In this document: positions 1 through 64,000 of the stretch, one piece after another
Position numbering within the stretch: the stretch's first letter is position 1
Layout: every line of letters begins with the position of its first letter
Assembly: GCA_963844475.1 (NCBI GenBank)
Contig: CAWJOL010000005.1
Location: 40,805-104,804 of the forward strand
Source: an uncultured Solirubrobacterales bacterium
Lineage (GTDB): Bacteria; Actinomycetota; Thermoleophilia; Solirubrobacterales; Solirubrobacteraceae
Direction of reading: 5' to 3'
Length of the DNA stretch: 64,000 bases
Notes under the pieces: model-generated
Seen by the model: the letters and a program-made list of their open reading frames with translations, nothing else
What the model was told of the DNA's origin: nothing
Databases searched by the model: none
Translations under genes and position numbers: made by a program

Positions 1-237
1 AGCCTCCAGCAGCTTTGAGACCTGGTCCAGGGAGAGACCGAGCAGGTCGCGCAGGCGCACGATTTCGTGGATCCGGTCGACGTCAGCGGTCGTGTAACAG
101 CGGTGCTTGCCCTGCACTCGGCCGGCTGCTCCGGGGAGCAAGCCGATCTCTTCGTAGTAGCGGATCGTCCGGGGCGTCGTGCCGGTCAGTTCGGCCACCT
201 CGCCGATCCGCAGCGACCGCTCGGCGGTCGCGCTCAC
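1..237 (-). CDS. MerR-family transcriptional regulator (3' end runs off the window)
   Basis: Manual translation from GTG at 237 (GTGA overlap with the MFS stop): SLRIGEVAELTGTTPRTIRYYEEIGLL...HRCYTTADVDRI, a MerR HTH. Confidence 0.9.
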   Translation of the reverse strand, partial: MSATAERSLRIGEVAELTGTTPRTIRYYEEIGLLPGAAGRVQGKHRCYTTADVDRIHEIVRLRDLLGLSLDQVSKLLEA

Positions 238-1760
238 GAGGCCACCGCGGCCTGCTCAGCCGGTTTCGCGACGCTGGATTTGGCGTCCTTCGGCCGCGCG
301 GCGGCCACGAACGCTCCCAATCCCGAAACGATGGCCAGGGTCCAGAGGGCAGTGTGCATATTCGAGATGAACGGGTCCAGCTGGCTGTTGGAGATGTGGT
401 TGGCCAGGCCGGAGAACACGCTGAACAGCACGTTCTTCGGAACCGACGACGTCACGACAGCGAGGACGAACGCGATCGAGATGACCGCACCGGTGTTCTG
501 CACGAGCACCCGGGCGCCCGCCGCGATTCCGCGGCGGTGTGCCGCCACGGTGCCCATCATCGCTGCCGTATTGGGCGAGTTGAACATGCCTGACCCGATG
601 CCGACGATGAACATGTAGATGCCCGCTGGCCACGTAGGTGGTCTCCCGGCCCAGCGTGGTCATCAGCGCCAGTCCGACCGCGGTGACGACCATTCCCGCC
701 ACGGCCATCGAGCGCGACCCGCGGCGGTCGGCCCAGATCCCTGCCAGCGGCGAGGACACGAGCATCCCGAGGGCCAGCGGGGCCAGCTTGATCCCGGCCA
801 AAATCGGTGAATCTCCCTGCACGCCCTGGAAGTAGAAGACGAACAGGAACATCAGGGCAAAGCGCGCCAGGCCGTTGATGAAGGCCGCGGCGGCGGCGGC
901 GGAGAACAGCCGGTTCGAGAAGATCGAGAGGTCGAGCATCGGCGCGCGGTGGCGGCGTTCGATCAGCACGAAGGCCGGCAGCAGCACCGCGGCGGCGATC
1001 AGCCCGCCGATCACCACCGGCGACCCCCAGCCGGAAATCCCACCCTTGGAGATGCCGAGCACGAGCCCGGTGAGGCCGATCAGGAACGTGATCGTCCCGG
1101 CGAAGTCAAATCGCCGGTCATCCGAGCGGCCGGAGATCTCGTGGAGGATCTGCCAGGCCCACAGCGATCCGGCGAGGGCGAACGGGACGTTGAACCAGAA
1201 CACCCAATGCCAGGAGATGGCCACCAGCGCCCCGCCGAGCACCGGCCCGATGACCAGGCCGACGGCGGCCACCATCGTGTTGGTGCCCATCGCCACGCCC
1301 AACTGCTCCTTCGGAAACGAGTCGGTGACGATCGCCCCGGCGTTGGCGAACAGGAACGCTCCGCCCACCCCCTGCAGGATCCGCCACAGGATCAGCTGCG
1401 TGCCGTCGGCGGCGAAGCCCGCCCCCAGCGAGGCGAAGGCGAAGATCGAGAAAGCCGCCGATGTAGGCCTGCTTGCGGCCGAACTGATCCGACAGCCGGC
1501 CCGCGCTGAGCACGAGCACGGTCGAGGCGATCATGTACACCAGGATCACCCAGACGAGCCCGAGCAGGCTGGTGTGCAGGCTCCGCTCGAGGTCCGGTAG
1601 CGCGATGATCAGCGTGCCGGAGTTGATCGTCGCCAGCAACATGCCCAGGCTGGTACACGAGAGCGCCCACCACTTGTAGTTGTCGTGGTCCTTGTGGACA
1701 CCGAGTCGGCGACGGGAGATCTGGCGTGCTCGCCGCAGTGCTGCGCGGAGGTGCTTCGGT
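234..1760 (-). CDS. DHA2 (EmrB/QacA) MFS transporter, split by 2 frameshifts; start uncertain
   Basis: ORF pieces 1118-1642, 256-1368 and 234-614 join into a DHA2-type MFS (GRLSDQFGRK motif A, GPVLGG, WHWVFWFNVP). Confidence 0.88.
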
Positions 1761-1796
1761 CGTTACAGCGCGGGCCGTCCTTTCCGGTCAAACTGA

Positions 1797-1816
1797 TTCT
1801 TACGTAAACGTCAGAA
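1797..1816. promoter_or_regulatory. Putative MerR-type operator palindrome
   Basis: TTCTTACGTAAACGTCAGAA (16/20 self-complementary, AT-rich) directly upstream of the MFS-MerR operon. Confidence 0.55.
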
Positions 1817-1839
1817 TAGCAGTCGTCCCGCGGGTTGTC

Positions 1840-2905
1840 TCAGGCTTCGAACGCGGCCACGGTGGCCAGGATCACGAACGTCGCCACCAGAGCGGCGCCT
1901 TCGAACGCCGTGGCCTCACCGTCCCCGGTGACCTGCCAGACGATCACCGCGGTCCCGAACAGGGCACCGATGTAAACCGGCGCGATGGCAAACGTCAGGG
2001 TGGTCGCGGTGAGCAGCGAGACGAGCACCAGGGCCGGGTACAGGAAGGCCGCGATCTGCGCGACCGAGTTCTTCACCACCGAGATCGCCAACTCGTATTG
2101 CCCCTTCGCGGCCAGCACGATACCGGCAACGTTTTCGACCGCGTTGCCGGCGATCGCCACGATTACGAGACCGGCAAAGGCCTGCGAGATGTGCAGCGTG
2201 TGGATCGTCGGCTGGAGTGCGTGTACGAACCAGTCCGAGACGAACGCCGAACCGATACCGGCAACCGCGAGCAGCGCAACGCTGACGCTGATCGGAACCT
2301 GTCCTGCGCCCGGGTCCTCAGCGGGCACGGCACCCGCTCGGAGGTACTGGAGAAGCCACGATCCGTACACGATCAGGATCGCGACCGCTCCGATGATGGA
2401 GATCGTCTTGGTGTGATGGCTGGCCGGGTCGTGCGAGGACACGGCCAGGCCGATGAGCACGATGATGAACGACGAGATCAGCAGCAACGTCGCGGTGTCG
2501 TTGGGCAGACGCGCGCTGAAGCGCATCACGCCGTCGCGCTCTCGCCGCGCACCGACGATGATCACGATCCCGAGCACCAACAGGGCGTTGACGAGAATTG
2601 AGCCCAGGATCGCTGTCTCCGCGACGATCTTCTCGCCCGCGTTCAGAGCGAAGATCACGACAAAGAACTCCGGGAGGTTCCCGAGCGTCGACTGCATGAA
2701 TCCGGTGATCGCAGGTCCAAACCGGCGGCCTACCTGCTCGGTCGAGAAGGAGACGATCCACGCGAGGCCAGCCAGGGCCAGCGCTGCGAGCACGAACGCC
2801 AGCACCTGCGAGACGCCTCCCGCATAGCGGGTTACCCCTGCCAGCGCAGCGACCAGAGCGATCCCCCCGAGGATTGCCAGCTGGATCTTGGTCAGGCCCT
2901 TCAGC
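1840..2905 (-). CDS. Ca2+/H+ antiporter (CaCA/CAX family); start uncertain
   Basis: Alpha repeats STLGNLPE and AIAGNAVEN; frame stays open upstream of the predicted start at 2805. Confidence 0.88.
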
Positions 2906-3272
2906 TCAGCGCCCCGTCATCACGGTGTCGTCGTCTGAGTACGCCGGAGCGCAGCAGCACAGGAGGACAGCGGCGTCTCCCCGTGGTTCCACAGCTTGTG
3001 CGGCGCGCCCGGCGGGATCACCACGCAATCTCCCGCCGTCACGTCGTCTTCCTCGCTCGCCCAGCCTCATCCGCCCACGCGCCGGCCACGAAGTAGTAGA
3101 TCTCCTCGGTGTTCGGGTGCAGGTGCTCGGCCGTCTCGCTGCCCGGCGGCAGCGTTGCCTCGGCCAGGCTCTGGCGCTCCACCGGCGTCCACGCCGGCCC
3201 GGCGAGTTCACGGATCTGAGAGCCGTCAAGCGTCGTGAACGCGCGCAGCTGCTCGAGGTTGGCTTTCTCCAC
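2906..3272 (-). CDS. Cupin-domain protein (frameshifted)
   Basis: TAEHLHPNTEEIYYFVAG and LLCCCAPAYSDDDT in different frames. Confidence 0.8.
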
Positions 3273-3279
3273 CCGGGCA

Positions 3280-4540
3280 CTATCCCACGCGCTCGGCCTC
3301 ATCGCCCTCGTTGTCGAGGTTTTCCTCCACCCGATCGAACTCGCCCGTCTCCATGTCGCTGCGTACGCGCTCGTCGATCTCGTGCTCGGAGGTGTCGGGA
3401 TCAGCGACGCCTCGAGCTCGCGCGCCCTCCAGGTTTTCAACTTCAGGATCTCCAGCACGTAGACGAGATAGACGCTGGCCGCCAGCGCGAGGACAGCCAG
3501 TGCGACGAGGACCAGGACCCATCCCAGGTGATAGTGGTGGGGCGCGGCCGTGGTCGTGATAGGGCAGCGATCCGGAGCGCCACCGCCAGGGCGGCGAGCA
3601 CCAGCGTCCAGCCATACATGTAGGCCACCGTCTTGCGCGGGCTGAAGCCGAGATTGGCCATCCGGTGGTGAAAGTGGGTGGCGTCGGCCGACCATGGCTT
3701 GCGCCGGTACTTCAGCCGCTTGGCGACCACGAAGCCCGTGTCGAGGAACGGCACGGCGAGGATGAACAGGGGGACGACCAGGGCCACCACCACGTTGGTC
3801 TTGAGGCTGCCGATGACCGCCGCGACACCAAGCAGGTAGCCGAGCAGGTTGGCCCCGGAATCGCCCATGAACACCGAGGCCGGATGGAAGTTGTGAAACA
3901 GGAAGCCGAGCGCGGCCCCCGCCGTGAGCGCGGCCAGCACGCCGGCGGCGTTGACCCCGAGATCGAAGGCGATGATCGAGAAGGCGATCCCGTCGATCGT
4001 GCAGATGCCCGCGGCGAGCCCATCAACCCCGTCGCTGAAGTTGACGACGTTCATCAGCCCGACCAGCCAGATCGCGCTCAGCACCCCACCGGTGTTGGGG
4101 AACTGCAGCGCGCCGATGAATGGCAGCGTCACGTCGGTGACCACCGCGCCGCCCTGCACCGCGATCACCGCCGCGGCGATCTGGCCCAGCAGCTTCCACA
4201 GGGGCCGCAGGTCGCGCGCGTCGTCGATCGCGCCGACCAGCGCGATCACGCATGCGCCGGCGATGATCGCCCACGTGTCCACCGCCCCCCCGGAGCCCGG
4301 CCGCCCTCCGACCGTGCGCGCCAACCGGATCTCGTCCGGCATGAAGATCGCCGAGGCCACAACCACCCCGGCCAGGATCGCCAGGCCGCCGAGCAGCGGT
4401 GTCGTCCGGGTGGCCAAACCGCGCTCGCTCGGCATCGCCAGCGCACCCACGCGCCGCGCGAACCTTGCGGCCAGTGGCGTCAGCGTCGTCGCAACAGCCA
4501 TCGCGACGACGAAGGCGAGTACGGCGTCCCAGTACCGCAT
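3280..4540 (-). CDS. WecA/TagO-like (glycosyltransferase family 4) undecaprenyl-phosphate GlcNAc-1-phosphate transferase; C-terminus frameshifted
   Basis: TPLLGG, GAIDD, NFSDGVDGLA, VFMGDSG, HFHHR motifs; usual position after glyA. Confidence 0.9.
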
Positions 4541-4657
4541 GTCGTGGCCGTAGCATGGCAGCCGCGCAGGACCGTACGGTTCCGCTCGGTCGCGGACGCT
4601 CCTCAGGCCAAGCGTTCCATCGCCCTCAGCGCTCCCGGAGCCCTGGCGCGCCCGCCG

Positions 4658-5955
4658 CTAGACGACCGCGCCAGCGCCCAAGCTCGCGTAGAGCGGGTAC
4701 TTCTCGGCCAGGGCCGCCGCTCGCTCACTCAGCTCGACCCGCCGCTGCTCGAACGATCCCGGCTGGAGAGCGCTGGCGATGATCTTGCCGACCTCGACGA
4801 AGTCGTCGACCTCGAAGCCACGCGTGGCCAGCGCCGGCGTACCGATCCGCAGGCCCGAGGAGACAGCCGGCGGCCGTGGGTCGAACGGGACGGCGTTGCG
4901 GTTGACCGTGATTCCGATCGAATGCAGGCGGTCTTCGGCCTGCTGGCCGTCGAGCTCGGATTCGCGCAGGTCGCACAGCACCAGATGAACGTCGGTGCCG
5001 CCGGTCAGGACGTTGACGCCCGCCGCCGGCGCCGAGCAGCTCGGTGGCGACCGCGCGCGCGCCGGCCAGCGTCCGCTCCTGGCGCTCGCGGAACGGCTCT
5101 GAGGCTGCGATCCGCAGCGCCACGGCCTTGCCGGCGATGATGTGCTCGAGCGGGCCGCCCTGCTGTCCGGGGAACACGGCCGAGTTGATCTTCTTGGCGT
5201 ACTCCTCCTTGGCACAGGATCATGCCGCCGCGGCCTCCGCCGATCGTCTTGTGAATCGTGGTCGTGACCACGTCGGCATAGGGCACCGGGCTCGGGTGCA
5301 GCCCGGCCGCTACCAGCCCGGCGAAGTGCGCCATGTCGACCACCAGCAGGGCCCCGACGGCATCGGCGATCTCGCGGAAGCGCGGGAAGTCCAGCTGACG
5401 CGGATAGGCCGACCAGCCGGCGAGGATCATCTTCGGCCGTCGTTCATGGGCGACCCGCTCGACCTCGTCCATGTCGATCAGGCTCGTTTCACGGTTCACC
5501 TGGTAGGGCGCGATGTCGTACAGGCGACCGGACACGTTGAGCTTCATCCCGTGGGTGAGATGGCCGCCGTGGGCAAGCTCGAGTCCCATCAGCGTGTCGC
5601 CCGGCTGCAGCAGCGCGTGGTAGACGGCGGCGTTGGCCTGTGCGCCCGAGTGCGGCTGCACGTTGGCGTGCTCGGCCCCGAACAGCGCCTTGGCCCGGTC
5701 GATGGCCAGCTGCTCGGCGATGTCGACGAATTCGCATCCGCCGTAATAGCGCTTACCCGGATAGCCCTCGGCGTATTTGTTGGTCAGCACCGAGCCCTGG
5801 GCCTCGAGTACGGACACCGGCACGAAGTTCTCCGAGGCGATCATCTCCAGCGTGCGTTGCTGACGCTCCAGCTCGAGCCCGATCACCTCGGCGATCTCAG
5901 GATCCACTTCGGACAGCGGGCGGTTGAAGAAGTCAGGCGGCAGGTCGACGGTCAT
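4658..5955 (-). CDS. glyA: Serine hydroxymethyltransferase (2 frameshifts)
   Basis: [31 protein letters not shown] site, [16 protein letters not shown]. Confidence 0.97.
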
Positions 5956-5986
5956 GGAGCCGACGATACCAGCGCCGGTGGCCGGC

Positions 5987-6604
5987 TCAGGCGGGGAGCT
6001 CAGCCCGGATCACCGCCAGGTCCCCCCGCTCCCAGGTGACGCTGGGATCAAACCCGGCATCGCGCAGCCACCGCAACTGATCGGCGACCGGGCTGGGCTG
6101 GTCAAATCCGGGCGTGAGCGAGATCCGCGCGTGCGCCGGCGCGACCGGCACCACCACGTCCGCGAGCACGAACACCCCGCCCGGCTCCAGCAGCCGCGCC
6201 ACCCGGGCGAACAGATCGGCCTTCTGGGGTCCGTCGAGGTGGTGGATGCAGAGCACGCTGGCGACGAGATCGAAGGGACCGTCGGGGAGCGGCCGCTGGA
6301 TCTCCCCCACCCGAAGATCGGCACGCTCGGGCGGGAGCAACGCGCGCGCATGAGCGAGCATCGGCTCGCTCAGATCGAGCCCGACCAACACCGCCCCGGG
6401 GTGATGCTCCAGCAGCCGGGCGGCCGTCGCGCCGGTGCCCGTGCCCAGCTCCAGGATCCGCCTGGCCCCGGTCCCGGAAGCTCCGACAAGCTCCTCCTGA
6501 AGGCGGTCATAGGCAGGAATATCCGCGTGGATCATCGCGTCATAGGTGGCGGGATCGAAATGAAACTGCGACTCGAGGGCGCTCTCCAGTGCCGACTCGC
6601 TCAC
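5987..6604 (-). CDS. Class I SAM-dependent methyltransferase (possibly the C-terminal domain of TsaC)
   Basis: ILELGTGTG motif I; [13 protein letters not shown]. Confidence 0.85.
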
Positions 6605-7172
6605 CGCCCCCATGCCTGACCACAGACCACTCGCCCTCGTCCTCGAACCGGCGCAGGTCCACCACCGTCGAAGCCACTCCCGCCAGCTCACCCCCGTCCA
6701 GCACCAGATCGGCACCGCTACGCAATACCTCCGGCACATCCGACAGACGCCGCGGATCCGGACCGCCGGCGAGGTTGGCGCTCGACTGCAGCACCGGCCA
6801 GGACACCGCGGCCAGGCGCTCCACCCGCGGCACGCGAAGACCCAGCGTCGTTGGGTCAGAGCCGCAGGCCAACGGAAACCGCTCGGCCGGATTGGGCAGC
6901 AGCACGGTCACCGGCCCCGGCAGCAGACGAGTCAGCGCGCTGCGCGTGCGCTCGCCCAGGTCCGGCAGTGCGGCCAGCGCGAGCGAGAGGTCGAAGAACA
7001 TCACCGCGGACGGCTTGCTCAGGGACCTGCCCTTGAGGCCATACAAGCGCTCCACCGGGAGGCGCTCGCTCACGTCGCAGGCCAACCCGTAGACCGTGTC
7101 TGACGGGAACAGCGCCACCCCGCCCACGGCCAGGCAGCGCTCGAAGGCCAGTGAATCCGAGTCCTGGCTCAC
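6540..7172 (-). CDS. tsaC: L-threonylcarbamoyladenylate synthase (Sua5/YrdC)
   Basis: FPSDTVYGL, LKGR, PGPVT, SSANLAG, STVVDL. Confidence 0.93.
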   Translation of the reverse strand: MSQDSDSLAFERCLAVGGVALFPSDTVYGLACDVSERLPVERLYGLKGRSLSKPSAVMFFDLSLALAALPDLGERTRSALTRLLPGPVTVLLPNPAERFPLACGSDPTTLGLRVPRVERLAAVSWPVLQSSANLAGGPDPRRLSDVPEVLRSGADLVLDGGELAGVASTVVDLRRFEDEGEWSVVRHGGGERVGTGERPRVAVSFRSRHL

Positions 7173-7995
7173 CGCCGCGCGAGCACCACCCGCTCATGCC
7201 CGGCCAGGTCTCGCAGAACCTCCACGGCTCCGTAGCCGGCCTCGGCCAGAAGCGACCCGACCCGCGTGGCCTGGTCAAACCCGACCTCCAACGCCACCAA
7301 CGGGGTGTCTCCCAGCATCCCGATCAGCCGGCGGAGGAGGTCGAGCCCGTCATCGCCGGCGAACAGAGCCAGCGATGGCTCGAACCGGGCGATCTCCGGC
7401 GGTAGCGTGTCCATATCCCCAGCGGCCACGTAGGGCAGATTTGCCAACACGGCATCGCCGGACATCCCCGCCAGCAGATCGCCGGCGACGAATTCCACCG
7501 GCAGGCCGAGACGGGCTGCGTTTCCTCGCGCGAGCGCCAGCGCCTCCTCACTCAGATCCACCCCGACCACGGAGAGGTCGGGCCGCTCATCCGCCAGCGC
7601 CAGGGCGACCGCTCCGCTCCCGGTCCCGACGTCGAGCACCCGCGCACCCGGGGGGGAGCGTCAGACCCACCTCCACCAGCAACTCCGTCTCTGGGCGCGG
7701 GATCAGCACCCGCCGGTCGACCTCGAGCTCCAGATGGCGAAATTCCCGGCGGCCGAGGATGTAGGCCACCGGCTCGCGCTCGGCACGACGCGCCACCAGG
7801 GCGGCGAACGATGCGGCGCCGTCAGGATCAAGCGCCGCGCGGCCCTCCATGACCAGCCACGCACGATCCACCCCCAGCGCGTACGCCAGCAGTAGCTCGG
7901 CGTCGAGCCGGGGCGTGTCGCAGCCGGCACGATCCAAGCGAGCCGCAGCCCGGGCCAACGCCGCCTGCACCGATGATGGAGCCGCTACGGCACTC

Positions 7996-8003
<8 letters not shown>
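7169..8003 (-). CDS. prmC: Release factor glutamine methyltransferase (1 frameshift)
   Basis: [36 protein letters not shown]; follows prfA. Confidence 0.95.
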
Positions 8004-9045
<1,042 letters not shown>

Positions 9046-9103
9046 GGCCACACGAGTGTAGGACCGCCGGGCGGCGGGATAGCACGGATTTCTGCGACGG
9101 CGC

Positions 9104-10129
9104 CTAGGCCACGACTTCGACGCCGAGCATGTCCTCGGCCGATGTCTCACCGGGCGTCTCAACCGCAAGCACGGCCTCAAGCGAGGCGATCGCCACGGCC
9201 AGCTCGTCGAGATCGGGCTCACGGGTGGTCAGCCGCTGCAGCTGCAGCCCGGGGTACATGATGATCTGGACCCAGCGCCGGCTGCGGTTCTTGCCGGCCC
9301 ACTTGATGACCTCGAACGACAGACCGGCGATCAGCGGGACGCCGAGGATCCGGGTCAGGACGAGCAGCCACCACACCGGCAGTCCGACCGGCGCGAAGAC
9401 GAAGATCGCCATGATCATCACGATCAGCAGGAAGCTGGTTCCGCAACGCGGGTGCAGGCGCGAGTACAGCGTCGCGCGCTCCGGCACGAGCTGGTCCTCG
9501 GCTTCGTAGCACGAGATCACCTTGTGCTCGGCTCCGTGGTACTCGAACACTCGCCGCAGGTCAGGCACGCGGGAGAGCAGCACGAGGTACCCGAGGAAGA
9601 TCGACGTCCTGAGCACTCCTTCGACGGCCCAAAACAGCAGCGAGGATCCGAGCTGATGCTTGATCAGGCTGGTCAGGCCGACCGGAACGACGAAGAACAG
9701 GCCAATCGCGAACAGCAGCGCGACGATCACCGTCCCGGCCCAGACGCCACCCGAGATTTCCTGTTCCTCCTCGGGGAGCTGAGCGTTGGCGGAGATCCCG
9801 AGGGCCTTGAGGCCGATACCGAGCGACTCTGCCAGGGCGACGACGCCCCGGATCACGGGCCACCGATAGACGCGGCGCTTTCTGGCCCAAGAGACCAGGG
9901 GAAAGGTTTGCACGTCGATCTCCCCCAGCTGCCCCTCAACCGGAGCGGGCTTGCGCACCGCAACCGCCCAGGTGCGGACGCCTCGCATCATCACGCCCTC
10001 GAGGACCGCCTGCCCACCGACCGGGGCGTCCCGCGTCGCGGTCAGCTTGCCCTCCGGGCGCGGCGCGTCGGAAATCACCGCAGACTCGGAAGACGCGGGC
10101 AGGCTTCCGTTCCTGACCCCCGTCTCCAC
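9104..10129 (-). CDS. DUF1385 membrane protein
   Basis: GGQAVLEGVMMR, FEYHGAEHK, HPRCGTSF; between rpmE and prfA. Confidence 0.92.
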   Translation of the reverse strand: METGVRNGSLPASSESAVISDAPRPEGKLTATRDAPVGGQAVLEGVMMRGVRTWAVAVRKPAPVEGQLGEIDVQTFPLVSWARKRRVYRWPVIRGVVALAESLGIGLKALGISANAQLPEEEQEISGGVWAGTVIVALLFAIGLFFVVPVGLTSLIKHQLGSSLLFWAVEGVLRTSIFLGYLVLLSRVPDLRRVFEYHGAEHKVISCYEAEDQLVPERATLYSRLHPRCGTSFLLIVMIMAIFVFAPVGLPVWWLLVLTRILGVPLIAGLSFEVIKWAGKNRSRRWVQIIMYPGLQLQRLTTREPDLDELAVAIASLEAVLAVETPGETSAEDMLGVEVVA

Positions 10130-10143
10130 GAGCTGAATCTCTG

Positions 10144-10380
10144 CTACGCGCCGGTGCCGGCGCCGGTGCGGGCCGTGCGACGGCCCTTGGCGACCCGCCG
10201 CTGGAAGCGCTCGACCCGGCCGCCGGTGTCCACCAGCTTCTGCCGGCCCGTATAGAACGGATGGCAGGCGGAGCAGATCTCGACGTGGATCTCGGGCTTT
10301 GTGGAGCGGGTCGTGAACTCGTTGCCGCACGTGCAGCGCACGTGGGCGTCGAGGTAATCGGGATGGATTTCAGTCTTCAT
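10144..10380 (-). CDS. rpmE: 50S ribosomal protein L31 (Zn-binding form)
   Basis: MKTEIHPDY...CTCG...[10 protein letters not shown]...GGRVERF. Confidence 0.97.
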
Positions 10381-10411
10381 GGTGTCTCTGAGTCTAGCGG
10401 GCGCGACGCGC

Positions 10412-11197
10412 TCACCGGAGGGCTTTGGCCGTGGACGCCGAGCACACCACGGACTTGGAGTTGTTGGTGCGGTTGGCATCGTCGATGCTCTGGTTCGGAT
10501 CGACGGTGACTGCCGGCGTGACGGTCGGACTGCACGCCGGTCCGCGGAAGTGCACCCGCAGGTTGGAGCGGGCCGCCAGCCCCTTGACGGAGCGTGTCGT
10601 GCCTCCCGGCGCGAACAGGACCGTGAACGGACCGGCCGCGGTCGCGCCGAGGTTGCGGATCGTCGCGGTGTATGTGCCCAGGCTGGGCTGCGTGGGGTTG
10701 GCGGCGAAGCTGATCGACTGCACGGCCAGGTCGGGCCGCAGCTCCGGCTGAGAGCACGGCATCGTGTCTCTCTGGGCGATGGCCAGCACACGGTTGTGAG
10801 CACCGGTCCAGCGGAACAGCACCCGGAAGCGATAGCTGGCCGGAGCGGTCAGATTGGCCACCGGCTTGTTGAGGATCCAGACGTCCCCGGCTCGCCGGCC
10901 CAGCGTCGGATCGCTCGGCGACTTCCAGGTGTTCAGATCGCCACCGGTGACCCTGCTGAGCGCGCTGGAGCCCCTCACCCGGGAGACCAGTTCGAAGCGC
11001 AGAGCCATCTTCACGGTGCCCGGGATCGGTCGCATCACCGCCGTGACCGAGACCGCGCGCCCAGCCGGATCCATCGCTCGCTGACAGATGAAATGGCGCA
11101 GCCGTGCCCGTGAGCGCTGGACGGTGGCGGCAATGGCCCCCCCGGTACCCAGCAAGGCCACGGCAAGACTGAGGATCAAGGCCCGCTTCATACGCAT
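10412..11197 (-). CDS. Secreted protein with C-terminal CARDB-like domain
   Basis: Signal peptide; PDLAV...ATIRNLG...[15 protein letters not shown]. Confidence 0.75.
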
Positions 11198-11246
11198 ATA
11201 AACAAGTCACCCGCCCCAAAGTTGCCCGGTCGCGGCCCGGACGAAC

Positions 11247-12989
11247 TCAGGTCAGCGTGTAGAGCGGGCCGTCTCCGCCCTCGGGCGTCGTCAGGCGACC
11301 GCCCTTGGCCGTGATTGCACCGCACTGAACGCAGTTGGTGTAGTTGACCACGACGTCGACCGGACCACTCTCCGGGGCGTCGTCCGGGATTTCGTATACC
11401 CCGGCCGGACACATCCACCGCCACGTCTCGGCGATTTCACGCGGCACCTGCTTGCGCACGCGGATGTGGTTCGGCGCGTCGTCCCGGGTTGCGTTGCCCG
11501 AGATGTAGACGGACGAGAGCTTGTCGAAGGTGTACTTCCCGTCGGGCTTCGGATAGCCCTTGCGGGTGTCGCCGACGAACATCGGCTCCTCGTCGTCTCG
11601 ATGCCACGCCTGCCGGCCTGGCGGGACCTTTCCCTTGGACATGATCGCCGGACCGGCGAGGAGACTGCCCTTGATGAACCCCTTCTGGAACGCCTGGCGG
11701 GCGTTGCGTACCTGGTACAGCTCCTTGCCGATCGAGGACTGCTCGACCGCTTCCTCGTAGGAGGACAGCGGCTTCTCGCCCTTCAGCGAGGCGTAGATGG
11801 CCTCCGCGGCGAGGATGCCCGACCTGATGCAGTGGTGAACGCCCTTCAGCGCAGCCGTGTCGACCATGCCCCCGCCATCGCCGACCAGCAAGGCGCCGGG
11901 CATCGACAGCTTCGGCATCGACCAGTAGCCGCCGCCCGGCAGGGCCTTCGCCCCCCAGGCGATCCGCTCCCCGCCCTCGAGGATGCCCCGCACCAGCGGG
12001 TGCGTCTTGAACTCCTGGAGGAGGTCGTGGGCCGACGTGGTCGCATCGCGGTAGTTGAGATCGACGACAAATCCGATCGAGACCAGATCGTCACCGGTCT
12101 TCTCATCCTTCATCGGATAGAGCCACGTCCCCCCGAGCTGCCCGTACTTGCGCGAAACCTTCATCGGCCACGGCTGGCTGAAGGTGTGGATGACCCGGTC
12201 CAGCGGCTTCGGAACCTTCCACAGCTCCTTGACGCCGAGCTCCCACACCTGCGGCTCGCGACCGTCACCCAGGTCGAACTCCTTGATCGCGGCGCCCGTC
12301 AGGTGACCCCAACAGCCCTCGCCCAGCACGGTCACCTCGGCCTTGATGTCGGTGCCAGGCTCGAAGTTTCCGAGCGGTTCGCCGTCCTTGCCCCGGCCCT
12401 TGTCGCCGGAGCGCACGCCAACGACGCGCCCGTCCTCGACGATCAGCTGCGTGGCAGCCGTCTCGGTGAGGATGTAGGCACCGCCCTCTTCGGCCTTGCG
12501 CTGCTGGAAGCGCGCGAGGGCGGATACCGAAACGACCTCGTTGCCGTGGTTCTTGAAGTTCGGCACGAACGGGATCGGAACCCGGAGCTTGCTCTTGGGG
12601 CCGGTGAGAAGGTAGACCGACTCCTTGGTCACCTCGCCGAAGGCGAAGCGCTCCTTGCGCCAGTCCTCCCGCGACGTCTCAGGGAACAGCTCCTGCAGCG
12701 GACCAGGGCGCATCACCGCCCCGGAGAGGTTGTGTCCGCCGCAGGTCTTCGCCTTCTCGATCACCGCGACCGGAACCTCCCCCAGCCGCTCCATCATCGC
12801 GGGGTCATCGCCGAGCAACTGGAGCAGCCGGTTGGCCGTGGCCAGACCGGCGGTGCCGCCGCCGACGATCGCCACGCCTACGTCGATCCGCTCGTCCTCA
12901 CCATCGAGGTCGCGCTTGATGAACTCCTTGACGGAGTCGACGGGCGGCGGGAACTCGCTCGGTGCGTGTGCTCCGTTGCTCGATGACAT
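11247..12989 (-). CDS. Electron-transfer flavoprotein:quinone oxidoreductase
   Basis: [21 protein letters not shown]; C-terminal Fe-S motif MCPAGVYE...NCVQCG...PEGGDGP. Confidence 0.95.
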
Positions 12990-12993
12990 GGCT

Positions 12994-13977
12994 TCAGGAC
13001 CCCTTCTTCGCCTTGATCGCGTCAGTCAGCTTGGGCAGGATCTTGTTCAGATCGCCCACGATGCCGAGATCCGAGAACTCGAAGATCGGTGCGTTCGCGT
13101 CCTTGTTGATCGCGACGATGTTCTCCGAGGACTGCATCCCGACCTTGTGCTGGATGGCGCCGGAGATCCCGGCCGCGAGGTACAGCTTGGGCGAGACGGT
13201 CTTGCCGGTCTGACCGATCTGCGCCGCATACGGGTACCAGCCGGCGTCGACCACCGCGCGGGTGGCCGCCACGGCGGCGTTGCCGCCGAACGCTCCGGCC
13301 AGCGCCTCAGCCAGCTCGAAGCCTTCGGCTTTACCCAGCCCGCGGCCACCGGCCACGAGGATGTCGGCACCTTCGATGTCGACATCGGCGCCGCGCTGCT
13401 CACCGCGCTGGACCATGCTGGCCTTGGTCGACCAGGGCGAGAGGTCGACGTCGACGTCGACCACTTCGGCCGAGCCGCCATCGCGCTGCACGCTCTCGAA
13501 CGCGTTGATGCGCCCGATGATGATCCCGAGATCGCCCCGGTACCGGGACACGGAGATCTTCGAGTCCTGCAGGATCGGCCGCTCGGCGACGAGCTTGCCG
13601 TCCTCGGCCCGCACCGCGGTTACCTCCATCGTCACACCGGCGTGCTTGCGGGCGGCCAGTCCGGCACCGATTTCGAAGCCGAGCAGACCACCGCCGAACA
13701 GGGCGTAGGCATGACCGTGATCGTCGATCACCTTGGCCATCACGTCGACGATCGGCTGCGCCAGGCCTTCAGGACCGCGGCCGCGGAACACCTTGGTGGC
13801 GCCGTAGGCACCGACCGACTGACACAGCTCGTCGGTCAGGTCGTCGCCACCGACCACGACGGCATGACACTCGCCGCCGATCTCCGCCGCGCGCGCGGCC
13901 CCCTCGGACACAGCGCCGAGCGAGTTCTTGTTGAGCTCGCCCTCGTAGTGAAGTACGTAGGTAAGGACGTCGGCCAT
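12994..13977 (-). CDS. etfA: ETF alpha subunit
   Basis: [29 protein letters not shown]. Confidence 0.97.
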
Positions 13978-13979
13978 AT

Positions 13980-14771
13980 CTAGATCAATTTCCTTTCATC
14001 GAGCCAGGCGACGATCTTCTCGACGGTCTCGTTGGTGTCCTCGTCCTCGATGATCTGGCCGGCGGACTTGGCGGGCGGGTCGTGGAAGTCGCCGCACTGC
14101 ACCCGCGAGCCGTCTTCGCCGACCAGCGACGCGTCGATTCCGACGTCACCGGTGGCCAGGGTCTCCATCGGCTTCTTCTTGGCCCCCATGATCGCCTTGA
14201 GCGACGGGTAACGGGGCTCGTTGATCGCATCTCCGACCGAGATCACGGCCGGCATCTCCACCTGCACGGTGTCGTAGCCGTACTCGGCCTGACGCTCGCA
14301 GCGCAGGGCGCCGCTTTCAACATCCATCTTGATCACCTGGGTCAGCGAGGGCATCTTCAGGTGGTCGGCCACCACCGCGCCGATCGTGTAGCACTCGCCA
14401 TCGTCAGACTGCTGGCCGAGCAGCACCAGATCGGGCTGCTCGGACTCGAGCGCCTTTGACAGGGCGTAGCCGGTCGCCGCGACGTCGGAACCGGCGAGCG
14501 CTTCGTCGGTCAGATGCAGTGAGCGGTCCGCGCCGAGCGACACGGCCTTGTGCAGCGCGCGTACGGCGGACTCAGGGCCCATCGTCACCGCGACGATCTC
14601 ATCGACTTCGACAGCGCCGCCTTCGCGGATCTGCATCGCAGCCTCAATGGCGTGCGTGTCATACGGATTCAGGTTCTTCTCGCCTGTTCGGTCCATTCGC
14701 CCCGTCGAGGGGTTGATGCGCTTCTCGACGGCGGCGTCCGGCACCTCTTTGACCAGGACGCAAATTTTCAA
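13980..14771 (-). CDS. etfB: ETF beta subunit
   Basis: ICVLVKEVPD, NPYD, INEPRYPSLKAIM. Confidence 0.97.
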   Translation of the reverse strand: MKICVLVKEVPDAAVEKRINPSTGRMDRTGEKNLNPYDTHAIEAAMQIREGGAVEVDEIVAVTMGPESAVRALHKAVSLGADRSLHLTDEALAGSDVAATGYALSKALESEQPDLVLLGQQSDDGECYTIGAVVADHLKMPSLTQVIKMDVESGALRCERQAEYGYDTVQVEMPAVISVGDAINEPRYPSLKAIMGAKKKPMETLATGDVGIDASLVGEDGSRVQCGDFHDPPAKSAGQIIEDEDTNETVEKIVAWLDERKLI

Positions 14772-14809
14772 CAGTGCCTCCTTCTCGAAACGGACCTCAT
14801 ATTACCCGG

Positions 14810-14825
14810 TTGACTGACGAGTCAA
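14810..14825. promoter_or_regulatory. Palindromic operator over the etfB promoter
   Basis: TTGACT-GACG-AGTCAA perfect 6-bp arms; on the - strand TTGACT is followed after 15 nt by TAATAT. Confidence 0.6.
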
Positions 14826-14888
14826 TCGGCCGCAGAGCTGATGCTGACCGGTCGCCTCGGTGCGACGATTTTCCATTCGACTTCGGCG

Positions 14889-15296
14889 CTACGCCCGAAC
14901 GGCGTTGCGAATGAAGTCGACGGCTTGCTGAGATGACGCGCCGGGAGTGAACACCTCGGCGACGCCGAGAGATTTCAGCTCCTCGACATCATCGGAGGGA
15001 ATCGTCCCGCCGACCGTCACGACCACGTCGTCGATTCCTTGCTCGGCCAGCAGTTCCATGATCTTCGGCACCAGCGTCATGTGCGCGCCGGAGAGAATCG
15101 ACAGCCCGACGGCGTCGGCGTCTTCCTGGATGACCGTTTCGACGATCTGCTCCGGCGTCTGGTGCAGTCCGGTGTAGATCACCTCCATCCCGGCATCGCG
15201 CAACGCGCGAGCGATGATCTTCGCGCCGCGATCGTGCCCGTCAAGTCCGGGCTTCGCGACTACGACGCGAATCTTCTTCTCAGAGGAGGTGGCCAT
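14889..15296 (-). CDS. icmB: Acyl-CoA mutase small (cobalamin-binding) subunit, IcmB-like
   Basis: [21 protein letters not shown]. Confidence 0.85.
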
Positions 15297-15417
15297 CGGG
15301 AATCCGCCAGGCGGTTGCGTTCGTGCGCCGCGCCTGCGGGCGCCGGGATTGTAATGCGGCTGCGGCGCACGTGCGCGGCCAGGTGTGGAGCTCGAAGGTC
15401 AGCTTCGCGGCCGGTGG

Positions 15418-17079
<1,662 letters not shown>

Positions 17080-17140
17080 GCTGGAAGTCTACGGTCACTG
17101 TTGTTGGTGCGGGTGCCCCACGGTTACGCTTCTCGGGGGG

Positions 17141-18911
17141 ATGGGACTTCCGCGCTTGCTCGCAACCGGCCTGCTGGCCTGTCTGTGCTCGGCTGCCCCA
17201 GCGGCGGCTGCGATCACCAGTTCCTCGGTGAGCACGCCCGGCGGACGGCGCCGAGCTGTTCTACGACGGCGACGCGGGCAGCGGCAGCCTGACCGTACGC
17301 GGGACCGCCGCGCCCGCCGGGCACGCGAACAGGGGCGACCTGCTGTGCTACACCGTGGGGGATTCGAAGCTGGACCAAGCTGGCGTCGGGGATCGACACC
17401 TCCACCGGCAGCTTTGCCACCGGCGTCTCGCTCTCGCCGGTCGCCGGCGCCGCCTGTCGTCTGGCTCTGGTCCCCGCTGGCAAGACGCCCACCGGCGGCG
17501 CTGCGGCGGCGTTCGCCGGCCCGGCGATCAGCGTCAGCGACCGGTTCTCCCACTCATCGGGCGGCAACCTTTACGGCTACTACGTGCTCTCGGGCACGCT
17601 CGCGTGGTCGTTCGCGCTGCAATCGCTCGGCGAGTGCCCGGTGAGCACCTCCTACGCCACCGACCCGTCCACGCTGGGCAGCTTCTCGCTGTTCACCGGC
17701 GACGCCTGCCTGTCCAAGGTCAGCGGCGTGGGCGTGGCCGCGGCGACGCGGTCGGCCCTCCAGGTCGACGGACTGAATGCGTACAGCCCAGCGGCGGTGG
17801 CGGCGCTGACCGGCCAGCCCGGCTACCAGCCCCTGAGCTACAGCGCCGCGTTCAATGCCACCCACGACACGGTGACGATCTCCGAGACCGACACGCCGAC
17901 CATCTGCGACCCGCCGGCGAGGTTCCCGCCCACCAGCACGACCTGCCCGTCGATGCACGATTCCGGTATCCGGATCAGCCAGATCACCCAACTGCTCCCC
18001 GGTGGCCAGGTGGTTCGCGTCCACCAGCAGTTCACCAGCGTCGACGGGCGCCCGCACGCTCTCGACGCGCTGTTCTCACAGTCCGTCCAGGCTCCCGTCG
18101 GCCGGGCAGTCACCCGGGTTCGAGTTCCCGGGCCAGAGCTCGTTTGCCACGCACCGCAAGCCGGACAGCTTCTCGGCCTTCGGGGCCGGTCCCAGCTCCA
18201 TCTTTGTCGTCAGCAACGCGGCCGGCCTGTTACCGGCGACCTCCAACCCGATCGGGGCGATCACCTTCGGGCGCCCGCCCCAGGACGCGTCGTTTGTCAG
18301 CTCGGCCGGTGCCCAGACCGCCACGCTCCTGATGCACTACGGCGACAGCCTCCCGGCCGGAGGGAACGTGGCCTACGACTGGTCGTTCTCACAGGCCTCG
18401 AGCACGACCGCGGTGAGCTCGCTGGAGCGAACCGAGCGCGATCGCTTCGCCAGTCCCGACGGTCAGGATCCTCAGCCCGCGCTCCGGAGCATCGGTCACC
18501 AACGGGACGCTGACCGTGCGCGGGACCGTCTCAGATCCGGTCGGCGTGACCGCCCTCACCGTGGGCGGGCGAGGCGTGGCCGCCGCGGCTGGTGGCGCGT
18601 TCACGGCCTCGGTCAAGCTGCGCACCGGCCGCAACGTGGTCCTCGCCACGGCCACCAATGCCGCCGGCAACACGAGCACGGCGTCGGTGACGGTCACGCT
18701 CAAGGCCGCGCGCTGCAAGGTGCCAAAGCTCGGGGCCAGACGCTCCCCGCGGCCAAGCGATTGCTGGCCCGCAGTCACTGCGGGGTGGGAAAGATCGCCC
18801 ACGCCCGCTCATCGAAGGTCAGCATGGGCCGGGTCGATCTCGAGCTCCCCCGGCGGGCGGCAGTCACCGACGCGGGACCGGATCCGTCTGCTCCTCAGTC
18901 GCGGTCCGTAG
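17141..18911 (+). CDS. Secreted protein with Ig-like and C-terminal PASTA-like domains (frameshifted)
   Basis: Signal peptide from ATG 17141; ATNAAGN Ig-like strand; CKVPKL...[16 protein letters not shown]. Confidence 0.6.
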
Positions 18912-19684
18912 CGCAAGCTCCTCGGAGCGGGTCCGCGCCACCAGCGCGACGCTCCCGACCCCGCCGGCGGCCGCCGCGCCGGCCAGCGCGAGGCTCAGCT
19001 TCAGCCGCCGGCCAAGCCGATCGAAGCGCAGCACTCCCCAGTCCTCGCGGCGGGCCACCGCCAGCAGCTCCTTATCCGGGTTGACCGCCACGGCGTGGCC
19101 CACAACCTGCAGCATCGGGAGATCGGATTCCGAATCCGAGTAGGCGAACGAAGCGGCCAGATCGATGTCCTCGCGTTCGGCCAGGCGCCGTGATCGCCTC
19201 CGCCTTGTCGCTGCGGTAGACGAACAGTCCCGTCGGGCTTCCCGGTGTAGACACCGTCGACAGCCTCGGAGAAGTTCGACCCGATCGCGCCGTCGAACGC
19301 CAGCACGCGGGCGAGCATCTCCGCCAGCTCGTGCGAGGCCGCGGTGACGATGTAAACCTGTCGCCCCGCGTCCTGGTGCTCATGGGCGACCGCCAGCATC
19401 TGCGGGTACAGCCGCGGCAGGATGCCGGCCAGGACGTCGGGCCCCAGCCGTTCCAGATCGACGACTCGGGTGCCGGCCAGCGACTTTGAGATCCGCTCGC
19501 GCAGCGCCTGCGTGCCGGCATCGGTCGAGCCGCGCAGCCGAAACTGGACGTTGGCCCAGGCGTCAGCCGCCAGCTGGCGGCGGGAGAGCAGGCCGGCCCG
19601 GTAGGCCGCCCGCCCGAACTGGAACGCCGAGGACCCCTGCATCAGGGTCCGGTCCAGATCGAAGAAGGCGGCCTGGACGCTCAG
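18864..19684 (-). CDS. HAD-IB family hydrolase (frameshifted)
   Basis: [33 protein letters not shown]. Confidence 0.88.
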
Positions 19685-20866
19685 CCGCCGTTCACCTCCA
19701 CGATCACCGCGTCGCCCTGGCCTCCACCGGAGCAGATCGCCGCGCAGCCGATGCCGCCGCCGCGCCGGCGCAGCTCCAGCACCAGTGAGCCGAGGATCCG
19801 CGCGCCCGAGGCGCCGATCGGATGCCCCAGCGCCACCGCTCCTCCATTGACGTTGACCCGGTCCTCGTCGATCCCGAGCATCCGGATCGAGTTCAGCGTC
19901 ACGGAGGCAAAGGCCTCGTTGATCTCCCAGACGTCGATCTCCTCGGCCTTCAGCCCGAGCTTCTCGAGCGCCTTCTCGGCCGCCCTGGCTGGGGTTCGGG
20001 CCAGGTAGGCGAAGTCGTCGGCGACCTGCGCCTGGGCGATGATCGTGGCCAGCACGGTCTTGCCGTTGCGCTTGGCCCACTCATCGCTGGCCAGCACCAG
20101 GGCGCCGCCGCCGTCGTTGACGCCGGGTGCGTTCCCCGCCGTGTGCGAGCCGTCCTTGACGAAGATCGGCGGGAGCTTGGCCAGCGACTCGAGACTCGTG
20201 TCGCGGCGCGGCGCTTCGTCGATCTCGACCACGGTGTCCCCCTTCTTGCCCTTGACCGTGACCGGCACGATCTCCTCGGGCAGGCGGCCCTCGTCGGTCG
20301 CCTTGATCGCCAGCTGATGCGAGCGCAGCGACCAGCGATCCATGTCCGGGCGCGTCAGCTCGAGCTCGCCGGCCACCTCGCTGGCCTCCTGGGCCATGTG
20401 CTTGCCGGAGAACGGGTTGGTCAGCCCGTCGTTGATCATCGAGTCGATCGCCTTGGCGTCGCCCATCCGGAAACCGAAACGAGCCTGCTTGAGCAGGTAC
20501 GGGGCGTTGGACATGGACTCCATCCCGCCGGCCGACGGCGACCTCGAGGTCTCCGGCGCGGATCGCTGCGTCGAGCAGCCCGGCCGCGCGGATCCCGGAG
20601 GCGCAGACCTTGTTGATCGTCTCCGAGGAGACCTCCTTGGGGATCCCGGCCTTGATCTGCGCCTGGCGGGAGGGGATCTGACCCTGGCCGGCCTGGATCA
20701 CCTGGCCCATGACGACGTGCTGGACCTCTTCAGGAGCGACGTCCGCGCGCTCGAGCGCGCCCTTGATCGCTGTGCCGCCGAGCTCGGTCGCGTCGAGGCT
20801 GGCCAGGCCGCCGCCGAGCTTTCCGATTGGCGTGCGGGCAGCAGAGAGGATCACGGTCTTGGGCAT
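19681..20866 (-). CDS. Acetyl-CoA C-acyltransferase (thiolase), 1 frameshift
   Basis: TINKVCASG, NEAFA, NGGAVALGHPIGASG, AICSGGG. Confidence 0.95.
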
Positions 20867-20950
20867 CTGGTGGCGACTCCGATTTCGCTGAGGGGAGGGC
20901 TCAATGCTAGTGGGGCCGGCCGAACGTCGCCCGTTGCTAGGGTGCCCGGG

Positions 20951-22396
<1,446 letters not shown>

Positions 22397-22400
22397 ACGC

Positions 22401-22853
22401 TCAGATCCGGATCACCGCCAGCAGCCGGCGCAGCAGGCCGAGGCTGCCCCGCACGCGCACCCGGCGCGTGGCCACCATGCCCAGAGCCGTGCGCCCGCGG
22501 GCGGTGATGGGCAGCGGCACACCGCCGGCCAACGGCGCCACCAGCAGGCTGATCAGGTCCGCCAGCTCGCCGGCGACGCGCAGCTCCGGGTTCCGCGCGG
22601 GACCATCTTCGACCAGCACCGCGCTCCGCTGCGAAGACGATCCGCACCGGCGGATAGCCGCCGTGCACGGCGAGCTCGACCTCGACCTCGATGCTGCGGG
22701 CCAGCTCCGGGCGGCGCCGGACGCCGCGCTCGACGATGGCGAGGATCGCGGGCGCCAGACCGCCCTCGGCATCAGGGTCCCCAGTCTGACCTGAGGTGGC
22801 GCAAGCGCAGCCCGGCGTGTCCGGCGCGGGCGCGGCCTGGTTCTATCCGGCAC
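22401..22853 (-). CDS. Hypothetical protein, possibly SCP2-like (frameshifted)
   Basis: C-terminus VATRRVRVRGSLGLLRRLL resembles SCP2-type ends; coding-like segments in two frames. Confidence 0.45.
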   Translation of the reverse strand: MPDRTRPRPRRTRRAALAPPQVRLGTLMPRAVWRPRSSPSSSAASGAARSWPAASRSRSSSPCTAAIRRCGSSSQRSAVLVEDGPARNPELRVAGELADLISLLVAPLAGGVPLPITARGRTALGMVATRRVRVRGSLGLLRRLLAVIRI

Positions 22854-22900
22854 GCGCGGATCGTACGACGGAAGGCCCGCTCCCCTGGGACAATGGCCGC

Positions 22901-24053
22901 GTGCAGTTCGAGCTCAGCGATCGATCACCGGCTGCTGCGGGAGACCGTCCGCGACTTCGCCGAGCAGGAGATCGCCCCGGTCGCCGAGCACCTCGACGCG
23001 ACCAAGAGCTTTCCCTACGAGATCGTCGCGCGCCTCGGCGAGCTCGACCTGATGGGCATCCCGTTCCCCGAGGAGTACGGAGGCGCGGGCGGCGACTCGC
23101 TGGCCTACGCGCTCGCCGTCGAGGAGCTGGCGCGGATCGATTCCTCGGTGGCGATCACGCTGTGCGCGCACACGTCGCTGGGCACGCAGCCGCTCTACCT
23201 GTTCGGCTCCGAGGAGCAGAAGCGGCAGTGGATGCCGCGCCTGTGCGCTGGGGAGCGCCTCGCCGCCTTCGGCCTGACCGAGCCCGAGGCGGGATCGGAC
23301 GCGGGCAACACCCAGACCCGGGCCGTGCGCGCAGGACGGCGAGCTGGGTGATCAACGGCTCCAAGCAGTTCATCACCAACGCCGGCACCGACATCTCCGC
23401 CCTGGTCGTGATCACCGCCGTGACCGGGCCAGGAGGATGGGGTCAAGGAGATCTCCAACCTGCTGGTCGAGAACGGCACGCCGGGGTACGAGCCAGGCGC
23501 GCCATACCGCAAGATGGGCTGGAACGCCTCCGATACCCGTCCGCTCTCCTTCAGCCGACTGCCGCGTGCCGGCGGAGAACCTCGTCGGCCAGCGGGGCGG
23601 CGGGTCTGCGCCAGTTCTTCCACGTGCTCGACATCGGACGCATCGGGGTGGCCGCGATGGGAATCGGGCTGGCGCAGGGCGCGCTTGACCAGGCGCTGGC
23701 CTACGCCGCGCGAGCGACGAGCCTTCGGACAGCCGATCTCACGCTTCCAGACCATCCAGGCCAAGCTCGCCGACCTCTCGACCGAGATCGAGGCGACCCG
23801 ATTGCTCGTGCACAAGGCGGCGTGGCTGAAGGATCAGGGCCGCAACTTCACCCTGACCGCCGCCCAGGCCAAGCTCAAGAGCGGCCGGCTGGCGGTCCGC
23901 GCCGCCGACGAGGCGGTGCAGATCCACGGCGGCTACGGCTACATCGAGGAGTACCCCATCTGCCGCTTCTACCGCGACGCGAAGATCCTGACCATCGGCG
24001 AGGGGACCGACGAGGTGCAGCAGATGGTGATCGCGCGGGCGCTCGGGACGTGA
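22901..24053 (+). CDS. Acyl-CoA dehydrogenase (frameshifted)
   Basis: FGLTEPEAGSD, NGSKQFITN, QIHGGYGY, TIGEGTDEVQ. Confidence 0.95.
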
Positions 24054-24638
24054 GCCCGGCACGCAGTGGCCGGTGCTTCGGCGTCGTCACCGCCGGCCTC
24101 ACGCTGGCGCTCGCCGCTGCGCCTGGCCCGCTGAGCATCGGCGGCGGCGGACACGCCCGCGGCACCCGGGAGCGCCCGGCTGCTGGGACCGTTCGACCTG
24201 GCTGGCCACGTCACCGTGGCCAAGCGGGTCGCTGGGCGAGCGCGCCGGCCAGAACTTTCACCGCACCTGGACGTTCTTTCCGACGCTGCCGCGCGGGCTC
24301 GTGCGCCACCGTCGGCCTGGTCCGCGAGCGGGCCGGCGGCAGCGACCGGCTGACCCTGCACCGCGAGGCGCCGGGGAGCTACACCGGCGCCGGGCGGTTC
24401 ATCGCGCCGCTGCGCTGCGGGCGTCGGACCTACGCCCGAGGACAGTCGGTTCCGTTCACGGTCACGGTGCAGCGTCACCGCGGCCGTCGCGCTGAGCAGC
24501 GGCGAGGTCGTGGCCACCCGCGTGTCGGCCACGCTACACGAACTCCTCGCGGACCAACCTGACGCCCTGCTTCGCCGTGCTGGGCCACGACGCCGCCACG
24601 TACACGGGCACTCGGTTCCGGTGCCGGGTCAGGTCTGA
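24050..24638 (+). CDS. Hypothetical secreted protein (frameshifted)
   Basis: GTGA overlap with the upstream stop; signal-like N-terminus; fragments in several frames. Confidence 0.4.
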
Positions 24639-24692
24639 ACCGGGCCGGGGCTCGATCCCGGTCCCCGGGCAAAACGGCGCGCGCAGGGCCGC

Positions 24693-26193
24693 CTAGCGCC
24701 CGATCGCCTGAGGGAAGTTGAACCGGTGCTCGGGGTCGATGAGCTGGCGGATCTGCTTCAGGCGCCGGTAGTTCTTGCCGTAGTACGCGCTCTGCCAGCC
24801 GTTCAGATCCGCGTCGATGTAGTTCTGGTACGCGCTCCCGGAGACGTAGGGACCGCATCGCCGCGTGGGTCTGATCGAGCCAGGCCGCGCCACCGCCGTA
24901 GCTGAGGTACTGGATGCAGAACAGCGGCGTCGCGGTGCACGAACGCGGTGGCCTGGGGGTGCACGCGATTGATCGCGCCACCGTAGGCATCCATCAGCAG
25001 CGCGCCTGAGCCCGGCTGTGAGGCGCGGCGCTCGGCGGCAGCTGAGCAGCGTGGCGATCGCGCCTGAGGGGAGCGCGCGCTTGACGTAGTCGGACTTCGC
25101 GCGGAAGCTGGCCCGCTCAAGCGTTCCCCCGGCGGCCGTGCCCGCTGGTGTGACACGCCGCGAGGCCGGTGTGCGCGCACCCGCCCAGCGCAGCTGCAGT
25201 CGCGAGATAGTCCTGATCGCCGGTCACCACGCCGCGCCCGGGACGTTGCGCAACGGGCGCGAGCAGCCGGCTCAGTCCCGATGCGGGCCCGAGGTACTGT
25301 CCGCTGACGCTGATCGATGGGCTCCCGCCGCCGGCGTTGAGGTGCAGGATCGAGGTCAGCTCCGGCCGGGTGTGGGGAGCCCAGGCCTGCCAGGCCGCGA
25401 GCGCCTCAGCCGCTGAGGACCAGGGCCAGGAGACGAAGAAATACGCGGCGCTGGCTGGGCAGCGGATGCGCCCGGAAGGTGAACTCGGTGACCACGCCGA
25501 AGTTGCCGCCGCCGCCTCCGCGCAAGCGCCCACAGCAGGTCCGGATCGGTGCGGTTGTCGACCTCGCGCAGTTTGCCGTCGGCGGTGACGATCTGGGCGC
25601 GCGAGCAGGTTGTCGGTCGTCAGCCCCAGGGCGCGGGCGGCCAGTCCCATGCCGCCGCCCAGGGTCACACCGGCGATGCCCACCGATGGACACGAGCCCG
25701 CCGGGATCGTCGCTCCGCGTCTGGCCAGCCCGGCGTAGACATCGATCAGCTGAGCGCCGGCTCCGACGGTTGCCGTCCGCTGGCGGTGGTCGACGGAGAC
25801 GTGGCCGAGATGGCGCAGATCGAGCACGACGCCGCCGGAGAGCGTCGAGTACCCGGCGTAGCTGTGGCCTCCGGACCGAGCGCGCAGCGGCGTGTCGTGG
25901 GCCAGCAGCCAGCGCACGGCGCCGCGCACGTCGGCGGCGTCGAGCGGCCGCGCCACCGCGGCGGGAAGGACTCCGTCGAAGCGCTCGTTGTAGACGTGGG
26001 CCGCCCCGGCGTATCCGGGTGACCCGCGCTCGAACACATGGCCGCGCATCGCCTGCTGGAGCGTGCGCGGCATCGTGCTGACGCGGCGCGCGGGCCTAGC
26101 CAGGGAGCCGCGGGGGGCGCCGAGCAGCTCGCCGCCGGCGGCGAATGCGGCCAGTCTGGCCAGGAAGCTCCTGCGCCCGATCTCCACCCCCAT
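24693..26193 (-). CDS. Tat-exported berberine-bridge-enzyme-like FAD oxidase (frameshifted)
   Basis: GRRSFL Tat motif; RSGGHS and GSCPSVG (bicovalent FAD His/Cys); AYQNYID...YYGKNY...IDPEHRF BBE domain. Confidence 0.9.
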
Positions 26194-26231
26194 GCGCGGA
26201 GCCTTTCACACCCGGCGGGGGCGATGGGAAA

Positions 26232-26702
26232 TCACCCGCCGAGGCGGTCAGCCGCGCGGGGCTTGACCCGGAGCGAGCGCAGCACGTGGCCGAGCTCGGC
26301 GAGCTGGCGGCGGCGCCCGGAACGGTCTCCGGCCAGCACCACGTAGAGGCACAGCGGCCGTCCCGCCTGGGTGAAGAACTGCTGCGTTCCCACCTGGCCC
26401 GGGCGCGGATGCGCGAGGGCGCGGGCGGCGAATCTCGTCGGATCGAGCGGCAGCTTGAGCCGCGGCGCGGCGAACAGGCCCGCGCCGGGGTTGAGCCCGG
26501 CGCCCGGCACATACTCGGTCAGCGCGAGAAAGCAGGCGCCGCGAGGCATGCGGCCCGTGCTGCGATCGCCGAACTCGCCATCGTTGATGGCCAGCGTGTA
26601 ATTGCCGGCGTGCAATGTGGCCGCGCCATCGTGACGGCTGAACACGCGGCCGCTCCACCCACGCGGCAACTCGATCTCGATTCCGTGGGCGTCGATTCTC
26701 AC
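26232..26702 (-). CDS. Hypothetical protein, last gene of the mau-like operon
   Basis: GTG at 26702 overlaps the upstream stop; 156-aa soluble protein RIDAHGIEIELPRGWSGRVF... Confidence 0.7.
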   Translation of the reverse strand: MRIDAHGIEIELPRGWSGRVFSRHDGAATLHAGNYTLAINDGEFGDRSTGRMPRGACFLALTEYVPGAGLNPGAGLFAAPRLKLPLDPTRFAARALAHPRPGQVGTQQFFTQAGRPLCLYVVLAGDRSGRRRQLAELGHVLRSLRVKPRAADRLGG

Positions 26703-27367
26703 GCGGCACCGACCAGAGCCAGGGCCAGGAGCACGACCAGCAGCACCGGCGTGAGCCGAGCGACGGCCCCGCGCCAGTGCTCGAGCCGTCCATGCAGGGC
26801 AAGCAGCTGATCGGGGCGGCGGATGCGCGCGCCCAGCAGCGGCGTCAGCCCCCGGACCGCGCCGTAGCAACCGAGCACCAGCGCCCCCCGGCCCGGATCG
26901 CCGGTCAGCAGGGCCGCGACGACCGCCACGTAGGTGGCCGCACTGCTCACTACCGTGCTCAGACCGAACCCCAGCTGCGCGCCGAAGCCGAGGCCGTACA
27001 CCCAACCTCGGTACTCGTCCAGCCAGCGCTCGTTGACCTGGCGCCGTGGGCCGGGTACACGGCCCGGCAGCAGGTCGAGGATCACCGCGACGGCGAGGGC
27101 GACGCCGAGCACGGCCAGCCGAGCCCGGGAACCCACCGCGTCGCCCAGGATCAAGCTGCCGAGCGCCCCCAGAGCCGCTCCGCTCACCACGCCGGTCAGC
27201 ACCGCGCCGAGCGCGAATGCGCTCACCGTCAGCGACCACCTCGATCGTCGGCCCCGCTCGCCGAGCGGGGTGATGCTGGCCAGCATCGACTCGCCTCAGG
27301 GAGACCAGGCCGCCGCAACGGCCCCGAGGACCGCGGCCAAGCAACCGAGGACGACGAGTTCGCTCAA
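26699..27367 (-). CDS. MauF-like membrane protein with in-frame UGA at codon 24 (candidate selenocysteine)
   Basis: TTG start 1 nt after the upstream stop; MSELVVLGCLAAVLGAVAAAWSP-UGA-GESMLASITPLGER continues in frame into the 195-aa ORF; RRQVNERW and GAQLGFG MauF-like motifs. Confidence 0.75.
27252..27298 (-). promoter_or_regulatory. Candidate SECIS/recoding element after the UGA
   Basis: UGA + 8 nt, then GAUGCU-GGCC-AGCAUC hairpin, then CCCCGCUC-GGC-GAGCGGGG hairpin. Confidence 0.5.
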
Positions 27368-27368
27368 T

Positions 27369-28047
27369 TCAGTCTGGGCGGCCGGGGTAGAGGCTTGGAT
27401 CGCCCGGCGTGATCCCCGCGGCGGCGAGCGTCGCTTCGACGCGGGCGGCGCGTTCGGTTCCGGACCGTCCCGGCTCGGCCTCGCGGTGATCCTCGATCGC
27501 GTCGCTGACCAGCGAGGACAGCGCCTGCCAGGTTGTGGCCACCCCCTCGCCGCACACGCTCCCGTCGACGAGCACGAAATACGGCGCCCCCGGCACGCCA
27601 TAGTCCTCCCAGGCCTGCGAGGACATCACCACGCTGACCCCCTTTGGGGCGAGGCGGCGCAGACGTGACGGCCGCTCCCGCTCAGCCCCCTGGGTCACGA
27701 TCAGCGTCTGTACCCCGGGCGGTAGGCGCTGCTCGCCCAGTGTTTCCCAGAACCCGGCACAGGTGCTGCATCCGCTGGTCAGAAAGGCCAGCAGCGTCGG
27801 CGTCGATCCGGCCCCCCCGAACGAGAGTGAGAGGGCATCTCCGCTGGGCGTCGGTCCGGCCACCGGCGCGGCGACCCTCGCGGCCCCGGTGCGGTGAACG
27901 AGTGGCGGCTCGGGGATCGCCGGCAGGGCAGCGTCGCCGGCGGGACCGATCCGCCGCAGCAACTCGGCGTGGCTGCGCAAGCAGGCCCGCAACGAGGACG
28001 ACCAGCAACACAAGCAGCACGGTCTCCACGGACACGACCGCCAGCAT
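27369..28047 (-). CDS. MauD-like membrane-anchored thioredoxin (1 frameshift)
   Basis: N-terminal TM from ATG 28047; LLAFLTSGCSTC CxxC; YGVPGAPYFVLVD cis-Pro loop. Confidence 0.8.
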
Positions 28048-28668
28048 CAGACCCCGCCGCCCCCAGGGACTTGGACGGCTAGCCCTTCCAGGCAGCCGGC
28101 CTCGTGATTGCAGGTGAAGTCGTCGACCATCTCCGTCCCGTTGCAGTTCATGCCATCCACGGTGGACGGGTTCTGGCAGATCACCAGCCGGCAGACGACC
28201 TCGGTGGTGCCATGAACCTGGGTGTTGCACTGCCCGTAGCGGAAGTGGTTGCAGTCGACCCGGCGCCGACCGCAGTCCCCCTGGGCGCATTGGCATCCGC
28301 CAGGAAACTTATGCCCGGGGATGCGGTTGCAGTCCACGTAATACCGCACGCCCTCGGCCTGGCAGAGGCCGCCTCCCTGGTAGTTGGTGCATTTCCACCA
28401 GCCGGCCACGTAGGTGTCCCGGGGACACGTGTTGCGCCCTCGCTCGATCTCGCAGCAGAACGCGGTGTAGCCGTCGGTGCACTTGCCCGAGCTGCACTGG
28501 GTCGGGGCGCACCACGGCCCAGGCGTCCCCCGGCCTGACCAGGTATCGCACCGGCGCGACGGCAAAGGCCGAGCCCGCCAGCGCCGCCTTGGCCAGAGCT
28601 CCGCGGCGCGACATGCGCCGCTCCAGCAGGCCGCCGAGCGACACGGCAAGGCGCTCACTGACGTTCAT
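28047..28668 (-). CDS. Tat-exported 18-cysteine protein in the mauA position (1 frameshift in a C run)
   Basis: MSRRGAL Tat signal with AWA cleavage site; mature region CTDGYTAFCC...GWWKC...YYVDCN...CNHFRYGQCN. Confidence 0.8.
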
Positions 28669-29186
28669 TGCGCGCTCCATGCGCTCCACGCCTGGGGGAG
28701 CAGCGTATAAGCGAGGACGGCCGCGTAGGCGGCGCCGGCGATTCCCACGCTGAGCACGGCCGCGGTGGGGACCGGCCGAGTCAGCACCCAGCCCACCGAA
28801 TGGGGCGCTTGGAGCGCGCATGCTGCAGCCACGATCGCCAGCATTCCGCTGATCATCGCCTGCGCCGACGAGGCGGGCGAATCGCCCTGCGCCTCGCCAA
28901 AGCAGCCGCATGAGACCCGCCGCCGGGCCAGCAGCGCGGTGATCAGAGCGAACAGTCCATAGAGCAGAGCCAGCGCCAGGGCGCCGGCCCGGGTGGGCGC
29001 CACGGCACAGACAGCGCCAAGCGCGATCTCCGCCGCGGCGAACATGCGCACATGCCCGGCGCGGGCGGGGACGCCGAGCGTCAGCAGCGCACGCACCGCC
29101 CCGGCCGGCGCGCGCAGCTTGGCCACTCCGGCCACGAGCAGCACGGCCGCGGCGAGCAGAAACGGAGGTGTCAGTCCCGCGCTCAT
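28665..29186 (-). CDS. MauE/DoxX-family redox-associated membrane protein
   Basis: AGVAKL, AEIALG, SCGCFG motif. Confidence 0.9.
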   Translation of the reverse strand: MSAGLTPPFLLAAAVLLVAGVAKLRAPAGAVRALLTLGVPARAGHVRMFAAAEIALGAVCAVAPTRAGALALALLYGLFALITALLARRRVSCGCFGEAQGDSPASSAQAMISGMLAIVAAACALQAPHSVGWVLTRPVPTAAVLSVGIAGAAYAAVLAYTLLPQAWSAWSAQ

Positions 29187-29189
29187 GTC

Positions 29190-30144
29190 TCAGGCCTCTG
29201 CCTTCGCGCGCTCCAGGATCGTCGTGGCCGCGCTGGCAGGATCGAGTTCCCGGGAGACCACTCGGTCGAGCAGACCCTGGACCGCCGGGTCCTGGCTCAC
29301 GGCTGCCTCAAGCTCGCGTCGCATCCGGTAGCTGGCGATGGCCAGAACCTCGTTCATCAGGTTCCGCCGGCGCCGCTCGGACAGCGTTCCCTCCTCCTCG
29401 ATATAGGCCCGGTGCTCGGACAGCTTCTGCGCCAGCTCCTCCACGCCCTCCCCTCGGCCGGCCTCGGTCCTGACGATCGGGACCTGCCAGCCTTCGTGCG
29501 AGCCCAGCGCCAGGATGCCCTTGATCTCACGGATCATCGTGTCGGTGAGCGGATGATCGGATTTGTTGACCACGATCACGTCGGGGATCTCCATCACCCC
29601 GGCCTTGAGGGCCTGAATCGAGTCGCCCGATCCGGGCATCAGCACCAGCACCACCGTGTCGGCATGATCGATGATGTCGACCTCGGCCTGTCCGACGCCG
29701 ACGGTCTCGAGCATGACGATGTCCCGGCCCGAGGCGTCCATCAGCAGCGCCGCCTGGAGCGTCGCCTCGCTCAGTCCACCCAGCGCGCCGCGGTTCGCCA
29801 TCGAACGTATGAACACGCCAGGAGTCGAGAAAGTGTTCGCTCAAGCGAATGCGATCTCCCAGCAGGGCACCCTTGGTGAACGGCGACGATGGGTCGATCG
29901 ACAGCACGGCGACCGTCCGATCACGCTGGCGCTCGAGCTTGGTCAACGCCCCCAGCAGCGTCGACTTGCCGACGCCCGGCGGTCCGGTGAAGCCGACGAT
30001 CGAGGCCTGGCCGGTGTGCGGATAGACCTCGCGGACCAGATCCCAGCCCTCGGGCTTGTCGTTCTCGACCAGCGAGATGGCGCGGGCGAGGGCCCGCTTC
30101 TCCCCGGCGAGCAGGCGCTGGGCCAGTGATTGCTCATCTGCCAT
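29190..30144 (-). CDS. meaB: Acyl-CoA mutase-associated GTPase MeaB (1 frameshift)
   Basis: TGPPGVGKST, IDPSSPF, LGDRIR, ETVGVGQAE, VNKSD. Confidence 0.95.
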
Positions 30145-30236
30145 AAGGCCGAGCAATCATGCCAGGGCCTCCCCTCGCCGGTCTCCATTGGCGCCCGAGG
30201 TGTAGCGGCGGCGGTTCTCGGGGTAACCTGGAGGTG

Positions 30237-31688
30237 GTGGAGAGTTCGCTGCTGAGCCGAGCCGACGCGCTGCTCGGAAACGGGGTTGAGGCGGCGGTCA
30301 GGATCAAGCATCGTCTGCGCCTGAGCCGCCTCGGCTGGAGCCGTGCGCTTGATCCGGAGGGCCCGGAGCTGTGGTCAAGCGGCGCGCCGGACCCCCGCCC
30401 GGGGTGCTCGATGAGCGTATTGATCGACGGAGCCCAGGCGCTGCCGGAAATCGCCGCCGCGCTACAGAGCGCTGAGCGCTACGTCCATATGACCGGCTGG
30501 CACGTCGCCGCCGCATTCGAACTGGTGCGCGGCGAATCGCCCGTCGTGCTGGGACGACTCCTGGCGGAGCTGGCCGAGCGCATCGACGTGCGGATTCTGG
30601 TCTGGGCCGGAGCTCCCGTGCCCGCCTTTCACCCCACGCGCTCCGAGGTCAACGAGGCCGTGCGCAACCTCGTCCGGGACACGCGCATCCGCTGCGAGAC
30701 CGACCCGCGCGAGCATCCGTTCCACTGCCACCACGAGAAGACGATCGTGATCGACGGACGGTTGGCCTTCGTCGGGGGGATCGATCTGACCAACGACGGC
30801 GGTGACCGGTTCGACTCCTCGGCCCACGTGGCCCGCCGGCGGCTGGGCTGGCATGACGTTGCGACGCGCCTGGAGGGTCCGGTGGTCGCCGACGTGGATC
30901 ACCACTTTGCTCTGCGCTGGCATGCCCTGACCAACGAGCGGATCGAGCACGCGCCGGTGCCGGCGGCGGCCGGCGAGCACACCGTCCAGGTGATCCGCAC
31001 CGTGGCCGAGGGCATGTACGACCAGGTGCCCAAGGGCGACTTCAGCATTCTCGAGACCTACACCCGGGCGCTGCGCTCGGCCCAGCGCCTGGTCTACATC
31101 GAGAACCAGTTCCTGTGGGCGCCGGAGTTGGTCGACATCCTCGCCCAGAAGCTGCGCGACCCGCCCCATCCCGACTTCCGCCTGGTCCTCGTGCTTCCGG
31201 CCCGTCCGAACAACGGCAAGGACGACACCGACGGCCAGCTCGGCGTGCTGGCCGCCGCCGACGACGGCGGCGAACGGCTGCTCGCGACGACGTTGCGCAG
31301 CCTCTCCGAAGGACGCGATGACCCGCTCTACGTCCACGCCAAGGTGGCGATCGTCGATGACCGGTGGCTGACCGTCGGCTCGGCCAACCTCAACGCCCAC
31401 TCGCTGCTCAACGACACGGAAATGAACGTGGCCACCGACGACGCCGGGTTGGTCCGGGGCACGCGGGTGCGGCTGTGGGCCGAGCACCTGGGACTCGACG
31501 AGGCCACGGTCGCCGCGGCCGACCCGTGCGCGCTCGTCGACGAGCGCTGGCGCCCGATCGCCATGGAGCAGCTGGAGCGCCGGCGCAATGGGGACCCACC
31601 AACGCACCGTTTGCTGGCGATGCCCGGCGTCTCACATCGCTCCCGCCGGCTGCTCGGACCCCTCCAGGGGCTCATCGACGACGGCTGA
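30237..31688 (+). CDS. Phospholipase D family protein
   Basis: Two HKD motifs: HHEKTIVIDG and YVHAKVAIVDD...GSANLN. Confidence 0.92.
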   Translation: MESSLLSRADALLGNGVEAAVRIKHRLRLSRLGWSRALDPEGPELWSSGAPDPRPGCSMSVLIDGAQALPEIAAALQSAERYVHMTGWHVAAAFELVRGESPVVLGRLLAELAERIDVRILVWAGAPVPAFHPTRSEVNEAVRNLVRDTRIRCETDPREHPFHCHHEKTIVIDGRLAFVGGIDLTNDGGDRFDSSAHVARRRLGWHDVATRLEGPVVADVDHHFALRWHALTNERIEHAPVPAAAGEHTVQVIRTVAEGMYDQVPKGDFSILETYTRALRSAQRLVYIENQFLWAPELVDILAQKLRDPPHPDFRLVLVLPARPNNGKDDTDGQLGVLAAADDGGERLLATTLRSLSEGRDDPLYVHAKVAIVDDRWLTVGSANLNAHSLLNDTEMNVATDDAGLVRGTRVRLWAEHLGLDEATVAAADPCALVDERWRPIAMEQLERRRNGDPPTHRLLAMPGVSHRSRRLLGPLQGLIDDG

Positions 31689-31726
31689 GGTGCTCCGGGG
31701 AGCGCCAAAGACTTACGATCTGCTCC

Positions 31727-32419
31727 GTGTCCGCCGGCACGCGAGAAATCAAGCAGGCGGTGGGACCCCCTCATCCCCCGCCCCGACTGCGCCCCCCACC
31801 GCCGCCCCTGCACGGTGGACCGCTGACGTTCCTGCGCTTCGCCCGCGCGCACCGCATGCTGCGCCCGACCTACCTGCCGCTGGTCGCCAGATGGGCCTGG
31901 CTGAAACTCCGCTGGCGCGGGCGCCTGCAGACCGACGGGCTGTGCTTCATCTGCCCCGGGGTCAAGTTCGAGATCGGCGCCCACGCGACGGTCAAGCTCG
32001 GGCGCTGGTCATGGATCGGCCACGGATGCAAGATCCGCGCCCACGAGGGCGAGGTGATCATCGGCGCCAAGTCCGTGCTCGGACAGGAGTGCACGATCTC
32101 CGCCTTCCAGCACGTCTCGATCGGCCGTGAATGCATCATCGCCGACCGCGTGATGATGATCGACTTCGACCACGGCGTCGTCGAAGTGGAGCGGCCGATC
32201 CGCGAGCAGGGGATCTACAAGCGCGACCTGCGCATCGGCCACAACGTCTGGATTGGTTACGGCGCCTGTCTGCTCCGCGGGGTGGTTGTGGGGGACAACG
32301 CGGTGATCGGGACCAGCGCGGTCGTCACCGCCGACGTGCCCAACGACGCCGTAGTCGCCGGCATCCCCGCCAAGGTGATCCGCACGCGGGACGCGCCGAA
32401 GACCTTCCGCTGGGTCTAG
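31727..32419 (+). CDS. Hexapeptide-repeat acyltransferase (Rv3034c-like)
   Basis: GRWSWIG..KIRAHEG...IDFDH...PIREQGI, VVAGIPAKVI. Confidence 0.85.
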   Translation: MSAGTREIKQAVGPPHPPPRLRPPPPPLHGGPLTFLRFARAHRMLRPTYLPLVARWAWLKLRWRGRLQTDGLCFICPGVKFEIGAHATVKLGRWSWIGHGCKIRAHEGEVIIGAKSVLGQECTISAFQHVSIGRECIIADRVMMIDFDHGVVEVERPIREQGIYKRDLRIGHNVWIGYGACLLRGVVVGDNAVIGTSAVVTADVPNDAVVAGIPAKVIRTRDAPKTFRWV

Positions 32420-32435
32420 CCGGCTGCGGGCCCGG

Positions 32436-33806
32436 CTACCCGTCCCAGCCCACGAGTTCCGGCGCCAGGTTTCGCAGCGTCTGCGCCTGATCACCGTCAC
32501 CGAGCAGAGCACGTGACAGAGCTGCAGCATGCCCGGCCGCCCGCTCCCGCGGGTATTCGCCGGCCAGCGCGTTGGTCATCAGGAACGCCCAGTCGCTGGA
32601 TTGCAGCGCCAGCAGCTCACGCAGCGCCCGGTCGCTCGGCCGCCCACCGGAGGCCAGCACGGCCAGCTCAGCCGAACGCGCCTGCCAGGCCAGATCGGCG
32701 ACCTGCGGCCCGCTCCAGGCACGCAGGTCGCCCCCGGCGCCCCAGCTCGTCGCGCCGAGATGCTCCGGTGCCGGTTCGCCGGCCGCCTGCGCATCATCGA
32801 GTGTCGTCAGCTCGAGCCCCTGCCGCTGGGCCTCCTCCAGCACCGCGGACAGCCACACGACGCCCTCATACCACCAGTGCCCGAGCAGCTCGGTGTCCAG
32901 CGCGCACACGCAGATCCCGCCGCCACTCACCCGAGCGAGCACCTGGCTGACGAAGTCCGCGGCATGCGCCCGGGCCGCGGTGCAGGCCCGCGCGTGGTCG
33001 TAGGGCGTGCCGTCATTGCTCCAGACGTGGTGGCGGTACTCGGTGTGCCGGTGATAGTCGCGGTAGACCCCGGCGCCGGGATACCCGACGTTGCTCCAGA
33101 CCAGCGCCATCGTCTGCCGGTCGACGGGCCAGAGGACCGGGCCCTCGTCGGTGAGCAGCGGCCGCAGATGCCGGGCGTCGCCGAGGCCGAAGTTCCCGGT
33201 CAACTCGACGCAGACCGAGCGCACGCCCGCCTCCTCGAGCAGCGAGGCCACCCAGGGCTCGTAGGCGCACTCGGGTAACCAGAAGCCTCCGCCCCAGTCC
33301 TTGAAGCGTCGCCGGTGAGAGGCGATTCCCGTCTGGACCTGCAGTGCGACGGCGCTGTCGCTGGCCAGCAGCGGGAGCACGGCGTGAGTCGCGGCCGAGG
33401 TCCAGCCGGCATGTGCGCCGAGCGCGGCGAGCACTCCGTCCCCAAGTGCCCGCAACCGTTGCGCCGCGCCCACGTAGTCCCCGGCCGCCCGCTCGAGTTC
33501 GCGCGCCTGCTCCTCGGACCCCTGCGCGCGCAGCTCGCGGGCATCGCGCCGGTGGGACTCCGGACGGACCTCGTCCAGAAATCGAACACAGCGCTCCAGC
33601 GCCCCCGGCGCCTCGAGCTGATCGCACAGCACCGGAGTCAGCGAGAGCGTGAGGGGCGCCCGCCCGAGCACATCCAGCAGCGGCAGGTAGGACGTGGCCA
33701 GTGCCTCCCATAGCCACTCCTCGCCAAATGGCCAGGTCCCGAACCCCTCGACGTAGGGCATGTGCGTGTGGAGAACCAGGGCGAGCTGGCCCGGACGGCG
33801 ACTCAC
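32436..33806 (-). CDS. GH57 alpha-glucan branching enzyme-like protein (Rv3031-like)
   Basis: LVLHTHMPY, GEEWL, FWLPECAY, DTELLGHWWYEG, ALQSSDWAF. Confidence 0.92.
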   Translation of the reverse strand: MSRRPGQLALVLHTHMPYVEGFGTWPFGEEWLWEALATSYLPLLDVLGRAPLTLSLTPVLCDQLEAPGALERCVRFLDEVRPESHRRDARELRAQGSEEQARELERAAGDYVGAAQRLRALGDGVLAALGAHAGWTSAATHAVLPLLASDSAVALQVQTGIASHRRRFKDWGGGFWLPECAYEPWVASLLEEAGVRSVCVELTGNFGLGDARHLRPLLTDEGPVLWPVDRQTMALVWSNVGYPGAGVYRDYHRHTEYRHHVWSNDGTPYDHARACTAARAHAADFVSQVLARVSGGGICVCALDTELLGHWWYEGVVWLSAVLEEAQRQGLELTTLDDAQAAGEPAPEHLGATSWGAGGDLRAWSGPQVADLAWQARSAELAVLASGGRPSDRALRELLALQSSDWAFLMTNALAGEYPRERAAGHAAALSRALLGDGDQAQTLRNLAPELVGWDG

Positions 33807-33916
33807 CTACCGCGTCTGAACGGGCTGCGTACCAGTTCGACCACCGCGCGAGCCAGCCCCAGGAGGACCGCGGCTACGGTCTCGAGCAACTTGGCCAGCG
33901 TCTTCCAGAGGCTCAT
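33803..33916 (-). CDS. 37-aa small amphipathic protein
   Basis: MSLWKTLAKLLETVAAVLLGLARAVVELVRSPFRRGR; GAGG upstream; stop overlaps the GH57 start (GTGA). Confidence 0.6.
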   Translation of the reverse strand: MSLWKTLAKLLETVAAVLLGLARAVVELVRSPFRRGR

Positions 33917-33931
33917 CTGCGCGCTGCCCCC

Positions 33932-34702
33932 TCAGACCCGGCAGACCGCGAGAAAGTCAAGCGCGGCGTCAAGGTCGCCGGGCCGCAAGGCGAAATCGCT
34001 GGTGGCGATGGCCGGAGTGAACCGGTCGTAGAACGGCTTGGTCATCCGCAGCCGCGCGTGGACGGTGTCCCAACCCAACTTCAGCGCCAGGGCGTGCGCC
34101 CGGAGCTTTCGGGCATGGAACAGCCCCAGCAGCTCGACCCGCGGGAAGACGGACTGGCAGAGAGCTCTGAACTCCTCGGCGCGGTACTCCTTGATGTGCC
34201 ACGGATTGCCGGACTTCTCCGCTCCGGGAGGGGCCAGCGTGAGCAGGTTTGGTGTCGTGATGTAGGCCACTCCGCCAGGTGCGAGCAGCGACCGGAAGTG
34301 CTCGAGTACGGCGTGCGGATCCTGCACGTGCTCGATCGTCTGGAGAAACACCACGGCGTCGTAGGCCCCGGGCGAGCCGTAGGTCTCGACCAGGCCTCGA
34401 TCAAAGCTCAGCCCCGGAGCGGTATAGCGCAACCGGGCGTGCTCGTGGGCGTCGGGATTGGCGTCAAGCCCCAGCACGCTACGAGCGCCGCGCGCGAGCA
34501 CCTCGGACCCATAGCCCTCGCCGCAGGCCATGTCGATCACCCGCGCACCGTCCACCCGGGAACCGATCCACTCGTACACGGCCAGATGCCGCCGGAACCA
34601 GTAGTTCTCCTCGGGGACGTCGGGAAGGGTGCGCTCGCCGGTGAGCTCCAGCGGAGGCACCCCGGGCGGCTGGCCCTGCTGGACGTAGGCGTTCACTGGC
34701 AC
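33932..34702 (-). CDS. SAM-dependent methyltransferase (Rv3030-like)
   Basis: LTGERTLPDVPEENYWFRRH, DMACGEGYG, FLQTIEH, NPWHIKEY. Confidence 0.88.
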   Translation of the reverse strand: MPVNAYVQQGQPPGVPPLELTGERTLPDVPEENYWFRRHLAVYEWIGSRVDGARVIDMACGEGYGSEVLARGARSVLGLDANPDAHEHARLRYTAPGLSFDRGLVETYGSPGAYDAVVFLQTIEHVQDPHAVLEHFRSLLAPGGVAYITTPNLLTLAPPGAEKSGNPWHIKEYRAEEFRALCQSVFPRVELLGLFHARKLRAHALALKLGWDTVHARLRMTKPFYDRFTPAIATSDFALRPGDLDAALDFLAVCRV

Positions 34703-34728
34703 GGCCGAAAGGGTAATGTGATCCCGCC

Positions 34729-35646
34729 ATGGAGGCAGTACGCACACCTGACGAGATCCGCGACGTCAACACTCGTTATCACGATGTGGCGGCGTCGAGT
34801 TACGACTCCAAGTGGGGCATTGACTTCGGGGAGGTTGGCCAGGCCCAGGTCCTCGGCAAGCTGCGCAAGCTGGTCGGCGGCGAGTTGGATCGCGGCTACG
34901 GACGTTCACTGGAGATCGGCGCCGGCACCGGCTACTTCAGTCTCAACCTGCTCAAGGCGGGCGTGGTCCGAGAGGCGACCTGCACCGACATCTCACCCGG
35001 GATGGTCAGCGCGCTCGGCTCCAACGCTCAGCGGCTGGGATTGGACGTCCGCGCGGCGCGAGCCGAGGCCGAGTCGCTGCCGTTTCCCGATGACAGCTTC
35101 GACCTCGTGCTGGGCCATGCCGTGCTGCACCATCTCCCCAATCTGGAACGGGCCTTCTCGGAGTTCCATCGCGTCCTGGCGCCCGGCGGCCGACTCGCCT
35201 TCGCGGGCGAGCCCTCGCGCTTCGGCGACCGGCTCGCGGCCGTGCCCAAGCGAGGCGCGTCACGGCTCGCGCCGTTGTGGCGCAGAGCCCTGAGCGCCCG
35301 CCCCGCTCCGCCACCCGGGCCGGCCGGATCCACAGACCAGATCGACCACGAGCTGGAACATTTCGTCGACATTCACGCGTTCGCTCCCGGCGACCTGTCC
35401 GGCTACGTCAAGCGGGCGGGGTTCACCGACGTCAAGGTGCGCGGCGAGGAATTGGTGGCCAATTGGTTCGGCTGGTTCAACCGGTCCCTTGAGGCGACGG
35501 CTGCGCCTGAGGACGTGCCGATGCTCTGGCGCCAGTACGCATTCCGCGGGTATCTGCTGCTGCAGCAGGTCGACGAGCGCATCCTTGAGCCGATGCTGCC
35601 GCCGGCGATCTTCTACAACCTGCTGCTGACCGCCCGCCGGCCTTAG
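34729..35646 (+). CDS. SAM-dependent methyltransferase (Rv3038c-like)
   Basis: YHD..A..YDSKWGI, LEIGAGTGYF, GHAVLHH, FAGEP. Confidence 0.88.
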   Translation: MEAVRTPDEIRDVNTRYHDVAASSYDSKWGIDFGEVGQAQVLGKLRKLVGGELDRGYGRSLEIGAGTGYFSLNLLKAGVVREATCTDISPGMVSALGSNAQRLGLDVRAARAEAESLPFPDDSFDLVLGHAVLHHLPNLERAFSEFHRVLAPGGRLAFAGEPSRFGDRLAAVPKRGASRLAPLWRRALSARPAPPPGPAGSTDQIDHELEHFVDIHAFAPGDLSGYVKRAGFTDVKVRGEELVANWFGWFNRSLEATAAPEDVPMLWRQYAFRGYLLLQQVDERILEPMLPPAIFYNLLLTARRP

Positions 35647-35687
35647 ACCCCCGCGGACCGCACCTCGCCACTCATACACTTCCTCCG

Positions 35688-36314
35688 GTGCCGGACCGGC
35701 TCGTCCAAGACTTCCCGCTCTTTCCGCTCGGCCTCGTCGCGCTCCCAGGCGAGGCGATTCCCCTGCATATCTTCGAGGACCGCTACAAGGCGATGATGGA
35801 TGAGTGCCTGCGTGAGGACTCTGAGTTCGGGATCGTCTGGCTCTCCGACGACGGGCTGCAGGACGTCGGCTGCGCATGCCGGATCGAGCGCGTGCTCGAG
35901 CGCATGGACGACGGGCGGATGAATCTGCTCAGCCGGGGCACGCGGCCGCTGCGGGTACTCGAGCGTCAAGGCCATCTTCCCTACCCGGCGGGCGTGGTTG
36001 AGTTCGTCGAGGACCGCGAGGAGGTGCCGGACCCCGACCTGGAGAACATCGCCCATCAGGCCTACGGGGAGCTGGTCAAACGCGCCACCGACGCCGAGCC
36101 CGACGAGGGGGAGCTGGCAGCGATGAGCGCATACGACATGGCCGCCACCGTCGACTTCGGCCTCGACGCCAAGCAGGGCCTGCTTGATCTGCGCTCAGAG
36201 AACGCGCGCCTGCGACTCGTCACTCGCCTGTTCCGGGCCGCGACCAAGCGTCTCGACTTCGTCGATCGAGCACAGGCTCGTGCGCGCTCCAACGGCAAGG
36301 TGCGCTTCGGCTGA
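35688..36314 (+). CDS. LON peptidase substrate-binding domain protein
   Basis: FPLFPL...PLHIFEDRYKAM, DGRMNL. Confidence 0.9.
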   Translation: MPDRLVQDFPLFPLGLVALPGEAIPLHIFEDRYKAMMDECLREDSEFGIVWLSDDGLQDVGCACRIERVLERMDDGRMNLLSRGTRPLRVLERQGHLPYPAGVVEFVEDREEVPDPDLENIAHQAYGELVKRATDAEPDEGELAAMSAYDMAATVDFGLDAKQGLLDLRSENARLRLVTRLFRAATKRLDFVDRAQARARSNGKVRFG

Positions 36315-36330
36315 ACGGGCGCCGAGCCCG

Positions 36331-36753
36331 CTAGGGCAGGCCGCAGATGCTGTGGGCCATCTGTGCCGCGAACAGCTCCGCCGCTGCGAGTTCATGGTGC
36401 GCGGCGGCGCTCGTATCAGCGAATGAGACCGTGCCATCCTGAAGCTTGAGCCTGTACGTGTAGATGCTGCCCGGTCGCGCCGGCAGGCGCAGCTGAGCCT
36501 TGGCGTCCGCGTCGAGATTCGTCGCGATGTCCCGGGCCTGGAGCAGCAGCGGGTCGGGGATCGGCTTCGGCGAGCTGCCGTTGCAGCGGATCGTCCCACC
36601 GTCGTTGACCAGCAGGCTGATGGTGTGCCCCTGGCCGGTGCGCTCGAGCACGAACAGGTCGGCGGAGTTCACCCCCAGCCCGCATCCGGCCGCCGCCAGG
36701 GTGATCGCCGTGAGCCCCAGCGAGGCCGCCCGTGGTTTGCTGAACCTCGGCAT
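36331..36753 (-). CDS. Putative lipoprotein
   Basis: Signal peptide with LAAAGC lipobox-like motif. Confidence 0.6.
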   Translation of the reverse strand: MPRFSKPRAASLGLTAITLAAAGCGLGVNSADLFVLERTGQGHTISLLVNDGGTIRCNGSSPKPIPDPLLLQARDIATNLDADAKAQLRLPARPGSIYTYRLKLQDGTVSFADTSAAAHHELAAAELFAAQMAHSICGLP

Positions 36754-36931
36754 CCGGGAGATCGTGCCTGATCGCGCACGAAAAGCGTGCCCGCCCCGGG
36801 TCCCGGGAGCCGTCTTGTGGATGCCCTTAGGTTCCGCCGGTTATCATCGCCCGCCCTGAGCCGTTCGCCCGCACCGGCAGGGGCACGGCCGCGGGGCGCC
36901 GAAGTATGTACCCGGGCGCCACCACAGACCC

Positions 36932-37798
36932 ATGCATCCGATCTCTTACTTCCAAGGCATTGTCCTCGGCCTGCTCCAAGGCTTTTCCGAGCTGTTCCCG
37001 ATCTCAAGCCTCGGTCATGCTGTGGTGACCCCGCGACTGCTGGGCTGGAACATCCATCAGAACGACAAGTTCTTTCTCTCCTTCCTGGTCGCCGTCCACC
37101 TGGCCACGGCAATCGTCCTGCTCGGGTTCTTCCGAAAGGACTGGGTCCGGGTCTTCCGGGGCATCGGCCGATCGCTGCGCGACCGTGAGATCGCCGATTC
37201 GGACGCACGTCTCGGCTGGCTGCTGGTCGTTGGGACGATCCCCGCGGGAATTCTCGGACTGCTGCTCCAGGACCCGTTGCGCAAGATCTTCGCCTCCCCG
37301 GAGTCGGCGGCGATCTTCCTGTTCGTCAACGGGCTGCTGCTGTTCGGCTTCGAGGCGCTCCGCCGCCGTGCTCCGGGCGCTCCCGAGGGCGAGGCCGACA
37401 TCGACAACCGGATCGCCACCCGCGTCACCTGGCGCCAGGCGGCGGGGGTCGGCGCCGCTCAGGCGCTCGCGCTGGTGCCCGGGATCTCACGCTCCGGGGT
37501 GACCATGGGCGGCGGTCTGCTGGTCGGGCTCAACAACGAGGACGCGGCCAAGTTCGCCTTCCTGCTGGCCACCCCGATCATCGGCGCGGCCGCCGCGCTC
37601 AAGATCCCGGATCTGGCCGGCAAGACCGGCGACGGCGTACGCGGTCCCGCCTTCGTGGCCGCACTCTGCGCCGCCGTCACCGCCTACATCGCCATTCGGT
37701 TCCTGATGCGCTTTTTCGAAACCAACCGCCTGACGCCGTTTGCCATCTACTGCACCGTCGCGGGCGCAGCGCTCGCGATCGGCTTCGCGGTCACCTGA
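36932..37798 (+). CDS. uppP: Undecaprenyl-diphosphate phosphatase
   Basis: QGFSELFPISSLGH, PGISRSG. Confidence 0.95.
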   Translation: MHPISYFQGIVLGLLQGFSELFPISSLGHAVVTPRLLGWNIHQNDKFFLSFLVAVHLATAIVLLGFFRKDWVRVFRGIGRSLRDREIADSDARLGWLLVVGTIPAGILGLLLQDPLRKIFASPESAAIFLFVNGLLLFGFEALRRRAPGAPEGEADIDNRIATRVTWRQAAGVGAAQALALVPGISRSGVTMGGGLLVGLNNEDAAKFAFLLATPIIGAAAALKIPDLAGKTGDGVRGPAFVAALCAAVTAYIAIRFLMRFFETNRLTPFAIYCTVAGAALAIGFAVT

Positions 37799-37812
37799 TT
37801 GGAGACATCCGT

Positions 37813-38061
37813 ATGACCAAGAACAGACAGCTGATCATCCCCGCCGTGGCCCTGGGCATCCTGCTGATCGTGATCGCGATCGTCTACTGGGTGTCCACCG
37901 CCAGCGGCCTGCCGAGCTTCTTCCCCGGCCACCAGGCCGGATCGAGCACGCACCACGTCAAGCACGGCATTGCCGCGTTCCTGCTCGGGCTGGCCTGCAT
38001 CGTCTTCGCCTGGTTCCAGACCGGGCCGGCGAGCGGAGCCGCTCGCGCACAGAACCGCTGA
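37813..38061 (+). CDS. Small 2-TM membrane protein
   Basis: GGAG SD; two hydrophobic helices flanking LPSFFPGH...HHVKHG. Confidence 0.7.
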   Translation: MTKNRQLIIPAVALGILLIVIAIVYWVSTASGLPSFFPGHQAGSSTHHVKHGIAAFLLGLACIVFAWFQTGPASGAARAQNR

Positions 38062-38084
38062 GCCACCGAGACGCGCGGTTGCTG

Positions 38085-39581
38085 CTAGTCGGCCTCCACC
38101 ACCACCGCGTCACCGCCGCGGCGCGAGTCGCCGGCGCCCCAAAAGCGCCCGGCGCGGTCCTGCTCCACGGCCTGGACCCCGCCGAAGAACAGGTTGCGGT
38201 CGCGAAAGCGGCCGATTGCGCGGCCTGAGCCTTCGAGCTCGGTCGTGTCGATTCCCGGCTCGGTGTAGACCACCCCATCCTCGGAGTGCAGGCGCGGCGC
38301 CTGTACTGCATCGGGGGCGCGCAGCCCATCGTCGATCACGCGGATGATCGTCTGCATGATGGCCGAGCGGATCCGGTTCGAGCCCGCGCTGCCAAGCACG
38401 AGCTCAGGGCGTCCATCGTCCAGGACGACGGTTGGCGCCATCATGCTGGGTAGGCGCCGGCCCGGGGCGAAGCGATGAAAGCCGAGCGGATTCAGGTCCT
38501 GCTCACCGAGCATGTTGTTCAGGTGAACACCGGTCTCGGGCACGATCACCCCGGAGCACGACCCGTTCGAGCAGGTAACCGAACAGGCCTCGCCGTCCCG
38601 GTCGATCACCGCGATGTGCGTCGTCGACCCCAGTCCGCCACCGCCGTGGAGAAAGCGGGCCATGAACTCCGGATCAGCCAACCCATCCAGGAATTCCGGC
38701 GTGCGCTCGGCCTGCGTGCGCTCCATCACCTCGACGATCTGCTCGCTCCGGGGCGGCGGCGGGTCGGCATCGAGCAGCCCGAGCGCGCGCGCGATGAGAA
38801 TCCCACCCGCCGACGGCGGGGGATTGGTCAGGACGTCCCGTCCGCGGTAGCGGACCTGCACCGGCGCGCGGTCGACGACCCGGTACTGAGCCAGGTCGGC
38901 TCGCGTCAGCAGTCCACCCCGCGCCAGCACCCAGTCGGTGATGGCCGCCGCGATGTCGCCGGCGTAGAACGGTGCGGCCCCGTCTGCCGCCAGCCGCTCC
39001 AATGCGTCAGCCAGCTGCGGTTGGCGCAGCGTCTCCCCGGCTTTGAGCAGCCTTCCCCCGGGCGCGAACAGCGCGGTCGCCTCGGGCGTCGAGGTCACGA
39101 TCGCGCCGAGGATCTCGAGCAGGTAGGCCTGCTGCAGCGTGAGCTCTACACCGTCGCGGGCCAGGCCGGCCGCCTGCCGGGCCAGGTCGGCCAGTGGCAC
39201 CCGCCCGAAGCGCTCGGCGGCCTCGCACAGGCCGGCGGGTACACCGTAGGTCCCGACTGACGCCGAACCGATGTTGAACACCTGGACCGCATCGCCGAAG
39301 GAGACGTCGACCGGAATCAGCTCGGCCCTGGCACTCGCGGCGACGCCGCGCCCGGGGGCTTCGACGAAGAAGTCGAGCAGCACCGGCGCTTGACCGGGAA
39401 CCACGACCAGCATGTAGCCGCCGGCGCCCAGACCGGTCAGCAGCGGCTCGCAGACGAACGACGTCAGCATCGCGGCCAGCGCGGCGTCGACCGCGTTTCC
39501 GCCCGCGCGCAGGACCTCCGCGCCCGCCCGTGCCGACAGCGGATGGCCGGCCGCGATCACCCCAAGTTGGGGCTTGGTCAC
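38085..39581 (-). CDS. Gamma-glutamyltransferase family protein
   Basis: GGNAVDAA, GSTTHIAVID nucleophile, LNNMLGE, PSMMAP, GSAGSNRI. Confidence 0.92.
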   Translation of the reverse strand: MTKPQLGVIAAGHPLSARAGAEVLRAGGNAVDAALAAMLTSFVCEPLLTGLGAGGYMLVVVPGQAPVLLDFFVEAPGRGVAASARAELIPVDVSFGDAVQVFNIGSASVGTYGVPAGLCEAAERFGRVPLADLARQAAGLARDGVELTLQQAYLLEILGAIVTSTPEATALFAPGGRLLKAGETLRQPQLADALERLAADGAAPFYAGDIAAAITDWVLARGGLLTRADLAQYRVVDRAPVQVRYRGRDVLTNPPPSAGGILIARALGLLDADPPPPRSEQIVEVMERTQAERTPEFLDGLADPEFMARFLHGGGGLGSTTHIAVIDRDGEACSVTCSNGSCSGVIVPETGVHLNNMLGEQDLNPLGFHRFAPGRRLPSMMAPTVVLDDGRPELVLGSAGSNRIRSAIMQTIIRVIDDGLRAPDAVQAPRLHSEDGVVYTEPGIDTTELEGSGRAIGRFRDRNLFFGGVQAVEQDRAGRFWGAGDSRRGGDAVVVEAD

Positions 39582-39589
39582 GGTGGCGG

Positions 39590-41074
39590 CTATCGCCTGG
39601 GCATGAACTCGGGTACGTCCAGCTCCGTCGCCGAGGCCGTTTGACGTTCCCGGATACGGCTGACCCGCGGCTCGCCGCGTGGTTCGCGCAACGACGGGCG
39701 TAGCTCGTCGCGGCGGCTGATCGCTTCGGACGGGCGCTCGGCCGGACGGCGCTGGCGGCGTGCGTCGCCATAGCCGGTGGCCACGACGGTTACCCACACC
39801 TGGTCCTCGAGCTTGTCGTCGACCATCGCGCCGAAGATGATGTTGGCATCGGGATGCGCGGCCTCGGCGACGGCCTTCGCACACTCGTTGACCTCCCACA
39901 GGGACATATCGCGCCCGCCGGTGATCGAGAGCAGGATCGACCGTGCGCCCTCCATGCTGGTCTCCAGCAGCGGCGACGACACCGCCTGTTCAGCGGCGTC
40001 GAGCGCACGGCGTTCGCCGGCTCCCATGCCGATGCCCAGCAGTGCATTGCCCGCCTCGGACATGATCGTGCGCACATCCGCGAAGTCGAGGTTGATCAGC
40101 CCCGGCAAGGTCACCAGGTCCGAGATTCCCTGAACTCCCTGACGCAGCACGTCATCGGCCACGCGGAAGGCCTCGACCATCGAGGTGTTGCGATCGAGCA
40201 CCGACAGCAACCGGTTGTTCGGCACCACGATCAGTGTGTCGACCTCGGCGGCCAGCGCGTCGATGCCGGCCTCGGCCTGCTCGCGGCGCCGTGAGCCCTC
40301 GAACTGGAACGGCCGAGTGACGATGCCGACGGTCAGCGCCCCCAGCTCGCGAGCGATCTGGGCCACGATCGGAGCCGCCCCGGTCCCCGTACCGCCACCG
40401 GCGCCGGCGGCGATGAACACCATGTCCGAGCCACGCAACAACGCTTTGATCCGGTCGTGTTCGTGGCGGGCCGCCTCGCGCCCAAGGTTGGGGTCCGAAC
40501 CGGAGCCCAAGCCCCGGGTGATCGATTCACCGATGTGCAGGGTCTCGTTGGCGGCCGACTGCTGTAGTGACTGCAGGTCGGTATTGATGGCGAGGAACTC
40601 GACGCCCTCGATCTCAGCTTCGACCATCCGGTTGACGGCATTGACCCCTGCGCCGCCGACGCCGACGACGCGCAGCACCGGCGTGCCCACCGGCCGCGGA
40701 GCGGCAAAGGCATCGTCGGCACGCTGTGGACGGGCGTAGACGTCGGGCTCGACCGCGGCAGCGCGCTCGCTCGGACGGGCCATCACGTTCTCCGGAATGT
40801 CAGAGGAGAAGGCGTGGCGCAGGCGCTCCTGCGGCGAGGGGATCTTCGGCTCGGGCTCGGCGATCGGCGCCGGAGCGTCAAATCCCGGGTGCGGACGCCG
40901 GTTCGAGGCGCCGGCCGCGGGTTCGGTTGCGGCCTTCTGCGCGCGCTTTGGCGGCGCTGCCTTCGGCTGGGCCTCAGCCGGCGTCTCAGCCTCGGGACCG
41001 CTGTCCTCGGCCGTCTTGCGGAACAGGGCCGCCAGCGGCCCTTCACGCATGCTCGCGCGCTTACCGGTGGGCAT
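39590..41074 (-). CDS. ftsZ: FtsZ with ~130-aa N-terminal extension
   Basis: VVGVGGAGVNAV, GGGTGTG, INLDFADV, C-terminal LDVPEF; AAGGAGG SD. Confidence 0.95.
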   Translation of the reverse strand: MPTGKRASMREGPLAALFRKTAEDSGPEAETPAEAQPKAAPPKRAQKAATEPAAGASNRRPHPGFDAPAPIAEPEPKIPSPQERLRHAFSSDIPENVMARPSERAAAVEPDVYARPQRADDAFAAPRPVGTPVLRVVGVGGAGVNAVNRMVEAEIEGVEFLAINTDLQSLQQSAANETLHIGESITRGLGSGSDPNLGREAARHEHDRIKALLRGSDMVFIAAGAGGGTGTGAAPIVAQIARELGALTVGIVTRPFQFEGSRRREQAEAGIDALAAEVDTLIVVPNNRLLSVLDRNTSMVEAFRVADDVLRQGVQGISDLVTLPGLINLDFADVRTIMSEAGNALLGIGMGAGERRALDAAEQAVSSPLLETSMEGARSILLSITGGRDMSLWEVNECAKAVAEAAHPDANIIFGAMVDDKLEDQVWVTVVATGYGDARRQRRPAERPSEAISRRDELRPSLREPRGEPRVSRIRERQTASATELDVPEFMPRR

Positions 41075-41828
41075 TTGAGAGAACCTCCTTCGCGAGCTGC
41101 CTGTAGGCGAGTGCGGCCAGACCGTCGGGATCGTACTTCAGCACGGACATTCCTTTCACAGGGGCCTCGGCAAAGCGCACGGTCCGGCGGATCCTCGAGG
41201 CAAAAACCCGGTCGCCGAAGTTCTCCTCCAGCAGTTCGATCGCCTCCTTGGCATGCAACGTCCGCGTGTCGACGAGCGTCGGCAGGATGCCCTCGATCTC
41301 GACATCGGGATTCAGGTTCTCGCGGATCATGGCGAGCGTGTTCTGCAGCTGGATCAGACCGCGCATCGACAGATACTCGCACTGCACGGGGACGATTACC
41401 TTATGGGCCGCGGTCAGCGCGTTGATTGTGAGCAGCCCGAGGCTCGGCGGCGTGTCGATGAAGACGAAGTCGTAGTCCTCGGCGACCTCCGCCAGCGCCT
41501 TCTTCAGGTTGCGCTCGCGACCGATCATCGACGCCATCGCCATCTCCGCTCCGGCCAGGTCGATCGACGAGCAGGCGACGTCGATCTCACGCTTGCGGAT
41601 CACCTCGCGGATCGAGATCCGGTGCACGAGCACGTCGTACATCGATTTGTCCAGCGTGTCAGGGTCGATGCCCTGCGACATCGTCAGGTTGCCCTGAGGG
41701 TCCATATCGACGCACAGCACGCGGTGGCCCTCCTCGGCGAACGCGACGGCGAGGTTCAGCGTAGTCGTGGTCTTGGCGACGCCGCCCTTCTGGTTGGCGA
41801 ACGCGATCACCTTGAGGGTGGAACTCAC
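41061..41828 (-). CDS. ParA/Soj-family ATPase
   Basis: NQKGGVAKTTT, DMDPQGN, IDTPPSLG, VPVQCE, FAEAP. Confidence 0.95.
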   Translation of the reverse strand: MSSTLKVIAFANQKGGVAKTTTTLNLAVAFAEEGHRVLCVDMDPQGNLTMSQGIDPDTLDKSMYDVLVHRISIREVIRKREIDVACSSIDLAGAEMAMASMIGRERNLKKALAEVAEDYDFVFIDTPPSLGLLTINALTAAHKVIVPVQCEYLSMRGLIQLQNTLAMIRENLNPDVEIEGILPTLVDTRTLHAKEAIELLEENFGDRVFASRIRRTVRFAEAPVKGMSVLKYDPDGLAALAYRQLAKEVLSNAHR

Positions 41829-41983
41829 GGGAGGCTCCGATGGATCGAGGAAGTCATACGCGCCTGTATTCGCAGAGCGACGGGGAATTCCTTTACCTGA
41901 CTGCGTTTGCGAGGCCCGGCCGACAGGTTCGTCAGTCCCATGTCCGCGCTCCGAACGCCGCGTGGGCGCTATTTTGACCCCTC

Positions 41984-42937
41984 GTGCACGAGATTCTCGA
42001 CCGCCGTCTGATCTTCGTGACCGGCAAGGGCGGGGTCGGCAAGTCGACCGTGGCCACCGCGCTCGGGCTACTGGCGGCGCGGGCGGGTCTGCGCACGATC
42101 GTCGCCGAGCTGGCGAGCCAGGAACGGGTGCAACGCGCGTTCGACCGCGAGGTCGAGCCGTTTGAAGAGGTCGAGCTCGCGCCGGGCCTGTTCACCATCT
42201 CGATCGACCCGCAGCACGCGATGGAGGAATACCTGCGGCTCAAGACCGGCGCGCTCGGGCACATGCTGGCCTCGAGCAAGCTGTTCGGCGCCTTTGCGAT
42301 GGCCACTCCGGGGATGCGAGAGCTGCTCAGCATCGGGAAGGTGTGGGAGCTGGCCCAGCTGCAACGACGTACGAGCGGGGCCGCCCCCTATGACCTGGTG
42401 ATCGTCGACGCACCGGCCACGGGGCACGGCGTCGGGATCCTGAAAACGCCGCGCACGTTTGCCGAGATCGCCCGCGTCGGACCGATCGCCCACCAGGGCC
42501 GCATCATCGCGGACACTCTCGACGATCACGATTTCACGGCGGTCGTGGCGGTGGCCACGGCCGAGGAGATGCCCGTCAACGAGACCCTGGCGATCAAGGA
42601 CGAACTGGAGCGAGAGGGGCTGGAGCTCGCTGCGGTGATCGTCAACGCGCTGTACCCGTCGCGCTTCGGTCCGCGCGATCAGCGCAAGCTGGAGAAGGCG
42701 CTGAGCGACATCCAGGCCTCGCCCAGCCGGGGGGCGATCCGGGCCGCGCTGTCGGAGAGCGCCCGGGCAGCCGCGCAGCGCGAGCAACAGGACCGCCTGA
42801 GCGACGGCCTGCAGATGGAACTGGTGCAGCTGCCCTACCTGTTCGCCGACCAGGTCGGTCGCGAGCAGCTCGAGCAGTTGGCCGACGCGCTAGAGCTGGG
42901 GCTCGCCGAGCGCTCTGCGGCGTCACTGCCGGGCTGA
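41984..42937 (+). CDS. ArsA/Get3-family ATPase (Rv3679-like)
   Basis: VTGKGGVGKST, VDAPATGHG, AEEMPVNET. Confidence 0.92.
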   Translation: MHEILDRRLIFVTGKGGVGKSTVATALGLLAARAGLRTIVAELASQERVQRAFDREVEPFEEVELAPGLFTISIDPQHAMEEYLRLKTGALGHMLASSKLFGAFAMATPGMRELLSIGKVWELAQLQRRTSGAAPYDLVIVDAPATGHGVGILKTPRTFAEIARVGPIAHQGRIIADTLDDHDFTAVVAVATAEEMPVNETLAIKDELEREGLELAAVIVNALYPSRFGPRDQRKLEKALSDIQASPSRGAIRAALSESARAAAQREQQDRLSDGLQMELVQLPYLFADQVGREQLEQLADALELGLAERSAASLPG

Positions 42938-44212
42938 GGCCGCGGCCCAGCGCCCGGCCCGCAGCCCCGATTCGATTGCGCCGTCGATGAACCCCGCCCA
43001 CCCGTCGGCCAGATCGGAGCCGGCGAACAGCAGCCGGCCTTCCGGTGCCTGCATTGCGCGGTGGTGGTGCTCGTACCAGCCCGGGCGGTGAATCGCCCAC
43101 GTGCCGCGGGAGTAAGGGTCGGCCAGCCAGTCGTGGGCCGTCGCCGCGAGCACCTCGTAGCCCGGGAGGATCGCGTCCAGGTCACGCTGCACCGCGTCGA
43201 GGTCGTCCGCGTCACAGGCTTCGGCATCGACTCCGAAGCCGATCATCAACTGGGTTCCGTCGGGCCGCACCAGCTCGGTATCCAGATATCCGAATGGATG
43301 GCCGGGGCGGATCGTGTTGTGCAACCGCGGCTCTCCCCGGGCGTGGATGAAGATCTTGATTCCCCGTGAGGCCTGGCCGAGCCCGACGGCCTCGCGCTTG
43401 GCCCGCGCCAGCTCCGGCGTGAAGTCGATCGCGGCGACGGTGTTGAGCGGCACGGCCACGACGACCGCCCGCGCCCTGAAGCTCTCCCCCGTGCCGGTCT
43501 GCACCTGCACCTCGCCGTCGTGCTGGCGCACTGCGCTCACCGCAACCCCCAGCCGCCGCTCGCACGGCGCCGCCCCGGCAATCGACTGAAGCAGCGCGCC
43601 CGTCCCCTGCGCGAGCGTCACACGTCCGCCGGTGAACTGCGTCAGGGCGAGGCTGTAGCCCGACAGCGCATGCCAGCGCAGCACCGACACCGCCCCGGCC
43701 TGCTCCACCGGGGCGTGCGCCAGGGACTCGAGCTCGGCCACCAGAATCGCGCGTTCTTCCTCGCTCAGGTCCAGCTCGTTCAGTCGCCCCGCGATGCTCT
43801 GGCGGTCAAAGCGCGCGAGCGCATCGATCGCGTGGAGAGGATCGTGGGGCAACGGCAATGCCGCCTCGACGCCGTCCACGAACCGATCCCACCCGCGGCG
43901 CGCCAGCTCGTCCCGGGTGGCGATCGCGCCGGTCCGGCGCTCCTGGCCCACGTACCATCCGGCCGCCTGCGGATCGTCGCTGAGCTCGACCTTCAGACCG
44001 GCGCGGGAGATCTCAGACCAGGTGTGGGGCTGGTGCCAGTGCACCCACGCGCCGCCGTATTCGATCGGCATCCCGCGCCACTGCGCGCTCCAGGTCCGCC
44101 CGCCCAGACGCTGGCGTGCCTCCAGAAGCAACACCGAGCACCCGCGCAGCGCCGCTTCGCGCGCCGCCGTCACGCCGGCGAAGCCGCCGCCGACCACGAT
44201 TACGTCGTACAT
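42923..44212 (-). CDS. Flavin monoamine oxidase family protein (NicA2/MAO-N-like)
   Basis: MYDVIVVGGGFAG...LEARQRLGGR...GGAWVHWHQPH; GFIDGAIESG. Confidence 0.92.
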   Translation of the reverse strand: MYDVIVVGGGFAGVTAAREAALRGCSVLLLEARQRLGGRTWSAQWRGMPIEYGGAWVHWHQPHTWSEISRAGLKVELSDDPQAAGWYVGQERRTGAIATRDELARRGWDRFVDGVEAALPLPHDPLHAIDALARFDRQSIAGRLNELDLSEEERAILVAELESLAHAPVEQAGAVSVLRWHALSGYSLALTQFTGGRVTLAQGTGALLQSIAGAAPCERRLGVAVSAVRQHDGEVQVQTGTGESFRARAVVVAVPLNTVAAIDFTPELARAKREAVGLGQASRGIKIFIHARGEPRLHNTIRPGHPFGYLDTELVRPDGTQLMIGFGVDAEACDADDLDAVQRDLDAILPGYEVLAATAHDWLADPYSRGTWAIHRPGWYEHHHRAMQAPEGRLLFAGSDLADGWAGFIDGAIESGLRAGRWAAASARQ

Positions 44213-46287
44213 GGCCCCCGCACGCTGGCGTCGAGGGCGACCGCGCCCCGCTCGTGCACGACCACGGGGTTGCACTCGATCAGCTGCACACCCGACTCCA
44301 ACAGCAGCTCTCCCAGCCGGGCGGCCAACCGGCACGCCGCGGGGAGATCGACCGCCGGGGCGCCACGCGCCCCGCGCAACAGCGGAGCCCCGCGCAACGT
44401 GGACATCGCCCGCTCGATCCGGGCGGGCGAGGCGGGCAGGGGGATGACGACCACGTCTGCGAGCAGCTCGGTCCAGATTCCCCCCAGCCCGAGGACGAGC
44501 GCCGGGACCACCCCGTCGGTCGTGGCCGCGACCAGCAGCTCAACCCCGGGCGGGACCATCCGCTCGGCCTGCACGCAACCTCCGAATTGGGCCGCCAGCG
44601 CCGACAGCTCGCGATAGGCGTGGCGGACATCCGAGTCGTGGTGGAGTCCCAGCCGCACGCCGCCGAGCTCTGATTTGTGCTGAACCGCGGCCGCGCTCAG
44701 CTTCAACGCGAGCTGCCCGCCGAAATCGCTCAGCGCCGCGACCGCCTCGTCCGCGTCGTCGACCGCTCGCGCCTCGACCGCGCTGATCCCACCCGCCCGG
44801 AGAAACTCCATCGCCAGATGCGGAGCCAGCCACGGCCCCTGGCCCGATCGCCTCTCGCGCGTGCCCGCTGCCGCGGAGATCTCGCGCAGGCGCTCCGGGT
44901 TGCCCGCCGGCACCCGCATTGCCGCGGCACAGCGCAGCCCGGTGCGCAGGCCCGCCGCGGCGGGGATCCCGGCCTGGGCGAAGCGCCATGCCGCCTCGTC
45001 ATCCAGCAGCTCGGGCAGGGTTGAGCACACCATCGTCGCTGCGGGCGAGCTTCGCGCCCCGGCGGCAACGCCCTCGCGCACCGCCCGCCACGACGCCTCG
45101 ACGGCGCCGCTGAGGCCCGCCGGCTGGTCGTAGAACACCAGCACCTGGCCCACGCCGGGATCGTCACCGAGGATGCGGACGAGCTCCCCGAGCGGTTCCG
45201 GCTCGCCCCACAGCATCGCCGTGTAGTCGAGTGGGTTGGCCGCCGTGGCGGCCGAGGGCAGCGCGGCTCCCAGACGGGCCAGAGTCGAGCCGGCCAGGGC
45301 GGGCAGGTCCAGCCCGAGCCGCTCGGCCTCATCGGCGCCCTGAGCGGAGTCTCCACCCGAGCAGGTCATGATCGCCAGCCCATGGGCCGGCGGTCGGGCG
45401 GACTTCACCGCCAACGTCTTGGAGAGTTCGAGCAGCTCGTGGACGTCGTCGGCCCAGATCGCGCCGGCTTCCTCGACCAGCGCTCGGAACACCCTCTGGT
45501 CGCCGGCCAGGGCCGCACTGTGGGCGCTCGCCGCGCGGGCGCCGACCGGCGAGCTGCCGACCTTCAGCACCACCACCCGGACTCCCGCGGCCGCGCAGGC
45601 CGCGAGCCCGTCACAGATTCGCGGACCGCAATCGTCCTCCAGGTAGAGGCCGACGACCGACAAGTCATCCTGCTCGGCCAAGTACTCGAGATAGTCCGGG
45701 GCGGAGAGCACGGCCTGGTTGCCGCTGGCGATGACGGTGTGAAAGCGCAGCCCACGCCGGGTGGCCAGCGCATTGACGGCGACGTTCCCGCTCTGGGCGA
45801 CGAGTGCGACCTGTCCGGGCTCACGCGGCTCGAGCGCGTCGCCCCACAGCGCGCTCCGCGCGTGCATGGCCACGATCCCGTCGCAGTTGGGCCCGCACAC
45901 CGGCAGACGGTGGCGCGCCGCGGCGGCGACCAGGGCGCGCTGGTGCTCAGCCCCGCCCGGCGCCTCGGCGAAGCCGGCCCCGAACACCACCGCCCCACCG
46001 CAGCCACGCGCGCCCGCCTGGTCGATCACCGGCGCCACGCCGGCCGCGGGGATCGCGACGACGACGGCATCAACTGCGTCGGGGAGGTCGGCCAGCGAGG
46101 GCACGCACGGATGCCCGAACACCTCCGAGCGCCCGGGGTTGACCCCCCAGATGGCGCCGGGAAACCCGATCGTCGCGAGGTTCTCCAGCGTCTGGGCGGC
46201 GTAGCTGCCCGGACGATCATTGGCGCCGACCACCGCGACCGACCGCGGTGCCAGCAACCGGCCCAGATCAAGGCGCGCGCGCGCCAT
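44200..46287 (-). CDS. ADP-forming acyl-CoA synthetase (acetate-CoA ligase family, fused alpha-beta)
   Basis: PRSVAVVGA, CGPNCDG, AQSGN, SAHSAALAG, NPLD, HKSELGGV, IECNP. Confidence 0.92.
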   Translation of the reverse strand: MARARLDLGRLLAPRSVAVVGANDRPGSYAAQTLENLATIGFPGAIWGVNPGRSEVFGHPCVPSLADLPDAVDAVVVAIPAAGVAPVIDQAGARGCGGAVVFGAGFAEAPGGAEHQRALVAAAARHRLPVCGPNCDGIVAMHARSALWGDALEPREPGQVALVAQSGNVAVNALATRRGLRFHTVIASGNQAVLSAPDYLEYLAEQDDLSVVGLYLEDDCGPRICDGLAACAAAGVRVVVLKVGSSPVGARAASAHSAALAGDQRVFRALVEEAGAIWADDVHELLELSKTLAVKSARPPAHGLAIMTCSGGDSAQGADEAERLGLDLPALAGSTLARLGAALPSAATAANPLDYTAMLWGEPEPLGELVRILGDDPGVGQVLVFYDQPAGLSGAVEASWRAVREGVAAGARSSPAATMVCSTLPELLDDEAAWRFAQAGIPAAAGLRTGLRCAAAMRVPAGNPERLREISAAAGTRERRSGQGPWLAPHLAMEFLRAGGISAVEARAVDDADEAVAALSDFGGQLALKLSAAAVQHKSELGGVRLGLHHDSDVRHAYRELSALAAQFGGCVQAERMVPPGVELLVAATTDGVVPALVLGLGGIWTELLADVVVIPLPASPARIERAMSTLRGAPLLRGARGAPAVDLPAACRLAARLGELLLESGVQLIECNPVVVHERGAVALDASVRGPCTT

Positions 46288-46298
46288 GAGCACCTCGC

Positions 46299-47496
46299 TC
46301 AATGGATCGTCGCTTCTACCCCACGGCGCTCCAGAGCACGCGTGATGATCAGCCGCTGGACCTCGCTCGTTCCCTCCCAGATGCGATCGACGCGCAGCTC
46401 GCGGTTGAAGCGCTCGGCGACGTTGCTGCGCAGGTAGCCGCGTCCGCCGAAGGCCTGCACGGACCGGTCGGCCAGCCGGCCGGCGGCTTCGCTGACGAAC
46501 AGCTTGGCCATCGAGGCCTTGGCGTGAATCAGCTTCGGATCGGCCTCGGCGTCGACCATCCGCGCGACCTGGAGCGCGAGCAGGCGACCCAGCGTGGCGT
46601 CGGTAGCCGAGTCGGCCAGGGGGAAACGAGATCCCCTGGTAGTCGAAGATTCGCGTGCCGCCCTGGACGCGGTTCAGCGTCCAGTCCATCGTCTCGTCGA
46701 GGAGCCGCCACATCGCGCCGAGGCCATGCGTGGCGATCCCCAGGCGCTCCTCGGTGAACCAGCCACGCTGCAGCGCCTCGCCGTTGCCGATCCCGCCGAT
46801 CACGGCGTCCTCGGGAACCTCGACGTCGGTGAACCGGATGGTCGGATGGCCGTGCGGATAGTTGTGGGTGAACTTGGGATCGTCGACGAACTCGACGCCA
46901 GGCACCGAGGGCTCGACAAGGAACAGCGTCGGCAGGCGATCCTCGCCGTCGACCACGTTGGCCATTACGATCAGCACCCGGGCCACGTCACCCGAGGTCA
47001 CGAACCACTTCTCGCCGTCGATCCGCCAGCCACCCTCGCTGCGCCGCGCGGTGGTGGCGATGCCGCCGGGATCGGAGCCGGCCTCGGCCTCGGTGACCGC
47101 GTAGGCGTCGCCGCCTTCGCCGCGCAGCGCGGGTACCAGGTAGCGCTGGATCTGCTCCTCGGTGCCGTTGATGAGGACGTTGTAGACGTTGGGGACGTGC
47201 CAGTGCAGGCCATTGGTGACCCGGCCGAACTGCTCGTTGACCAGAAACCACTCGAGCATCGTCCATCCCTGGCCGCCCAGCTCCCGGGGCACGCGCCCGC
47301 CGGCCAGTCGGGCCGAGATCGCCTGACTGCGGATCCGCTGGACGGTGTCCTCGCTCAGCGCCCCCTGGCGCTCCTCGGCCTCGAGCTCGAGCGGGATCAG
47401 CACGTCCTCGACAAACTGGCGCGCACGCTGCTGGAGCTCGGCTTGGTCGGGCGTCAGCTCCGTCGAGTCGGTCGTGGGCGGGATCGTCGTGGTCAT
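46299..47496 (-). CDS. Acyl-CoA dehydrogenase (1 frameshift near 46620)
   Basis: YAVTEAEAGSD, DGEKWFVT, QAFGGRGY, RIWEGTSEVQ. Confidence 0.93.
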
Positions 47497-47870
47497 GGGC
47501 GTCCTTTGGCAGTGGTGGTTTGCTGACGAGCCAGACTGAGTCGGTCGGCGGCGGTCAGCTTGGCCCCGCGTCCCGGCAACGCAATCAACAGGTTGTGGTG
47601 GTTCGAGATGACCTTCGCCGCGACGCTGCGGGCCCGCGCGACTCCGGGCTCGCTGCTTGTCCGACGGCGGTCGATCAGCTCGACCGCCGAATGCAGGTAG
47701 GCCAGCCACTCGCGTTGGGTGCCACGGAGGATCAGGCGCTCGATGCGCTCGCGTTCGCGCACGACCGCCGCAGGGGGAGCCTGATGGCCCAGGGCGAGGG
47801 TCGCCACGGCTTCGGGAAGCTCACGTTCGGGCTCCGGCGTGACCGACAGCCAGGACGCGCGCTTGACCAT
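47493..47870 (-). CDS. Hypothetical protein
   Basis: ATGA overlap with the ACAD start; fills the gap to the divergent promoter. Confidence 0.6.
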   Translation of the reverse strand: MVKRASWLSVTPEPERELPEAVATLALGHQAPPAAVVRERERIERLILRGTQREWLAYLHSAVELIDRRRTSSEPGVARARSVAAKVISNHHNLLIALPGRGAKLTAADRLSLARQQTTTAKGRP

Positions 47871-47890
47871 TGGCGGTAGACTAACAGCAA

Positions 47891-47906
47891 CTGATCACAA
47901 AGTCAG
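47891..47906. promoter_or_regulatory. Putative TetR operator CTGA-N8-TCAG
   Basis: CTGATCACAAAGTCAG in the 46-bp divergent intergenic region. Confidence 0.45.
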
Positions 47907-47916
47907 GATGAGGCCC

Positions 47917-49045
47917 ATGGAACTGCTCGACCGCCACCAATCCGGCTGCCGGAACGGCCCTGTTGCCGCGGCTGTACACCGATGAACGGCTGCTCGAGGC
48001 CGAGCAGAGGCTGATCTTCGAGCGCACCTGGCAGTTGGCCGGCCACGTCTCCCAGGTGCCGCGCCCGGGGAGCTACCTGACGGCCAGTGCGGGTGACCAG
48101 CCGGTGCTGGTCGTACGCGACGAGCAGAATGAGCTGCGGGCCTACCGCAACGTCTGCCGGCACCGCGCCTCACGCCTGCTCAGCGACAGCGGACAGTGCA
48201 AGGGCGCGATTCGCTGCCGCTACCACGGCTGGACGTACCGGTTCGACGGAACCCTGATCGGAGTTCCCGAGGGCATGAGCTTCGGCGAGCGCCTGGACAA
48301 GGGCTCGCTGGGCCTGTTCCCGGTCCGGATCGAGGAATTCTGCGGCCTGGTGTTCGTGAACCTGGACCCGGACGCCGCGCCGTTGGCTGAACTGGTCGAC
48401 GGCCTCGCCGCGCGGCTCGCGCCCTACCGGATCCCCACGCTGGAGCCCTTCGGTCCGGGCGGCGACGGTCAGCCCGCCAACTGGAAGGTCGTGGCCGAGA
48501 ACTACATGGAGGGCTACCACATCCCGATCGCGCATCCGGGACTGATGCGGATGCTTGATTACAAGCACTACGACGTCGAGGTCCACGACAATTACGTCTG
48601 GTTCGATGCCCCGATGCGGGCCAAGCCGAGCAGCAATCGCTTGGAGCGGCTCTATGACCAGCTGGTCGAGCCGATGCCGGGGCTGAGCCAGGCCGACCGC
48701 AGGATCTGGCGCTACGTGTACATCTATCCGAATACGACCATCGACCTGTACCCCGACCAGGTCAACACATGGCAGATCCTGCCCGACGGCGTCGCTCGCA
48801 CCAACGACGTGTCGGCGGGCTTTCGCCCTCCGGGCAGCGGCGCGCGGACCCGGTTCGTGCAGTGGATCAACACCCGGCTGAACAATCTGGTGCTCGATGA
48901 GGACGTGGACCTGGTGGAGAACGTGCAGAAGGGAGCTCGCACGCGCGACTACGTCTGTGGTCCGCTGTCGCACCGGGAAGCCGCCGTCGCCTGGTTCGCG
49001 GATCGGATCCGGGCCGACCTGGCAGCGGTCCTCGAGCAGCCGTGA
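47917..49045 (+). CDS. Rieske non-heme iron oxygenase alpha subunit (choline monooxygenase-like); 5' frameshift
   Basis: CRHR...CRYH Rieske motif; ENYMEGYHIPIAH; EDVDLVENVQKG. Confidence 0.92.
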
Positions 49046-49722
49046 GTCCCGCGCGCGAACGGATCCTCCGGTCGGCGGTGCGGTTGATCGCCCTCGAGGG
49101 GATCGACGGTGTGCGCATCGCCCGGATCGCCATGGACGCCGGTGTGTCGAGCTCCCTGGTCCACTATCACTTCGCCGACCGCGAGACGCTCCTGGCCGAG
49201 GCGCTCGACTACTCGTACTCGCACGCCGCCGACGGCCGGATCATCGGTGAACAGGACGAGAGCTTGTCCCACGCCGAGCGACTGGCGGCGATGATCGACC
49301 AGTGCCTGCCCGGCACGCCGGCGCTCCAGCAGGATTGGGTGCTCTGGGTCGAGCTCTGGCTGCGGGCCGTCCGCCACCCCGAGCTGCAGCCGTTTGCCGA
49401 GGAGCTCTACGCGCGCCTGCGGGCGTGGTTCGCCGGGGAGATCGCGGCCGGGGTCAGCAGCGGAGAATTCGAACCGTGCGATCCCGAGGACGTGGCCGAC
49501 CGGACCCTGGCCCTGATCGACGGCCTGGGGATCCGCACGCTGATCGGCGACAGCTCGGTGCCGCTGGAGCGCGCGCGGCGCACGGTCGCGGCCTCGCTGG
49601 CCCGCGATCTCGGGCTCGGCGAGCAGCTCACCCGGGCAGCTTCGGCACCTCAGGCCGGCAGGCCGGCGGCCAGTGAGGCGCGGGCGGCAGCCCGGCCGGT
49701 GCGCACCGCCCCCTCCATGTAG
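49042..49722 (+). CDS. TetR-family regulator (BetI-like C-terminus)
   Basis: RIARIAMDAGVSSSLVHYHF; ALIDGLG. Confidence 0.92.
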   Translation: MSPARERILRSAVRLIALEGIDGVRIARIAMDAGVSSSLVHYHFADRETLLAEALDYSYSHAADGRIIGEQDESLSHAERLAAMIDQCLPGTPALQQDWVLWVELWLRAVRHPELQPFAEELYARLRAWFAGEIAAGVSSGEFEPCDPEDVADRTLALIDGLGIRTLIGDSSVPLERARRTVAASLARDLGLGEQLTRAASAPQAGRPAASEARAAARPVRTAPSM

Positions 49723-50969
49723 CCCGCGACCCAGTGGTCTGAGCCCGCGATGTAGAACGGCGGCTCGTGGCTGGCATGCAGCGGCCCGACGCGTCCGAGA
49801 TCGCCGGGCGCCCAACTCGAGATGTAGCCCTGCGTGAATGGATCGGTGCCCCACATCCGCTCGAGGCTGGCCACCGGGTCCCGGGCGGCTTCGCCATAGA
49901 GTGCAGCCAAGCCGTCGAGGACCGCCAGCCGGCGCGCCTGCGACGGGGCGGCCAGGAACGCGGACAGCCGCTCGGGCGGGACGAGCAGGGACAGCACCGC
50001 GTCCCGCTGGGGCCAGGTCGAGCCGAACAGCCACTCGGTCTCGGCCAGACCGTTCTGTCCTCGGGCCTGCCAGAAGGGTTGGTCGTAGGCCACGACCACC
50101 TTGGCGGCCAGCGCGTGCCGCTGGGCCCGCAGCGACCTCAGGCGGGCCTCGCTGAGGCCTGAGATCTCGACCGCGCGCAGGGGGCCGGCCGGGATCGTGC
50201 ACACCACGGCCTCCGCCGCCACGGTCTCGCCGCCGGCCAGCGTGACCTCGGCGCCGCGCGGACCTACGCCGAGTTTGCGCACCACGGCTCCGAGGCGGAT
50301 CCGGCCAGTGAGCTCGCCGGCCAGCTTCAGCGCGACCGCGGCGGATCCCTCCGCCACCCGCAGCCCCTCCCACCGGTCGAGGTCATAGAAGCTCTGGCCG
50401 CCCGACACCGCGTGCTTGCGCAGCTCCGCCAGCAGCGAGGTCCGTTCGGGCGAGTCGCATGACAACGACAGCGAGGCGAGGCGGTAGCGCCGATGCACCG
50501 CGGGCAGCGCGTGCTGCTCACGCAGCCACGCCCCGAGGCTCAGCGAGTCCAGGCGCGCGGCGTCGGGGTGCGACCACGGATCGGCCGGATCGACACTCGC
50601 CGCCAGCGCCGCGAACGCCGCCTGGATCCGCTGCGCGTCCGCGCGCTCGCGGTCGTCCATCCAGGGGATCTCGTCCCCGACGTAAACCCCCTCCGCCATC
50701 CCCCAGCTCATCTCGCCGGGATCCGCGACGTAACTCGGCTCGATGCTGAGGCCCAGTTCGACCACGAGCTCGCGGTAGGCGGAGTGGTCGGCGCCGAACA
50801 CCTCCCCACCGGCTTGCATCGCGCGCCCGTCGTCAAGGGTGACGGCTTCCACGCGCCCGCCCACCCGGTCGCGGGCTTCGAGGACGACCACGTCTGCCCC
50901 TGCGCGCAACAGGTCTCGCCCGGCAGAGAGGCCGGCCAGTCCAGCGCCCAGCACCAGCACATCGACCAC
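49650..50969 (-). CDS. Flavin monoamine oxidase family protein
   Basis: VLGAGLAG...LEARDRVGGR; GYMEGAVRTG. Confidence 0.92.
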   Translation of the reverse strand: MVDVLVLGAGLAGLSAGRDLLRAGADVVVLEARDRVGGRVEAVTLDDGRAMQAGGEVFGADHSAYRELVVELGLSIEPSYVADPGEMSWGMAEGVYVGDEIPWMDDRERADAQRIQAAFAALAASVDPADPWSHPDAARLDSLSLGAWLREQHALPAVHRRYRLASLSLSCDSPERTSLLAELRKHAVSGGQSFYDLDRWEGLRVAEGSAAVALKLAGELTGRIRLGAVVRKLGVGPRGAEVTLAGGETVAAEAVVCTIPAGPLRAVEISGLSEARLRSLRAQRHALAAKVVVAYDQPFWQARGQNGLAETEWLFGSTWPQRDAVLSLLVPPERLSAFLAAPSQARRLAVLDGLAALYGEAARDPVASLERMWGTDPFTQGYISSWAPGDLGRVGPLHASHEPPFYIAGSDHWVAGYMEGAVRTGRAAARASLAAGLPA

Positions 50970-51042
50970 GATCGCCCGGCTCCTCCCGGCTGACGCAACG
51001 CCTCAGAGCGGCGGACGCGATCCGCTGAGATGCGTCCGGCGC

Positions 51043-51089
51043 TTGACAGCGGCAAACGCGCCACTGTAGTTTTCTGAACGGTGGTTCAG
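51043..51089 (+). promoter_or_regulatory. sigma70-type promoter plus TetR operator
   Basis: TTGACA-N18-TAGTTT followed by palindrome CTGAAC-GGTG-GTTCAG (51074-51089). Confidence 0.65.
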
Positions 51090-51139
51090 TATACGAATTC
51101 GTCCACCCGTTGGATGAGCCCTCGGCCCGAACGAGGTGA

Positions 51140-51790
51140 ATGAGTCCTCGGCCCAAAGTCGAGCACCTGCGCAGGCCGCAGATCATTGCTGCCGCCGCGG
51201 AGCTGCTCTACGAGCGCGGCCTGTTCGATACCCGGATCGGCGACATCGCGGAGCGGGCGGGTACCAGCTCGCCGACGATCCTCTACTACTTCGAGACCAA
51301 GGACCGGCTCCTCGAGGAAGCCGTGGACCAGACCGATCGCGAGTTCTACGATCGTCTGTGCGAGGGCCAGGACCGCCTCGAGCGCGCGTCGGACAAACTC
51401 GTGCACCTGGTCGAGGAGACGAGTCTGGGTCCGGACGGGCTCAACGACTGGACCCTGTGGATGGAGATCTGGGTCCGGGCCCGCCGTGACGGCACGGTGC
51501 GCGATTCCTACTTCCGTCTCGATCGCCGCCAGCGCGGTTTGATCGCCGAGATCGTCCGCGAGGGGCAGGCCTCAGGCGAGTTCGCCGCGGACACCGACGC
51601 CGACGAATTTGCCCTCACGCTGAGCGGCCTGATGGACGGGCTCGGTGTGCAGGTGACGCTCGGACAACCCGATGTGACGCCCCAGCGGATGGTCGACCGC
51701 TGTCTGGCGCTGGCCTCCACCGAGCTTTCCTGCCCGTTGCGGGCCAACCGACCGAGTGACCAACCGGGGAAGAGAGGAGTGGGCAAATGA
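51140..51790 (+). CDS. TetR-family regulator (BetI-like)
   Basis: RIGDIAERAGTSSPTILYYFETK; LMDGLG. Confidence 0.93.
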   Translation: MSPRPKVEHLRRPQIIAAAAELLYERGLFDTRIGDIAERAGTSSPTILYYFETKDRLLEEAVDQTDREFYDRLCEGQDRLERASDKLVHLVEETSLGPDGLNDWTLWMEIWVRARRDGTVRDSYFRLDRRQRGLIAEIVREGQASGEFAADTDADEFALTLSGLMDGLGVQVTLGQPDVTPQRMVDRCLALASTELSCPLRANRPSDQPGKRGVGK

Positions 51791-53061
51791 CGTCTGGCTC
51801 AGACGGACGGGGTACCAGCCGCAGGACCTTCATCAAGCAGGCCACGGCGGCCGCGGCGAGCCTGTCGGTGCCTGGAGTTCTGGCCGCGTGCGGCTCCACG
51901 GCGCCGAGTGGAGGCACCACCGGCGCGTCGGCGGCGCTCGGCCCGGGAGGGCTGGCCCTCGCGCGGCCCGATCGCCCGGTGACGATGCCGATCTACCCCG
52001 ACAACAAGGCGATCGCCGCCGGCCTCAAGCCCGAGAAGGGACCGCTGCAGCTCTACAACTGGATCCAGTACATCAACACCGACGTCGTCCACGCGTTCGA
52101 GAAGAAGTATGGCGTCAAGGTCCAGATCAGCACCTTCAACACAATCGACGAGGCGGTGGCGAAGATCGCCAGCGGCGCGGTTCAGTACGACGTGTTCGTG
52201 CCCGAGCTGGTGTTCCTCGAACGGCTCGTCGTGGGCAAGGTGCTGCAGCCGCTGAACCTGTCCTACATCCCCAACCTCAAGCAGAACGTGTGGCCGTCGC
52301 TGCACAGTCCCTGGTACGACGTGGGCAGTCAGTACACCGTCCCGTACACGATCTACACCACCGGCATCGGTTGGCGGGCCGACAAGCTTCCAGGGTTCGA
52401 TCCGGCCAAGCTGCAGAACCCGTGGAACGCGCTCTGGCAGGCCGGCCCGAAGATCTCCGGGAAGGTCGGCCTGCTCGACGATCAGCACGAGGGGCTGACG
52501 ATGGGCCTGCTGCGCAACGGCGTGAGCGACGTGAACACCGAGAACGCGCAGGCACTGAACGCCTCCAAGCAGGCGCTGGCCCAGCTGGTCGGCTCGGCCA
52601 ACCTCAAGTTCGACACCAACGAGTACCAGCATCTGGCCGAGGGATCGCTGTGGCTGCATCAGGCCTGGTCCGGTGACATGGCCTCCACGCCGAGCTACGC
52701 CCCCTCGGGTACCCACCCGTCGGTGTTCCGCTACTGGTGGCCGCAGGACGGCCGCGGCCCGATCGACAACGACACGTTCGCCGTGGTCAAGGGCGCCAAG
52801 AATCCGGTCCTCGCCCATCTGTTCCTCAATCACCTGCTGGACGTCGGCCAGGTGTTCAAGAACTACACCTTCACCTACTACCAGCAGCCGTTGAACGCGA
52901 TGACTCCTGAGTCGCTGATCAGCCGGGGCCTCATCCCTCCGAACCTACGGAGCACGATCGTGCGCGAGTCGCAATTCAAGCGGGGCCTCGTCCAGGGACC
53001 CCTGAGCCAGAAGGGCGAAGTTCTCTGGGAGAACGCGTGGGCAGCGGTCAAGTCGGCGTAG
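51787..53061 (+). CDS. Polyamine ABC transporter substrate-binding lipoprotein (PotD-like, Tat)
   Basis: SRRTFIK, LAAC lipobox, LYNWIQY, QAWSGD. Confidence 0.92.
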   Translation: MTSGSDGRGTSRRTFIKQATAAAASLSVPGVLAACGSTAPSGGTTGASAALGPGGLALARPDRPVTMPIYPDNKAIAAGLKPEKGPLQLYNWIQYINTDVVHAFEKKYGVKVQISTFNTIDEAVAKIASGAVQYDVFVPELVFLERLVVGKVLQPLNLSYIPNLKQNVWPSLHSPWYDVGSQYTVPYTIYTTGIGWRADKLPGFDPAKLQNPWNALWQAGPKISGKVGLLDDQHEGLTMGLLRNGVSDVNTENAQALNASKQALAQLVGSANLKFDTNEYQHLAEGSLWLHQAWSGDMASTPSYAPSGTHPSVFRYWWPQDGRGPIDNDTFAVVKGAKNPVLAHLFLNHLLDVGQVFKNYTFTYYQQPLNAMTPESLISRGLIPPNLRSTIVRESQFKRGLVQGPLSQKGEVLWENAWAAVKSA

Positions 53062-53081
53062 CGCCGCGAGCCGGATAGCTC

Positions 53082-53963
53082 ATGCAGTCGCGAGCCTTCT
53101 GGCGCTCGTTTGCCCTTCCCGGCGTCGGCTGGCTGTGCCTGTTCGTCGTCGTGCCCGCGTACGCGGTGCTGGCGATGGCGCTGGGCAAGGTCAACCTGCT
53201 GCTGCAGCCGGTGCCGGCCTGGGATCCGACGACTTGGAATCCGGGCTTTCTCTCCAAGGCGTTCTCCGGCGCGCTTCCCGGGGGCGAGTTCTGGCCCTCG
53301 GTCCGCAACACGATCGTCTACGTGGGAGTCGCGCTCGCGCTGTGCTTCGCCATCGGCTACCCGGTGGCCTACTACGTCGCGCGCCACGCCCGGCGAACGA
53401 AGAACTTGTTGATCGTTCTACTGGTGATCCCGTTCTGGGTCAGCTATCTGCTCAGGATGCTCGCCTGGATCGGCCTGCTGTCCTCCGACGGCTACGTCAA
53501 TCAGGTCCTGCAGGCGATCGGGATCACTCACCCGCCGGACTGGCTCAACGGCAACGCGTACTCGGTGATCATCGCGCTCGTCTACGGCTACATCCCGTAC
53601 TTCATCCTCCCCGTGTTCGCCGGCCTGGACCGGATCGACCGCAGCCAGATCGAGGCCGCGCGGGATTTGGGCGCTTCCCCTTGGCAGGCGTTCCTGCGCG
53701 TGACCCTCCCGCTCAGCCGGCCGAGCATCCTGGCCGGTTCGGCGTTGGTGGTGCTCCCGATGTTCGGCGACTACTACACCAATGACTTGATCTCGGCCTC
53801 CCCGCACACGAACATGCTCGGAAACCAGATCAACCTCTTCGTGCAGGGAGGGTCGGAGAAGAACCTGGGAGCGTCGCTGGTGATCGTGCTGATGGTGATC
53901 CTCACCGTGGGAATGGCCTACTACCTGTTCGCCACCGCGCGCGACGCCAAGCGCTTCGCGTGA
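53082..53963 (+). CDS. Polyamine ABC permease (PotB-like)
   Basis: GYPVAY, PFWVSYLLR, EAARDLGA. Confidence 0.93.
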   Translation: MQSRAFWRSFALPGVGWLCLFVVVPAYAVLAMALGKVNLLLQPVPAWDPTTWNPGFLSKAFSGALPGGEFWPSVRNTIVYVGVALALCFAIGYPVAYYVARHARRTKNLLIVLLVIPFWVSYLLRMLAWIGLLSSDGYVNQVLQAIGITHPPDWLNGNAYSVIIALVYGYIPYFILPVFAGLDRIDRSQIEAARDLGASPWQAFLRVTLPLSRPSILAGSALVVLPMFGDYYTNDLISASPHTNMLGNQINLFVQGGSEKNLGASLVIVLMVILTVGMAYYLFATARDAKRFA

Positions 53964-54859
53964 TGCTTCCCCGCAAGCTGCGCAACCCTTGGGGCCGGCC
54001 GCGGTTCCTCGTGCTCGGGACCTGGATGTACCTCGTCTGGGCGCTGGTTCCAGTGGTCATCGCGGTCCTGTTCTCTTTCAACGCCGGCCGCTCGCGCAGC
54101 GTCTGGCAGGGCTTCTCGCTGCGGTGGTGGACCGGCGACCCGAGCCTGTCGATCTTCCACGACCCGGAGTACACCCACGCGCTGGTTCACAGCCTCGAGC
54201 TCGCGGCGCTGGACATGGTCATTGCCACCCCGCTCGGCGTCCTGCTGGCACTGGGCCTCAGCCGCTGGCGCGGGCGCGCGGCCGGAGCCGCCAACTCGCT
54301 GATGCTGATCCCGCTGGTCACGCCGGAGATCGTGATGGCGGTCTCGCTGCTGGTGGTGTTCACCCAGCTCTCGGTCGTCCCCTTCAGCCTCGTCCATCTC
54401 GGCACCACCGCCCAGGTGGTCGGCCAGGTCACCTTCTCGCTCTCCTACGTGGTGGTGATCGTGCGCAGCCGCCTGGCCTCGATCGGACCCGAGTTCGAAG
54501 AGGCCGCGCGCGACCTCGGCGCGACCCCGATGGCGGCGCTACGGCTGGTGCTGCTGCCGATGCTCATGCCGGCGATCCTGGCCAGCCTGCTGATCGTCTT
54601 CGCCCTGTCGATCGATGACTTCGTGGTCACCCAGTACATGTCCTCGAATGCCAACACCACGACGATTCCGATGTTCCTCTATTCCAATGCCCGGGGCGGC
54701 ACCGCCAACCCGGCTTTGAACGCGCTGGCCACGATCCTCGTGGTCACCACGCTGCTCGGTGTCGGGCTGGCCTTCCTGATCTTCACGCGGCTGAGCCGTC
54801 GCACGTCCATCGGCGAGACATCCGCCCTGCGGGAACTGAGCGGACTGGAGGCGACCTGA
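53960..54859 (+). CDS. Polyamine ABC permease (PotC-like)
   Basis: FSFNAG, GFSLRWW, EEAARDLGA, LSIDDF. Confidence 0.93.
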   Translation: MMLPRKLRNPWGRPRFLVLGTWMYLVWALVPVVIAVLFSFNAGRSRSVWQGFSLRWWTGDPSLSIFHDPEYTHALVHSLELAALDMVIATPLGVLLALGLSRWRGRAAGAANSLMLIPLVTPEIVMAVSLLVVFTQLSVVPFSLVHLGTTAQVVGQVTFSLSYVVVIVRSRLASIGPEFEEAARDLGATPMAALRLVLLPMLMPAILASLLIVFALSIDDFVVTQYMSSNANTTTIPMFLYSNARGGTANPALNALATILVVTTLLGVGLAFLIFTRLSRRTSIGETSALRELSGLEAT

Positions 54860-56016
54860 TGCCCGGAGGCGAAGTTCAACTGCGAGGGCTGTGCAAGCGC
54901 TTTGAGGACGTGGCTGCGGTCGACGGCATCGATGCGCACATCAACGGCGGCGAGTTCTTCTCGCTGCTCGGCCCGTCGGGCTGCGGCAAGACCACCACGT
55001 TGCGGATGATCGCCGGCTTCGAGCGGCCCACCTCGGGGGAGATCCTGCTCGACGGCACCGATGTCGCCCAGGTGCCGCCGCACGAGCGCAACGTCCACAC
55101 GGTGTTCCAGAACTACGCGCTGTTCCCGCACCTCGATGTGTTCGACAACGTCGCCTTTGGCCTCAAGCGACGCAAGGTCGGCAAGGACGAGCGCCACCGG
55201 CGCGTGCAGGAGGCGCTCGAGCTGGTCGAGCTGCATGGCCTCGCCGGCCGCCGTCCGCAGCAGCTCTCCGGCGGCCAGCAGCAACGCGTGGCCTTGGCCC
55301 GGGCGCTGGTTCTGCGACCCGCCGTGCTGCTGCTCGACGAGCCTCTGGGCGCGCTCGACGCCAAGATCCGCAAGCAGCTGCGCGTCGAGCTGAAGGCCCT
55401 CCAGGAGGAGGTCGGGATCACCTTCGTGTTCGTCACCCACGACCAGGAGGAGGCGCTCAGCATGAGCGACCGGGTGGCGGTGATGAACGGCGGGCGGATC
55501 GAGCAGGTTGGAACGCCGGCCGAGGTCTATGAGGACCCGGCCACCGTGTTCGTGGCCGACTTCCTCGGCATCTCGAACCTGATGGACGCCGACGCGACGT
55601 CCTCCCCGTCGGGTGGATGCACGGTCCGGGTGGGCGAGTTCGCGCTCGTGGCCGGGTGTGGCGATCTGCAGGCTCGCGGGCCGGTCAAGATCGTCGCCCG
55701 GCCGGAGCGGCTCAGCCTGCTGGCCCACGGCGAGCAACGCGAGAACTGCCTGCCCGGGATGGTCGAGCGCACCGTGTACGTAGGAGCCAGCATGCAGGTG
55801 CTGGTCCGCTTGCCCACCGGCGCGACGCTGCAGGCGCAGATCACCAATACCGGAGCCACCGAGATCTACGAGCAGGGAACCCCACTGTCGGTGCACCTGC
55901 CCGCCGACGCGGTGCGGGTGCTCGCGGCCGGCGGGTCCACCGCCGCCCGCGCCAGACCCCACCGACGCTCCGGCGCCCTCAGTGGCCCCCGCCTCCGCCT
56001 AGACTCAGGGGCGTGA
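54859..56016 (+). CDS. Polyamine ABC ATPase (PotA-like)
   Basis: GPSGCGKTT, FQNYALFPH, LSGGQQQR, TOBE-like tail. Confidence 0.95.
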   Translation: MPGGEVQLRGLCKRFEDVAAVDGIDAHINGGEFFSLLGPSGCGKTTTLRMIAGFERPTSGEILLDGTDVAQVPPHERNVHTVFQNYALFPHLDVFDNVAFGLKRRKVGKDERHRRVQEALELVELHGLAGRRPQQLSGGQQQRVALARALVLRPAVLLLDEPLGALDAKIRKQLRVELKALQEEVGITFVFVTHDQEEALSMSDRVAVMNGGRIEQVGTPAEVYEDPATVFVADFLGISNLMDADATSSPSGGCTVRVGEFALVAGCGDLQARGPVKIVARPERLSLLAHGEQRENCLPGMVERTVYVGASMQVLVRLPTGATLQAQITNTGATEIYEQGTPLSVHLPADAVRVLAAGGSTAARARPHRRSGALSGPRLRLDSGA

Positions 56017-57158
56017 GCGTCGCCCAGCTGCTGGAGGGAAAGCGCGTCTGCGTCTGCGCAGGCTCCGGGGGTGTCGGCAAGACCACGACCTCCGCAGCCA
56101 TCGCGCTGGGCATGGCGGCCCGGGGAGCCAGGGTTGCCGTGGTGACGATCGACCCGGCGCGCCGGCTGGCCAACGCGCTGGGGCTGGGAGAGCTGGAGAA
56201 CGAACCGACCCGGGTGGCGCCCGAGCGCCTGGCCGAGGGCGGCCTGACCGTGAAGGGCGAGCTGTGGGCGATGATGCTGGATCCCAAGCGGACCTTCGAC
56301 GAGTTGATCGACCGAGTGGCGCCCACGGCCGAGCGCGCGGCGGAGATCAAGGCGAACCGTGTCTACAGCGAGCTCTCGACGGCCGTCTCCGGATCGCAGG
56401 AGTTCACGGCCATCGCCAAGCTCTACGAGCTCGACCGCGAGGGCGACTTCGATCTGCTGGTCCTGGACACCCCGCCGTCTCGCAACGCGCTGGATTTCCT
56501 CGACGCACCAGGCCGGCTTACCTCGTTCCTGGACGGACGGGCGCTGAAGACGTTCATCCGCCCCACCGGATTCGGGATGCGCGTGCTCGGACGGGGCGCG
56601 GCTCCGCTGCTCGCGGCGCTGCGACGGATCACCGGCATCGATCTGGTCAACGATCTGACCACCTTCTTCGGTCTGCTCGGGGACATGACCGAGGACTTCA
56701 GCCGCCGGGCGGTGCAGGTCGAGAAGATGCTTCACGCCGACACCAGCGCTTTCCTGATCGTCACCTCAGCGCAGACCGGTCCGGTCGAGGAGGCGGTCTG
56801 GTTCGGCCGCACGCTGGAGCAGAGCGGGCTTCCGTTCGCGGGCGCGATCGTCAACCGGGTCCATCACGACATGCTCGGGGACAGCGAGCCGGAAGACGTC
56901 GAGTCCGAGCTGGCCGAGACGCTGGGGCCGGCGCTCGCCGCCCGGGTGACGGGAAACTTCTGCGATTACCACGTGCTGGCTCGGCGTGATGAGCGGAACG
57001 TGCGCCGCCTGCGCGAGGAGCTGGGCGGCCGGCCGCTCCTGCTGGTCCCCCAATTCGACGACGATGTCCACGACGTCGAAGGACTGTTGCGGATCCATCG
57101 GTATCTGTTCGCCAGCCAGCGCCAGCGTGACCGAATGATCGCCGACGTGGTGGCCTAG
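56013..57158 (+). CDS. ArsA/Get3-family ATPase (Rv3680-like)
   Basis: GSGGVGKTTT, TIDPARRLA, LDTPPSRNALDFLDAP. Confidence 0.93.
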   Translation: MSVAQLLEGKRVCVCAGSGGVGKTTTSAAIALGMAARGARVAVVTIDPARRLANALGLGELENEPTRVAPERLAEGGLTVKGELWAMMLDPKRTFDELIDRVAPTAERAAEIKANRVYSELSTAVSGSQEFTAIAKLYELDREGDFDLLVLDTPPSRNALDFLDAPGRLTSFLDGRALKTFIRPTGFGMRVLGRGAAPLLAALRRITGIDLVNDLTTFFGLLGDMTEDFSRRAVQVEKMLHADTSAFLIVTSAQTGPVEEAVWFGRTLEQSGLPFAGAIVNRVHHDMLGDSEPEDVESELAETLGPALAARVTGNFCDYHVLARRDERNVRRLREELGGRPLLLVPQFDDDVHDVEGLLRIHRYLFASQRQRDRMIADVVA

Positions 57159-57778
57159 GTGCCGGCCTCGTCCGTGGCGGCGGCCTCGGCCGCCAGCACC
57201 CGGATCCTCAGCGCGGCCTCGTCCGGCCCGTCGGCGCTCCAATTCGCCCACGCGAGCAACTCGCGACGCCACTGATCCTCGGCCACCGGGGCCCGCACTC
57301 CAGCCCGGTCGCTGATCAGGCCGATGCGCCGCTCGTGCAGGAGCTCCCAGACCGCCTGCTCAGCCAGCGCCAGGCACTCGCTGGCCCGCAGCTGCGGCCA
57401 GCGCTCCGCGGCGTGGCTCGGCAGCGCTGAGAGGCGCAGCGGCGCCTCGGTAGACCGCTCCATGGCGGTGGCCTTTAGCGTCTGCAGCGGCTGCCCTCCC
57501 CGCGCGATCTGATCCTGCTCGGCCAGAACGCGCGCGGTGACCTCCTCGCCCGAGCGCGCGGCGTTGGCCCAGCCCCGGCCCATCCCGATCTCGTCGGGGC
57601 GCAGCTCAGGTCCCTCGTAGACCGCCAGCTTGGCGCGGTCCGGCGCCCATTTGCGATCCGACCAGTCGATCGTCTCGCCCGCCACCCAGGGCTGCAGAAA
57701 ACCAGCCCGCAGCTGTTCCTCGGTCAGGTTGAACGCCCGGGCGGAATGAAGTGACTGCCGCAACTCGAGATGAAACAC
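57155..57778 (-). CDS. Hypothetical protein
   Basis: 207-aa ORF with natural composition; no family recognised. Confidence 0.65.
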   Translation of the reverse strand: MFHLELRQSLHSARAFNLTEEQLRAGFLQPWVAGETIDWSDRKWAPDRAKLAVYEGPELRPDEIGMGRGWANAARSGEEVTARVLAEQDQIARGGQPLQTLKATAMERSTEAPLRLSALPSHAAERWPQLRASECLALAEQAVWELLHERRIGLISDRAGVRAPVAEDQWRRELLAWANWSADGPDEAALRIRVLAAEAAATDEAGT

Positions 57779-57819
57779 AGGCTGAAGCGTTGCACCTCGG
57801 CCCCCTCGCCACCGAGTCG

Positions 57820-57957
57820 TGGTTCGAAGTTCGACCTGAGCCAGAAGTTCGCACCATGCGGCGGTCGGCCTCGGCGACTTTGGTTCGAAGTTCGGCCGAA
57901 CCCAGAAGATCGCACCAGGCCCGGGTCCGATGCGGTGATTTTGGTTCGAAGTTCGAC
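57820..57957. repeat. Palindromic direct-repeat mini-array, 61-bp period (2 full 37-bp units + 1 partial)
   Basis: TGGTTCGAAGTTCG at 57820, 57881 and 57942; units 1-2 end CCAGAAG(T/A)TCGCACCA; 24-bp non-identical spacers. Confidence 0.85.
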
Positions 57958-57959
57958 TT

Positions 57960-58331
57960 TCAGAGAGCCAGCCCGAGCCGGCTTCCGGCCCAGGCCAGCA
58001 CGACGCCGCCGATCAGGCTGACGACCAGGTTGATCGCGGCGAGTCCCGGGCGCCGCTGCTCAGCCAGTCGATGTGTCTCGTACATCCATGTGCTGAAGGT
58101 GGTGAATCCGCCGATTAGACCCGTTCCGAGCAGCCGGTTCGCGCTGGTGCCGAGACTCAGACCAGCCAGCAGGCCGAGGAGGAAGGCGCCCGAGAGGTTG
58201 ACCACCAGCGTCCCCACCGGGAATCCCCGTGTCCGGGCGGCCATGCCGGCGGCCACGCCGTCCAGCAACACGCGGCCGGCTGCCCCCGCTCCCCCGGCCA
58301 GGCCCACGGCCACGAGCATCGGCGCGCTCAC
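57960..58331 (-). CDS. crcB: Fluoride channel Fluc/CrcB
   Basis: [20 protein letters not shown]. Confidence 0.93.
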
Positions 58332-58723
58332 GGGCGGAGCACCCTCGGGCGGCCGAGGCGAGCGGCCGAGGCGACGGCCAGATATCCCAGCGCGATGCTG
58401 CTCAGCGCGTAGGCCAGCGCCAACCCGACCCGGTCGTGGTCGAGCATGCGCAGGAGCTCGACCTGCATGGTCGAGAACGTCGTCAAACCACCGCAGAACC
58501 CGGCGCCGAGCAGGGAACGCCGATAGGGCGGTGGCGGGCGACGCGCCCGCAGGCGAGCAACCAGCAGGCCCAGCAGGAACGCGCCGACCAGGTTGACGGC
58601 AAACGTCGCCCACGGCCACCGGCCCGGGCTCGCTGCCCACGCGTCGCCCAGACCAGCCCGCGCCGCCGAGCCGATGGCCCCGCCGGCGAAAACCGCCGCG
58701 AGCTCCCGAGGGTCGGGGCGCAC
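58328..58723 (-). CDS. crcB: Fluoride channel Fluc/CrcB
   Basis: [20 protein letters not shown]. Confidence 0.93.
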
Positions 58724-58738
58724 GAGCCGCCCTACGCC

Positions 58739-59251
58739 TCAGTCGCGGCGATCGCCCTGATCTCGGTAGCGGCGGCGGGCCTCCTCGATCGCCGCCAGCG
58801 CCTTCGCCCGGTCGCCCCAGCCCCGAACCGTCGATTGGCGGTCGGGATCCAGGTCCTTGTAGACGGCGAAGAAATGGGATATCTCCTGGCGCAGCGGGTC
58901 GGGCAGATCCTCAATATCGTTCAGCGCGTCCCAGCCGGGATCGTTCAACGGAACGCAGAGGACCGTGTCGTCGACCCCCTTCTCGTCCTCCATCTCGAAC
59001 AAGCCCACGGGCCGCGCGGGAACGATACAACCCGGAAAGGTCGGCTCGGACAGGCAGACCAACACATCGAGCGCGTCGCCGTCGAGCGCCAGGGTGTCGG
59101 GAATGAACCCGTAGTCGGCCGGATACACCACCGAAGGCATCAGGTAGCGGTCAAGCTTGATCGCGCCCAGCTTCGGGTCGTACTCGTACTTGTTGCGGCT
59201 GCCCTTGGGGATCTCGACGATGCAGATCAGACCGTCGCCGGTCGTGGCCAT
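58739..59251 (-). CDS. ppa: Inorganic pyrophosphatase (family I)
   Basis: EIPKGSRNKYE, YGFIPDT, DGDALD, FFAVYKDL. Confidence 0.95.
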   Translation of the reverse strand: MATTGDGLICIVEIPKGSRNKYEYDPKLGAIKLDRYLMPSVVYPADYGFIPDTLALDGDALDVLVCLSEPTFPGCIVPARPVGLFEMEDEKGVDDTVLCVPLNDPGWDALNDIEDLPDPLRQEISHFFAVYKDLDPDRQSTVRGWGDRAKALAAIEEARRRYRDQGDRRD

Positions 59252-59263
59252 GGCCGGTTGCGC

Positions 59264-59578
59264 TCAGTTCATCTCGCCGCGCGAGACCGCCAGACAGGCC
59301 TCGCAGTGGGGCCACGGCGGGTTCCACGGATACCCGGTGACGTCGCGCCCGCACAGGGCCGTGTCGGGATCCTGCTCGGTGACCAGATGGCAGAGCTCCT
59401 CGAACCCGTTCTCATCGCGTCGGGGCCGGTTCAGGCAATCGGGGTGGACGGCCGGCGAGCGCGCCGGCGCGGCCGCGCGGTGAGAGCGAGACGCGCTCAG
59501 ATGCGGCGCAGAAGCTGGATTAGAAGGTGACACCACGCTGCTCGAGCCAGCTTGCCACTCGCGGGGGCGGATGTCCAT
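59264..59578 (-). CDS. Small Cys/His protein, DUF3039-like putative Zn site; start uncertain
   Basis: CHL...ALCG...HCEAC pattern. Confidence 0.5.
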   Translation of the reverse strand: MDIRPREWQAGSSSVVSPSNPASAPHLSASRSHRAAAPARSPAVHPDCLNRPRRDENGFEELCHLVTEQDPDTALCGRDVTGYPWNPPWPHCEACLAVSRGEMN

Positions 59579-59882
59579 CGTATTCGGCCCGTGCCGCGAG
59601 TCGCAGCAGCTCGGTCGCGTTGGCGTCGACCTCGTCGCGACGGTAGGCCAGGTAGACGATGATCGCGCACGCCATCAGGAACGGGGGATCGTCATCCTCA
59701 TCGCGGGGCCCAAACATCAGGTCAAGGCGCGTCTCCATGTCCTCGATCGCGCGGATTGGCTCGTCGTCATCCTCGAGGCGGGCCAGCAGGTCGTCCAGCG
59801 CCTCGCTGGTGCCGTCATCGCAGGCCTCGACAGCGCGGTGCACCACTTCGGAGACGGTGACGGGTGCGGGTTCAGTGGGCAT
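59520..59882 (-). CDS. Acidic hypothetical protein
   Basis: 120-aa ORF; YLAYRRDE...LAARAEYDG. Confidence 0.7.
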   Translation of the reverse strand: MPTEPAPVTVSEVVHRAVEACDDGTSEALDDLLARLEDDDEPIRAIEDMETRLDLMFGPRDEDDDPPFLMACAIIVYLAYRRDEVDANATELLRLAARAEYDGHPPPRVASWLEQRGVTF

Positions 59883-59915
59883 GCCCTTCCACTATTACCC
59901 CGTGCGACCGGGTGC

Positions 59916-59950
59916 AGAAACAGGTCGAGCGGGCACAAAGGCCCGCTCGA
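59916..59950 (-). terminator. Intrinsic terminator-like hairpin
   Basis: TCGAGCGGGC-CTTTGT-GCCCGCTCGA followed by CCTGTTTCT. Confidence 0.7.
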
Positions 59951-60061
59951 GTGACTGCGATCGCGCTCCCTCTAACTTCACTACGAGCCCCAGGACTTAC
60001 ATGTTGTGCCTGGCGGCAAAACACTCCCAGCCCCCGAAGGGACCGAGTAGGGAGCGGTCGC
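59916..60061 (-). ncRNA. Candidate stand-alone structured small RNA (~146 nt)
   Basis: TAGGCT -10 at 60067-60072; 3-way junction with cUUCGg loop; 10-bp terminator hairpin. Confidence 0.6.
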
Positions 60062-60115
60062 GAGCAAGCCTAGCGAGCGCGCCTAAAGCGTCGACGCCGC
60101 GCGGCCTAAGCCCAG

Positions 60116-61396
60116 CTAGCCGGCGACGGTGACGCTCACGGCCTGAGCGAGCAGATCGTCGGCCACGCGGCGCAGGTCGGCGTCGAGGTGACCGCAGAGG
60201 ACGTCCCTGAGCAGCGCGCGCAAATGCTCCGAGAGTTCCTCGACGAGTCCGTTGGCCCCCGGGCCGGCGGCAGCAAGCCCCGAGATCACCGCTCGCTCGA
60301 GCGAGATTGCGTGGGCGGTGCGTTCAGCCAGGGCGACCCGCCCCTCCGGGGGCGCACACAGGACGGCCAGGCGCTGGGCCAGGCGACCGCTGCCCGGACC
60401 TTCGGGCTCGAGCAGCGCCCGCAGGGCCAGCAGATGGTCGGTCAGGGCCTCAAACGGCGCCAGCCGCTCGCACCCCAGCTCAAACCGCCCCAGCGCCCAT
60501 GCCACCTCACCGTTGGTCGGGGTGCGCCGGGCAACCAGGTTGCAGAAGGCGCGGAGCTCGTCCTCATGTCCTGCGCCGATCAGCGTGACCAGCCGCGGCC
60601 GACCGCTGCCACCCAGCGCGACCGACCGCCAGGCGCCCGCGTCCGTGCGGGTCCAGGCCAGTGGGCCGAGCGCGTATCCGCCGCGCTCGAACAGCCGCAG
60701 GGCGGTCAGGACCCGCCGAAAACGCGCGCGGGCCAGTGACACCGGCGAGGGCGCCGGGCGCTCCTGTCCCACGCTCAGCACGAGCAGCACATTCGGCTCC
60801 TCGCCTCCCTCGCCGGCGGGGCTGGAGGACCCCCACACCGCTTCGGACGGAGCGTCCTCGAGCGTTTCCCCGCGAACCAGCGACAACCCGTCTCCGAGCA
60901 CGAGCTCTCTGGTGCCGGGATCCAGCGAAATGCCCAGCAGCGGGGCGATCACGGTGGTCAGGTAGCGACCGTCATAGAGAGCCCGCTCGAGCTCCTCGTA
61001 GGCCAGCTCGAATCGCTCCGGGTCGAAACCGAACTCGCTGCGCTCGGCGAACACCCCGGCCAAAAACGATCGTAGGGCCGCGTCGGCCCGCTCGCGCGGG
61101 GGCACGGGGATGCGACGCTCCCCGCGCTGCTGGAGGTAGGCCTCGACTCCGTCCAGGGCGACGAGTCCGTGCGCCGCCGGCGCGTAGCTCGGCAGCGCGG
61201 AAAGAAGGCCCAGGCGCTCGCGGATGAACGCGCCGGTGAGCGGCCGGTAGCAATACAGCGGCACGCGGCCGGGACGGCCTTCGGCCTCGGTTAGCTCAAA
61301 CGGGATCTCGGCTCCGCCGGCCGTCTCCTCGGCCAGGCAACCCGCGGCGTCGACCGCGAAGGCCTCGAGCGCGTCATGAAGGGACAGATTCCGCAC
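60116..61396 (-). CDS. Hypothetical protein with a degenerate Apea-like HEPN C-terminal domain
   Basis: ALGRF...ER...LTDHLLALRALL...RLAQRLAVL...SLERAVISG. Confidence 0.6.
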   Translation of the reverse strand: MRNLSLHDALEAFAVDAAGCLAEETAGGAEIPFELTEAEGRPGRVPLYCYRPLTGAFIRERLGLLSALPSYAPAAHGLVALDGVEAYLQQRGERRIPVPPRERADAALRSFLAGVFAERSEFGFDPERFELAYEELERALYDGRYLTTVIAPLLGISLDPGTRELVLGDGLSLVRGETLEDAPSEAVWGSSSPAGEGGEEPNVLLVLSVGQERPAPSPVSLARARFRRVLTALRLFERGGYALGPLAWTRTDAGAWRSVALGGSGRPRLVTLIGAGHEDELRAFCNLVARRTPTNGEVAWALGRFELGCERLAPFEALTDHLLALRALLEPEGPGSGRLAQRLAVLCAPPEGRVALAERTAHAISLERAVISGLAAAGPGANGLVEELSEHLRALLRDVLCGHLDADLRRVADDLLAQAVSVTVAG

Positions 61397-61465
61397 AGGC
61401 GCCGTTTCGCGCCGGGGTGGTGCGATTCCTGCCCGCGGGTACCGACTTGCAGGCCCCGGAGGGGC

Positions 61466-61912
61466 CTAGCCGGCGCGTTCGATCTCGCTCAAGTGTGCGA
61501 TGTTGTCCGCGTCGCCTGGATCGGCGCTCGAGTCACCCGCAAACCATGCCTCCAGGATCTCCTCAAGCTCGGCGGTCGAAGTGGTGCGGAGGCTGAGCGC
61601 GAGCACATTGGCGTCGTTCCAGCGCCTGGCCCCAGCGGCGGTGGCGGCATCGGCGCACAGCGCTGCGCGGATGCCTGCGACCTTATTGGCGGCGATCGAT
61701 GCGCCGGTCCCGGTCCAACACGCAACCATCGCCTGCTCCGCGCGCCCCTCGGCCACGTCACGAGCCGCGCGTTCGCTCGCCCAGGCCCAGTCGTCCCGTT
61801 CATCCTCGACGTAGGCGCCGTGGAGGATCGGCTCGTGGCCTCGCTCACGCAACGCGTCCGGCAGTGCCATGGCGACGCCCGTGAGCTCGTCCGCGGCGAC
61901 CGCGATCCGCAC
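61466..61912 (-). CDS. RpiB/LacA/LacB family sugar-phosphate isomerase
   Basis: CWTGTGASIAANKVAGIRAALC, WNDANVL. Confidence 0.92.
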   Translation of the reverse strand: MRIAVAADELTGVAMALPDALRERGHEPILHGAYVEDERDDWAWASERAARDVAEGRAEQAMVACWTGTGASIAANKVAGIRAALCADAATAAGARRWNDANVLALSLRTTSTAELEEILEAWFAGDSSADPGDADNIAHLSEIERAG

Positions 61913-61919
61913 CGGTCAC

Positions 61920-62297
61920 TCAGGCAGCCGCGGGGACGGGCTCGCGAGCGCTGGTGCGTTCGTCAAACTCGTCGGGGTCCGCGCAGTCGCCGCCCAACCA
62001 CTCGCGCCCATAAGCGCGCATGTCCTCGATCAGCGGCACCAACGCGCGGCCCTTCTCGGTCAGGGCGTACTCGACGCGCGGCGGGACCTCGGGGAACGTC
62101 TGCCGCTCGACGATGCCTTCCTCCTCGAGCGCGCGCAGCCGCAGTGACAGCGTCCGCGGGCTGATTCCCTTCAGTGACCGTTCCAGCTCGCAGAAGCGAG
62201 AGCGTCCATCGGCCAGGTCACGGATCACCAGCAGAGTCCACTTGCCACAGACGATTTCCGCCGTGCGGCAAACTGCGCAGGTTTGGTTCGAAGCCAT
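61920..62297 (-). CDS. HxlR-family regulator
   Basis: GKWTLLVIRDL, ISPRTLS, VPPRVEYALTEKG. Confidence 0.93.
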   Translation of the reverse strand: MASNQTCAVCRTAEIVCGKWTLLVIRDLADGRSRFCELERSLKGISPRTLSLRLRALEEEGIVERQTFPEVPPRVEYALTEKGRALVPLIEDMRAYGREWLGGDCADPDEFDERTSAREPVPAAA

Positions 62298-62347
62298 CCG
62301 AATGCCTATTCTAGCGCAAAGCTTCAGGAACTGAAGCGAGCGGGAGC

Positions 62348-63589
62348 TTAGGCCGCGACGCCGGGCGGGGCCGCCGACGGCGCTCGCGTGGGAGCGCTCG
62401 GGGTGACCGGCGCGGCGCTCGGAGCAACCGGCGGCGCGCTTTGCTTGAGCGTGACCGGTCCGGCTGCGCTGGAGGCGGCGAGCTTTCCCGCCAGGTCCTC
62501 CATCGAGGTGCTGGTCCGCCCGTCCGCCGACACCAGCAGCTTGAAGTCGTGCGGGCTGCTGGCCACGCGCAGAGCGTCCTCCATGGAGACTCGCCCAGCC
62601 TGGTGGTGACGCAGCAGTGCCTGATCGAAGGTCTGCATCCCGTAGTACTCGCCCTCGGCGATGACCTCACGGAGGCGGCCCGTCTGGTCGGGGTCGAGAA
62701 TCATGTCCCGTGCGCGTCCGGTCATGCGCAGGATCTCGCACACGCAGACCCGCCCGTTGCCATCGGGCGTCGGGACCAGCCGCTGGGAGACGACACCCCT
62801 GAGCGTGCCGGCGAGCATCGCTCGGGCCTGCGTCTGCTCGTGGAGCGGAAAGAAGTCGACGATCCGGTTGACGCTCTCAGGTGCGTCGAGGGTGTGCACG
62901 GTCGAGAGCACCAGGTGTCCCGTCTCGGCCGCCGAGAGTGCCGTGCGCACGGTCTCCTCGTCGCGCATCTCCCCGATCAGAATCACGTCGGGGTCCTGAC
63001 GGAGGACCCGGCGCATCGCCCGGCTGAACGAGATGGTGTCCATCCCGACCTCACGCTGGTTGATGATCGAGTTGCGGTCGGAGTGCAGATACTCGATCGG
63101 ATCTTCGATCGTCACGATGTGGCGACGCTTGGTCTCGTTGATGTGGTCGATGATCGCCGCGAGGGTGGTCGATTTACCCGAGCCGGTCGTGCCGGTGAGC
63201 AGGATCAGCCCCCGCTCCTCGTCCGCGAGGTCGCTGATCACCGCGGGCAGGCCGAGCTCGTCGACGGTCCGCACCGCATACGGGATCACGCGCATGGCCA
63301 CCGAGACGACGCCCCGCTGCTGGAACGCGTTGACGCGGAACCGCGCCAGTCCCTCGGCGGCATACGAGAAGTCCACCTCGTGCTCGGAGTCGAACTCCGC
63401 CAACTTGACCGGGTCGTGGAGCATCTCCCGCAGCACTCGTTCGGTGTCCGCAGCCTGCAGCGGCTCATAGCGCTCGATCGGCGCCAACCGCCCGTGCACG
63501 CGCGCCAGCGGCCGTGAGCCGACCTTCAGATGTAGGTCAGACCCCTCCTCGCGTACGACAAACCGAAGCACCTCGAGCAGATCGAACAT
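62348..63589 (-). CDS. pilT: Type IV pilus retraction ATPase PilT/PilU family
   Basis: SDLHL, RFRVNAF, GTTGSGKSTT, TIEDPIE, LRQDPD, GMQTFDQ. Confidence 0.92.
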   Translation of the reverse strand: MFDLLEVLRFVVREEGSDLHLKVGSRPLARVHGRLAPIERYEPLQAADTERVLREMLHDPVKLAEFDSEHEVDFSYAAEGLARFRVNAFQQRGVVSVAMRVIPYAVRTVDELGLPAVISDLADEERGLILLTGTTGSGKSTTLAAIIDHINETKRRHIVTIEDPIEYLHSDRNSIINQREVGMDTISFSRAMRRVLRQDPDVILIGEMRDEETVRTALSAAETGHLVLSTVHTLDAPESVNRIVDFFPLHEQTQARAMLAGTLRGVVSQRLVPTPDGNGRVCVCEILRMTGRARDMILDPDQTGRLREVIAEGEYYGMQTFDQALLRHHQAGRVSMEDALRVASSPHDFKLLVSADGRTSTSMEDLAGKLAASSAAGPVTLKQSAPPVAPSAAPVTPSAPTRAPSAAPPGVAA

Positions 63590-63597
63590 CTCGACTC

Positions 63598-63625
63598 TCA
63601 TCGGCCCACCGCCGCCACGGCTTTA
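63598..63625 (-). promoter_or_regulatory. sigma28 (WhiG/FliA/SigD)-type promoter
   Basis: TAAA-N16-GCCGATGA, 8 nt before the pilT ATG. Confidence 0.65.
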
Positions 63626-63660
63626 GGACTGCCGAATCAGCTCTGGACGTAGACGCGCTG

Positions 63661-63719
63661 GGGCCGCCGCCTTCCGTTAGAGACACTCCGATGCGGTCTC
63701 AAACGGAAGGCGACGGCCC
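63661..63719. terminator. Long hairpin downstream of the sigma factor gene
   Basis: GGGCCGCCGCCTTCCGTTAGAGAC / GTCTCAAACGGAAGGCGACGGCCC, ~24-bp stem with 2 mismatches. Confidence 0.65.
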
Positions 63720-63738
63720 AGGCGCCAGCAGCTAATTC

Positions 63739-64000
63739 CTAAGCGACGTCCCGAAGCTTCTGAGCCTCAGCCAGCGACTGAAGCTTCTTGAGCGACTGAT
63801 TTTCGATCTGCCGGATCCGCTCCCGCGTGACGTTGAACGTCCGCCCGACCTCATCCAGCGTGCGCGGGTGCTCGCCGCCGAGCCCGTAGCGAAGCTCGAG
63901 CACTCGGCGCTCGCGGTAGCTGAGGTTCTCGAGGGCCTCGCGCAAGGCCTCCTTGGTGAGGATCTCTGCCGCGCGCTCATACGGAGACTCGGCACGCTCA
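63739..64000 (-). CDS. RpoD/SigA-family sigma factor, region 4 (5' part outside the window)
   Basis: VLELRYGL...RTLDEVGRTFNVTRERIRQIENQSLKKL. Confidence 0.93.
   Translation of the reverse strand, partial: ERAESPYERAAEILTKEALREALENLSYRERRVLELRYGLGGEHPRTLDEVGRTFNVTRERIRQIENQSLKKLQSLAEAQKLRDVA

Follow-up and report, generated by a model that had tools for sequence, protein, structure and literature searches.

A predicted selenocysteine codon in the gene of a MauF-like membrane protein from Actinomycetota

The locus and its reading frame

The window, the 64,000-nucleotide stretch of an uncultured Solirubrobacterales bacterium analysed here (GenBank assembly GCA_963844475.1, contig CAWJOL010000005.1, positions 40,805 to 104,804 of the forward strand), carries on its minus strand an operon with the conserved gene order MauE, Cys-rich exported protein, MauD-like, MauF-like and a 156-aa ORF. 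The MauE-family membrane protein (28665..29186; Pfam PF07291, E 4.5e-12) has a C-G-C-F-G motif in its translation, and its gene holds the same position in the related loci L157-L160. The Cys-rich exported protein, the presumed client of the system, is encoded at 28047..28658; the N-terminus of its translation is disturbed by an assembly frameshift, and the intact relative at locus L158 has an RR-type signal. The MauD-like thioredoxin-fold protein (27369..28013, exact start uncertain) contains a C-S-T-C motif and gives a weak match to TIGR02661; in BLASTP it resembles Paracoccus MauD (E 5e-8) with the CxxC residues aligned. At the other end of the operon the translated, conserved 156-aa ORF (26232..26702), which has no match in Pfam or NCBIfam, begins with a GTG that overlaps the stop codon of the MauF-like gene.

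The MauF-like gene itself occupies 27367-26699 on the minus strand and would be 222 codons long, 27 more than in the gene-caller version, because an internal UGA would encode selenocysteine. The mauD-like ORF stops at TGA 27371-27369 and, one base further, the TTG at 27367-27365 opens a frame which is translated as L-S-E-L-V-V-L-G-C-L-A-A-V-L-G-A-V-A-A-A-W-S-P, reaches the UGA as codon 24 (27298-27296) and continues as G-E-S-M-L-A-S-I-T-P in the same frame as the called 195-aa ORF, which runs from ATG 27286 to the stop TGA at 26701-26699. An earlier, sequence-only reading had put forward this extension from the TTG through W-S-P, the UGA and G-E-S-M, and translation reproduces it exactly, with 222 residues in total. 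Most relatives have a start codon at -23 relative to the UGA, and two show in-frame stops at -27; at locus L158 the MauF-like start is indicated by an ATGA in which it overlaps the stop of the gene before it. That gene callers truncate the protein, as had been claimed, is borne out by the databases: 115 of the 120 best matches start at the methionine after the UGA, as do, by sequence classification, 83 of the 150 best cluster representatives. In public protein sets the UGA forms are present only in N-terminally truncated form, as "hypothetical proteins" devoid of the first helix and the predicted active residue.

The assembly contains indel errors, which leave selD split over three frames and MeaB divided. 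In the sequencing runs listed the organism is poorly represented (best share 0.22), and no RNA run containing it is among them. The contigs of 99% identity stop short of the UGA, and coverage of this codon comes from the contigs of relatives alone; these soil metagenome sequences (90–95% alike) pile up exactly on 27252-27309 with the UGA unchanged, and the only variant in this region among the differences listed is a wobble-preserving C to T change in a stem.

Conservation of the UGA, its hairpins and the selenocysteine machinery

A protein search which reads through stop codons gave, for 16 of 24 close relatives, matches from query residue 2 to 221 that contain a single TGA. The UGA form with both coding flanks conserved occurs in 67 of the 121 genomes sampled from the genus and, spread over many families, in 68 of 401 genomes drawn evenly from the Actinomycetota (ca. 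17%). More than 130 genomes share the UGA, the frame on either side of it and both downstream hairpins, and the 23 codons upstream of the UGA are conserved at the protein level. When the homologues were tabulated at codon 24, TGA was found in the bacterium's own clade and in many other families and TGT or TGC in others; in distinct loci the counts are 41 for TGA and 83 for TGT/TGC, with S-P-x-G-x-S-M as the common motif. The sequence-only reading had seen no second PC-type cysteine, and in a 47-sequence alignment residue 24 is indeed the only invariant Cys/Sec column, Cys9 and Cys165 varying among relatives. On a quick tree the Sec/Cys label changes at least four times, three of the changes being forced by well-supported branches. 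The surroundings are conserved as well: among 40 UGA-form loci the MauD-like gene lies immediately upstream in 39, the 156-aa ORF directly downstream in 38, and the gene of the Cys-rich protein within 1.5 kb in 36.

Two hairpins follow the UGA at the positions first proposed for them, 27287-27272 and 27270-27252. Hairpin 1 (27272..27287, minus strand) is a 16-nt palindrome, GAUGCU-GGCC-AGCAUC, which starts 9 nt past the UGA; hairpin 2 (27252..27270, minus strand) has an 8-bp stem, CCCCGCUC/GAGCGGGG, and a GGC loop at +34, so that 33 nt separate the UGA from the loop. Both occur in the 41 distinct UGA forms, and an analysis of covariation revealed that both covary and are specific to the TGA form. 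In the two-helix structure both partners have changed at 6 base pairs, and the values seen for it were not attained by any of 500 shuffles. The 5-bp core of hairpin 1 is paired in 98.5% of the cells of the 41 UGA forms, two of which carry a compensatory CG to GC exchange, and the hairpin folds with a mean energy of -6.8 kcal/mol in UGA forms versus -2.1 in Cys forms. Hairpin 2 has compensatory changes in 5 of its 8 pairs and a mean energy of -14.1 kcal/mol in UGA forms versus -9.8 in Cys forms; synonymous positions in its stem are frozen while the third base of the loop varies, and the apical loop begins with GG in 36 of the 41 forms. Folding of a 45-nt segment yielded -21.0 kcal/mol for UGA forms versus -13.9 for the 83 Cys forms, and against synonymous recodings the mean z is -1.3 and -0.16, respectively. 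Taken by itself the 57-nt RNA of the present locus has a folding energy of -24.5 kcal/mol, while shuffles give -22.2 +/- 2.8 (z = -0.85); this is not beyond chance and is usual for RNA so rich in G+C. Rfam gave no match around the UGA at E<=10. The bSECIS consensus places 16–37 nt between the UGA and the apical loop, with G in the first loop positions. With its covarying stem, a loop which lies 33 nt past the UGA and is mostly GG-led, and its absence from the Cys forms, hairpin 2 is most likely the SECIS apical stem-loop.

The window had offered no sel genes, but selA, selB, selD and tRNA-Sec(UCA) are all present elsewhere in the source genome, and the machinery tracks the TGA form. In the genus sample selA was found in 62 of 67 UGA-form versus 5 of 12 Cys-form genomes, and in the phylum sample in 63 of 68 versus 4 of 13, against a background of 267 of 401; that is, in 93% of UGA-form genomes in both samples and in 31–42% of those with the Cys form only. 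In three related species selA-selB lies 1.3–2.1 kb downstream of the MauF-like gene on the same strand. FdhA and SelD of the source genome have no in-frame UGA.

The conserved UGA, the Cys homologues, the covarying hairpins peculiar to the UGA form and the Sec machinery all support the recoding that had been postulated, and it is very probable that the internal UGA encodes selenocysteine at the one invariant Cys position of the MauF-like protein. By analogy with other bacteria, SelB loaded with Sec-tRNA(UCA) would be brought in by the stem-loops that closely follow the UGA, namely hairpin 1 (+9) and hairpin 2, whose GGN loop is at +34; one of the two would presumably be bound by SelB. The whole of 27367-26699 is thus predicted with good confidence to be a single gene for a 222-residue, six-helix, MauF-homologous membrane protein whose codon 24 is read as Sec.

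Relationship to MauF and a possible role

The W-S-P-C-G motif of MauF had been named in the sequence-only reading, and MauF of Paracoccus denitrificans PD1222 (plasmid 1, NC_008688; locus L167:11737-12570; mauFBEDACJG) does carry T-W-S-P-C-G in its first helix. The label "MauF-like" is likewise justified by hhalign, in which the family profile matches MauF with 99.3% probability (E 3.6e-20, 179 columns). Identity between MauF and the family is 28%, the Sec column (27296..27298, W-S-P-U-G) falls on the MauF cysteine as it does on the TGT/TGC of the homologues, and the blocks P-x-R-R-x-Q-V and G-x-x-Y-G-x-x-L-G are shared; like mauF, the MauF-like gene also adjoins homologues of MauE and MauD. 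The differences are that residue 24 is UGA/Sec rather than Cys (AWSP-U-G versus TWSPCG), that the N-terminus is ca. 55 residues shorter, that the operon is without MauB, MauA, MauG and amicyanin genes, and that its presumed client is an unrelated Cys-rich protein with no detectable similarity to MauA. A search of the 75.6%-complete genome for the methylamine dehydrogenase subunits (PF06433, PF02975), run without a positive control, found neither. Since these genes were not found and the Cys-rich protein is unlike MauA, we regard the gene as a MauF homologue but not as a methylamine-utilization gene. Searches (tblastn) of a plasmid collection with the MauF-like protein and MauE gave no match. 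The small subunit of methylamine dehydrogenase is disulfide-rich, and to our knowledge the role of MauF in the biogenesis of this enzyme has never been explained. Where selenocysteine occurs, it nearly always stands in for a catalytic redox cysteine. Its predicted presence here thus points to the WSPCG cysteine as the working, and likely active, residue of MauF.

Neither the 222-aa nor the 195-aa form matched a Pfam or NCBIfam family, the protein of the window having no Pfam match at E<=1, and the 195-aa form retrieved only unnamed actinobacterial clusters, some of them DsbD_2, in a protein-cluster search. An AlphaFold2 model of the 222 residues is of high confidence (pLDDT 93.8, pTM 0.90; 95–96 in the N-terminal helix) and shows helix 1 interrupted at residues 20-22, immediately ahead of Sec24. 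The six predicted helices and the S-P-C-type residue at the helix-1 break recall the transmembrane domain of CcdA/DsbD (PF02683 DsbD_TM, PF13386 DsbD_2), as does the modelled mid-membrane interruption of helix 1 and apparently of helix 4. The best Foldseek match is the NMR structure of CcdA (5VKV), a weak one (E 0.11, TM 0.34), and below the gathering score 17 of 47 relatives match DsbD_2 and 5 of 47 DsbD_TM, the best of them with 22.2 bits versus a cut-off of 24.9. VIA-align gave only generic six-helix bundles (Z<=6), and a profile search against PDB sequences only chance matches to GAPDH. CcdA and DsbD, however, form their internal disulfide from two cysteines, in helices 1 and 4, and the MauF-like family has one conserved Cys/Sec.

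We suggest that Sec24, which would take the place of the only cysteine invariant in the family (W-S-P-C/U-G) at the break in predicted transmembrane helix 1, may provide the reactive selenol, or thiol in the Cys forms, of a membrane thiol-redox relay. Its partners would be the MauE-like (C-G-C) and MauD-like (C-x-x-C) proteins, and its substrate the exported Cys-rich protein encoded between them. Granted Sec decoding, we give such a role about an even chance. A complex prediction for the Cys form of the MauF-like protein with its MauD-like neighbour returned a score of 0.00, no verdict and uninformative either way.

Selenocysteine might also be inserted and have no part in a relay, lining instead the pore of a LysE/DsbD_2-type transporter where it would bind a metal, a metalloid or a small sulfur or selenium compound, and leaving MauE and the MauD-like protein to handle the client alone. 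This would fit the one invariant Cys/Sec, where CcdA and DsbD need two, the subthreshold DsbD_2 matches, the labels of sulfite exporter TauE/SafE or MFS permease which some sources attach to homologues, and the mostly transporter-like nature of the membrane selenoproteins in a recent catalogue (MerT-like, YeeE/YedE, SO_0444; PMC13188914). Against a transporter speaks the tight and widespread linkage, with translational coupling, to genes for CxxC thioredoxin-fold, CxC membrane and Cys-rich exported proteins, and there are no metal-handling genes in the operon. The origin of the homologue MauF, in a cluster whose product includes a disulfide-rich small subunit, also argues against it, and we consider transport rather unlikely.

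Other readings of the UGA and the place of the family

The UGA might be a true stop, in which case the locus would encode two products, a hydrophobic micro-peptide of 23 residues and a 195-residue protein from ATG 27286, the latter possibly translated by re-initiation, the split pair assembling post-translationally. Gene callers choose ATG 27286 everywhere, only three codons separate it from the UGA, and a GAGG 8–11 nt before it makes independent initiation conceivable. In the Cys-form homologues, however, coding is continuous through the UGA position, and their methionine at +4 is invariant too, so that it is not an adaptation for initiation. A split would moreover remove the one invariant reactive residue of the family and leave the hairpins without a role, and it would not explain why the UGA form tracks selA and in some genomes adjoins selA-selB. 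We regard it as very improbable.

Also very improbable is readthrough that bypasses the Sec pathway, near-cognate decoding giving a Cys or Trp protein, at least in the UGA-form genomes without detectable selA. There are ten of these in the two samples, and in four (G006, G136, G307 and G368; completeness 75–96%) tRNA-Sec was not found either. But the selA-less genomes are fragmented MAGs, 6 of the 10 retain tRNA-Sec, which in the three exceptions from the phylum sample lies near a contig end, and the conserved hairpins are confined to the UGA form. TGA is also an ordinary stop in the source genome, that of the MauF-like gene and its upstream neighbour included; a reassigned genetic code was rejected on the same grounds. 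Finally, a sequencing error or an inactivating TGC to TGA change in a pseudogene copy, as might be feared from the frameshifts elsewhere in the assembly, the single substitution that separates the two codons and the coverage of the UGA by relatives' contigs only, was rejected and is effectively refuted by the same TGA in more than 130 independent genomes of many families and by its persistence in the soil-metagenome contigs over 27252-27309.

A 2026 catalogue lists 119 selenoprotein families (PMC13188914, Table 1; May 2026), among them as membrane proteins a MerT-like mercuric transport protein, YeeE/YedE, the rhodanese/DsbD fusion TsoB, the SO_0444 efflux transporter and SaoP. Like the MauF-like protein these have Sec where homologues have Cys and their prediction followed the same Sec/Cys and SECIS reasoning (PMC13188914), but none of the 119 is a MauF, DsbD_2 or CcdA-like family with S-P-U-G. 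In the literature on selenoproteins with CcdA, DsbD, MauE, MauF or Acidimicrobiia we found no description of a MauF-like family. A 2026 preprint on Actinomarina contains selenoproteins predicted by deep-Sep which match K07090, a membrane protein, and which might belong to the present family. The MauF-like proteins are predicted, from sequence comparison, to be a widespread family of integral-membrane selenoproteins absent from the inventories and model libraries checked.

More tentatively, and with less confidence than we have in the relay, Sec-MauF could be the membrane core of a selenium-dependent disulfide-maturation system (MauE, MauD-like, MauF-like and a 150-aa partner) for Tat-exported, very Cys-rich proteins in about one sixth of the Actinomycetota. 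It could also be a main reason for their keeping the Sec machinery, because in some species selA-selB lies in the same neighbourhood and FdhA and SelD are without UGA. If this is true, the availability of selenium in soil would be linked to how an abundant class of secreted Cys-rich proteins matures.

Reading frame and homologues of the probable selenoprotein gene

The gene lies on the minus strand of the window (27367-26699). A candidate start, TTG (27367-27365), is found one base past the TGA stop (27371-27369) of the mauD-like ORF and opens 23 hydrophobic codons ending in W-S-P. An in-frame TGA (27298-27296) follows as codon 24, and then G-E-S-M-L-A-S-I-T-P in frame with the 195-amino acid ORF which gene callers begin at the ATG at 27286 and end at the TGA at 26701-26699. 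This is the frame proposed in the sequence-only reading, and re-reading gave the same coordinates. In most extracted loci the start 23 codons before the TGA is GTG, ATG or TTG, and in relative L158 its ATG shares bases with the preceding gene's stop (ATGA); the N-terminus is pinned in two loci by an in-frame stop at -27. In one locus (L029 of genome G024, 1495-2634) no stop separates the frame from the ORF that follows, giving 380 amino acids, through either a natural fusion or a fault in the assembly.

A protein database search gave 2284 homologues. Of the best 120, nearly all have 195-196 amino acids and 115 start at the Met following the UGA, so that gene callers do shorten the protein as had been suspected. 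An exhaustive profile search yielded 2979 cluster representatives at E≤1e-10; among the best 150, 83 begin at this Met, 58 carry an S-P-C-G motif, and of the other nine, seven too are full-length Cys forms, with variants of the motif. Whole genomes were searched using the 222-residue protein as query with stops read through. Residues 2 to 221 were matched, with exactly one internal TGA, in 16 of 24 close relatives. Full-span matches with one TGA occurred in 67 of the 121 genomes sampled from the genus and, across many families, in 68 of the 401 drawn evenly from the phylum. These two tallies, and the corresponding ones for selA given below, include genomes flagged as unpublished (G041, G046, G075, G137, G183, G254, G223, G448 and G466); without these the UGA-form count falls by one for the genus (G046) and by three for the phylum (G137, G183 and G254). 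The consensus of the extracted UGA-form loci is W-S-P-TGA-G-x-S-M-L-x-S-I-x-P, and the upstream helix is kept as protein.

Codon 24, when tabulated over the homologues, is TGA in many and TGT or TGC in others with the same motif, which reads F-S-P-C-G-Q-S-M-L in two genomes of the window's genus and W-S-P-C-G-L-S-M in another family. At least 464 Cys loci were found by a Cys-pattern scan of species genomes, in the Solirubrobacteraceae, Conexibacteraceae and many Acidimicrobiia. In an alignment of 47 sequences the sole invariant cysteine position is the Sec/Cys column, the window protein's Cys9 and Cys165 being variable; the absence of a second PC-type cysteine had been remarked on earlier. In a maximum-likelihood tree built quickly from 122 sequences with this column masked, unevenly sampled and with Cys loci drawn from the Cys-pattern scan, the Sec/Cys label changes at least four times, three of the changes being required by well-supported branches. 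A Cys clade is sister to the window's Sec clade, both within a larger Sec group. Among the Cys-form loci L053-L126, most Acidimicrobiia forms are of 255-290 amino acids (Sec forms, 217-232) and have a C-terminal extension missing in Sec forms; in roughly half of the Cys-form loci no Mau-like neighbours occur within 4 kb.

RNA structure downstream of the UGA

Both palindromes reported from the sequence are present: hairpin 1 (27287-27272; stem GAUGCU, loop GGCC) and hairpin 2 (27270-27252; 8-bp stem, loop GGC). The window RNA is G+C-rich and, taken alone, folds no better than shuffled sequences (z -0.85), so the case rests on comparison. Within the genus all synonymous positions of the hairpin-2 stem are frozen (codons CCG CTC ... 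GAG CGG), the loop codon ends in C, A or T, and an ACC to ACT change retains a U.G pair. In more distant UGA forms a hairpin of different sequence occupies the same position, e.g. CUCCCC-GGUC-GGGGAG, UCCCCGU-CGUGC-ACGGGGA and AUCCGCUC-GGU-GAGCGGAU. When a single two-helix structure was counted over 41 distinct UGA forms, 98.5% of cells were paired in helix 1 and 78.7% in helix 2, the remainder of the latter being in a shifted register; six pairs showed changes on both sides, values reached by none of 500 shuffles. The structures are specific to UGA forms. The 45 nt past the UGA fold with a mean of -21.0 kcal/mol, compared with -13.9 in 83 Cys forms, and are stabler than synonymous recodings (mean z -1.3 versus -0.16), with both hairpins contributing to the difference. 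The loop of bacterial SECIS elements lies 16-37 nt after the UGA with a G early in the loop. The hairpin-2 loop, which starts GG in 36 of the 41 UGA forms, fits this consensus.

Soil-metagenome contigs from four runs, representing relatives rather than the window's organism, stack exactly on the 57-nt stretch 27252-27309, with summed depths of 133 and 320 in two runs and 5-15 beside it. The only change among the variants listed there is a wobble-preserving C to T. This stretch is the gene's most conserved part at the nucleotide level across soil relatives.

Selenocysteine machinery

The window's own genome, G000 (3.72 Mb in six contigs, 75.6% complete), carries, outside the window, selB, selA, a tRNA-Sec with anticodon UCA and selD, the last in three pieces in different frames (G000:C3:381953-382887). 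The breaks in selD are likely assembly indels, in keeping with the earlier remark that the assembly is error-prone. No in-frame TGA was found in the matched N-terminal part of selD, nor in the matched parts of FdhA (G000:C1:180761-183786); so the usual main Sec user, formate dehydrogenase alpha, seems to be of a non-Sec type in this genome. Co-occurrence of the UGA with the machinery was borne out: selA is present in 62 of 67 UGA-form versus 5 of 12 Cys-form genomes in the genus sample, and in 63 of 68 UGA-form versus 4 of 13 Cys-only genomes in the phylum sample (background 267/401), and since related genomes are non-independent we place no weight on p-values. Ten UGA-form genomes lack a detectable selA; six of them still have tRNA-Sec and four show neither. 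In the three of the six that belong to the phylum sample, the tRNA-Sec is no more than 2 kb from where its contig ends. In three related species (L164 of G042, L165 of G052, L166 of G062) selA, accompanied in two by selB, is located 1.3-2.1 kb downstream on the same strand of a module encoding the Cys-rich protein, the MauD-like protein, Sec-MauF and an unknown ORF. We consider it very probable that Sec is inserted at codon 24 in a SelB-dependent manner.

A MauF-, CcdA- or DsbD_2-like family with S-P-U-G is absent from the 119 prokaryotic selenoprotein families of a May 2026 review (PMC13188914). A 2026 Actinomarina preprint mentions predicted selenoproteins with matches to K07090, which could be the same family or another.

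Protein family, operon and proposed role

The window protein has no Pfam or NCBIfam match; 17 of 47 relatives match DsbD_2 and five match DsbD_TM, all under the curated cut-offs. An AlphaFold2 model from the 47-row alignment (pLDDT 93.8, pTM 0.90; N-terminal helix 95-96) has helix 1 broken at residues 20-22, directly before Sec24, and a second broken helix at about 135-142. The best Foldseek match, a weak one, is the CcdA NMR structure (E 0.11, TM 0.34), and an exhaustive structural aligner found generic six-helix bundles only. MauF has no Pfam model. The protein from the mau cluster on plasmid 1 of Paracoccus denitrificans PD1222 reads T-W-S-P-C-G-Y-S-S, with the WSPCG motif named in the sequence-only reading, and matches the family profile with an hhalign probability of 99.3% (E 3.6e-20, 179 columns). 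On the strength of this profile match, and since the Sec column aligns with the MauF cysteine, we regard the window protein as a MauF homologue; a more distant CcdA/DsbD-like relationship is unproven.

The gene is fourth in a row of five minus-strand genes, some of which overlap. The first, second, third and fifth encode, respectively, MauE (PF07291, C-G-C-F-G), a Cys-rich protein (28047-28658), a MauD-like thioredoxin-fold protein (C-S-T-C; E 5e-8 versus Paracoccus MauD) and a 156-amino acid protein of no known family. Upstream of MauE, as in relatives L157-L160, is a gene for the MeaB GTPase (29190-30156) in two overlapping ORFs (29527-30156, profile positions 1-91; 29190-29816, positions 96-268), probably split by an assembly indel. 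Of 40 UGA-form loci, 39 have the MauD-like gene directly beside the MauF-like one, 38 have the downstream ORF and 36 the Cys-rich gene. The Cys-rich protein has an RR-type signal in intact relatives; here its N-terminus is out of frame relative to that of L158, in which the RR signal precedes the mature domain. Within the genus this mature part shares 70-84% identity; it belongs to no Pfam or NCBIfam family and has no detectable similarity to MauA. Neither methylamine dehydrogenase subunit family was found in the incomplete genome G000 in a search run without a positive control. In the intact MauD-like protein of L158 (4222-4923), R-S-H-A-E-L-L-R-R comes after an N-terminal membrane anchor, and under the positive-inside rule its thioredoxin domain could face the cytoplasm, unlike that of periplasmic MauD.

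CcdA works through an internal disulfide, whereas the MauF-like family has a single reactive residue. This speaks against a CcdA-type mechanism and leaves room for a transporter or ligand-binding role, which we consider unlikely. Sec in nearly all known selenoproteins replaces catalytic redox cysteines, and the partners here are thiol-redox proteins. Both points favour a selenol-based redox relay, to which, given decoding, we would assign about an even chance. SelB would insert Sec at codon 24, the Sec24 selenol would form transient selenenylsulfides with cysteines of the MauD-like or MauE-like proteins, and the relay would act during maturation of the presumed Cys-rich client.

Follow-up and report, generated by a model that had tools for sequence, protein, structure and literature searches.

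Why does a soil actinobacterium encode a ParA-type ATPase in a gene that overlaps a second, complete ftsZ, and what might the short conserved peptide at the N terminus of that FtsZ do for the pair? The question is raised by a locus within a stretch of 64,000 nucleotides (hereafter, the window) from a genome estimated to be 75.6% complete. To our knowledge, Actinobacteria have neither Min nor Noc, and how they choose their division site is an old question; septum placement has been linked to a second ParA (PldP, Rv1708, SCO1772), for which we know of no activator and of no direct connection to FtsZ. The reading developed here, which we consider fairly probable, is that the pair, called parA2-ftsZ2, works as a positioning module of the ParA type and has a polymer of FtsZ as its cargo. 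FtsZ2 itself would probably now be what ParA2 holds and places. The features of the locus are collected in Table 1.

Table 1. Features of the parA2-ftsZ2 locus, with positions in the window
Feature	Position	Strand	Remarks
parA2-type ATPase gene	41061..41828	-	255 aa; AAA_31 and CbiA matches
ftsZ2, second complete FtsZ paralogue	39590..41074	-	494 aa; Pfam Tubulin and FtsZ_C, TIGR00065
Shine-Dalgarno AAGGAGG of ftsZ2	41084..41090	-	within the 3′ end of parA, 9 nt ahead of the ATG at 41074
Conserved N-terminal peptide MPTGKRASMREGPLAALFRKT, FtsZ2 residues 1-21	41012..41074	-	proposed, from sequence, as a handle for ParA2 docking and activation
Variable Pro/Ala/Glu-rich linker, FtsZ2 residues 22-130	40685..41011	-	length and sequence vary among relatives
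Second conserved linker motif IPSPQERLRHAFSSDIPE, FtsZ2 residues 79-96	40787..40840	-	order-specific
FtsZ2 GTPase and C-terminal domains, residues 131-442	39749..40684	-	TIGR00065 match
FtsZ2 C-terminal peptide LDVPEFMPRR	39593..39622	-	same type as DIPSFLRDR of the dcw FtsZ

Both open reading frames cover positions 41061-41074, which bears out the 14-nt overlap described in the initial annotation, and ftsZ2 is placed between parA2 and ggt. The initial annotation had also noted that dcw, parB and scpAB genes are missing close by. The ParB_N match of this genome is on contig C2, and both scpA (behind trpS) and the murB/ftsQ/ftsZ genes are on contig C4.

The FtsZ family is defined by a nucleotide-binding GGGTGTG loop, a C-terminal D[IV]PxF peptide and a T7 loop of the pattern NxDxxD. 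In FtsZ2, the corresponding residues G224-G232 (GGGTGTG), N328, D330 and D333 (NLDFADV loop) and V487-F490 are invariant in an alignment (A1) of 25 relatives, whose overall identity is 76-91%. Pfam recognizes the Tubulin/FtsZ GTPase domain at residues 135-293 (1.8e-45) and FtsZ_C at residues 342-434 (7.9e-33), and the match to the TIGR00065 ftsZ equivalog reaches 423.1 bits over residues 131-442 against a cut-off of 295.2. This score and the ending DVPEFMPRR agree with the intact GTPase core and C-terminal peptide that had been read from the sequence at first. The gene lies outside the dcw cluster, a location that is usual for FtsZ and not obligatory. A count of ftsZ copies gives two in the genome, the other being a 361-aa copy behind murB- and ftsQ-like ORFs on contig C4, so FtsZ2 is not the sole FtsZ; its core is 59.6% identical to that of this dcw-linked FtsZ, and SepF is present. 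Because the dcw-linked FtsZ exists too, the two-component division-site system first supposed does not simply act on a sole Z-ring protein; FtsZ2 is a paralogue alongside the dcw-linked copy. Two ftsZ genes are also found in the 13/13 other Thermoleophilia genomes counted, and a complete dcw-linked FtsZ in all of those examined; a single ftsZ is found in 34/34 genomes from other actinobacterial classes.

The linkage of the two genes is conserved across Thermoleophilia. Complete and overlapping pairs were found at 104 of the 111 loci where it was checked, with an overlap of 14 nt in 76, of 4 nt in 16 and of other lengths in 12. The parA gene lies directly upstream of ftsZ2 at 80/80 Solirubrobacterales loci, across which identity is 82-98% for ParA2 and 63-90%, relative to the window's copy, for FtsZ2. 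It is also upstream at 16/16 loci sampled from other Thermoleophilia families, as well as in 5/5 genomes of families f7, f9 and f10, where the peptides are variant. Most of the genomes compared are MAGs, and a search with the 135-aa N-terminus of FtsZ2, which is insensitive and undercounts, found it in 63/401 genomes. The gene order around the pairs is also conserved on both sides (bagA-like gene, ggt), so that part of the linkage among close relatives reflects synteny shared by descent.

FtsZ2 does open with a peptide (MPTGKRASMREGPLAALFRKT, residues 1-21) that is followed by a Pro/Ala-rich linker (residues 22-130), as first described. When the conservation of its N-terminal 20 residues was checked, K5-T21 proved invariant in the 25 relatives of A1, though the linker varies. 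The positive charges K5, R6 and R10 are inside this invariant 17-mer, and the nearly invariant S8 comes after two basic residues. Across the class, the consensus of the peptide is [KR][KRQ]x[SN][ML][KR][EDN][GS]xLxxLF. A DNA pattern for SMREGPLxxLFR matched 24/401 genomes of a phylum sample, once each and all of them Thermoleophilia, with 0 control matches; the 24 matched strings vary at third positions yet encode identical residues. In the source genome, a peptide of this type is found on FtsZ2 only. Because K5-T21 is invariant while the linker varies, with synonymous codon differences, a true start near VLRVVGVGG, which would have placed the peptide outside the protein, is refuted. The linker itself contains a second motif, IPSPQERLRHAFSSDIPE, in which A1 shows no variation at P79, P81 or E83-H87. 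The linker is down to about 30-45 residues in family f6, and in these short-linker forms of FtsZ2 the second motif is absent.

With regard to the ATPase, the Pfam match of ParA2 to AAA_31 reaches 1.6e-61. Its deviant Walker A motif, NQKGGVAKTT, includes the signature lysine and is invariant in an alignment (A2) of 37 ParA2 orthologues, as are K14, G15, G16, K19, T20 and T21, D125-P128 and A220-P223. The protein scores below the NCBIfam cut-offs for ParA_partition (123.8 versus 180), minD_bact (56.3 versus 212.9) and RepA (117.4 versus 348), and it is 46% identical to the Soj of its own genome, which has a separate Soj-ParB pair. The solved structures nearest to it by sequence are 5if9, 4pfs and 5ihp (1e-62), which were deposited as 'cobyrinic acid a,c-diamide synthase' and which we take to be the mycobacterial homologue. 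Its best matches in other actinobacterial classes are 48-52% identical, and the closest ParAs there have scpA downstream and no adjoining parB; in the source genome, scpA is elsewhere and not after parA2. In a tree of ParAs, those linked to FtsZ2 form a clade of their own (100/97), separate from the ParB-linked Soj (100/99). The FtsZ2-linked ParAs do not fall inside the group linked to a ribbon-helix-helix (RHH)-like protein, described below, and the three groups join at a near-zero branch. Since the tree gives no placement in the RHH-linked group, the case for the orthology of ParA2 is made by sequence identity, by synteny and by the peptide common to both sides.

In other Actinomycetota, the gene after the closest ParA encodes a protein of 114-192 aa and often overlaps the ParA gene. 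The N-terminus of this small protein reads MxRR[AV]SLPGADELFRxT, and its build is common to FtsZ2: a basic-then-hydrophobic peptide, a disordered linker of variable length and a body. The family has many members, 7,966 out of 8,000 candidates that were scored reaching E<=1e-3, and these are named 'hypothetical'. Pfam reports no family for four of these proteins, even at E<=1. Residues 50-114 of a structural model have a pLDDT of 84-95; here an extended KITVY segment precedes two helices, at 59-76 and 82-103. A Foldseek search with this model gives nothing at E<=0.001 (best E 1.4). By contrast, nearly all of the best 50 rows of VIA-align are RHH proteins (TraM, CopA, PutA, omega, ParD, Arc, ParG), with Z values of 3.5-6.4, a range that the tool rates as middling. 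The body of the small protein is thus predicted to resemble a ribbon-helix-helix fold. One source labels a member 'Ribbon-helix-helix protein, CopG family'. A search for longer relatives returned the same family with longer linkers, and no further body types bearing the peptide, among the 120 matches listed; one further match, of 354 aa (P0256), also carries ParA domains. No paper on SCO1771 was found in the literature outside subscription journals.

No genome among those examined had both the small protein and an FtsZ with the peptide. The small protein is present in 16/56 genomes from other classes, 13 of these being published, and in every case next to the best ParA match; it is in none of two samples of Thermoleophilia (0/5 and 0/51), and its full-length profile has no match in the source genome (best E 0.31). 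In the other classes, ParA is followed directly by the small protein or by scpA, and FtsZ is single. At one Thermoleophilia locus (L129), the order is parA-ftsZ2-scpA, and ftsZ2 occupies the slot of the small gene.

The FtsZ2 peptide can be aligned with RR[AV]SLPGADELFRxT of the small protein, for which a gap of one or two residues is required. A profile of 80 small-protein peptides places FtsZ2 N-termini near the top of a background of 13,528 ORF N-termini: 4 of 37 exceed the whole background, and for 32 of 37 no more than 20 background N-termini score as high or higher. The N-terminus of the window's FtsZ2 ranks 7th, its own sequence counted. These matches are of only 3-15 bits, and 5 of the 37 peptides score poorly or not at all. 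In the reverse direction, a profile of FtsZ2 peptides lets 48/80 small-protein peptides exceed every non-self background N-terminus. When the small-protein peptide profile is applied to complete stop-to-stop ORFs from the genome, the FtsZ2 frame is not among the best 21 listed; the N-terminus-only design recovers FtsZ2, unlike the whole-ORF design.

Two other sources for the peptide were considered and set aside. The first is ScpA, suggested by the motif FEGPLDLLL; the ScpA of the genome reads FAGPFDLLLTLI, and the small-protein tail matches better. The second is the LGRGLxAL motif of ParB. Since neither the FtsZ2-peptide nor the small-protein-peptide profile reports the ParB of the genome, the likeness of its GMGRGLAAIL to SMREGPLAALF of FtsZ2 is by eye only. 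The initial annotation had proposed that an activator peptide of the ParB type is fused to FtsZ. Of this proposal, the ParB type is not supported. What stands is that a peptide belonging to a partner of the adjacent ParA appears to have moved onto FtsZ, because the motif is shared with the small protein, the profiles recognize each other's peptides and the two proteins exclude one another in the genomes examined.

These observations may be joined in the following way. In the ancestor, ParA2 would have formed a pair like those of type Ib with an RHH partner that binds DNA and whose N-terminal tail would dock on the ATP-bound ParA2 dimer and activate it. A copy of ftsZ would then have taken the place of the RHH body at the base of Thermoleophilia. 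Because this copy would have retained the tail and the linker, FtsZ2 filaments would show many ParA2-binding tails on flexible arms. Nucleoid-bound ParA2-ATP could then tether, move or confine the filaments, which in turn would trigger hydrolysis, like other ParA cargoes. With its intact GTPase core and C-terminal peptide, FtsZ2 might co-assemble with the dcw FtsZ or seed it, and share its anchor, SepF being present; the choice of the division site would thereby be tied to the nucleoid. Binding of ParA2 and activation of its ATPase by the FtsZ2 peptide are what we infer from the sequences. More tentatively, the exchange of an RHH body for FtsZ could have converted a type-Ib-like pair into a cytoskeleton-positioning pair in which the division site is read off the ParA2 pattern without an adaptor.

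A type Ib pair is the likely ancestral state. In ParF-ParG of TP228 and delta-omega of pSM19035, ParA is activated by the flexible N-terminal tail of an RHH partner, and the small protein, too, runs from an N-terminal tail through a linker to an RHH-like body, with its gene after that of ParA. The structural Z against ParG and omega is only 3.8-4.7 and, unlike type Ib, the pair of ParA2 and the small protein is chromosomal, stands beside scpAB and has no known centromere site; in Thermoleophilia, FtsZ is in place of the RHH body. ParABS also has a short N-terminal peptide on the protein encoded after parA. Nevertheless, the genome has its own Soj-ParB pair, ParA2 is outside the Soj clade, and ParB goes unreported by the peptide profiles.

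For PomXYZ of Myxococcus xanthus, the excerpts available describe a PomX-type partner with a conserved, positively charged N-terminal peptide, an unstructured Ala/Pro-rich region and a polymer-forming body (PMC7993993). The same excerpts give a short positive N-terminal peptide and a flexible region as marks of ParA/MinD activators, and cite the positive N-terminus of ParG. FtsZ2 shows sequence traits of this class: a short conserved positive N-terminal peptide, a flexible region and a gene that adjoins, and is inherited with, that of its cognate ATPase. Both systems would combine a nucleoid ATPase of the ParA/MinD type with a partner built of peptide, linker and polymer, and their output would be the placement of FtsZ. 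PomX, however, forms a coiled-coil scaffold, and its recruitment of FtsZ is indirect, by way of PomY and PomZ. In parA2-ftsZ2, the polymer body is FtsZ, neither PomX nor PomY is present, the peptide has another sequence and a second FtsZ exists.

The ParA of the window is closest by identity to ParA2/PldP/Rv1708 (48-52%), which are likewise not ParB-linked; these have scpA downstream, where it is also found at L129. They differ in being described as orphans without an activator and in having no adjoining FtsZ gene, and in the tree it is the FtsZ2-linked ParAs that form a separate clade. In the parts of the sources available, PldP is reported to act in division-site selection and to be located at septa (PMC4255298), and Rv1708 to bind ScpA and ParB (PMC10482377). 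A preprint on FtsZ paralogues covers, in its available part, Alphaproteobacteria only (10.1101/2025.09.29.679267). No description of a second FtsZ in Thermoleophilia or Conexibacter was found in the literature outside subscription journals, and nothing relevant to two FtsZ and ParA in Actinobacteria appeared by title or abstract among the matches listed.

The contact between ParA2 and FtsZ2 might also have the opposite sign. A nucleoid-bound ParA2 dimer would then grip the FtsZ2 tail and block or cap assembly, like MipZ or nucleoid occlusion, so that FtsZ2, and hence the ring, would form only where ParA2 is scarce. This is unlikely in our judgement, although the linkage and the peptide fit it as well as they fit the main reading. 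ParA2 has a partial match to Pfam MipZ (52 bits, profile positions 2-137 of 262), and, as ParA2 would in this reading, MipZ of Caulobacter, an ATPase resembling ParA, works on FtsZ directly. Nevertheless, MipZ needs ParB and inhibits the sole FtsZ without a handle peptide; here, the ParB gene is elsewhere and FtsZ2 bears the putative handle. In its available part, one paper discusses ParAs of the PldP/Rv1708 type as spatial regulators of the Z ring and reports filamentation in M. smegmatis when MSMEG_3743, its homologue of Rv1708, is overexpressed (PMC10482377). By contrast, a build of peptide, linker and body is described, in the excerpts available, for activating partners and cargoes (PMC7993993).

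That the peptide has a different partner (for instance SMC-ScpAB, the membrane, an RRxS kinase or a protease), with ParA as a mere operon neighbour, is quite improbable. In favour of this reading, scpA is near the related ParA in other classes and immediately after ftsZ2 at L129; Rv1708, in addition, binds ScpA (PMC10482377, in the part available), and the position of S8 behind two basic residues would suit a kinase. Nevertheless, of the neighbours, ParA alone accompanies the peptide on either body: in the source genome scpA lies on a different contig, and in other classes neither the bagA-like gene nor ggt is found next to the small protein. The stop/start overlap in 104/104 complete pairs fits proteins made in step, and a basic N-terminal peptide on the gene after ParA is a known mark of a partner (PMC7993993, available excerpts).

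That FtsZ2 is a cytomotive filament which moves DNA or other cargo with ParA2, leaving division to the dcw FtsZ alone, is very improbable. The ancestral partner probably bound DNA, judging from its RHH-like model, and every Thermoleophilia genome examined has a complete dcw-linked copy. FtsZ2, however, is an FtsZ equivalog at 423 bits, has kept a C-terminal D[VI]PxF peptide resembling that of the dcw copy, and has a strongly constrained core across the Solirubrobacterales loci. Finally, it is scarcely credible that the N-terminus is conserved for reasons of nucleic acid (translational coupling or RNA structure) and resembles the small protein by chance: codons 1-4 of ftsZ2 do overlap parA, inside which its ribosome-binding site lies, but the conserved stretch spans about 60 nt against overlaps of 4-17 nt in most loci, the 24 DNA strings differ at third positions with the same residues, and the two profiles recognize each other's peptides well above background.

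If parA2-ftsZ2 is indeed a positioning module with an FtsZ polymer as cargo, it would couple a ParA to FtsZ more directly than any system known. It would also amount to a natural experiment, in which one deep class has ParA2 wired directly to FtsZ via a 20-residue handle and other classes carry the same handle on an unnamed small protein that is predicted to bind DNA. The activating peptide of a ParA partner would thus be a portable module that can be moved onto a cytoskeletal polymer. Moreover, if the body was exchanged as proposed, the 'orphan' ParA2/PldP of many Actinomycetota, Streptomyces included, would not be orphans, and the small RHH-like protein with the RR[AV]SLPGADELFR tail would be their missing activator.

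The ParA-type ATPase of the window carries the deviant Walker A motif NQKGGVAKTT. Its gene overlaps that of the coupled FtsZ, here called FtsZ2, by 14 nt on the minus strand, and a perfect AAGGAGG lies inside parA, 9 nt upstream of the ftsZ2 ATG. FtsZ2 scores 423 bits against the ftsZ equivalog model (cut-off 295) over residues 131-442, contains both Pfam FtsZ domains and ends in DVPEFMPRR. The overlap, the intact GTPase core and the C-terminal peptide described in the initial annotation all hold. Ahead of the core stand the peptide MPTGKRASMREGPLAALFRKT and then about 110 Pro/Ala/Glu-rich residues. This linker includes a second motif, IPSPQERLRHAFSxDIPEN, with DVYAR after it at residues 111-115. 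Solirubrobacterales keep this motif without change; short-linker forms in family f6 lack it and have PAWGREAP instead. LREPxGEPRVSR (residues ~459-475) is conserved within the otherwise variable C-terminal linker. The neighbours of the pair include uppP. The long ggt reading frame overlaps the 3′ end of ftsZ2, and the true ggt start is probably near residue 100 of that frame.

Coordinates of the features discussed (C, contig of the source genome; L, genome locus)
Feature	Location	Strand	Remarks
parA-type ATPase gene, 255 aa	window 41061-41828	minus	AAA_31, 1.6e-61
ftsZ2, 494 aa	window 39590-41074	minus	ftsZ equivalog model (TIGR00065) and two Pfam domains
BagA/ArsA(Get3)-like ATPase gene	window 41984-42937	plus	divergent from parA
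gamma-glutamyltranspeptidase gene (ggt)	window 38085-39899	minus	directly downstream of ftsZ2
IPSPQERLRHAFSxDIPEN	window 40787-40840	minus	FtsZ2 linker
LREPxGEPRVSR	window 39650-39700	minus	FtsZ2 C-terminal linker
further ParA-like gene	C1:1004897-1005616	minus	38% identical to window ParA
further ParA-like gene	C6:31304-31786	plus	
small-protein gene	L144:2328-2672		other Actinomycetota; between parA2-type parA and scpA
small-protein gene	L145:2256-2831		other Actinomycetota; between parA2-type parA and scpA

The coupling of parA to ftsZ2 is class-wide in Thermoleophilia. With residues 1-134 as the query, 3,426 proteins among 6,917 candidates matched at E<=1e-3; the 120 matches listed are 323-561 aa long, and all have both FtsZ domains except one of 323 aa with the Tubulin domain only. 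K5-T21 is invariant in 25 of these (76-91% overall identity), next to a linker that varies both in its length and in its sequence. In the best 80 genome loci, all titled Solirubrobacterales (an order within this class), Solirubrobacteraceae or plain Actinomycetota MAGs, parA is directly upstream of ftsZ2 without exception (82-98% identity; two loci clipped by contig ends), accompanied by a bagA-like gene in ~75 and ggt in ~73. The pair is likewise present in 16/16 loci from families f2, f3, f5, f6 and f8 (ggt in 15), where the peptide reads [KR][KRQ][AS]SMREGPL[AS][AED]LFR and linkers go down to 30-45 residues. It is also kept in 5/5 genomes of f7, f9 and f10, although the strict pattern is unmatched there and the variant peptides include KKKSSLKNSGLADLFR, RRASMKEGALSNLFQ and DRPSMKDGLSELFRR. 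In a phylum-wide sample of 401 genomes, a DNA pattern for SMREGPLxxLFR matched 24, once each and all in Thermoleophilia; its reversed control gave no match.

Complete pairs were found in 104 of 111 loci, and every one overlaps: by 14 nt in 76, 4 nt in 16, 17 nt in four, 8 nt in three, 29 nt in two, and 11, 68 and 71 nt in one each, with start codons assigned by a script rule and at least one genome counted twice. The incomplete loci are four in which parA is cut off or lacks a start, and three that are frame-split. In the latter (L086, L092 and L093), the peptide and the FtsZ core are in different frames, most likely because of frameshifts introduced when the repetitive, GC-rich linker was assembled. 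Both the N-terminal conservation and the linkage, on which the initial annotation had advised a check, are found among these relatives.

The source assembly (six contigs, 75.6% complete) has two ftsZ copies, that of the window and a 361-aa one on contig C4 (FtsZ1), which comes after murB- and ftsQ-like ORFs and ends in DIPSFLRDR. A Soj-ParB pair is located on C2, scpA is on C4 behind trpS with no ParA preceding it, and the genome encodes SepF; no MinC was found in this 75.6% complete assembly. Two further ParA-like genes are on C1 and C6. The copy number, for which a count had been suggested, is two per genome in the class (13/13 other Thermoleophilia genomes counted, plus the source genome) and one in other actinobacterial classes (34/34 genomes). 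In a FastTree of FtsZ cores, 17 FtsZ2 group together (0.935) outside the FtsZ1 of the class, and the window FtsZ2 core shares 59.6% identity with the FtsZ1 of its genome vs 58-64% with FtsZ of other classes. These similar identities and the tree indicate that the duplication is old, its source being unplaced by the core tree.

The window ParA shares 46% identity with Soj, the ParB-linked ParA of the same genome, vs 48-52% with its best match in genomes of other actinobacterial classes. These best matches do not adjoin parB, and in seven loci scpA is 0-1.2 kb downstream. In an IQ-TREE phylogeny of 60 rows, ParA forms three groups, FtsZ2-linked (100/97), ParB-linked Soj (100/99) and small-protein- or scpA-linked (94/98), which join at a near-zero branch. 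The FtsZ2-linked ParA clearly stands apart from Soj; its orthology with the parA2 group (PldP, Rv1708), the second actinobacterial ParA type, is not proven by the tree alone.

Directly after the best-match ParAs, often overlapping the stop codon, is a gene for a 114-192-aa protein whose N-terminus is (V/M)xRR[AV]SLPGADELFRxT. The family is very large (of 8,000 candidates scored, 7,966 reach E<=1e-3; examples are P0121-P0362), with sources named as Streptomyces, Kitasatospora, Kribbella, Fodinicola, Egicoccus, Nitriliruptorales and Mycobacteriales. Its members have no Pfam domain and are labelled 'hypothetical', in one case 'Ribbon-helix-helix protein, CopG family', and often, mistakenly, 'cobyrinic acid a,c-diamide synthase'. 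An invariant tail leads through a linker of very variable length to a conserved domain of ~70 residues, with a confident predicted fold of an extended segment and helices. The domain model aligns almost only with ribbon-helix-helix (RHH) proteins, including omega, ParG and the pCXC100 centromere binder; at Z 3.5-6.4, this is suggestive of an RHH-like domain, an assignment of moderate strength. One database protein (P0256, 354 aa) is a single chain that has the small-protein sequence as well as ParA domains, and in family f22 (L139, L140 and L143) the ParA frame stays open for >200 nt across the small-gene start; fusion, overlap or sequencing error may account for these cases.

The tails of FtsZ2 and of the small protein are homologous. 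In a joint alignment they are in register with a gap of 1-2 residues, as in KRASMREGPLAALFRKT (window FtsZ2), DRPSMKD-GLSELFRRT (f7) and RRASLP--GADELFRTT (small protein), where the f7 tail bridges the two forms. A forward profile, built from 80 non-redundant small-protein tails only, was scored on the N-terminal 40 residues of 37 FtsZ2 and of 13,528 ORFs from the source genome. Four of the 37 FtsZ2 were above all background, the window FtsZ2 was 7th, itself included, and for 32, at most 20 background rows scored as high or higher; five were poor or unscored. FtsZ2 was not among the 21 best rows when this profile was run against whole stop-to-stop ORFs. In the reverse direction, a profile of FtsZ2 tails scored all 80 small-protein tails, 48 of which beat every non-self background N-terminus. 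Absolute scores are low because the motif is short and gapped. The likeness to the ParB motif proposed in the initial annotation was not borne out by these peptide profiles.

The small protein and FtsZ2 are mutually exclusive among the genomes compared, nearly all of which are MAGs. Of 56 genomes from other classes, 16 (13 published) have the small protein, which by coordinates adjoins the best ParA match in all 16; it was found in none of the 5 and none of the 51 Thermoleophilia genomes searched, nor in the source genome. In one Thermoleophilia family (L129), the order is parA-ftsZ2-scpA, with ftsZ2 in the slot of the small gene.

The explanation that best fits the FtsZ2 peptide is that this ParA lineage has it as its partner peptide: the tail stays with ParA while the body changes from an RHH-like DNA binder to FtsZ. 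The lineage is already tied to septum placement. PldP is located at septa and influences site selection (PMC4255298), Rv1708 interacts with ScpA and ParB, and filaments result when MSMEG_3743, the M. smegmatis homologue of Rv1708, is overexpressed (PMC10482377). On these grounds, the locus is best read as pairing ParA2 with a cargo, the FtsZ2 polymer. The FtsZ2 tail would bind ParA2 and activate its ATPase, the pair would depend on the nucleoid, and FtsZ2 might co-assemble with FtsZ1 via their shared type of C-terminal peptide. The pair would also act on division, by either placing or excluding it.

For Thermoleophilia, the literature searched, with subscription journals outside it, held no paper on a second FtsZ or one coupled to ParA; it also held none on the small RHH-like protein. 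The present analysis contributes the homologous tail on a small RHH-like parA2 partner in other classes, the reciprocal profile tests and the mutual exclusion. Together, these give comparative evidence for a body swap, where the peptide by itself had only resembled a handle.

Follow-up and report, generated by a model that had tools for sequence, protein, structure and literature searches.

A 64,000-nucleotide stretch of Solirubrobacteraceae DNA (the window) was found to carry, on its minus strand, a gene for a small structured RNA. We consider it probable that this is a stand-alone gene of a new, compact and pseudoknotted small RNA family specific to the Solirubrobacteraceae, and that the RNA acts in trans through a pseudoknot core that binds a partner. 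We class it as a new family among the orphan structured non-coding RNAs of bacteria, a kind already known. The Solirubrobacteraceae are actinobacteria that abound in soil and are represented almost entirely by metagenome bins, and the literature that we searched yielded no description of a non-coding RNA from them. The outcome is an RNA family that numbers over 130 distinct sequences, with a pseudoknotted fold, a modular arm, a conserved promoter and two covariance models, ready for Rfam-type curation. It also removes a tempting wrong annotation, that of a novel fluoride or pyrophosphate riboswitch in front of ppa and crcB.

The RNA gene and its fold

The window belongs to a metagenome-assembled genome (G000) that is 75.6% complete. 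The RNA gene occupies the gap between a gene for a conserved 426-aa protein (60116..61396, minus strand), which ends at position 60116, and a 120-aa ORF, which starts at position 59882. A -10 box of the TANNNT type, TAGGCT, was seen on the minus strand at 60072-60067, where a first-pass annotation of the letters had placed it, with a conserved CGC just before the box. The transcript is predicted to run from about 60059 to 59916 on the minus strand (~145 nt), and would consist of a folded core of ~101 nt, a linker, a terminator hairpin and a U-rich tail. It scored 130.5 bits against CM R1, the covariance model of what we call the short form.

The core is closed by stem P1, in which the 5' strand GACCGCUCCCU (60049..60059) pairs with the 3' strand AGGGAGCGCGAUC (59959..59971, with two bulged bases). 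The closing stem read earlier by eye, CGCUCCC/GGGAGCG, was present and has been extended to these limits. Inside P1 lies the P2 hairpin, CUCGGUCCC-UUCG-GGGGCUGGG (60026..60047), the variable module to which the long form adds branches. The cUUCGg tetraloop previously noted does form the tip of P2 here, but it was limited to the source genome and its nearest relative, the tip varying freely elsewhere. The P3 hairpin (CGCCAGG/CCUGGGG, 59988..60015), with arms at 60015-60009 and 59994-59988 and the 17-nt loop CACAACAUGUAAGU, corresponds to the second arm of the first-pass annotation (GCC-G-CCAGG/CCUGG-GGC around an AU-rich loop). The P3 loop contains AACAU (60001-60005), which pairs with GUGUU (60020..60024) in the P2-P3 linker; this 5-bp pseudoknot was absent from the earlier fold. 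Between P3 and the 3' strand of P1 runs J3/1 (~59972..59987), a 16-nt AU-rich and purine-rich single strand (CUCGUAGUGAAGUUAG) that was unpaired in all models and includes the unpaired segment UCGUAGUGAAGUUAG recognized before. All these elements are on the minus strand.

The core is followed by a GC-rich intrinsic terminator (59916..59950, minus strand), which the terminator scan detected as well. Its stem has 10 bp without a mismatch, as claimed earlier (59950-59941 with 59934-59925), a 6-nt loop and the tail CCUGUUUCU. In a single-sequence fold, the minimum free energy was -74.9 kcal/mol, compared to -60.5 ± 4.0 kcal/mol for shuffled sequences (z = -3.56), and none of 200 shuffles equalled it. 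The supposedly unusual AU content held for the P3 loop and J3/1 taken together, which are markedly AU-rich (G+C 0.486). The core as a whole was only mildly low in G+C, with 0.614 versus a window mean of 0.694, at the 7th percentile of 101-nt windows.

In Actinobacteria, the -10 consensus of the principal sigma factor is TANNNT, and this box sat at a fixed offset in all 137 copies examined. Its 3' edge lay 7-9 nt ahead of the conserved 5' end among short forms (64 of 64 distinct upstream regions), and 3-6 nt ahead of the model start among long forms (73 of 73). At two control offsets, the motif occurred in 1/73 and 0/73 sequences. The commonest version was CGCTAGCCT. No -35 element stood out in the upstream regions examined, and a generic sigma-70 scan with the TTGACA/TATAAT hexamers found no promoter at the locus. 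A terminator hairpin was present in all aligned copies, and many long forms lacked a clear U tract; a missing U tract is common among actinobacterial terminators. A putative promoter of its own, at a constant spacing from the conserved 5' end, and a predicted terminator hairpin directly after the folded core, are both features of a stand-alone small RNA. Together with the covariation described below and the lack of an Rfam match, they bear out the previous reading of the locus as an uncharacterized non-coding RNA with its own promoter and terminator.

Conservation, covariation and size variants

Of 36 genomes in the same genus, 21 gave a single BLAST match to the intergenic region, 73-91% identical and with unconserved flanks. 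In the short-form alignment, conservation began sharply at the -10 box and G60059 and ended past the terminator, and the sequence on either side was unalignable. In alignment A2, with 22 short-form sequences, 95.8% of the cells could pair, compared to at most 55% in slid controls. Eight pairs had changed on both sides, and none of 500 shuffles reached the observed value of any measure. Examples in P1 are pair 2:111 (GC 12, AU 9, GU 1) and pair 11:100 (UG/CG/UA). In the short-form P2, three of nine pairs had two-sided changes, with pair 20:32 occurring as CG 14, UA 5, UG 2 and GC 1. At the base of the terminator stem, pair 123:147 occurred as CG 19, AU 2 and UG 1; the terminator loop varied freely.

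For the long form, alignment A6 comprised 73 distinct sequences, in which 97.5% of the cells paired and 22 of 34 pairs had changed on both sides (P1 9/15, outer P2 6/7, P2a 6/6). Here too, 0 of 500 shuffles reached the observed values, although A6 leans towards structure because the alignment was fitted to the model. P1, outer P2 and P2a were recovered independently by RNAalifold on a plain MAFFT alignment. The sequence of the long-form terminator stem itself covaried. Alignments A3-A6 include one row (L093) from an unpublished genome, G025, and the conclusions are independent of that genome.

In consensus form, the two strands of the pseudoknot read GUGUY (P2-P3 linker) and RACAY (P3 loop). 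The fifth pair between them was UA in 11, CG in 7 and UG in 3 sequences of A2. Over 116 distinct sequences of both forms, the same pair was C-G in 79, U-A in 21 and U-G in 6, with 10 non-pairs. This count was made with a motif-anchored script, because MAFFT misaligned the P3 loop, and also the terminator of the long forms. As predicted from these pairings, P3 and the linker form what is a classical H-type pseudoknot, placed within a three-way junction closed by P1. The P3 arm CCAGG/CCUGG was invariant across the copies, save for one pair in one long-form sequence. A G-G mismatch in P3 (pair 52:82 of A2) was replaced by G-C or A-U in two short forms, and by C-G in the long form. J3/1 kept its length and a GUAG/AGU flavour, but not its exact sequence. 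Overall, the invariant nucleotides were concentrated in and around the pseudoknot, and the P2 arm and the J3/1 sequence varied.

These pair counts on collected homologues agree with the proposed fold, and the compensatory changes support the predicted P1, P2, pseudoknot and terminator. The shuffle tests overstate the significance, because related genomes are not independent. Still, an element conserved with compensatory changes in over 100 genomes, while its flanks diverge freely, is far stronger evidence for a structured RNA than the folding energy.

Searches with CM R1 gave a single copy each in 109 out of 151 genomes of the genus, 98 of these copies scoring above 100 bits and 11 at 37-45 bits. 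The weak matches kept the core motifs GGGAGUGUC, CCCAGGCA, GACAC, AGUCCUGGGAC and GUAGU. The long form differs in its P1 sequence (GGAUCGCC/GGYGAUCC plus GUCC/GGGC), has a P1 of 15 bp as opposed to 11 bp in the short form, carries ~60 additional nucleotides in further branches of P2, and sits at other genomic places. A second model, CM R2, was built from 65 long forms; the E-values of both models are rough. With CM R2, 106 of the 143 high-quality family genomes had one copy each; they were spread over 29 of 37 genera, under the record titles Solirubrobacteraceae, Patulibacter and Conexibacter. The long form turned up in three of the four high-quality genus genomes in which CM R1 had given nothing. 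The 151-genome counts, for CM R1 and for the fluoride riboswitch model RF01734 (see below), take in unpublished genomes (G066 and G025 for CM R1, G155 for RF01734), and the conclusions are unaffected by them.

The window has the short form, and most genera have the long form of 155-175 nt. Match lengths without the terminator fell into three size classes (~105-115, 131-133 and 155-190 nt), which points to P2 being a modular arm. Both forms were not found together in any of the genomes searched. Second matches in genomes G197, G434 and G495 were partial, and those of G197 and G495 lay at contig ends. Five genera of the family gave no convincing copy, even with CM R2 in sensitive mode, which suggests that the RNA is dispensable or replaceable.

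A pattern scan of a collection of genomes from 185,579 species located the long form mainly in genomes recorded under the titles Solirubrobacteraceae, Solirubrobacterales, Patulibacter medicamentivorans, P. minatonensis, Conexibacter and Paraconexibacteraceae. Cultured carriers are P. minatonensis DSM 18081 (locus L188, positions 1802-1959, minus strand) and P. medicamentivorans I11 (locus L126, positions 481-643). Pattern matches in other phyla failed the covariance model and were rejected; among the matches listed, these chance hits were without an ACAY pseudoknot partner in the loop. CM R2 found no convincing copy in the other families of the class. Two matches of 31-32 bits in other Thermoleophilia families were without the pseudoknot/P3 core and were taken as false.

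Comparison with known RNAs

The first-pass annotation could not assign the RNA to any common class, and the database searches were in accord. Rfam 15 (cmscan) gave nothing at the gathering score in the 64-kb window. When the 401-nt region around the gene was compared with all 4227 families at E-values up to 10, only chance-level scores were obtained, the best being PhotoRC-I (16.4 bits, cut-off 45) and HTT-AS1_3 (17.9 bits, cut-off 70). Three long-form loci were without a match to Rfam at E-values up to 1, and ARAGORN detected no tRNA or tmRNA in the window. Literature on RNA motifs in Conexibacter and Solirubrobacter, and a 2024 survey of non-coding RNAs, held nothing relevant.

Several specific candidates were rejected. 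SRP RNA (RF00169, 61-65 bits) and RNase P RNA (RF00010, 190-246 bits) both lay at other loci, in the source genome as well as in four further family genomes. A Y RNA is argued against by the failure to find the Ro60/TROVE domain (PF05731) encoded in five genomes of the family. A small ORF within the RNA was also dismissed: the AUG-UAA in the P3 loop here and the GGUGAUCC-AUG in some long-form P1 stems were unconserved, and indels shifted the frames. By-eye likenesses to the 3' end of 16S rRNA, the sarcin-ricin loop, RNase P CR-I and 5S rRNA were judged coincidental.

Among described systems, the raiA motif and other orphan 'ornate' non-coding RNAs share most with the present RNA. They too are stand-alone and independently transcribed, with a pseudoknotted and covarying fold, have many invariant unpaired nucleotides, occur lineage-wide, including in Actinobacteria, and have no function assigned. 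In comparison, the present RNA is smaller (110-175 nt), is confined to one Thermoleophilia family, has no Rfam match, and possesses a modular P2 arm that gives rise to short, intermediate and long forms. Like 6C, Ms1 and 6S, it is a small RNA encoded once on the chromosome throughout a lineage, from a gene with a promoter and terminator of its own. 6C consists of two hairpins with C-rich loops, Ms1 is ~300 nt long, and 6S is a rod of ~180-200 nt with a central bubble. The present RNA showed no such feature and matched none of the three in Rfam, and 6S itself was rejected because a multi-branch, pseudoknotted fold and a short form of ~101 nt do not fit a rod of that kind.

The topology of the pseudoknot, S1-L1-S2-L2-S1'-L3-S2', is that of the SAM-II, preQ1-II and guanidine-III riboswitches, with which the RNA also shares invariant bases in the loops and an L3 that is conserved and rich in purines (GUAAGU or AAAAGU). 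Those riboswitches are cis elements of 35-80 nt directly upstream of the genes they regulate, whereas the present RNA is free-standing, holds its pseudoknot inside a three-way (or larger) junction with a closing stem of 11-15 bp, and has no match to them in Rfam. The fluoride riboswitch (RF01734) likewise has a small H-type pseudoknot, and the RNA of the window resembles it in lying upstream of ppa and crcB, with a terminator hairpin after the fold. The present RNA differs from it in being two to three times larger, in its long P1, in lacking a match to the model and in mostly having no co-directional downstream gene.

Genomic context and proposed mode of action

Genes around the loci were called crudely, by ORF and a codon-position G+C filter, with the lepA, murJ, ligA and dacB examples confirmed by Pfam. 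In the window, the RNA is followed on the minus strand by the 120-aa ORF, a small ORF with four cysteines, ppa, crcB1 and crcB2 (57960..59882), which are context separate from the RNA; ppa and both crcB genes were identified by Pfam and NCBIfam. This downstream gene set was not kept with the RNA across relatives. What lay downstream of short forms differed between genomes: the small ORF together with ppa in some, and in others a gene for a 207-aa protein, an ORF of 500 aa or convergent genes encoding 445-687 aa. On the upstream side, the 426-aa gene was the short form's constant neighbour, present in 20 of 21 BLAST relatives and, by tblastn, at nearly all further short-form loci. Its product had no match in Pfam or NCBIfam. 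Across both forms, there was no fixed protein-coding partner near the RNA.

For the long form, the next downstream gene was on the opposite strand in 52 of the 69 loci with a callable gene. At 25-28 loci, the RNA was flanked by a divergent gene of 606 aa, which Pfam assigned to lepA (EF4), and by a convergent one of 566 aa, assigned to murJ. The long-form neighbours in Patulibacter were ligA and a convergent gene for a D-Ala-D-Ala carboxypeptidase (dacB), and at other loci a convergent MFS transporter gene adjoined the RNA. For the short form, 11 of 39 loci had a convergent downstream neighbour, and in the other 28, the window included, a co-directional gene followed within a few hundred bases. 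A co-directional downstream gene in essentially all representatives, the generic mark of a leader, was thus not found. Where its 3' end abuts that of a convergent gene, the RNA cannot be a leader, and the lepA/murJ setting, together with the convergent neighbour at about a quarter of the short-form loci, argues for a stand-alone RNA gene.

From its anatomy, the RNA most likely works in trans and binds a partner. Transcription would begin at the housekeeping-type TANNNT box, a few bases before P1. P1 would then enclose the variable P2 arm and the H-type pseudoknot, with J3/1 closing the junction and the GC-rich hairpin ending the transcript. P1 and the 3' hairpin may shield the ends of the RNA, and the product would be a stable RNA working in trans. 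The invariant, mostly unpaired core (GAGUGUY, CCAGGC, ACAY, AGUCCUGGG) may serve as a pocket for a conserved protein or a small molecule. RNAs this rich in invariant unpaired bases have often proved to be ligand sensors, ribozymes or cores of ribonucleoproteins, and for this reason the partner of the present RNA is worth seeking. A tentative proposal, which we regard as possible rather than probable, is that of a free-standing aptamer class, in which the pocket binds a metabolite or a conserved protein and the signal is relayed or buffered in trans. A precedent is the riboswitch-containing small RNA EutX/Rli55, which is reported to sequester a regulator. If this were true, the Solirubrobacteraceae would own a housekeeping riboregulator without a counterpart described in other bacteria.

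The main rival to such partner binding is a base-pairing small RNA, with the core as a scaffold and J3/1, or a free part of the P3 loop, as a seed that pairs with mRNAs and controls their translation or decay. A unit running from promoter to terminator is the usual anatomy of trans-encoded small RNAs. J3/1, with 14-16 nt that are unpaired in all models and very AU-rich, could be a specific seed, and one site complementary in 14 of 16 positions lies ~20 nt inside the start of an ORF (13942-13957 of the window). Seeds are normally the most conserved part of such RNAs, whereas the J3/1 sequence was among the least conserved and the invariant nucleotides were located in the pseudoknot core instead. 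Complements of J3/1 with at most three mismatches were not enriched in the source genome (11 sites, compared to 29 for the reversed control), and Actinobacteria are not known to have Hfq or ProQ. The poor conservation and the lack of enrichment weaken a base-pairing role of J3/1, which we regard as unlikely. A ribozyme, self-cleaving or other, would also be compatible with a compact pseudoknotted core rich in invariant unpaired nucleotides. This reading is extremely improbable: no Rfam ribozyme family matched, each genome has a single copy that bears a promoter and a terminator of its own, the RNA showed no association with repeats, mobile elements or particular genes, and its topology (P1, P2, H-type pseudoknot, with J3/1 closing P1) appears unlike that of HDV-like, twister, pistol, hatchet and hammerhead ribozymes. 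Another idea, that the RNA is made in abundance for a housekeeping role and binds RNA polymerase as 6S RNA or Ms1 do, fits a widely kept, single-copy RNA with a conserved housekeeping-type -10 box in a lineage without detectable 6S: RF00013 gave no match in any of five family genomes, four of which were at least 93% complete, the present locus included. The same model failed on 9 of 14 control genomes, so its silence says little here. We consider this functional analogy very improbable, since the RNA has a branched, pseudoknotted junction in place of a long rod with a central bubble, and at 110-175 nt includes a short form far below the size of 6S.

The remaining explanation is the one that the first-pass annotation had offered next to a free-standing RNA, a terminating leader for the two hypothetical genes, ppa and crcB, here in the sense of an aptamer, for instance for fluoride or pyrophosphate, coupled to a terminator platform. 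The gene order of the window invites it, with the co-directional operon beginning 43 nt after the hairpin, no separate promoter seen in that gap before the 120-aa ORF, and ppa and crcB being classic cargo of fluoride riboswitches. RF01734 was not found in the window or in the whole source genome, at 75.6% completeness, the pseudoknot core with its invariant unpaired bases is aptamer-like, and a co-directional gene follows most short forms. In short forms, CCGCUC of the P1 5' strand could, as read from the alignment, alternatively pair with GAGCGG of the terminator 5' arm. Against this, the RNA occurred in unrelated contexts elsewhere, usually facing a convergent gene as at lepA/murJ, and downstream genes differed even among short forms. 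The genus has the canonical fluoride riboswitch, with 1-14 copies of RF01734 in 80 of 151 genomes, and the closest relative (G032) carries one between ppa and crcB, ~1.2 kb downstream of the RNA. A P1 of 11-15 bp is very stable, and ligand-gated P1 stems of riboswitches are typically much shorter. The terminator stem of the long forms covaried freely without matching changes in P1, which may mean that no conserved antiterminator is required. A leader function is hence decidedly improbable, and a new class of fluoride or pyrophosphate riboswitch was rejected because of the gene context and because the genus already has canonical RF01734. For the stand-alone RNA gene that we favour, terminator read-through into the ppa-crcB operon of this genome may still occur as an incidental effect, because so few nucleotides part the hairpin from the next start codon.

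The crcB pair behind ppa and fluoride riboswitches

In the window, ppa is followed without any intergenic gap by a pair of crcB genes (57960-58723, - strand), one at 58328-58723 and the other, next to it, from 57960 to ~58310. No fluoride riboswitch was found in the window genome. In G032, its closest relative, a canonical riboswitch of the Rfam family RF01734 is placed between ppa and crcB (G032:C7:367675-367741). In the window genome, the riboswitch seems to have disappeared and crcB to have fused with the ppa operon.

In some genomes of the genus, the canonical fluoride riboswitch occurs in 10-14 copies, many of them clustered inside 40-80 kb (for example G069:C12:252687-289123, G125:C6:647186-728358 and G111 contigs C4, C48 and C53). 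For fluoride-responsive units, this density is unusually high.

Uncharacterized proteins around the RNA and ppa

At nearly all short-form loci, the gene immediately upstream of the RNA encodes the same 426-aa protein (60116-61396, - strand), which is conserved at 55-87% identity across the genus and has no family in Pfam or NCBIfam. A 207-aa conserved hypothetical protein (57155-57778, - strand), also without a family match, is in relatives often encoded directly 3' of ppa or of the RNA itself.

A small ORF (59264-59578, - strand) has four cysteines in its C-terminal 57 aa (CH...LCG...HCEAC). Many relatives have this C-terminal part upstream of ppa as well, conserved at ~80% identity. The ORF had no match in Pfam or NCBIfam, and its product may be a small zinc-binding protein tied to ppa.

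The murJ-lepA spacer and a J3/1 complement

Many Solirubrobacteraceae have their long-form RNA gene, which has extra P2 branches, inside the spacer between murJ and lepA (L157:3080-6992, L118:2626-6555 and ~25 other loci). There, murJ and lepA are co-directional on the opposite strand, the RNA gene lies antisense in their spacer, and its promoter stands back-to-back with the lepA upstream region.

The reverse complement of J3/1, the AU-rich single strand of the RNA (59972-59987, - strand), matched 14 of 16 positions at 13942-13957 (- strand), a site within ORF 12994-13977 (- strand) and ~20 nt from its start. This was the sole near-perfect complement genome-wide, and it may well be due to chance.
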